DNA of 64,000 nt from NCBI RefSeq assembly GCF_902652985.1, contig NC_047022.1, forward strand, positions 36,642,001-36,706,000, written 5' to 3'. The notes under the pieces are model-generated. The model made no database searches and was not told the DNA's origin. It was given only the letters and a program-made list of their open reading frames with translations. The DNA is from Pecten maximus (lineage: Eukaryota). This document shows, one piece after another, positions 1 to 64,000 of this stretch (the first letter of the stretch is position 1; every line of letters starts with the position of its first letter). Made by a program: the position numbers and the translations under genes.

Positions 1-2
1 TC

Positions 3-209
3 TTGGGACCAATAGAAGCTAACAGCACCTACAGCTTCGCCAAACTGCATGGGTATGAAGTTCTAGCAAGTGACTGTGTAAAGACAGTGCTAGTGGGTGG
101 TACATGTGTGTATGATCGTATTAGAGGGTTCAGTATGTTTCTGAATGGACCAAATTCTGAGAGATTTTTGTCTCATTTGGAACAATTATTCAAATCAAAT
201 ATTCACTAA
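3..209 (+). CDS. Probable 3' end (last coding exon) of an unidentified gene entering from the left edge
   Basis: Frame is open from the window edge to TAA at 207-209 with protein-like composition (..LHGYEVLASDCVKTVLVGGTCVYDRIRGFSMFLNGPNSERFL..), followed by AT-rich UTR-like DNA. Family not recognised. Confidence 0.5.
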   Translation: MGPIEANSTYSFAKLHGYEVLASDCVKTVLVGGTCVYDRIRGFSMFLNGPNSERFLSHLEQLFKSNIH

Positions 210-475
210 TGACTGTCTACAATAAACTCCCTTTCCTTGCAGGTCATAAAGGGGGAGTCAGCCATAGTGTCACGGTCAGCATTCAATTGTCTTTTGTCAA
301 CATTTTTCATTGAAAAACTTCCGAATAACCAAAACACCAAGGTCATAATACTTGATCAGCTGCATGAAGTACTGTACTACAGTATAGTTGTTGAATTTCA
401 GGGGGCCAATATTAAGTGGTTGGCATTGTCAGACATAGTTCTTATCATGCAACCTTACATTTGTATTTGTATATA

Positions 476-964
476 CCGGTGTGGCATGGTATTTTGAAGC
501 ATGGTGAAATGAACTGGGGTCAAAATACCATAATGGTAAAGTGAACCGCGGTTCATTTCACCATTATGGCAAAATGAACCCCCCTCCCCCCATGGTAAAG
601 TGAAGCCACCTTATAATTTGTTTTTAAGTGACTTTTCTTTACACAATTTTTTTTTTATCAATTAGCTTAGTTATTTCTCTACTTCTTATAACACAAAAAT
701 TAGGGTGGGGCATGGTAAAGTGAAGCATTTCACTATTTTCTTACTAATTTTTTTCACCAAATCTTTTTCAAATTACATTATATAATTCCTCTAAACACAT
801 TAACACACAATAAATGACTGGGGGTCGGGAAATTTAGGGTGGGGCGGGGCGTTTTACTTTACCATGGCCATCTAAAAAGATTTGGTGAAAAAAAGTGAAT
901 TAGTAAGGAAATAGTGAAATGCTTCACTTTACCATGGGGGGTTCACTTCACCATACTACACCGG
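476..964. mobile_element. MITE-like non-autonomous DNA transposon
   Basis: Ends CCGGTGTGGCATGGT ... ACCATACTACACCGG are imperfect inverted repeats flanked by TA; internal repeats of CATGGTAAAGTGAA occur in both orientations. Confidence 0.65.
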
Positions 965-2269
965 TATATAACACATCTTCGTAACCTATGGTTAAGGTAT
1001 AGTATTAGCTAGGTTTTTATTTTCACACTATCCTTAATGACCACGGATATAGCGAAGTTAAATACAGTACCCCACGAATATTACCAACAATACAGTACTT
1101 TCTATCTTAAATTTACTAAGAGGTCAAAATAATAAGTTGCCAAGTTTGTCAAAATGTTGAAATAATTTCTTCCGAGAAACCTGATATTAGGCTGGCAGCC
1201 TGCTGGCATTGTGTACTGCAAATTTAAAAAAAAATTAACTTGTTTGACTAACAAACCCCTAACATGTAGAAATATGATGAAGAATCTTGATGATTAATGA
1301 AAGTGGATCAATTTGCTATGAAGCTTTTCTGAAAAAGATTCACCCAACATAGGACTCCAGGGTTGTGAAACAGACTACCAAGTGAAAGGGATTCATTCAA
1401 ATGGTCAGTCAAGTAATATATTGCTTTTCTCTGGAAACTGTCATGCATAAAATCTCTTTATTTCTGATGTCTTTCTCATGGAATACATATTCTTCACGTG
1501 AAAGTTTGACGAGGACCATTATAGTAACTAAGAATGGTAACACCATGTGAAAGTTAAGCTAATCATCAATTTATCTTTAATAAAAATTCTGTTGTTATAA
1601 TGCAAAATAAATGAATGAAACTTAAAATGATGAATTTAATTGCACAGTATTTAAAAATGTGGTACATTGTATTGATAACATTTGTGCATGATTTTTATTC
1701 TGTTCATTACAATGTTTGTTTCCAAAATTTACATCATTTAACATGAAAATTATCTGACTAACCATTCTAGATCAAGATAAATTTTCTGCTAGTTAAAGAC
1801 TGAATTTTATTTAGGTAAGAGATATGAAGTTTTTACTAGATATGTATATAGGATAATATTTTCCGCTTTAATTATTAAAGATGGTATACATAATAAATAC
1901 ATGTTTATGGAAATAATTTAAGAATACAAAACATATCTTATCATAATGTATACAAATCGCCATGCTTCCATTTACTCTACAAAAATTCAGAATGGTGTAC
2001 ATGTCAAGAGTTGCATTTTATGAGATTTTTAGTAGCATTTCAACTTTGAGTCACCATTTTACACAATTTCCATATACAATGCACCTCTGTCAAATCAGTG
2101 ATGAGTAAGAATCAAATATTGAGGAACTTTTATTTGTATATGAAGATAAATTGTTCACATATTTACATTTGTTGATTTCCATGCCTTTTTTGTTGCCTTT
2201 ATGAAATAAATCCTTTGGTTGTATTAACCACACCTAGTGTATGTGTTCAATTTATCAGTATATTAATTA

Positions 2270-2720
2270 ACCTTCAGTCACTCTGATCTACATTTTGACC
2301 TTTGACCAACATCAAGGTAAAAAGCTTTTCCAGGCTCTATCGATCCCTGGTCCGCATTTTGACTTTTGAAGTTCATGAACAAAATGATGTCTCATACTTG
2401 GGGCATGGGTGGTCCATCATGTACCAAAAGAAGGTCAATATGACCTACATTTTGACCTTTTGACCTACTACAAAGAAAAAATATTGTCTGGGCTGATTTC
2501 TTACTGAAGGTCACTGAACTTCATGCCTTAAACATGAGGTCACCTTGGGGAGGTGGTATCTACTGACCTACATTTTGATTTTTGATCTACATCCGTTTGA
2601 GGATTGTAATTGGCTGAAATATCTTGTTGGTTAGTTCTGAATCTTCTCTTGTAGGGACTACTGAGACTACTGAGTACTGACATGGCTATCTATAGTGGCA
2701 GGTCATGTCAGCACTTTTTA
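2270..2720. repeat. Degenerate interspersed repeat with TGACCTACATTTTGACCTTT subrepeats
   Basis: The motif recurs near 2283, 2441 and 2564 at roughly 120-160 bp spacing; style resembles satellite-bearing non-autonomous elements of bivalves. Confidence 0.4.
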
Positions 2721-3795
2721 GACCTATTCAGATATCCTGAAATATAATATGGTAAAACAATCGGGGATTACAATCTTTTCACTAATTTCCATGCTTTTAA
2801 ATTCTCTTGTCACTTTGATATGTTCTGAAATTTTCTCCCTGTTCTTCAATCCTTAATTCATTTAGTTTCCTGCCTTCAGATCAATATCTTCAGTTGATCG
2901 TTGGTGTTACCCAAGCACAGTCCCCAAACAAGCTGGGTTACCATTGGTATCTTTTCATAATTTTAACTCCAATATCTCAAAAAGTATGTACTGGTACATG
3001 TATATGGAATATAAACAAATCTGAAAAGAGGTTGGAGTTTATATGCAAAACACTTTAACATTGATATGTACAATGTAACTGTATCAGAATCAGGTGGTTG
3101 CATATTTCCTTGTTTGGGTATCTGACTAAATATACCCACTGAAGATCTTCTAAGGTGTCATTGGGTTTGAAGAGACTCATTATTAGGAACGTACATATGT
3201 AGCTTAACTTGGGTGGCCAGCCAGATAGGTACATTGTACATGTAGCTAGAGGCCAGATGACCCAGGTTCAAGTCCCTGTCTGATGGTTGCATTTATCCTC
3301 TCCTATTCTAAGGAATAACCTTATATATTTAAAGATTTTGTTAAGATGGGGTCCAGTGACCTGTACTCCGGTGATTGAGGTCAAGATCTTAAAGAGATGG
3401 AAATATTCCTATTTTTGTGAATGATTCAGCACTGCCTTCTGGTAATGATGTTAACATATATACATGGTCCCATTTTAGTGTGCGAGATATCAATATGGAT
3501 TTGCCTGCATAATTGAAGCACAAGATGCACTGAACTTTCTAAGTAATCATTTTAAATGTTTAAAGGCGAAAATGTATTTGGTCAATCCTTATTTGAACCA
3601 TTAACCTATTACTTACCCGGTATCATTGAAACTTTCTTGAAATTCCAAACAAAACGTTTAGATCGAGTGATAAATTTAATTGAAAACGAAGTAAACCTTT
3701 AATAATATATGTACATAACAAGGTAAACGTGATGGTTCTGTACAGTCATTGGTTCAGAGCACAAATCTAGCTGTTTTCAAGTCTAAAAGAATTGT

Positions 3796-6700
3796 TCAAG
3801 GCTCAGGTGTAGTTTTTGTCAAGTTCCAAAGGATATCATCTGATTTTTTGATAGAAACTTTTGAAAGGTCCTTCTCCTCCATTGAAGCTGGTCTTACAGA
3901 TACACACTTCAGTTTTCCACTTCTTCCATCCATAGAGCCAACACACCTAATAAAACAAAATCATTTAATAATGATATGTTGAAATGAACTGTACATTTAT
4001 TCTGTACCATATGATATCCTACATAAACATCTACATATAAACTAGTGATCTAATATTATAAACTTAATCATCCATAGGTGATTTATTACAGGAATTTTAT
4101 TTTAAAGGTTAAGACTTTCCAACATATAATGTCCTTAAAATATTTGCTCTCAGATTATGAGGATAGTGATGTTTTGGGAATATGTTTTTTAAGTTTTTAA
4201 AACCATTTTGTAACCTGTCCATTTCTACATGTCTAAGAAGGATTTATGAGGAATGCACCATAAAATAAAAACTGTTATGTCATATACTTTAAGTTTGTAC
4301 CAGTGGTTAAACTGGAAGTCAATCAAAAAATAAAGTATGTTAATTCTTGATTTTTTCAGTTTAGACAATATTTTTTGTATGGGGTATATTGAAGAACTAG
4401 CACAAATATTATATCTACATTTGTTGAGTAGACACATACCTGTGCCAATGTCCTCGGGTCAGTCTTTGCAGTTGACGATCCTGTTATAAGATGTTATACA
4501 AATGGCATTACACTTTTCTTAGTATTAAAGCAATAAAACAACACAAACAATTATTTCTTGATAACTTGTTACCTAGTTAGATATGAACAAGAGTCAAATA
4601 CAATTGCCACGTTTGGTCAACTGAACAAGAGGATTTGTGGATCAAATTAAGAATGGTAAAATATATCCCAATAAATAATAAAACAGTGGACATCCTGGGC
4701 TTCAACACAAAATAATAATAATGACTGAAGTAGGTAATAGACAACTGATCACTATAATGAATGAAAAAGTCAGTAGCCAATTAGAGGGCAACATTGGCTT
4801 CCTTTGAGTTTGAAACAACCTGAATAACAATCAATAAGGTAATCATTTACACTTACAATTTCGTAGAAAATACATGCCATGGAATCTTCCTCATCTTTAA
4901 TCAGGAATTCTTTTCCTGTTGCTGAAGGATCTTGCATCATGGCCGAGTCCACCACACCTACAGAAGATTCAATTTTAAACATGCTGATGGTCTCTCAACT
5001 ATTTTCAGGGATTTTGATATAAATGTACTTAAATCCTAAACTGGTACGGGTCTGATAAAACAGCAAATGTTTATGATGAACTGCAAATATCAATGCCGAA
5101 CTATTGAACTCAGATTATTATGCCAAATGATCACAACCAATGATGAGTTAATTGGGCCGTTTTACTATAATCCACCAATATCTATTGTTTTGTGGGAAAA
5201 AACACCAGTACATACCAAATACTTCAAAAATCATATTAACAGAATCTCTGTATTTGCTCCAATGCTTGACACCCTGAATGGTTGATGTGATGAGGTGAAG
5301 AGATTTATCAGCTTTTTGGCCAGTCTTCTGTGGTGCTTTCTGTTGTTCCTGAAATATTGATGTATTTAATCAACAGAAACAGTTGAAATGATGACAAGGT
5401 ATACTCCGATTTGAAAGTAGACCTATCGTATACCAAGAGAAAGTATGTGTCCCCAATTAACTTCAAGCATATCAGGATAGAATTTATAATTGAAACAAAA
5501 TGCAGAGATTTATCAGAGTGCTGTACATTCTTTGTGCTTTTTAGGATATCAAAACAAGAAATGTATCAAAATAACAACAAGAAAACAATTTTTAATTATT
5601 ATACAAATTTTCTCATTGAATTTACTTTTTGAATTGTTGATGAAGATATTGTTTTTGAAGAATCTCCAAAACCTCCAACTTGATCTGTCTGGTGTCGAAA
5701 ATGCTGTACAAATTTGTCTGCCTTTTGTGCTGTGGCTGCACCACTGGGGCCTGGTCTGTACAAGTTCTGGTTTCTATGTGTGCTGGTCTGGAATGGGTTC
5801 TGGTTCATATGTGTATTAGTCTTCGAGAAGTTATTTCCAGAATTTTGAGTCTGGCATTGGCTTCCTCCTTGGCCATTGTAGTTCTGTCTACCATTAAAAT
5901 TCCTGCATAAAGTATGTTGGTAAAAACTCAGGATCCAACTTTATAAACAAATTTCATTAAATATTTCCAGAAGAGTTAACTGTCACGGCTAAATTTGCAT
6001 TGTCATGAACACAAGGAGGTAGGAATATTTATTACATTTTTACCAGTGAAATATCAAAAATTATTCATTCTATAAAAGTGATATTATTCACTAGTGAAAA
6101 ATATCACTTTTGCTGATTTGACCAATCAAATTAATGATTAGAAAATACCAAAATAATTGACCAATCAGAAAGCCCGACATATATGTCAGCACCTGGACAG
6201 GGGGAACTACATTTTTTGTTTACAAAGTATTGCTGTAGGCCTAGTTAGCATACGGGGTAGGTTTTTCGTTGATAAAAAATGTAATAAACAGAATATCTAA
6301 CAGTGTCTTCAGTAATACCAAATATATTTCACTCGTGTGGCTAATATTTTGATATTTTTCACTCGTGCTGCGCACTCGTGAAAAATATCAAAATATTAGC
6401 CCCACTCGTGAAATATATTTGGTATTACTGAAGACACTGTTAGATATCCTCTATACATTCCTGTTCTATTTCCAAAGGGACAAAGATTACATTTTGTAGA
6501 CTCTTGAATGGAATTTGAATTGCATAAAAAATGGATAATGTTTTTTAAAAAATATATTTTTAATGCAAACAACGTAAACAATCCTATAGCGCCCATTTTG
6601 AGTACCTACCTGACGATCTACATAGTGTACAAGAGGGGCCAAAACCCAACTCCGCCTATACGAATACTCCGGTTATTTGCATATTTCGTCATGGAAAAAG

Positions 6701-8865
6701 GGCTATGCAAATAAGCGGGGTTGCTCTGTATATGGTAACAAAATGAATTGTCAAATCAAAGTGATGCTGAAGAAAGCACAGATTACTACATGTCATATGG
6801 TGGTTCCATTGTACCTGGTTTGCTGCTGTCCATATGATTCGGTCTTGTTGTTCCCTACATTTGGATATTTTTGTTGTATTTTCTGAACATCTGTGAAGCT
6901 ATTGGCCCCCTGTTTGTTGGTATATGATGCCTGTCCACTGCTCCAAGACTGCTGTTTGTTTGCCTGCCACCCCTGATTGGACTGTCCTGACAGCTGCCTG
7001 TTAGAGTTTGACTGAGCTTGACCAGTCCTACATGTAGTTATGCCTCCTGTCATTGCCCTGTTTGGTCCCTGAAGACCTGAATTCAGTGTCTGTGGCTGTC
7101 TACCAGGGGTTGGTCTGTTTGTATTGTATGCTGATTTAGAGAATTACTACTCAATCAGATAAGTGTTCCTCTCATCCATAATATCAATCATAAACTTGAT
7201 ATTATTCCCTGTTCTTTTAGTAATAACAAGCATTAATTCTCACTGAACTTCCTTTATTATCAACCAGGTTCTCACTATACAAAATGTTACTTTACCCTTT
7301 GAACCTTATACTTATTAACATGGTTAATGATTCATCAATAGATTTGGATTCATAATTTCATACTTATAAGAGTTTGTGTTGGGTAGACCTTTTCATATTT
7401 AAAATCTTAGTGATTTTGATTTCATCAACAAAATAAAAAATACAATATCTCCATCAGTATAAACATGTAAAGAATGTAATATATCACTTTAAAGAGAGTA
7501 ATGAAAGCTGGTTTCTCAAAAGCATATAGCTATTACTCAGAAGAAACAGCAAGTTAATACTAACAATATTGCTGGTTTTGTTGTAGCTGCTGTCTGTTTG
7601 GCTGTTGGTAGTGTGGGTTCTGTTGGGACTTGTTCTGCTGTTGGTATGACTTTTGGTTCCCCTGCTTTGGTTGACTTGGGATATACCCTTTCCCATCAAA
7701 ACCATGGACTGGCATTAAATCTGTTAAAGCAAAGCTTGCATCAGAAATCAAATATTTTGAGAAAAGGCCATTTTCAATTGCAGCAAAATATAAATTATTA
7801 TGTAAAATAAAATGTGTATCATCTCTGAAGGAAGATGCCTCATCATGGATATTTTACCTGTGTATAACCTACCACATTCTCTGTAACAACCATGAAGATT
7901 TATTGTTGTATAGAATGCACTCTTGAAACAGACAGTAGGAAGCACTCAGTGTATATTACATGTAGCACAGGTTCTTGGATGTTGTGGAATGGTAAAACCT
8001 ACATGTATTATCCTATACAGTTAGTGTATTTCAAACTGTTAAGCTTGCATGAATCTTAAATTATAAGAATTGTCCTCCTTTAGCTTTTTCTGTTCTCAAA
8101 ATCCCACAGGCATTTTAAAGCTAAAACTAATCAATTAGAAGTGGATTTATATCTCCACTTCTATCTAATTATTTGTCACTGTAAGACTGTTTATGGGTCT
8201 TTCTCAGTTATTGTGTTGGAACTCATTCTTCCAACTTGTCATTATTTTAGACACTGTATCAACTTACCTATGGTGGTGTATTTATACTATTCCAATTATG
8301 ACCAGAACAATGTAAGGTTACAAACGATACTTACACCAAATGGTGGAGGACAGTTTATTTTGAAATTGACTGGTCAAATGATTAATATCTTAAATAAACT
8401 GTATGGTAACCAGCAATCTGATTGAAATACAGAACACTATAATACATTTTATATTCACGAAATATATTCATTTTTAAGGATGATACGTATTTTAATCAGA
8501 CTTGAGTGGTCAGAAGATTAAACTTCTATTTATATACATAACCTGGGTAATGATGCGACGACTGAGATGCATTGATTGGCATGCCCGTTCCAGCTCCGTC
8601 AATATTCTGAGGGTCAGCTATGATAGCTTGTCGTGGTCTTTTCCGATTCATATTGAATATCGGCGCAGGGGTGATTTTCTGAAAAAAATACACTATAGTC
8701 TATTTTACACACTGAACGATGACATATTCTTAATACTGAAATTCCTCACACGAACAAATACGTCAAGAAAAATGAAGAATATCGATACCAGTTTGTAACT
8801 CAAAGAACTTCACCAAACAAATATATCATTACATTGACAACATGCATATAATTAATTACCTTCAT
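3796..8865 (-). CDS. SPATA22: Spermatogenesis-associated protein 22 (meiotic MEIOB partner), about 438 aa, 9 coding exons
   Basis: Exons 8865-8860, 8678-8543, 7720-7565, 7130-6815, 5902-5626, 5348-5216, 4957-4857, 4480-4440, 3946-3796; all GT-AG and phase-consistent. N-terminal PAPIFNMNRKRPRQAIIADP and C-terminal OB-like region (IFEVFGVVDSA..CIFYEIDRQLQRLTRGHWHRCVG..KCVSVRPAS) match the vertebrate SPATA22 motifs as I recall them. Confidence 0.93.
6028..6452. mobile_element. Non-autonomous element: 14-bp subterminal inverted repeats plus ~155-bp terminal hairpin (SPATA22 intron)
   Basis: Inverted repeats TTTATTACATTTTT 6028-6041 and AAAAATGTAATAAA 6275-6288; palindrome 6293-6447 centred on TGC 6369-6371. 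Confidence 0.75.
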
Positions 8866-10310
8866 GACTGTTTTCTGGTAATGTGTAGGGCGATTGTTTG
8901 TTTTGGCGTTATGTGGATGCTAAGGCCTTTAAGCTTCGGTCTGAAATGATATTGTGAACTGTGCTTTAAGCAGACGACAAGCTAGTAGCTGTACTTATAC
9001 AATCGTTAAAACTCGTCTTAAAAACGACCATAAGCCACAATGATTGTTCGTAGTTTAAATGAAATACGCTTATAACATTACCAGGCGTTTTTCTGCTTAT
9101 ATGAATAAAATCCAGCATAAACAAGATCTTCTGTAGCTAATTTCAATATACCCATGAAAAACACTTTTCTGTTTTTATTTCTCTTTTGGAGAGTTACAAC
9201 GAAGGGACGTTACTCAGATGTGTTTCGGTTTGTAGGTCGGGAAGGATTTTGAACATGAAACAACAAATTCATACTTATAAATGATATCCTGTTCAATTCT
9301 GTCGATTTACATAGATAAATAATAGCTTAAACATTCAACTTTTTAGTACAAAGTAGTCTCTTAAACTCTAAAAGCTTGTTTTAATTTCATTTTTATTCTT
9401 ATTTATTTATTATTCTTATTCTTCAAGTTTGCTTTGTATGGCGGGTCTTCGCTTTCTTATACTGACTGTACTGTAATGTTCACCATATCTAGAATATCCC
9501 CATCTGATTACCGTAGTTGTGATAATGGAACACCGTTACATTTTCTTGCGTATCCTTTTATTTTAAATGTTTCTTCCGCTAGATTTATAACTCGTTCCTT
9601 TCTCCATTTGCATTGTATAATATATCGTCTGTCTTTCAAAACTCTTGTCTCCCAACGATGGAATCAACGGCTACATGTAGATCCCCAGAAGTTTACTATC
9701 GTTTTTCTTGCGTAGTAAATCAAAGATTAACCATTTTCTACATGCGCTAGCACAACCACTCTACCATAAATAGAGATCTAGTAAACACTTCACTGCCAGA
9801 CAATACCAGTACTGATTACTGTAGCCTAGAGTTATGCCATGGCTTTATTAATGCCCTCAAACATTTAGCAATGGCCATAGAAGATACACTTTCTTTCATT
9901 TCATGATGTTTGAAGTATTACATTGTTAATTTCAAAAGCTGAAATCCTTGCAACTTATAAAGATCCAGACATTCGAGATTGTTAATTTACAATATTACTT
10001 CTGTATCGAGTAACGTGTTACACAAAATTTATATATTTTCGTAAGAAATAAATGATAAATACTTTCGAGAAAATTGATCGAATCAATTTGTAGACAAAAT
10101 TTCAATCGTGTTGTTTGGTGAGTGAAAGTTTAATGGCATTGGTGCTGATGTCTAATTTTACACAGGAAGAGTACATGCTCGACTTGATACCAAAACCAAT
10201 CTAGAGGAAGCGTCAAAATGACGTTGAATGGCGTTCTGTTTAAATTGATGACGTTTTAGACATTTTTTATGACGTTTTCGTCACCGGAAGACAAAATGTG
10301 ACATCAAAAG

Positions 10311-13300
10311 ATGGACGTGAAGGGAATATTAATTTCAATACTGTTCATTTATATGTCATACAGGTTCATCCTGAAGTTTGGCCAAAAACAGTTCGACGAA
10401 GTACTTTTCATATTGACGAAATACCCTCATGTCGAATGCCCAAAAGGTTACATGTTGTATAAAATTCAAGAACAGAATGTGATTTATTTCATTCAAGTAC
10501 AGAAGGAATTCTCTGAAAAACCCACACAGACTGGAAATTTTAGAAGGTGTGAACAAAAATATCTGAAAGAAAATGTTACTTGTGATGGAAACGTAGACGG
10601 AACTGCGCGTTCGTCTTGCATCGTGTCATATCCAGGTGACGGAGAAGTATTCCAAGAGGCATGTACGAAGATTCGGTATAAATCAGACGTCATACATGAT
10701 ATACAGGATGAATACGAATCTGGACCCTCTGTTTTCGGCAGAGTATTAGGATACTTTACAGAAGTGGTATACGGGTACGGTATTTATACATGTAGCTTAA
10801 GGCTGTATGCTACATTTCCATATTTTTGACTATCTCGTTCTATAAGTTCAACACTGTGAGACAGGGCGTATACATAACAACCTGAAAATAATTCAGAAGT
10901 ATTGTAAAATAATGACATGTATAATTCATAACACGGTTCGATGCTCTATATATTAGCCAAAAACGATCCCATGTTCACCAGTTGTTGTTTTATATGTCAG
11001 ATCCTCCTCAGAACTGGATGATGCACAAGAGAGGGAGGCTGATTTGAGAGACTACGTCCTGCTTCAGGGGATCTTTCCGGGGACCCGGTGGTGTGGTTTT
11101 GGTAATATCGCCGACGATGTATACACTAATGTAGGTGGGTACAATCTGTGTCAAATTATATACAGTAGCCTTAGCAAGTCTTTTGGTGGTGCTTTGATAT
11201 AAAACTAGATTATAATATTATATCGTCTTCAATCTAACAAGATATGTGTACATGTAACTAAATATAAGTTGGAGAGGAATTATTTGATAGTTTTACAAGC
11301 AAAACTGAAAGCAATATTCATTATAGATACAGAATATATCATATGATTATTGCTATGCAATAAAATATTCAAAAGTGGATGTCGGAGAGATACTATCCGT
11401 GTTACTGTCGAGAGATACTATCAGTGTTACTGTCGAGAGATACTATCAGTGTTACTGTCGAGAGATACTATCATTGTTACTGTCGAGAGATACTATCAGT
11501 GTTACTGTCGAGAGATACTATCAGTGTTACTGTCGAGAGATACTATCAGTGTTACTGTCGAGAGATACTATCAGTGTTACTGTCGAGAGATACTATCAGT
11601 GTTACTGTCGAGATATGCTATCCGTGTTACTGTCGAGAGATACTATCAGTGTTACTGTCGAGAGATACTATCAGTGTTACTGTCGAGAGATACTATCAGT
11701 GTTACTGTCGAGAGATACTATCAGTGTTACTGTCGAGAGATACTATCAGTGTTACTGTCGAGATATGCTATCAGTGTTACTGTCGAGAGATACTATCAGT
11801 GTTACTGTCGAGAGATACTATCAGTGTTACTGTCGAGAGATACTATCAGTGTTACTATCGAGAGATACTATCAGTGTTACTATCGAGAGATACTATCAGT
11901 GTTACTGTCGAGAGATACTATCAGTGTTACTGTCGAGTGATACTATCAGTGTTACTGTCGAGAGATACTATCATTGTTACTGTCGAGAGATACTATCAGT
12001 GTTACTGTCGAGAGATACTATCAGTGTTACTGTCGAGAGATACTATCAGTGTTACTGTCGAGAGATACTATCAGTGTTACTGTCGAGAGATACTATCAGT
12101 GTTACTGTCGAGAGATACTATCAGTGTTACTGTCGAGAGATACTATCAGTGTTACTATCGAGAGATACTATCAGTGTTACTGTCGAGAGATACTATCAGT
12201 GTTACTGTCGAGAGATACTATCAGTGTTACTGTCGAGAGATACTATCAGTGTTACTGTCGAGAGATACTATCAGTGTTACTATCGAGAGATACTATCATT
12301 GTTACTATCGAGAGATATATCCATCAGTGTTACTGTCGAGAGATACTATCGGTGTTACTGTCGAGAGATACTATCAGTGTTACTGTCGAGATATGCTATC
12401 AGTGTTACTGTCGAGAGATACTATCAGTGTTACTGTCGAGAGATACTATCAGTGTTACTGTCGAGAGATACTATCAGTGTTACTGTCGAGAGATACGATC
12501 AGTGTTACTGTCGAGAGATACTATCAGTGTTACTGTCGAGAGATGCTATCAGTGTTACTGTCGAGAGATACTATCAGTGTTACTGTCGAGAGATACTATC
12601 AGTGTTACTGTCGAGATATGCTATCAGTGTTACTGTCGAGAGATACTATCAGTGTTACTGTCGAGAGATACTATCAGTGTTACTGTCGAGATATGCTATC
12701 AGTGTTACTGTCGAGAGATACTATCAGTGTTACTGTCGAGATATGCTATCAGTGTTACTGTCGAGAGATATTATCAGTGTTACTGTCGAGAGATACTATC
12801 AGTGTTACTGTCGAGGGATACTATCAGTGTTACTGTCGACAGATACTATCAGTGGTACTGTCGAGAGATACTATCAGTGGTACTGTCGAGAGATACTATC
12901 AGTGTTACTGTCGAGAGATACTATCAGTGTTACTGTCGAAAGATACTATCAGTGTTACTATCGAGAGATACTATCATTGTTACTATCGAGAGATATATTC
13001 ATCAGTGTTACTGTCGAGAGATACTATCAGTGTTACTGTCGAGAGATACTATCGGTGTTACTGTCGAGAGATACTATCAGTGTTACTGTCGAGAGATACT
13101 ATCAGTGTTACTGTCGAGAGATACTATCAGTGTAACTGTCGAGAGATACTATCAGTGTTACTGTCGAGAGATACTATCAGTGTTACTGTCGAGAGATACT
13201 ATCAGTGTTACTGTCGAGAGATACTATCAGTGTTACTGTCGAGAGATACTATCAGTGTTACTGTCGAGAGATACTATCAGTGTTACTGTCGAGAGATACT

Positions 13301-14629
13301 ATCAGTGTAACTGTCGAGAGATACTATCCGTGTTACTGTCGAGAGATACTATCAGTGTTACTGTCGAGAGATACTATCAGTGTTACTGTCGAGAGATATA
13401 TCCATCAGTGTTACTGTCGAGAGATATATCCATCAGTGTTACTGTCGAGAGATACTATCAGTGTTACTGTCGAGAGATACTATCAGTGTTACTGTCGAGA
13501 TATGCTATCATTGTTACTGTCGAGAGATACTATCAGTGTTACTGTCGAGAGATACTATCAGTGTTACTGTCGAGAGATACTATCAGTGTTACTGTCGAGA
13601 GATATATCCATCAGTGTTACTGTCGAGAGATACTATCAGTGTTACTGTCGAGATATATCCATCAGTGTTACTGTCGAGAGATACGATCAGTGTTACTGTC
13701 GAGAGATACTATCAGTGTTACTGTCGAGAGATACTATCAGTGTTACTGTCGAGAGATACTATCAGTGTTACTGTCGAGAGATACTATCCGTGTTACTGTC
13801 GAGAGATACTATCAGTGTTACTGTCGAGAGATACTATCAGTGTTACTGTCGAGAGATACTATCAGTGTTACTGTCGAGAGATACTATCAGTGTTACTGTC
13901 GAGAGATACTATCATTGTTACTGTCGAGAGATACTATCAGTGTTACTGTCGAGAGATACTATCGGTGTTACTATCGAGAGATACTATCAGTGTTACTGTC
14001 GAGAGATACTATCAGTGTTACTGTCGAGAGATACTATCAGTGTTACTGTCGAGAGATACTATCAGTGTTACTATCGAGAGATACTATCCGTGTTACTGTC
14101 GAGAGATACTATCTGTTACTGTCGAGATATACTATCAGTGTTACTGTCGAGAGATACTATCAGTGTTACTGTCGAGGGATACTATCAGTGTTACTGTCGA
14201 GAGATACTATCAGTGTTACTGTCGAGAGATACTATCAGTGTTACTGTCGAGATATGCTATCAGTGTGACCCTCGAGACAAAATAAATAGCAAATCATTTT
14301 TTGTAGGAGAACACCAACAAACGGACTCATGTTGTCGTTCACATGACCTCTGTGAACCTAAAATCCGAGCTCTACAGAGAAGATACTATTACAACAACCA
14401 AGGCATCATCCCAATCAGCCACTGCAGCTGTGACGTAGACTTCTACAACTGCCTCAAGGGAATTAACTCTCCGGTGTCCAACAAGATCGGCAGAATTTTC
14501 TTTAACGTGGCGAAGATAAAATGTTTCGATTTTGTTGTCAGTGATGTTTGTACACTGGAGTTGATGGGCGTGTGTCTGACCCGCGGACAGAAGTGTGCTG
14601 CCGTGCTGAAACAAAGTCCGCCATACTGA
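10311..14629 (+). CDS. Group III (bee-venom-type) secreted phospholipase A2, about 306 aa, 3 exons
   Basis: Exons 10311-10774, 11001-11134, 14307-14629 (phases 2 and 1 consistent). Ca-loop IFPGTRWCGFGN, catalytic DSCCRSHDLC, SHCSCDVDFYNCLK; hydrophobic N-terminus. PLA2G3-like. Confidence 0.92.
11380..14268. repeat. 25-bp minisatellite (TGTCGAGAGATACTATCAGTGTTAC)n, about 115 copies, PLA2 intron 2
   Basis: Directly visible tandem array. Confidence 0.97.
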
Positions 14630-14630
14630 G

Positions 14631-15637
14631 CAACTGTAACCCCTGAACCAGTCTTCTATTGTTTACTGTAGAACAACCGTAACTACTGAACCAGTCTTCT
14701 ATTGTTTACTGTAGAACAACCGTAACTACTGAACCAGTCTTCTATTGTTTACCGTAGAACAACTGTAACCACTGAACCAGTCTTCTATTGTTTACCGTAG
14801 AACAACTGTAACTACTGAACCAGTCTTCTATTGTTTACCGTAGAACAACTGTAACTACTGAACCAGTCTTCTATTGTTTACCGTAGAACAACTGTAACCA
14901 CTGAACCAGTCTTCTATTGTTTACCGTAGAACAATTATAATCAGTGAACCAGTCTTCTATTGTTTACTCTAGAACAATTATAATCAGTGAACCAGTCTTC
15001 TATTGTTTACTGTAGAACAACCGTAACTACTGAACCAGTCTTCTATTGTTTACCGTAGAACAACTGTAACCACTGAACCAGTCTTTTATTGTTTACTATA
15101 GAACAACTGTAACCACTGAACCAGTCTTCCATTGTTTACTATAGAACAACTGTAACCACTGAACCAGTCTTCTATTGTTTACTGTAGAACTATAACCACT
15201 GAACCAGTCTTCTATTGTTTACTGTAGAACTATAACCACTGAACCAGTCTTCTATTGTTTACTGTAGAACTGTAACCTCACACTGAACCAGTCTTCTATT
15301 GTTTACTGAAGAACAACTGTAACCACTGAACCAGTCTTCTATTGTTTACTATAGAACAACTGTAACCACTGAACCAGTCTTCTATTGTTTACTGTAGAAC
15401 AACTGTAACCACTGAACCAGTCTTCTATTGTTTACTGTAGAACAACTATAACCACTGAACCAGTCTTCTATTGTTTACTGTAGAACAACTATAACCACTG
15501 AACCAGTCTTCTATTGTTTACTGTAGAACAATTATAATCAGTGAACCAGTCTTCTATTGTTTACTGTAGAACATCTGTAACCACTGAACCAGTCTTTTAT
15601 TATTTACTGTAGAACTATAATCACTGAACCAGTCTTC
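14631..15637. repeat. ~43-bp tandem repeat (ACTGAACCAGTCTTCTATTGTTTACTGTAGAACAACTGTAACC)n starting just after the PLA2 stop codon
   Basis: Directly visible, about 23 copies. Confidence 0.95.
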
Positions 15638-17040
15638 CAACTACATGAGATCAACATTTGTCGTCACTGCATGCTGTAGATCAACATTTTATCGAGTACC
15701 ATAGAGGAATACTACCTATACGATCAACATTATACTTGTTTTGTCCACTTCAGAACAAAAGCATCTTCTGCCCAAAGAAGGTTGGCGGGTTAGCTTATAA
15801 ACAAATATTCAGAATTTCCTATTCATTAATCAATCATTTCCATAGCATATTTCCAAATAATTCCACGGAACGTCCTACACATCGGTCGAGTGATCTAGTA
15901 ATGCCTTCTGCTAAAGAGGAGGTTTCAGATTTGATATTTTTTAGGTTACCGTGGAACATATTCCAAGGTTTCCAGAACATTTCACCTAAACCGTTTTAGA
16001 TAACTAATTGGGTGGACCGACTGTGCACACGCTGTCTCCAATGTGTCCAATAGACTTTATTAATCACCACATTCGTGACTGGGCTCCCTTGGCGGTTATA
16101 TGAACGACTCAATGTCCTTGTGATATCAATCTCCCATTGTCGACTTTTGAGTAACTTTATTTGGAGAACGGCCATTTAACAAAGCTGGTGGAAATTTATT
16201 GCCCGCTAGGACAAGGCCATGGTTCTATTTTCATTCAAAAAAGATTAGGAGGTATCATTCCGGACATTATTTTCATAAACATCATAATCAACATTAGCGT
16301 CAGCAGAAAATATTAAATATCGATAAACAGGCATATTCTCACTCAAATGTTTTTTCCTGAACTATGATGCAGATTTAACTGAAGCAAGCCAGTTTATTAT
16401 CTTATTTGCATAACGGTCTCATTTCATTGTTCATGTCATATCATTTAAGAATTGATCAAATAATGTCACAAGCATATCTAACATTTGAAAAACGAAAGAA
16501 ACGCATATAACAAAAAATATATGATTTATTATTAAAAAAAAAACAATAAATAATACAAAAGTTAACTATGGTACATCATATTAACATCATCAAAAAACTA
16601 AGGTGTGTGACTATTCAAAAATAATCATAAATACATTTGCCAGTTTGAGTCAAATTTAACTGGTGATCGTTAAAGTGAATTAGATTACCTGTAAAATAAT
16701 TACAAAGTTTCAACTCGACAAATCCTATTTTAATAATTAAAGATGTATGATTTTGTAATTTTTATTTTTGACTGAAACAAAATTCAATTTATTTCCGATC
16801 AAATCATCCATGTATCCAGGCGCTTTAAACAACAATACCTACCATAAGACAAATTATTTAAATATGATTGTTTGAACTGTTCAAGCAAGTTCAACGAACA
16901 GTGCAGTATCTCCTTTTTGGATAAACACATTTCCACATAATTAAACCTAATCTTGAAATTTATAATCAACTTTTAATAACACATGTAAATATTTAGTATG
17001 TGTTGATGTGATGTTCCATAGTAAACAAATCCAATGGTTC

Positions 17041-19991
17041 TTAAAAGTCATTAAACGAACACGATATGGATTTCGGATCGCATCCCGGATAAACTTTAAC
17101 ATTAGGATTGTCCAGATCTCCTTTGTTGTTATCAGCTGTGGTGGTACTGGAGGTTTCGGACGGAGGCCCCACGTCCTTCACACATGCGCAGCGTGGTTTA
17201 GTTGTCCCTGGCCTATAGTACTCTCTGGGAAGTCCTGCCCAGTCTCTCTGTATCCCGCCACTGTAACAGGTTTACTACATGTACGGATATACCCTCACAT
17301 CACCAATCAATATACATATAAGCACTGTAAAATATAAACTCATTAATTCTGTGAAAACTCATTAACATTTTTATGACTCGTATGAATATTTTGATGGGTA
17401 TCTCATAATTTAATGCACACTTTTCGTGTATCTGATCACCTAGTAGACTATGGTGTAATACCTGAGTGTTGAACACCAGAGTCGTCTGCCCTTCCCCTGT
17501 GCAGACTCGGAGTTACACGGCGGGAATCGTCTATAGTCAGCCGCTGTCAGTTTTTTATCGTCCTCAGCCGCCGCTAGTTGTTTCTCGTACTCGCGGTACG
17601 CCGTTGTCGGTGTGCCCGCTGCGTCGTAAAAATTACCCACAATTTTACCTAGAACGATAGTAAACCCATGTTATGCGTTTTCCATAGATAGAATTCGTTT
17701 GCCGATCAACATGAATTCGTTTGCCGATCAACATGAGTCAAATCAGAGACGTATATACCAGATATACAAGTCTCTGGTCAAATCGATGAATTCAGATTCA
17801 GAGTTTTTGGAGGGCTATGTAAAGGTCATGTATACATGTATATCAAGCACAGGCGTTTGTACCCAGCTAGTATACTCTACCCATAATCATAGCTCCTGCT
17901 ATCGGGGCCGATTTCTTTTCTATAAATAGTACTAATGAGAGGCTGACACCTTTGATCTCAAGTATGTAAATCATTTGATTTGACCATTTTTATGGGACTG
18001 AAGTTAAACATTAAGGAATCATTTAAAAAATCAAAGAGTCATACAATGTGCTTATATTTCTATTTCAGAGCTGACTGTCAAAGGATTGCAAAATCCTACT
18101 TTGTCTGAATGAAATATTTGTATCTATGTACAATACTGAAATATAGCAAGAACTAATATATCGGCATTTTAAAGATATGATAAAAAAAAAAGAATTTTGT
18201 CACAAACAAGCGTGTAAATTCTTATCCGATTCTTACGTACTGAAATGTGACATGTTTGAAGCTTATCAAATTGTTTTCGGGACGACTATATGTATGTGCT
18301 CGTTGTTTCCTGTATACGACTTGACCTTTGACCTTACCGACATATGTGTAATCTTTCCTGTAGAACTTGACCCAGTCATCCAAGCCTCGGATATCTGTAA
18401 GGGAAAGTCCTGTGATATCGTCCACTAGTCCGGCTTCCGTAAAGTCTCCAGAGACGTATGCTCGCGACCCGTCTCGTCCTAAAACACAAAAAGTTTGCTT
18501 TAATTAAAGGTTATTAACGGACATCTATTTCAAGTTCATACGACATTATTAACTTAAGTCACAGATACATGTATGTTATCTGAAGTGCCTGTAATAATAT
18601 TGAAAGGGCCGGTGATTTTAGTAAGATTTTCAAGGACTAGTGATTTTAGTTAGATAGTTTAAGGACCAGTGATTTTAGTTAGATATTTTAAGGACTAGTG
18701 ATTTTAGTAAGATATTTCAAGGACTAGTGATTTTAGTTAGATATTTTAAGGACCGGTGATTTTAGTAAGATATTTCAAGGACTGGAGATTTTAGTAAGAT
18801 ATTTTAAGGACCGGTGATTTTAGTAAGATATTTCAAGGACTGGAGATTTTAGTTAGATATTTTAAAGACTAGTGATTTTAGTTAGATATTTTAAGGACTA
18901 GAGCTTTTAGTTAGATATTTTAAAGACTAGTGATTTTAGTTAGATTTTTTATAAATGTTTTTAGTACTATCGATAACTCACTGTATATGTTCGATTTCGC
19001 GCTGAAACAGCCGTCTGAGATTTTGAAATCGCATACTGTTTTCCTTGTTTTGAATTTGTTAATTGCATGGAACTTTCTACAAATATATATACAAGTGTAT
19101 TTTACTAAATCTTCAAGTCCTGTCAGCCGCCTGCCATTTACTTACATACTTTTTTCTAATCCTGTCCATACTCATGTATATAATTTATGAAATGCGACGA
19201 AATTTATAAAATACGGTTTAAACTAATTTCTCGAATTATATTGCCTACTACTGATGGTATTTATATACACTTCTATATCATACACACACGATAGTTTACA
19301 CATATACATTTCCTGATTCCTCGTATGAGACACAAACGGTCGGTATATGAAAGGTGCATTAAATCCGTATAATTTACAGGGACATGATTTACAATATTAT
19401 ACAAATAAATAAACTTCGTTTATCAGGTAAAATAATACTTGATACATCATCATCATCATCATATACCCGACTGGTTAAAGACCATATAACATGGAATTAA
19501 CTGTTTCTATGCAGAGATAAGTCTGGACTCTGAACACTCAAACAATAAATCGAACGGCTTACATGGATTATGATCATAAATACCTAGTCTTTATCATTTA
19601 AATGTTTGCATCAGTTCTCTGCAGTAATATCTATATGAATTTTGAAATAGGGGAAAAAAAACATAACTTAACCTGAAAAGAACTCGTATCCTCCGCCGGG
19701 TCCGTAATGTTTCCTGCCCTTTGTAACATCAAACACCTGGCCCAATACTGCTAAGTATATGTCCCCTTCCCCGCGGTATTTCCACAACTCGTCCTTGGTA
19801 AAAATCCGATCTGATGTTGACTTTACGTCAGCGGTGTCGTCAGAGAGATCGATGTAGTACGCTATTGTAGATTTCACATTGACTGGAACATATACCATTA
19901 AGACGCGAGTTAAAGGAACCAGGTACCCGTACGCGTACAGCACACTCACCACGCCCACCACAATGGTGACGATCATGGCTTTTCCCGGCAT
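17041..19991 (-). CDS. CYB5D2: Neuferricin (cytochrome b5 domain-containing protein 2, MAPR family), about 288 aa, 4 exons
   Basis: Exons 19991-19673, 18478-18338, 17648-17462, 17260-17041; phase-consistent. Motifs [77 protein letters not shown]..YPGC. Confidence 0.94.
18607..18950. repeat. 28-bp minisatellite (GGACTAGTGATTTTAGTTAGATATTTTA-like) in CYB5D2 intron 1
   Basis: About 12 visible copies. Confidence 0.9.
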
Positions 19992-20449
19992 GTTTACGAC
20001 ACAAATACAGCGTGTCAATGTGTCTTGTGGTGATCACGGTATGTCCGATGTTATCAATGTTAAACTGTGTGTCAGCCGAAGCAAGAGATGCAGACGACTC
20101 TGTCACTACATTGTGTTTCCTCAAATGTGTATTAGAATGTTGACAACTCATGGGCGCTGCCATTGATTGCGAAAACGAGGCAACACGGATGTCCGATGCT
20201 AGTGGGGTCCTCGATGGGTTATATTTTCAGAAAATAAGTGGTTTTCTAAAAAAAATCTTTGTCCCTCAAATTACATACGCAATTTTGAATAGAGACTTAA
20301 TGTCTGCTAGATATTAGATAAGACTATTTTACTGTGATTTTTTTTCAATCTACACGATGTATGTGTTTTTAACACTCAGTCTAGTCACATGTCAGATATT
20401 ACTTTGTCATAATCGATCTTGATTAATGGGAAGTGTGAACGTACACTGT

Positions 20450-21320
20450 ACAGGCCTCTGTTGGGTCATGAACTCTATGGTGAGAACGTTAAGGCCTATG
20501 GTGGATAATTAACTCCATGGTGTTCACGTTCAGGCCCATGGTGGGTAATTAACTCCATGGTGTGAACGTTAAGGCCTATTGTGGGTAATTAACTCCATGG
20601 TGTTCACGTTAAGGCCTATTGTGGGTAATTAACTCCATGGTGTTCACGTTAAGGCCTATTGTGGGTAATTAACTCTATGGTGTGAACGTACAGGCCTATG
20701 GTGGGTCATGAACTCCATGGTGTGAACGTACAGGCCTATGGTCGGTAATTAACTCCATGGTGTGAACGTTCAGGCCTATGGTGGGTAATTAACTCCATGG
20801 TGTTCACGTTCAGGCCCATGGTGGGTAATTAACTCCATGGTGTGAACGTACAGGCCTATGGTCGGTAATTAACTCCATGGTGTGAACGTTCAGGCCTATG
20901 GTAGGTAATTAACTCTATGGTGTGAACGTTCAGGCTTATCGTGGGTAATTAACTCCATGGTGTGAACGTTCAGGCCTATGGTGGGTAATTAACTCTATGG
21001 TGTTCACGTTCAGGCCTATGGTGGTTTATTAACTCTATGGTGTTCACGTTCAGGCCCATGGTGGGTAATTAACTCTATGGTGTGAACGTTAAGGCCTATG
21101 GTGGGTAATTAACTCTATGGTGTGAACGTTAAGGCCTATGGTGGGTAATTAATTCAATGGTGTTCACGTTAAGGCCATTAACTCCATGGTGTTCACGTTC
21201 AGGCCTATGGTGGGTAATTAACTCCATGGCGTTCACGTTAAGGCCTATGGTGGGTCATGAATTCCACGGTGTGAACGTTGAGACCTGTGTTGGGTCATGA
21301 ATTCTATGGTGTGAACGTTA
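20450..21320. repeat. 40-bp minisatellite (GGTGTGAACGTTCAGGCCTATGGTGGGTAATTAACTCCAT)n upstream of CYB5D2
   Basis: About 21 visible copies. Confidence 0.93.
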
Positions 21321-21415
21321 AGAAATATACACCTCTTCATTTGTGTTTATTAATAGTGTACTTTGTTTCTGATATATCTTTGTTTCCCCCAATATATTAT
21401 TTGTATTTTTTATTA

Positions 21416-21557
21416 NNNNNNNNNNNNNNNNNNNNNNNNNNNNNNNNNNNNNNNNNNNNNNNNNNNNNNNNNNNNNNNNNNNNNNNNNNNNNNNNNNNNN
21501 NNNNNNNNNNNNNNNNNNNNNNNNNNNNNNNNNNNNNNNNNNNNNNNNNNNNNNNNN
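21416..21557. other. Assembly gap (142 N)
   Basis: Run of n. Confidence 1.
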
Positions 21558-22444
21558 TTATCAGTTTCCCACTAAAAATAAGGATTAAGATAAGTCTCCG
21601 TTTACTCTCATCAAATTCATATTGAGGTAATCTTCCATATGGACGGTATACATCTGTAACACAGAATTGGCTTTAAACCTTGAAACTTTGATTTACCGAC
21701 TGCTGACTTTAACGATATACCATATCCATCAAAACCAGGGGACATTCATGGCAGTATCTATGTACATTTACTCTGTTCAATCCGGAGCCTGTCTTCTCCG
21801 GAATCCGACATGAGTTTTCGGTACACAAAATTAAGGTAGGCACATGTCGATTGCAAATGATTTTATTCGTCAATTTCAAACGTAATGTTTCACATCTTTG
21901 TCACATATATGACACAGGAAGGTAATGTTCTAAAGAGTACAATGACATTATAATCTAATATTCAATGTTACACTCTTACCTCTAATTTTCTAATAACGAC
22001 ATGATAAGTACATTAATTATGTTTCTCAAATCAGCAAGTGAATAAAACAACTATATGTATTCCCCCAGGTCACGTCATGTCTCACACTTTTCCAAGTATC
22101 CGCCATTCAACGATGCTTTCATGTTAATCTGAAAAATTGTTAGCTATCACATCAATATTTATGAATAAACAGAAATGTTGAATTCAGGGTTAAACCTGGA
22201 CAACATTGAACTTTGGAGTGTAATATCTAATTCTTGGATAAAACTGGACATATGGGGTGGATTATTTTGTTTAATGATTGCAAGACCATTCCATGCACAG
22301 TTTAGATATACACGCCATATGACGGAACAGGAAACAGCCCAGCCCGAGTTTAACAGGGCCAGAGCGAACTGCGCTACATAATGGCATTGTGTATGAAAAC
22401 GTGGAATTCTCCGACACCTCAAAAATCGAGCGTGACATAATAGG

Positions 22445-23006
22445 TACCTTACATATATAAGGATAAATGAGATATTTATTTACACCAAATCACTCATTTA
22501 GTCCCAAATCGGTGTTCTATTTCATCCGTATAGACCCTCGCTTTACACTGGAGTGCAACTAACACAGACCCAAAATCATTTATTGTGTTTTTCATCTTCC
22601 ATATTTAAAATGAAGAAAACTTAGCTTATTATTTCATAAAACCTGTTATATTTAATACAAGAATACATTATTTAAAAAATATAAGCGGTAAAATAGAAAT
22701 AAATGTATTTTTTCTCTTTACGCTCCATCGCGCTGTTTAGGATGAGTTTGCCACCCGCGACCTACATAGTTAGCAATACAATACAATAATATTTTATTTG
22801 AGTGTCACACATCATATAAAAATGAGCAATGAGGATAACGATAGAAGCTTGTTATTCGGCTTACGAGACACCGTAGTTGGCAATATGGCGTCGAGTCAAG
22901 TGTGAAATTTTGCGAGGGTCTATACAGACGGAATGTAACACTGATATGGGACTAAATGGGTGTTTTGGGGTAAGGAAATATCTCATTTATCCATATAGGT
23001 AAGGTA
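22445..23006. mobile_element. MITE with ~100-bp imperfect terminal inverted repeats
   Basis: Left TACCTTAC..GGATAAATGAGATATT..CATTTAGTCCCA..TATAGACCCTCGC mirrors right GCGAGGGTCTATA..TGGGACTAAATG..AATATCTCATTTATCC..GTAAGGTA. Confidence 0.75.
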
Positions 23007-23471
23007 AGTATTATTCCACATGGTGTCGGGCCCAGAGGAAACTCAGGCTAGAAACAGCCCCATTATTCATTTGGTTCACAATGTTTTTAACGAATTTTAT
23101 CAAAAATCGGTAGCTCAGTGTATTCTGTCTATCTTATCCATATATATGGTTACCTGGATCCAGTTGTTTACCTGGGCGTAGGGAGCTGTCGTTCACTAAC
23201 TAGTACACTATAGGTCAGTATCTAGCACACGATTATTTTTCATTTAGACTTTGAACTTTGGACCCCGTTCGTATTTCGTCATCAAAACTCGGAAAATTAA
23301 TTAAAAAAAAAGAAGAGAAAATGGACTTTGATTCGAGTGAATCAATAATAAAGCTAACATTTTATAGAAAAATCCACACTATGGGGGTATATAAATAATG
23401 TTACAACACGCTGTCACATATCGGTCTTTCCCAGGTGAACAGACCACTCGTTGGAGCTGACTTGATGAGAA

Positions 23472-26400
23472 ATGGCGGGTTTCCAGCTGGCCAACGTCCT
23501 TCATGTCGTCCTGATACTCGCTAGCTGTTGTGATGCTGAGAAGCTGGAAAGGACCACATTCAAAGCGGCGGTGTATGAACACGCCGTTATTCTGTCCGAC
23601 GTCCGACACGAGAATGCGTCTGTCTCGAGGACGACGGCCCTCCAACACATGATGAAAAACCTGAACATATACCGGGATCAGGTGGAGACGGCAGCACAAC
23701 AGGTAATCATTAGTTAGGTAAACCTCAGGAATCCGTGTACGCCAGGTAATAATTAGGTAAACCTCAGGAATCCGTGTACGCCAGGTAATCATTAGGTAAA
23801 CCTCATGAATCCGTGTACGCCAGGTAATCATTAGTTAGGTAAACCTCAGCAATCCGTGTACGCCAGGTAATCATTAGTTAGGTAAACCTCAGGAATCCGT
23901 GTACGTCAGGTAATCATTAGGTAAACCTCAGGAATCCGTGTACGTCAGGTAATCATTAGGTAAACCTCAGGAATCCGTGTACGCCAGGTAATCATTAGTT
24001 AGGTAAACCTCAGGAATCCGTGTACGCCAGGTAATCATTAGTTAGGTAAACCTCAGCAATCCGTGTACGTCAGGTAATCATTAGGTAAACCTCAGCAATC
24101 CGTGTACGTCAGGTAATCATTAGGTAAACCTCAGGAATCCATGTACGCCAGGTAATCATTAGTTAGGTAAACCTCATGAATCCGTGTACGCCAGGTAATC
24201 ATTAGTTAGGTAAACCTCATGAATCCGTGTACGCCAGGTAATCATTAGTTAGGTAAACCTCAGCAATCCGTGTACGTCAGGTAATCATTAGGTAAACCTC
24301 ATAAATCCGTGTACGCCAGGTAATCATTAGTTAGGTAAACCTCAGCAATCCGTGTACGCCAGGTAATCATTAGTTAGGTAAACCTCAGGAATCCGTGTAC
24401 GCCAGGTAATCATTAGGTAAACCTCAGCAATCCGTGTACGTCAGGTAATCATTAAGTAAACCTCATGAATCCGTGTACGCCAGGTAATCATTAGTTAGGT
24501 AAACCTCAGCAATCCGTGTACGCCAGGTAATCATTAGGTAAACCTCAGCAATCCGTGTACGCCAGGTAATCATTAGTTAGGTAAACCTCAGCAATCCGTG
24601 TACGTCAGGTAATCATTAGTTAGGTAAACCTCAGGAAACCGTGTACGTCAGGTAATCATTAGGTAAACCTCAGGAATCCGTGTACGCCAGGTAATCATTA
24701 GGTAAACCTCAGGAATCCATGTACGCCAGGTAATCATTAGGTAAACCTCAGGAATCCATGTACGCCAGGTAATCATTAGGTAAACCTCAGGAATCCGTGT
24801 ACGTCAGGTAATCATTAGTTAGGTAAACCTCAGGAATCCGTGTACGCCAGGTAATCATTAGTTAGGTAAACCTCAGGAATCCATGTACGCCAGGTAATCA
24901 TTAGGTAAAGCTCAGGAATCCGTGTACGCCAGGTAATCATTAGTTAGGTAAACCTCAGGAATCCGTGTACGTCAGGTAATCATTAGGTAAACCTAAGGAA
25001 TCCATGTACGCCAGGTAATCATTAGGTAAACCTCAGCAATCCGTGTACGTCAGGTAATCATTAGTTAGGTAAACCTCAGCAATCCGTGTACGTCAGGTAA
25101 TCATTAGGTAAACCTCAGCAATCCGTGTACGTCAGGTAATCATTAGTTAGGTAAACCTCAGGAATCCGTGTACGCCAGGTAATCAGGTAAACCTCAGCAA
25201 TCCGTGTACGTCAGGTAATCATTAGGTAAACCTCAGGAATCCGTGTACGCCGGGTAATCATTAGTTAGGTAAACCTCAGGAATCCATGTACGCCAGGTAA
25301 TCATTAGTTAGGTAAACCTCAGCAATCCATGTACGTCAGGTAATCATTAGGTAAACCTCAGGAATCCATGTACGCCGGGTAATCATTAGTTAGGTAAATC
25401 TCAGCAATCCGTGTACGTCAGGTAATCATTAGGTAAACCTCAGGAATCCGTGTACGCCAGGTAATCATTAGGTAAAGCTCAGGAATCCGTGTACGTCAGG
25501 TAATCATTAGTTAGGTAAACCTGAGGAATCCGTGTACGTCAGGTAATCATTAGTTAGGTAAACCTCAGGAATCCATGTACGCCAGGTAATCATTAGGTAA
25601 ACCTCAGGAATCCGTGTACGCCGGGTAATCATTAGTTAGGTAAACCTCAGGAATCCGTGTACGTCAGGTAATCATTATTAGGTAAACCTCAGGAATCCAT
25701 GTACGCCAGGTAATCATTAGGTAAACCTCAGGAATCCGTGTACGCCAGGTAATCATTAGTTAGGTAAACCTCAGCAATCCGTGTACGCCAGGTAATCATT
25801 AGTTAGGTAAACCTCAGGAATCCGTGTACGTCAGGTAATCATTAGTTAGGTAAACCTCAGGAATCCGTGTACGCCGGGTAATCATTAGGTAAACCTCAGG
25901 AATCCATGTACGCCAGGTAATCATTAGGTAAACCTCAGGAATCCGTGTACGCCAGGTAATCATTAGTTAGGTAAACCTCAGCAATCCGTGTACGCCAGGT
26001 AATCATTAGGTAAACCTCAGGAATCCGTGTACGCCAGGTAATCATTAGTTAGGTAAACCTCAGGAATCCGTGTACACCAGGTAATCATTAGTTATGTAAA
26101 CCTCAGCAATCCGTGTACGTCAGGTAATCATTAGGTAAACCTCAGGAATCCGTGTACGTCAGGTAATCATTAGTTAGGTAAACCTCAGGAATCCGTGTAC
26201 GCCGGGTAATCATTAGGTAAACCTCAGGAATCCGTGTACGCCAGGTAATCATTAGTTAGGTAAACCCCAGGAATCCGTGTATCAGTTCAATAATTTAAAT
26301 GTCGTTCGATTTTATCGCTTTGAATGTGTTCGACAGGGTACAATAAAAGCGAAAAATTTTGGAATGAAAGTTTTCAATGAATACCAAGAAAATGAGACAT

Positions 26401-37803: not shown

Positions 37804-40800
37804 TGTTGAGCTGAGTATCGGTCCAAGATTTCTATCATTTCTCAGTTATACATGTACAGTTGTCTGTGGTTGAGTTGAGTATCGGACTAAGATTTCTATC
37901 ATTTCTCTGTTATAAACGAACAGTTGTGTGTGGTTGAGTTGAGTATCGGACTAAGATTTCTATCATTTCTTTGTTATACACTTACAGTTGCCTGTGGTTG
38001 AGTTGAGTATTGGACTAAGATTTCTATCATTTCTCAGTTATACACGTACAGTTGTCTGTGGTTGAGTTGAGTATCGGACTAAGATTTCTATCATTTCTCT
38101 GTTATACACGTACAGTTGTCTGTGGTTGAGTTGAGTATCGGACTAAGATTTCTATCATTTCTCTGTTATACACGTACAGTTGTCTGTGGTTGAGTTGAGT
38201 ATAGGACTAAGATTTCTATCATTTCTCTGTTATACGCGTACAGTTGTCTGTGGTTGAGTTGATTATTGGTCTAAGATTTCTATCATTTCTCAGTTATACA
38301 CGTACAGTTGTCTGTGGTTGAGTTGAGTATCGGTCTAAGATTTCTATCATTTCTCAGTTATACACCTTACAGTTGTCTGTGGTTGAGTTGAGTATTGGTC
38401 TGAGTATCGGACTAAGATTTCTATCATTTCTCTGTTATACACCGTACAGTTGTCTGTGGTTGAGTTGAGTATTGGTCTAAGATTTCTATCATTTCTCAGT
38501 TATACATGTACAGTTGTCTGTGATTGAGTTGAGTATCGGTCTAAGATTTCTATCATTTCTCAGTTATACACCTTACAGTTGTCTGTGGTTGAGTTGATTA
38601 TCGGACTAAGATTTCTATCATTTCTCTGTTATACATGTACAGTTGTCTGTGGTTGAGTTGAGTATCGGTCTAAGATTTCTATCATTTCTCTGTTATACAC
38701 GTACAGTTGTCTGTGGTTGAGTTGAGTATTGGTCTAAGATTTCTATCATTTCTCAGTTATACACCTTACAGTTGTCTGTGGTTGAGTTGAGTATCGGTCT
38801 AAGATTTCTATCATTTCTCAGTTATACACCTTACAGTTGTCTGTGGTTGAGTTGATTATCGGACTAAGATTTCTATCATTTCTCTGTTATACATGTACAG
38901 TTGTCTGTGGTTGAGTTGAGTATTGGTCCGAGTATCGGACTAAGATTTCTATCATTTCTCAGTTATACATGTACAGTTGTCTGTGGTTGAGTTGAGTATT
39001 GGTCTGAGTATCGGACTAAGATTTCTATCATTTCTTTGTTATACACGTACCGTTGTGTGTGGTTGAGTTGAGTATCGGTCTTAGATTTCTATCATTTCTC
39101 AGTTATACACTGTACAGTTGTCCGTGGTTGAGTTGAGTATTGGTCTGAGTATCGGACTAAGATTTCTATCATTTCTCTGTTATACACGTACCGTTGTGTG
39201 TGGTTGAGTTGAGTATCGGTCTTAGATTTCTATCATTTCTCAGTTATACACTGTACAGTTGTCTGTGGTTGAGTTGAGTATTGGTCTGAGTATCGGACTA
39301 AGATTTCTATCATTTCTCTGTTATACACCGTACAGTTGTCTGTGGTTGAGTTGAGTATCGGTCTGAGTATCAGACTAAGATTTCTATCATTTCTCTGTTA
39401 TACACGTACAGTTGTCTGTGGTTGAGATGAGTATAGGTATAAGATTTCTATCATTTCTCTGTTATACACGTACAGTTGTCTGTGGTTGAGTTGAGTATTG
39501 GTCTAAGATTTCTATCATTTCTCTGTTATACACCGTGCAGTTGTCTGTGGTTGAGTTGAGTATCGGTCTAAGATTTCTATCATTTCTCAGTTATACACGT
39601 ACAGTTGTCTGTGGTTGAGTTGAGTATTGGTCTAAGATTTCTATCATTTCTCAGTTATACATGTACAGTTGTCTGTGATTGAGTTGAGTATCGGTCTAAG
39701 ATTTCTATCATTTCTCAGTTATACACCTTACAGTTGTCTGTGGTTGAGTTGAGTATCGGTCTAAGATTTCTATCATTTCTCAGTTATACACTGTACAGTT
39801 GTCTGTGGTTGAGATGAGTATAGGTCTGAGTATCAGACTCAGATTTCTATCATTTCTCAGTTATACACGTACAATGTACAGTTGTCTGTGGTTGAGTTGA
39901 GTATCGGTCTGAGTATCGGTCTAAGATTTCTATCATTTCTCAGTTATACACGTACAGTTGTCTGTGGTTGAGTTGAGTATCGGTCTGAGTATCGGTCTAA
40001 GATTTCTATCATTTCTCGGTTATACACTTACAGTTGTCTGTGGTTGAGTTGAGTATCGGACTAAGATTTCTATCATTTCTCTGTTATACACGTACAGTTG
40101 TCTGGTTGAGTTGAGTATCGGTCTAAGATTTCTATCATTTCTCTGTTATACACCGTACATTTGTCTGTGGTTGAGTTGAGTATAGAGCTAAGATTTCTAT
40201 CATTTCTCTGTTATACACGTACAGTTGTCTGTGGTTGAGTTGAGTATCGGACTAAGATTTCTATCATTTCTCAGTTATACACGTACAGTTGTCTGTGGTT
40301 GAGTTGAGTATCGGACTAAGATTTCTATCATTTCTCTGTTATACACGTACAGTTGTCTGTGGTTGAGTTGAGTATCGATCTAAGATTTCTATCATTTCTC
40401 TGTTATACCCGTACAGTTTGTCTGTGGTTGAGTTGAGTATCGATCTAAGATTTCTATCATTTCTCAGTTATACACGTACAGTTGTCTGTGGTTGAGTTGA
40501 GTATCGGACTAAGATTTCTATCATTTCTCAGTTATACACTTACAGTTGTCTGTGGTTGAGTTGAGTATCGGACTAAGATTTCTATCATTTCTCTGTTATA
40601 CACGTACAGTTGTCTGTGGTTGAGTTGAGTATCGGACTAAGATTTCTATCATTTCTCTGTTATACACGTACAGTTGTCTGTGGTTGAGTTGAGTATAGGA
40701 CTAAGATTTCTATCATTTCTCTGTTATACGCGTACAGTTGTCTGTGGTTGAGTTGATTATTGGTCTAAGATTTCTATCATTTCTCAGTTATACACGTACA

Positions 40801-43668
40801 GTTGTCTGTGGTTGAGTTGAGTATCGGTCTAAGATTTCTATCATTTCTCAGTTATACACCTTACAGTTGTCTGTGGTTGAGTTGAGTATTGGTCTGAGTA
40901 TCGGACTAAGATTTCTATCATTTCTCTGTTATACACCGTACAGTTGTCTGTGGTTGAGTTGAGTATTGGTCTAAGATTTCTATCATTTCTCAGTTATACA
41001 TGTACAGTTGTCTGTGATTGAGTTGAGTATCGGTCTAAGATTTCTATCATTTCTCAGTTATACACCTTACAGTTGTCTGTGGTTGAGTTGATTATCGGAC
41101 TAAGATTTCTATCATTTCTCTGTTATACATGTACAGTTGTCTGTGGTTGAGTTGAGTATCGGTCTAAGATTTCTATCATTTCTCTGTTATACACGTACAG
41201 TTGTCTGTGGTTGAGTTGAGTATTGGTCTAAGATTTCTATCATTTCTCAGTTATACACCTTACAGTTGTCTGTGGTTGAGTTGAGTATCGGTCTAAGATT
41301 TCTATCATTTCTCAGTTATACACCTTACAGTTGTCTGTGGTTGAGTTGATTATCGGACTAAGATTTCTATCATTTCTCTGTTATACATGTACAGTTGTCT
41401 GTGGTTGAGTTGAGTATTGGTCCGAGTATCGGACTAAGATTTCTATCATTTCTCAGTTATACATGTACAGTTGTCTGTGGTTGAGTTGAGTATTGGTCTG
41501 AGTATCGGACTAAGATTTCTATCATTTCTTTGTTATACACGTACCGTTGTGTGTGGTTGAGTTGAGTATCGGTCTTAGATTTCTATCATTTCTCAGTTAT
41601 ACACTGTACAGTTGTCCGTGGTTGAGTTGAGTATTGGTCTGAGTATCGGACTAAGATTTCTATCATTTCTCTGTTATACACGTACCGTTGTGTGTGGTTG
41701 AGTTGAGTATCGGTCTTAGATTTCTATCATTTCTCAGTTATACACTGTACAGTTGTCTGTGGTTGAGTTGAGTATTGGTCTGAGTATCGGACTAAGATTT
41801 CTATCATTTCTCTGTTATACACCGTACAGTTGTCTGTGGTTGAGTTGAGTATCGGTCTGAGTATCAGACTAAGATTTCTATCATTTCTCTGTTATACACG
41901 TACAGTTGTCTGTGGTTGAGATGAGTATAGGTATAAGATTTCTATCATTTCTCTGTTATACACGTACAGTTGTCTGTGGTTGAGTTGAGTATTGGTCTAA
42001 GATTTCTATCATTTCTCTGTTATACACCGTGCAGTTGTCTGTGGTTGAGTTGAGTATCGGTCTAAGATTTCTATCATTTCTCAGTTATACACGTACAGTT
42101 GTCTGTGGTTGAGTTGAGTATTGGTCTAAGATTTCTATCATTTCTCAGTTATACATGTACAGTTGTCTGTGATTGAGTTGAGTATCGGTCTAAGATTTCT
42201 ATCATTTCTCAGTTATACACCTTACAGTTGTCTGTGGTTGAGTTGAGTATCGGTCTAAGATTTCTATCATTTCTCAGTTATACACTGTACAGTTGTCTGT
42301 GGTTGAGATGAGTATAGGTCTGAGTATCAGACTCAGATTTCTATCATTTCTCAGTTATACACGTACAATGTACAGTTGTCTGTGGTTGAGTTGAGTATCG
42401 GTCTGAGTATCGGTCTAAGATTTCTATCATTTCTCAGTTATACACGTACAGTTGTCTGTGGTTGAGTTGAGTATCGGTCTGAGTATCGGTCTAAGATTTC
42501 TATCATTTCTCGGTTATACACTTACAGTTGTCTGTGGTTGAGTTGAGTATCGGACTAAGATTTCTATCATTTCTCTGTTATACACGTACAGTTGTCTGGT
42601 TGAGTTGAGTATCGGTCTAAGATTTCTATCATTTCTCTGTTATACACCGTACATTTGTCTGTGGTTGAGTTGAGTATAGAGCTAAGATTTCTATCATTTC
42701 TCTGTTATACACGTACAGTTGTCTGTGGTTGAGTTGAGTATCGGACTAAGATTTCTATCATTTCTCAGTTATACACGTACAGTTGTCTGTGGTTGAGTTG
42801 AGTATCGGACTAAGATTTCTATCATTTCTCTGTTATACACGTACAGTTGTCTGTGGTTGAGTTGAGTATCGATCTAAGATTTCTATCATTTCTCTGTTAT
42901 ACCCGTACAGTTTGTCTGTGGTTGAGTTGAGTATCGATCTAAGATTTCTATCATTTCTCAGTTATACACGTACAGTTGTCTGTGGTTGAGTTGAGTATCG
43001 GACTAAGATTTCTATCATTTCTCAGTTATACACGTACAGTTGTCTGTGGTTGAGTTGAGTATTGGTCTAAGATTTCTATCATTTCTCAGTTATACACGTA
43101 CAGTTGTCTGTGGTTGAGTTGAGTATCGGACTAAGATTTCTATCATTTCTCTGTTATACACGTACAGTTGTCTTTAGTTGAGTTGAGTATTGGTCTAAGA
43201 TTTCTATCATTTCTCTGTTATACACGTACAGTTGTCTGTGGTTGAGTTGAGTATCGGTCTAAGATTTCTATCATTTCTCAGTTATACACCGTACAGTTGT
43301 CTGTGGTTGAGTTGAGTATCGGTCTAAGATTTCTATCATTTCTCAGTTATACACCGTACAGTTGTCTGTGGTTGAGTTGAGTATCGGTCTAAGATTTCTA
43401 TCATTTCTCTGTTATACACGTACAGTTGTCTGTGGTTGAGTTGAGTATCGGTCTAAGATTTCTATCATTTCTCAGTTATACATGTACAGTTGTCTGTGGT
43501 TGAGTTGAGTATTGGTCTGAGTATCGGTCTAAGATTTCTATCATTTCTCTGTTATACACCGTACAGTTGTCTGTGGTTGAGTTGAGTATTGGTCTGAGTA
43601 TCGGACTAAGATTTCTATCATTTCTCTGTCAAACGTACAGTTGTCTGTGGTTGAGTTGAGTATCTGCC
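37804..43668. repeat. 64-bp satellite array (about 88 copies) containing a 2494-bp higher-order duplication
   Basis: Unit CAGTTGTCTGTGGTTGAGTTGAGTATCGGACTAAGATTTCTATCATTTCTCTGTTATACACGTA; rare variants recur at +2494. Confidence 0.97.
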
Positions 43669-45841
43669 TAACCCTTTCCAAGATAAATAATTGCAAAACA
43701 GTCAGATTTACGACAGAGTTTAATTGTTAAACTGACAGTTTGCTAACTATGTCCATGAATACACATCGACTCAACAACATTGACTCAACAACATTGACTC
43801 AACAACATTGACTCACATTTAAAGTTGCTACATCACTGTCTGCGTATCAACTGTTTCTAACAAAATCAAATGACACCAACAGTATTGAAATATATCTAAC
43901 TAATACCAAAATTAAAGATAAAACAATTACAATTTTCTGATAATGATCACTCATAAGACAGAAAGATACATACAATATAAAGAGGCTGAGCCAGATAAAA
44001 TTTCCTCCAGATAGAATTTCCCCGGATACAATTAATTATTTATTTTTATAATAGTTGAAGATAAAATAAAAAGTTCAAACTTAGGAGGGTGTTAACAGCG
44101 TATGTAAATGTCGGTATGGTATACAGCTACCTAGTACTGTTTTCAATCGATCATATTTAATCTGTGTCTCAGATGTAGCATCTTTAACTAGCAAATTTAA
44201 ATGTTTTAAATGAAGTATTGACATGAAACAACAATTTAGTGTTTGTTCTTAATCTACATATAACAGGGCTCATGATTAATTAAATTTAAATAACTGCCTC
44301 TGCTAGGGATTGCAACCCAGAACCCTCTGGCTTTCTAGTCTTATGCTTAACTGATTGAGCTAATTAAAGAGAAGATTTCTCTAGCCGAGCCGTATATTGT
44401 GGCTAGTATTTACCAGGGTTACATACATACAATCACAGTATTTATGGACAATCTGTGTGATATTGTGTTTAAATAATGAAGTAACCAAATGATTGGTTAA
44501 TATGTGGTATTCTAAGAGAAACACAACCACATCAGGTATAATACTATTGCGAGTTTTCAAGAACATAATCATTTTGCCATAATGACACTATTCTCCAACT
44601 TACTATAATAAAAAAGACTTCAAACTATTACTGTGATACACTGGTCCAATTACAAACTACTCACACAGAAAATACACATCTGTTTGGCAGTGAAAAACAA
44701 AAATAATGAAAATCACAGACTTGGTCTTAATGCAATTCTGTGGAACATCTTAATCCAGCTACTTACATTTTAGGAAACCAAACAACATGTATGGACACAA
44801 ATCTTGGACAGTACAAGAAATCAAATCCTGTAAAATTATTTTCTGGATTTAGATGTTCCACTAAGTTTACAACACAATAAATACACAACACTAACAGACT
44901 AATCTAATTAGACTTGTAATTCCCACTCCTCTACAATACTGTATTGTAGAGTATCATAGAGGTGTGGAAAGTCTAATTTTAATTAGATTGCTAATTGACA
45001 AGCCATATCTGGGACTTAACTTGGTTTACACAAACATGTAGGATGATACTGTAATACATTAAAAATCTATGTAAATACTCTAGTTTAAAATAACATGATA
45101 TAACTGTCGTATGGTTGCCACATTGAACCTAACTTTACATGCATATGACAAATTTGTTTTTCAATCAATTAGAATAAATTACCAAAGCTGGAAAACATTG
45201 TACTTGTTTTAGATAAGAAAAAGAAGTTCCTGTGTTGATGGTGAAGGATGTTAATTTATTTTGTATAGATAGATTTAATTTTAATGATTACATTTACAGT
45301 AGCTTACCACACATCAAACTCAAGACTTTAATGTTAAAATCTATGAGGTATATTTTATATGTAAATCTTTGATGTGCTGACACGGTTTTCCCACTGAGTA
45401 ACAGTATAAAGGACCAGCAGAGATACTTATCAACCTAATTAAATCAGTAGCTTTTATCATCGTTTACATGCCACAGTAAATATAATTGTACAACAGAATA
45501 ATTTACATATTTTAAGTTTCAATAGTTTTCTATTTCCTCAGCATTATTTGAATAACTATAGGGTAAGAAGCCCTGGATTCATCTTTCTACAAATAAAAAA
45601 AAAAAAAAAAGAAATCCGTCAAAGAATTACATTTTACTTTTGTTGAATGACATTGGTCTTTTATTACAATAAACAAAACTTACCTGACATTTTTGTGTAA
45701 AAAAAAAAATTCTTGTTGTGATGTCACATAAACAGTTGTTACTGAAAAAGTGACAATTCTAGAGAATAAACATGAACATAATTATGATACTCATGTTGGT
45801 TCAAAGGTCAAAGACAACTTTCCTGAATATTCATGGTAGAG

Positions 45842-46419
45842 TTTTTTTGTTTGTTTTTGCTTAATGTCCTATTAACAGCCAGGGACATTTAAGGATGTGC
45901 CAGGTTTTGGAGTTGGAGGAAAACCACCGGCCTACGGTCAGTACCTGGCAACTGCCCCACGTAGGTTTCACAACCCAGAGGTGGAGGGCTAGTGATAAAG
46001 TGTCGAGACACCTTAACCACTCGGCCACTGCTGGGGTAGACGGCTAGTGATAAAGTGTCGGGACACCTTAACCACTCGGCCACCGCTGGGGTTTGGTTTG
46101 TTTGGGTTGTTTTTGTTTAACGTCCTATTAACAGCCAGGGTCATTTAAGGACGTGCCAGGTTTTGGAGGTGGAAGAAAGCCGGAGTACCCGGAGAAAAAC
46201 CACCGGCCTACGGTCAGTACCTCGCAACCCAGTGGTGGAGGGCTAGTGGTAAAGTGTTGGTACACCTTAACCACTTGGCCACCGCGGCCCCCTTACCGCT
46301 GGGGTAGAGGGCTAGTGATAAAGTGTCGGGACACCTTAACCACTCGGCCACCGCGGGGGTAGAGGGCTAGTGAAAAAGTGTCGGGACACCTTAACCACTC
46401 GGCCACCGCGACCCCTTCA
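45842..46419 (-). mobile_element. Composite tandem tRNA-derived SINE (two bodies, duplicated heads)
   Basis: A-box TGGCCGAGTGG heads repeated; core GGTTTTTCTCCGGGTACTCCGGCTTTC; (AAAC)n tails; TSD TCATGGTAGAG at 45831-45841 and 46420-46430. Confidence 0.85.
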
Positions 46420-47489
46420 TCATGGTAGAGCATTACCGTAGCAATAACTGTGTTTTTATAAACATCACAAATAATATAAATGAAAATAACAAAAACGTTA
46501 AATTATAGTGATAGAGATAGAGATAGAGATATTTTGTTTACACAATTTGTTTCATAGAAGGTGTTTTTGCTTCATTTTAATTTGTCCATCAAGTCTTAAA
46601 TAATAATTATCAGTTTTATAAAGAAAGTATTCTTAAACATATCTCAACATGAATAACATCTATGCATTGCACAACTTCATTAAATCACTTTTTGTACATG
46701 TACATATCCATACAAAACTTTGCAGAGTTTCAACCAAGTATTCTAGCACTACATGTATTTCTAATGACAAATAAAAAAAAACAGATACACCAGTAAAAGC
46801 TGCCGAAGAAACAGAGGAAAAACTATCTAAAATTCAACACAAAAACATCTATTACATGTATCTAAAATAACAGCATGTAATTCTACACAATACATTTATT
46901 ACATGTATCTAAAATAACAGCATGTAATTCTACACAAATACGTAATTACATGGATATAAAACATGTATCAAACACTATTTAAAATAAATTTTTGGTCATG
47001 TGATTAATAAAATAACCCTGATTGCCTAACAGTCCATTTTGTTTTAATGAATTCAGCATGAAGCTCTCAGTAACAAAGGTCATATCACGGTGCCATTTTG
47101 TATAAGAATCTGCCATTAACAATATGATGATAAGTTTATATCAAATGTTTTCAGTAAAAGTAGAATATGTTTGGTTATTACAATAGCTGGGGAATATTAA
47201 ATAAAAAAAAACTAATGATAACACAAAGACAAAACTATGAGATATTGTGCTAGATAATGTAGCGACCCATTCAATCTATCAGAACCCAACAACCTTTGTT
47301 CACATGCAAGTTTCTGTAAATTCCAAGAAAATTGTCAGGATTACAGATGCTTCTGGTTTTGATGTGACTCAATTGTTTCCCTTGAATATATAAAAAAAAT
47401 ATAGAAGAAGTTTCAAATAGATATAAACATATAGAAGAAGTTTCAAAGATATGTTGTTCAGGAAAATCATGATTGCACAATCATGTTAC

Positions 47490-48110
47490 AAAATGGCCAC
47501 AATGACTGCCATGTAAAGTTTTTATGAGGCTGAAAAATAACAACACTTTGTTGGCTCTCCTTCCTTAACATTCCTACCAATTTTCAGCCCAATGGTACCA
47601 GTGGAACTGGAGAAGATGTTTAAAATGTATTTTCCAAGATGGTGGCTATGACAGCCATGTTGGATTTCGATTTGACCCAAAAAATAACAACACTTAGTAA
47701 GGACCATCTCAGGATCATTTCATGCAAGTAAGAGCTCAGTCTCTCTGCTGGAACTTGAGAAGAAGTTCAAAATGGGAAAAGTTGAAGCACAGCAGACAGT
47801 GGCCAGCACACGGTGTACAACGATGGACAACAATGACTATAGGTCATCCTTACCGTTCAGGTTTGTTTGTTTGTTTTTGTTTAACGTCCTATTAACAGCC
47901 AAGGTCATTTAAGGACGTGCCAGGTTTTGGAAGTGGAGGAAAGCCGGTGTACCCGGAGAAAAACCACTGGCCTACGGTCAGTACCTGGCAACTGCCCCAC
48001 GTAGGTTTCGAACTCGCAACCCTGAGGTGGAGGGCTAGTGATAAAGTGTCGGGACACCTTAACCACTCGGCCACCGCGGCCCCTTACCCTTCAGGTCAGA
48101 TGACCTAATA
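47490..48110. mobile_element. Degenerate HINE-like non-autonomous element interrupted by a SINE
   Basis: Internal repeats (AAAAATAACAACACTT twice), decayed GACA-type microsatellite, and terminal palindrome TAGGTCATC...GATGACCTA split by the SINE. Confidence 0.5.
47862..48083 (-). mobile_element. Full-length tRNA-derived SINE
   Basis: Minus strand GGGGCCGCGGTGGCCGAGTGGTTAAGG (A box) ... GAGTTCGAAACC (B box), conserved core, (AAAC)n tail; TSD TTACCG/CTTCAGG with one mismatch. Confidence 0.9.
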
Positions 48111-48242
48111 AACATATAACTTTGTACACATCCTTATGGTTTTCATCTAATTTACAAACAATGTTTCTTGTTATAGTATTACTGATCTTCAGTAAACCTC
48201 AAACAGCAGTGTTATAAAAGACAGCTACATGTATTATTGTTA

Positions 48243-48856
48243 ATTCTACCATGTTTGCTATGTAACGCCAGTTTTGATTGGTTAAAAACCATGTATTATT
48301 TTCCAATAACCCACGCTCGTGCCAATAATACACGCTCGTGAGTCACGGCTGTTACAATTTTAAATATCTAATATTCACCTGTTTCATAAAAGGTTACTAT
48401 AGCCGAGTGGGCTAATGGGTTAGTCTTTCAATATATTTTTATCACGACGTGAGTTCGAATCCTACGGAGGCCCCCACTTTTTTTTCTTTTTTTTTCTCCT
48501 TCTTTTTTAATTTTCAAAATCAATGCCATATGATAGATGCTCTTGATCGTAGTACTGTATTGCCTGTATATTTCATCAACAAATAATAATGCAATACTCA
48601 AGAAATAAATTACAAGGTTTCTTTGCTGTTTTTCTATTAGAAAGAGGTCAATCTCAGAACTAAACAGTACATGGTAGAATAGAAATAATCAACTTTGACT
48701 CGTGTATTGTTGCAGGATATACAACTCGGACTCGGATATTTTGCAATTTTAATTAATAACTCAGGCCTGCGGCCTTCGTTATTAATTTAATTGCAAAATA
48801 TCCTCGTCCTCGTTGTATATCCTGCAATAATACACGAATCATCGTTAATTATTTCT
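48243..48856. mobile_element. Non-autonomous element: 12-bp subterminal inverted repeats, internal tRNA-like segment and ~140-bp terminal hairpin
   Basis: Inverted repeats ATTCTACCATGT 48243-48254 and ACATGGTAGAAT 48669-48680; palindrome 48700-48837 centred on TGC 48768-48770. Confidence 0.75.
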
Positions 48857-48985
48857 TAAACAGCCATATCTCAGACATAAGAGGTAAATGATAACATGGT
48901 GACATTTACAGGTGTTTGTGCAGTTTTGTTTTGACAAATGAAGATGCTGTATATTACAGATGGAGATTTAAGAGGTAGTTCCTCG

Positions 48986-62402
<13,417 letters not shown>

Positions 62403-62803
62403 TTTTTTTTCAGTAGTGCTCGAACCGGATGTAACCGGGACAATTGCAAACGAAAAGTAGTTAGAAAATGCCGATGCTTCCCGAACGTACCGGAAATAAG
62501 ACCGACGAAACTATTTTTAATAAATGGGGAACTAAGGTCATCATATTGAAATGCTAGTTTGAACTAAACTTAATTTCTATCTGAATTTATTTTCATTTCG
62601 TAATATTTCTGTTATTTAAGGATAATTATGAAATATTTATGTAATATACAACCGATATATGGAGTAAAGTGTTATTTTTCATATTAAAATTTAAAATCTT
62701 ATGAACTTGTCCTCTCCATCAATAATGGAATCAACCATATCGGCAGACACTATGGACGACGTTTGATACGTTTTATGTTTAGATCTAAGAAAACACGGCA
62801 AAA
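62403..62803. promoter_or_regulatory. Probable bidirectional promoter for MAPKAPK5 and USP30
   Basis: Start codons are about 400 bp apart head-to-head; ETS-like CCGGAT/CCGGAA motifs at about 62425 and 62490. Confidence 0.6.
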
Positions 62804-62909
62804 ATGATATCAAAACAGTTCGCATGGATTGGAGGTTTGGCGACAGTTGTTGCTACGGGACTCTATGTATTCTTCGGTCCTTCTGAAAAGAAAAAATCCA
62901 AAAAGAAAG
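62804..62909 (+). CDS. USP30: First coding exon of ubiquitin carboxyl-terminal hydrolase 30 (mitochondrial outer-membrane DUB); gene continues past the window
   Basis: MISKQFAWIGGLATVVATGLYVFFGPSEKKKSKKK|G then GTAATC donor; matches the USP30 transmembrane anchor plus basic stretch (human, from memory: WGVIGGIAAALAAGIYVIWGPITERKKRRKG). Confidence 0.8.
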
Positions 62910-63301
62910 GTAATCTGTTCGGGAAAGTTTTTTGGTCAAGGTCTTTTGGGGTATTGCCAGATGTATCAAAGATGATGACATGCGGTTTCATGACATGCAT
63001 TATCATAGTTCATACATAATTGTCATGTTTACATGTGCCCGTCCAAAGGTTGACATCTTTAAATTCGGAATGACCTTAAGTCCGAAGGCCCAATAGTCCG
63101 AATTCCAAATAGTCCGAATGCCTGTTGGGCCGAAAATAGATAAATATGGTAACCTAGCCCAAGTTTCCCTGGCCATGACACCATTAGGCTATTGTCTGGT
63201 GTAGGGCCAGAGCCCAGCACTATATGAAAACGTTGAATTCTACGACACCGTTTGGTATTGCTAAGATATATTACATTATATTATATATTACCTACATTTG
63301 G

Positions 63302-63405
63302 ACTATCAGGCCTTCAGACAATATAGCTATCAGGCCTTCAAACTATATAGCTATCAGGCCTTCAGACAATATAGCTATCAGGCCTCCAGACAATATAGCT
63401 ATCAG
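63302..63405. repeat. 24-bp tandem repeat x4
   Basis: CTATCAGGCCTTCAGACAATATAG. Confidence 0.85.
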
Positions 63406-63417
63406 GAGGAAACAGGA

Positions 63418-63626
63418 TTTTTTTGTTTGTTTTGGTTTATTTTGTTCAGCATCCTAAAAGCCAGGGTTATTTAAGGACATGCCAGGTTTGGGAGGTTGAG
63501 GAAAGCGGATGTACACGGAGAAAAACACCGGCAACTGCAGCACGTGGGTTTCGAACTCCCGACCCAGAGGTGGAGGGCTAGTAAAGTGTCGGTACACCTT
63601 AACCACTCCGCCACCGCTGCCCCTAC
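63418..63626 (-). mobile_element. tRNA-derived SINE (same family as 47862-48083)
   Basis: Same head, core and tail; perfect 13-bp TSD GGAGGAAACAGGA at 63405-63417 and 63627-63639. Confidence 0.88.
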
Positions 63627-64000
63627 GGAGGAAACAGGAGTAAACTGCTAACAACTCAAATAAAATTACTCAGAGGAACCTGGAGTAATTTTATTTGAGT
63701 TGTTAACAGTAATGTCTAATGATTAATAATGACCATCTTCAAATTCATCTACCTTTACTTTGGTTGAAGATGGCAACAGATAATGTCATGGGAGATTGTG
63801 CTAGAGAAGTGGAACAGGAAAGACTAATATTGTATCAGGATATAGGGCTATTTTGAAGTATCAGGAGGAAGAAAGGTCAAGTTTGAAATCTTAAGAAGAA
63901 AGAATTTTTCTTCACCTGGGTTTTAAACTGAAAATCAAACTTGAACACACTCAACACTGTTTACATATACAATGTTAAGATCGGCAATTCGCCCCTGTGC

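What the first reader, a model, noticed from the sequence alone, without database searches (positions are those of the whole stretch)
48243..48856. A second, sequence-unrelated element has the same hairpin grammar
Seen: 12-bp subterminal inverted repeats, then a ~68-bp-arm hairpin with three TC-opposite-TC interruptions (48726-27/48810-11, 48732-33/48804-05, 48761-62/48776-77) and again a TGC loop (AGGCC-TGC-GGCCT). I see no primary sequence similarity to the 6.0-6.45 kb element, yet layout, G.A tandem pairs and C(GCA)G loop are the same. Inference: a class of mobile elements defined by conserved ssDNA structure rather than sequence. This is the best candidate here for an under-described system.
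Basis: partly seen in the sequence, partly recalled or inferred. Interest (0 to 1): 0.82.

Follow-up and report, generated by a model that had tools for sequence, protein, structure and literature searches.

The report
Scallop rolling-circle mini-transposon, giant coded hairpin
This is one copy of a very abundant, young, non-coding jumping gene built like the known Helitron2/Helentron rolling-circle transposons. Its unusually long end hairpin carries a small tip motif, shared by several unrelated families in this genome, that looks built to fold in only one DNA strand.

Summary
A perfect 12-nt inverted repeat (48243-54 / 48669-80) is followed directly by a 176-nt hairpin (48681-48856). The hairpin has three TC-opposite-TC interruptions and a C-TGC-G loop.

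It is one of about 1,300 copies of a roughly 620-bp non-coding transposon. The best copies differ from their consensus by about 1%. There is no target-site duplication.

The layout is the published signature of Helitron-like group 2 elements (Helitron2/Helentron; non-autonomous forms are called HINE/DINE-1): the 5' terminal repeat is complementary to the stretch just before a 3' hairpin. The class is therefore known, and an earlier follow-up in this scan reached the same filing on other DNA of this genome.

Three things are new here:
- The hairpin is 5-10 times longer than usual.
- Insertion is at A^ATA, which reads TAT^T on the other strand. That is the reverse of the canonical T|T orientation.
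- A tip module recurs in at least three sequence-unrelated families, always in the same orientation: a tandem TC/TC mismatch, a 3-5 bp G+C stem, and a C(TNC)G loop.

Genome-wide, TNC loops in this context are about 5-fold over control, while loops not starting with T show no excess.

No autonomous partner was found. Intact Helentron genes exist, but the four lineages sampled lack such hairpins in the flanks read.

The parts
48243..48859 (+). One full copy of family F2, a non-autonomous element of about 620 bp. This copy lacks 11 nt that the consensus has. Its ends are uncertain by 1 nt because A flanks both sides.
   Evidence: Homology among 20 copies starts at A-TTCTACC and stops after ...TTTCTTA(A). 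At least 1,749 candidate copies; the 40 scored are all full length at 94-96% identity. The best copies are 0.6-1.5% from their consensus.
48243..48254 (+). 5' terminal inverted repeat, 12 nt, 0-1 nt from the end.
   Evidence: 12/12 complementary to 48669-48680 (I15). Invariant in 20 copies.
48303..48340 (+). Two 19-nt direct repeats, each with a CCAAT-like box and a CGCTCGTG motif.
   Evidence: D3 (89% identity). The second repeat resembles the hairpin's 3' arm (I20).
48395..48513 (+). A stretch resembling a tRNA gene's internal promoter (box A-like, then box B-like), followed by a T-rich run. It is probably captured SINE or tRNA-derived sequence. It is present in the main subfamily but absent from subfamily 2b.
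   Evidence: Motifs read. No tRNA called by ARAGORN and no Rfam tRNA hit at E <= 1. Absent from the L068-type subfamily.
48669..48680 (+). 3' subterminal inverted repeat, directly abutting the hairpin.
   Evidence: I15. The junction 22-mer occurs 639 + 651 times in the genome against 0 for the control.
48681..48856 (+). Giant terminal hairpin with arms of 87 and 86 nt.
   Evidence: It is conserved at about 96% in a copy (L070) that is only 78% identical overall.
48759..48779 (+). Tip module: tandem TC/TC mismatch, 5-bp stem ending in GGCC, C-TGC-G loop. On the minus strand this reads as a G.A/A.G tandem and a C-GCA-G triloop.
   Evidence: Mismatch map. The same module occurs in F1, F3 and F4.
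6028..6454 (+). Copy of the unrelated family F1 with the same layout: 5' repeat at 6028-6041, its complement at 6275-6288, then a hairpin of about 170 nt with TC/TC at 5-6 and 35-36 bp from a C-TGC-G loop.
   Evidence: At least 1,783 candidate copies at 97-99% identity.

Best explanation
The element is a non-autonomous Helitron-like transposon of group 2 (Helitron2/Helentron type, HINE-like). A RepHel protein encoded elsewhere (an HUH nuclease fused to a PIF1 helicase) would move it by copying a single strand.

Shown:
- It is a young family of about 1,300 copies with sharp ends.
- It inserts without target duplication at a preferred site: host A on the left and A-T/C-A-A/T on the right.
- Its first 12 nt are complementary to the 12 nt that directly precede a 176-nt terminal hairpin.
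- Two further unrelated families (F1, F3) have the same layout and the same target.

Inferred:
- When the strand is unwound, or when the ends are joined in a circle or tandem intermediate, the two 12-mers pair and extend the hairpin stem. Both cleavage sites then sit together at its foot.
- The hairpin tip is the recognition or nucleation signal for the nuclease.
- The signal works in one strand only. In the minus strand the interruptions are purine-purine (tandem G.A in a pyrimidine-GA-purine context) and the loop is C-GNA-G, both known to be very stable in DNA. In the plus strand they are destabilising T.C/C.T pairs.
- On that minus strand the target reads TTAT^...^T, as in other group-2 elements. 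That would make this a 'reverse' layout with the hairpin at the 5' end.
For: Copy number, ends and no target duplication:
-.
- One copy (L018) lies in a satellite whose intact units read GCGAAACTAACG. The insertion adds only the element, with no duplicated bases.

Layout matches the published definition:
- 5' repeat 0-2 bp from the end, and 3' repeat immediately upstream of the hairpin (PMC3627910; PMC4067079; PMC11417382).

Enzymes are present:
- 92 Helitron_like_N matches, many in open frames of 2,800-3,229 aa.
- One lineage has DUF6570 + Rep + PIF1 + Exo_endo_phos, which is a Helentron. At least 16 Rep lineages exist.

Same machinery for three families:
- F1, F2 and F3 share host A on the left and ATA on the right.

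Strand asymmetry:
- In the three hairpins, pyrimidine-pyrimidine oppositions on the plus strand outnumber purine-purine ones by 21 positions (13 sites) to 2. One-sided binomial on sites gives p of about 0.004, my arithmetic on the list.
- The first tandem TC/TC lies 5-7 bp from the loop in all three, and a second lies at 35-36 bp in F1 and F2.

Loop rule, genome-wide:
- CTCG..C-T[A/C/T]C-G..CTCG occurs 2,218 times against 412 for the control, with recurrent, perfectly complementary tips carrying TTC, TAC and TCC loops.
- The same context with a first loop base other than T occurs 184 times against 162, with no multi-copy family.

Other:
- Joined ends fold into one continuous stem in silico.
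- The stability of d(GCA)/GNA loops depends on a 5'-C...G-3' closing pair (PMC3201870; PMC13037366).
Against: - No autonomous copy with these ends was found. The 3' end of Helentron lineage A carries only a short hairpin. No giant hairpin lies in the 10 kb downstream of lineages B, C and D, or in the 8 kb upstream of A. No sampled Rep locus contains the tip module.
- The target is A|A on the strand where the hairpin is 3', not the T|T reported for group 2.
- The hairpin is far longer than any described.
- The nearest-neighbour model gives the minus strand only about 3 kcal/mol more stability.
- CTCG occurs mostly on one strand: seven times on the plus strand of F2 against one on the minus, including twice outside the hairpin (48313-48340). 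The 'mismatches' could therefore be direct repeats of a protein-binding word rather than G.A pairs.
- The third loop position was not tested genome-wide.
- The F3 map rests on a single, diverged copy.
Confidence: 0.72

Rival explanations
1. This is a single-strand transposon moved by an enzyme other than Helitron RepHel, for example another HUH nuclease or an undescribed protein. The resemblance to group-2 Helitron ends would then be convergent.
For: No partner was found among the four sampled Helentron lineages. Target orientation and hairpin size both depart from the group-2 norm.
Against: The end layout matches the group-2 definition point for point. The genome holds many intact, young RepHel genes, with copies 97-99.8% identical. 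Replitrons have terminal direct repeats instead and are described from plants, algae and protists, not animals (PMC10288648).
Confidence: 0.12
2. This is a cut-and-paste miniature element (MITE or foldback type) moved by a DDE transposase that leaves no visible duplication. The hairpin would be a by-product of palindrome growth, and the TC/TC sites would be protein-binding words read in double-stranded DNA.
For: CTCG occurs mostly on one strand, including outside the hairpin. An unchecked scan note (s1-789168) reports a duplication-less DDE-type element in this genome.
Against: The repeats are asymmetric: one terminal, the other 176 nt from the end. There is no duplication at the one empty site. 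That note's target (AAA^TTT) differs. The third F2 mismatch keeps TC/TC but not CTCG (CTCA / TTCG), and the loop's middle base varies while its outer bases do not. Both points favour structure over a fixed word.
Confidence: 0.08
3. The TC/TC and GNA features have no function. They are leftovers that survive because arm-to-arm correction of hairpins cannot repair tandem G.A pairs.
For: No functional assay exists. Individual copies in the genome are neutral.
Against: The module sits at the same position (5-7 bp from the loop) and in the same orientation in unrelated families. Only TNC loops form multi-copy families. The hairpin stays about 96% identical where the rest of the element has drifted to 78%.
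Confidence: 0.08

Closest known systems
HINE / DINE-1, the non-autonomous Helentrons of mites, mosquitoes and Drosophila; Cg_HINE and 'pearl' in oysters (PMC4067079, PMC7492417)
   Same: Non-coding and high-copy. Inverted repeats of 11-15 nt, one at the 5' end and one just before a 3' palindrome. No target duplication. Found in bivalves.
   Different: Their palindrome stems are reported as 5-10 bp in the mite families, against 72-87 nt arms here. They have T-runs at both ends and a T|T target, against TT...CTTAA ends and an A^ATA target here. They often carry central satellite repeats, which F2 lacks.
Helitron2 elements with asymmetric terminal inverted repeats (Bao and Jurka 2013, PMC3627910); FoHeli1/2 of Fusarium (PMC5148889)
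   Same: The 5' repeat is 0-2 nt from the end and the 3' repeat is immediately upstream of the hairpin. Pairing of the two repeats was proposed to set the end point of replication. The FoHeli1/2 target TNAT^T equals the minus-strand reading here (TTAT^T). The FoHeli1/2 terminal hairpins, as printed in the paper, have C-GAA-G loops.
   Different: Their hairpins are short. Their 5' hairpin involves the terminal repeat, which is not evident here. Their GNA loop is on the conventional top strand at the 5' end.
'HLE2-reverse' (FoHeli3-5) and proto-Helentron (PMC11417382)
   Same: [quoted passage not shown]
   Different: These are known from a fungus and an oomycete and have modest stem-loops. No insertion preference has been established for them. 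Their relation to the scallop families is untested.
DNA mini-hairpins d(GCGNAGC) and d(GCA) triloops; tandem sheared G.A pairs (PMC13037366, PMC3201870; the pyrimidine-GA-purine rule is from my memory of Chou and Reid's work)
   Same: The minus strand of F1 reads exactly GC-GCA-GC at the tip. Every family has the 5'-C...G-3' closing pair that these loops need. Every tandem site is in a pyrimidine-GA-purine context.
   Different: Those are studies on oligonucleotides. None links the motif to Helitron-like elements: no paper in the searchable library holds both 'Helitron' and 'triloop'.
IS200/IS605 (IS608) bacterial single-strand transposons
   Same: Strand-specific imperfect hairpins are recognised by an HUH nuclease. 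Insertion occurs next to a short conserved target with no duplication. Cleavage sites are positioned by base pairing near the hairpin foot.
   Different: These are bacterial, with hairpins at both ends and no helicase. Membership was not tested here.

Membership tests
Helitron-like group 2 (Helitron2/Helentron), non-autonomous | Interspersed multi-copy element with defined ends and no coding capacity | tested here: met
   No Pfam or Rfam family above threshold in the element.
Helitron-like group 2 (Helitron2/Helentron), non-autonomous | No target-site duplication | tested here: met
   One paralogous empty site (the L018 satellite). The flanks of 24 F2 and 13 F1 copies show no repeated bases. 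Only one true empty site was available.
Helitron-like group 2 (Helitron2/Helentron), non-autonomous | Short (8-18 nt) inverted repeat, with the 5' copy 0-4 nt from the terminus | tested here: met
   12 nt at 0-1 nt from the end in F2, 14 nt in F1, 12 nt in F3.
Helitron-like group 2 (Helitron2/Helentron), non-autonomous | 3' copy of the repeat lies immediately upstream of a 3' stem-loop | tested here: met
   No spacer between 48680 and the hairpin's start at 48681. The same holds in F1 and F3.
Helitron-like group 2 (Helitron2/Helentron), non-autonomous | Stem-loop is short, with the 3' repeat 20-60 nt from the 3' end | tested here: not met
   The hairpins are 146-176 nt, so the 3' repeat lies about 150-180 nt from the end.
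Helitron-like group 2 (Helitron2/Helentron), non-autonomous | Insertion between T and T on the strand where the hairpin is 3' | tested here: not met
   On that strand the host bases are A on the left and A-T-A on the right. The T|T reading holds only on the opposite strand.
Helitron-like group 2 (Helitron2/Helentron), non-autonomous | An autonomous RepHel element sharing the repeats and the 3' end | tested here: inconclusive
   Not found in the flanks of four sampled lineages. At least 12 other Rep lineages were not examined.
Helitron-like group 2 (Helitron2/Helentron), non-autonomous | Group-2 RepHel genes (DUF6570 marker) present in the same genome | tested here: met
   DUF6570 + Helitron_like_N + PIF1 + Exo_endo_phos in lineage A. 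DUF6570 in three further lineages, together with Rep in two of them.
Canonical Helitron (group 1) | 5' TC, 3' CTRR, a 16-20 nt hairpin about 11 nt from the end, A|T insertion, no terminal inverted repeats | tested here: not met
   The ends are TT...CTTAA (F2) and TTT...CTAT (F1), inverted repeats are present, and the target is A^ATA.
MITE / foldback cut-and-paste elements | Symmetric terminal inverted repeats flanked by a target duplication | tested here: not met
   The repeats are asymmetric and there is no duplication.
Replitrons | Terminal direct repeats; hosts are plants, algae and protists | tested here: not met
   No terminal direct repeats. Features taken from PMC10288648.

The most novel reading that the evidence does not exclude
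The tip module (a C-GNA-G triloop on a 3-5 bp G+C clamp, bounded by a tandem sheared G.A pair) is a strand-specific single-stranded-DNA recognition element for a group-2 Helitron nuclease. It marks the minus strand as the processed strand. These abundant animal elements would then be 'reverse' group-2 Helitrons with a giant 5' hairpin. The same GNA rule, visible in the published Fusarium ends, may hold across group 2.
Probability: 0.35. Interest if true: 0.65.

Novelty: new variant of a known kind. Interest (0 to 1): 0.5.

Why it matters
How Helitron-like transposases recognise their ends has been tested only on one reconstructed group-1 element. For group 2 the role of the terminal repeats and hairpin is still a hypothesis. 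This genome offers several young, very abundant families whose end hairpins share a compact, strand-asymmetric module with clear rules: G and A of the loop are fixed and the middle base is free, and a tandem purine pair sits 5-7 bp below the loop. That yields short oligonucleotide substrates and point mutations for binding and cleavage assays. It also gives a sequence-level way to tell which strand is processed. In practice, annotation tools that expect short stem-loops and T|T sites will probably miss or misfile these elements as MITEs. Together the families amount to several thousand copies in this genome.

Tried and rejected
Partner hunt:
- I searched for junctions with a different upstream context. 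The four hits were diverged or rearranged copies, not long elements.
- I paired the 5'-end and 3'-junction hits on the first two contigs. The largest spacings were 1.7 and 2.1 kb, and none was of autonomous size.
- I mapped the 3' end of Helentron lineage A from match coordinates. I scanned the downstream flanks of lineages B, C and D and the upstream flank of A. No giant hairpin or tip module turned up.
- Subfamily 2b has an 88-aa open frame (L068:5579-5842). It has no Pfam family and no word hits. The full HMMER search returned only a repetitive artefact and two short weak hits. It gave no lead.

Other dead ends:
- A palindrome census of about 290 kb of fetched sequence found too few other families for a family-level test. 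The other long palindromes found (L013, L018, window 61417-61499) have near-perfect stems and neither TC/TC nor TNC loops.
- The 5'-end count against the 3'-junction count (1,053 against 1,290) shows no strong end bias. Subfamily 2b, which lacks the exact 5' word, accounts for the gap.
- Rfam returned only sub-threshold matches to long-hairpin microRNA precursor models, which carry no meaning here.
- Tables of oyster HINE palindromes were illegible in the held supplement.

Full report
**What is there**

The window is part of a 918-Mb, 3,983-contig animal assembly. An earlier scan note calls the organism the king scallop. The assembly statistics match my memory of the Pecten maximus assembly, but I did not verify this.

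At 48243-48859 lies a sharply bounded repeat:
- The first 12 nt (48243-54) are perfectly complementary to 48669-80.
- That second 12-mer abuts, without spacer, a 176-nt hairpin (48681-48856).
- The hairpin folds at -63 kcal/mol, z = -15.9 against shuffles.

**It is a transposon family**

- The genome holds at least 1,749 candidate matches. The 40 scored are all full length at 94-96% identity to this copy.
- The 22-mer across the repeat/hairpin junction occurs 1,290 times with at most one mismatch, equally on both strands, against 0 for the control. The 5' terminal 22-mer occurs 1,053 times.
- Twenty copies aligned with their flanks lose all similarity exactly before A-TTCTACC and after ...TTTCTTA(A). 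They differ from their consensus by 0.6-1.5%.
- No bases are duplicated at the ends.
- One copy (L018) sits in a satellite whose intact units read GCGAAACTAACG. The interrupted unit is restored by removing the element alone. This is the only true empty site I could obtain.

**Target**

- The host base on the left is A in 24 of 24 F2 copies.
- The four bases on the right are A (22/24), A (20/24), T or C (24/24) and A (24/24), counted after ...CTT-A.
- A conserved T-A lies 7-8 nt upstream of the insertion point: the A in 23/24 F2 copies and in 12/13 F1 copies.
- The exact junction is ambiguous by one base, because A lies on both sides.

**The other element and a third family**

*Family F1.* The element at 6028-6454 has at least 1,783 candidate copies at 97-99% identity, and one fetched copy equals the consensus. 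It has the same plan: a 14-nt terminal repeat, its complement at 6275-88, then a hairpin of about 170 nt. It also has the same flanks: host A on the left in 11 of 13 copies and A-T-A-T on the right.

*Family F3.* A pattern search for the hairpin tip, designed to exclude F1, found a third family. One copy is L074:27-672.
- It has a 12-nt terminal repeat, whose complement directly precedes a 146-nt hairpin.
- It has about 326 candidates at 74-91% identity. Their alignments run from the terminal repeat to 3-4 bases past the hairpin, which implies the same conserved ATA(A) flank.

The three families share no BLAST similarity beyond chance-level matches of 12-19 nt. Three unrelated families with one layout and one target point to one kind of transposition machinery.

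**Classification**

The published definition of Helitron2/Helentron elements ('HLE2') has four parts: short inverted repeats, the 5' one 0-2 nt from the end, the 3' one immediately upstream of the 3' hairpin, and no target duplication (PMC3627910; PMC4067079; PMC11417382). All four are met.

The genome also carries the enzymes:
- There are 92 Helitron_like_N matches, many in open frames of 2,800-3,229 aa.
- They fall into at least 16 lineages, some with copies 97-99.8% identical.
- Lineage A has DUF6570, Rep, PIF1 helicase and an Exo_endo_phos nuclease, which is the Helentron architecture.

Two defining features are not met:
- The hairpin is 5-10 times longer than described.
- On the strand where the hairpin is 3', the target is A|A-T-A rather than T|T.

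Read on the other strand, the target is TTAT^...^T. This is like the TNAT^T of Fusarium FoHeli1/2 (PMC5148889). The hairpin then sits at the 5' end, as in the 'HLE2-reverse' layout (PMC11417382). I cannot decide between 'canonical layout, complementary target' and 'reverse layout, canonical target' without the autonomous partner.

**The partner was not found**

- Lineage A ends 5 kb past its gene with a short hairpin (GGCCC-ATT-GGGCC) 7 nt from the end.
- The 10 kb downstream of lineages B, C and D and the 8 kb upstream of A hold no long hairpin.
- None of the sampled Rep loci contains the tip module.
- Variants of F2 with another context before the junction are old or rearranged copies.
- At least 12 Rep lineages remain unexamined.

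**Subfamilies show what is under constraint**

- A copy 78% identical overall (L070) keeps the hairpin at about 96%.
- An older subfamily (L068 type, about 179 candidates) shares about 120 nt at the 5' end and about 250 nt at the 3' end with F2, but has an unrelated interior. It lacks the tRNA-promoter-like stretch.

So the ends and the hairpin are the conserved, cis-acting part.

**The hairpin 'grammar'**

I mapped every non-Watson-Crick opposition in the three hairpins.
- A tandem TC/TC lies 5-6 (F1), 6-7 (F2) and 5-6 (F3) bp from the loop.
- A second tandem TC/TC lies at 35-36 bp in both F1 and F2, and a third at 41-42 in F2.
- F3 has TTC opposite TC at 51-53.
- With the terminal repeat on the left, pyrimidine-pyrimidine oppositions total 21 positions at 13 sites. 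Purine-purine oppositions total 2.
- If the strands were equivalent, 13 or more of 15 sites on one side has p of about 0.004 (my arithmetic).
- The F3 map comes from one diverged copy, so some of its single mismatches are private.

All three loops are TGC closed by C-G. On the minus strand these features become tandem G.A/A.G in a pyrimidine-GA-purine context and a C-GCA-G triloop. F1 there reads GC-GCA-GC, the 'mini-hairpin' consensus GCGNAGC (PMC13037366). The stability of d(GCA) loops depends on this 5'-C...G-3' closing pair (PMC3201870). The nearest-neighbour model credits the minus strand with only about 3 kcal/mol more. I do not know how well that parameter set handles sheared G.A pairs.

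**Genome-wide test of the loop rule**

- The context CTCG, 1-6 nt, C-T[A/C/T]C-G, 1-6 nt, CTCG occurs 2,218 times against 412 for the reversed control.
- The listed matches are dominated by recurrent tips with perfectly complementary short stems:
  - the F1 stem with TTC (31 in the first 31 Mb) or TAC (8);
  - a GCGCC stem with TAC (about 27, often in tandem clusters);
  - a GGGC stem with TAC;
  - a GGCC stem with TTC;
  - one TCC.
- With TGC and F1 excluded, the same context gives 59 against 21 and yields F3 and a short-hairpin repeat, F4.
- The two-base-stem version with a first loop base other than T gives 184 against 162. The only complementary-stem hits are single copies that look like point mutants of the TNC families.

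So multi-copy families use T-N-C loops (G-N-A on the other strand) with a free middle base. That is the signature of a GNA triloop rather than of a fixed word. I did not test the third loop position, and I could not fetch the TTC and TAC families to see whether they are giant hairpins.

**How it most likely works**

*Shown:* the anatomy, copy number, absence of duplication, shared target, strand asymmetry and loop rule.

*Inferred:*
- A RepHel protein nicks at the element ends and unwinds one strand.
- The two 12-mers pair. If the ends are joined in silico, the 12-mers extend the hairpin into one continuous stem. The junction then lies at the inner edge of the 12-bp segment, with no bulge in F3 and a 2-nt bulge in F2. 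Both cleavage sites thus sit at the hairpin's foot, as Bao and Jurka suggested for these repeats.
- The tip module nucleates folding or is bound by the nuclease, in the strand where it is stable.

A serious alternative for the TC/TC sites is a protein-binding word, CTCG, present as direct repeats. It occurs seven times on the plus strand of F2 against once on the minus strand, and twice outside the hairpin. Against this, the innermost F2 site keeps TC/TC but not CTCG.

**Novelty**

- The class is known.
- An earlier follow-up in this scan (s1-787187) filed five such elements elsewhere in this genome the same way, and I agree.
- Several first-reader notes record the same G.A/GNA observation on other pieces (for example s1-793014 and s1-802763). 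None had a follow-up on that point.
- No paper in the searchable library holds both 'Helitron' and 'triloop'.
- The Fusarium paper prints C-GAA-G terminal hairpins without comment.

I therefore rate this a new variant of a known kind. The tip module and the reversed target orientation are the parts worth a specialist's attention.

Noticed in passing
window 48395-48513: F2 carries box A-like and box B-like motifs at tRNA-gene spacing, followed by a long T-rich run. A related tRNA-derived SINE head lies inverted just upstream at about 48000-48085, 16 nt of it complementary to 48451-66. ARAGORN and Rfam call no tRNA. The stretch is absent from subfamily 2b, so it is probably captured.
   Followed up: partly
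flanks of F1 and F2 copies (L002-L020, L053-L063): Besides the bases at the junction, a conserved T-A lies 7-8 nt upstream of the insertion point (the A in 23/24 and 12/13 copies). In F1 it often appears as GAATA. This extended target signal is shared by two unrelated families.
   Followed up: partly
L060 just past the F1 copy; L070 just past the F2 copy; C11:21860308-21860400; C8:37041771-37041865: Solo pieces made only of the outer arm of the hairpin (the last 36-95 nt of the element, at most from the loop to the end) lie a few to about 180 nt beyond full copies, in all three families. They may be abortive or re-initiated copying events. Their direction could tell which end starts replication.
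   Followed up: no
L068:5579-5842 (G000:C14, subfamily 2b): An 88-aa open frame starts at an ATG in good context, downstream of CCAAT-like boxes. It is kept in an old subfamily of about 179 copies. It has no Pfam family and no credible homologue among 1.8 billion representative proteins.
   Followed up: yes
G000:C1, e.g. 1170850/1170996, 24438644-24438993, 24845423-24845758: The short tip CTCGCGCC-TAC-GGCGCTCG recurs in tandem clusters 140-330 nt apart, roughly 800 copies by extrapolation. It looks like a satellite-type repeat whose monomer carries the same tip module. Its TGC version sits in a 68-nt repeat (L072, L073).
   Followed up: no
L071:300-2260 (G000:C17:18554700-18556660): A tandem array with a 145-bp period lies 4-6 kb upstream of the 3,188-aa Helentron gene of lineage A. 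It recalls the satellite-like central repeats that Helentron-derived elements carry in oysters.
   Followed up: no
window 61417-61499; L013:558-728: Two long, nearly perfect palindromes (39-nt and about 66-nt arms) are each preceded by the same word, TTTAAGCATTGAAC. This is probably another foldback-type repeat family. It has no TC/TC sites and no TNC loop.
   Followed up: no
F1 (window 6119-6170), F2 (48272-48330), F3 (L074:60-70 and 235-246): All three families carry CCAAT-box-like words (ACCAATCA, GCCAATCAGAA) in their 5' third, and F1 and F3 also have a 38-46 nt internal hairpin there. These may be remnants of the partner's promoter.
   Followed up: no
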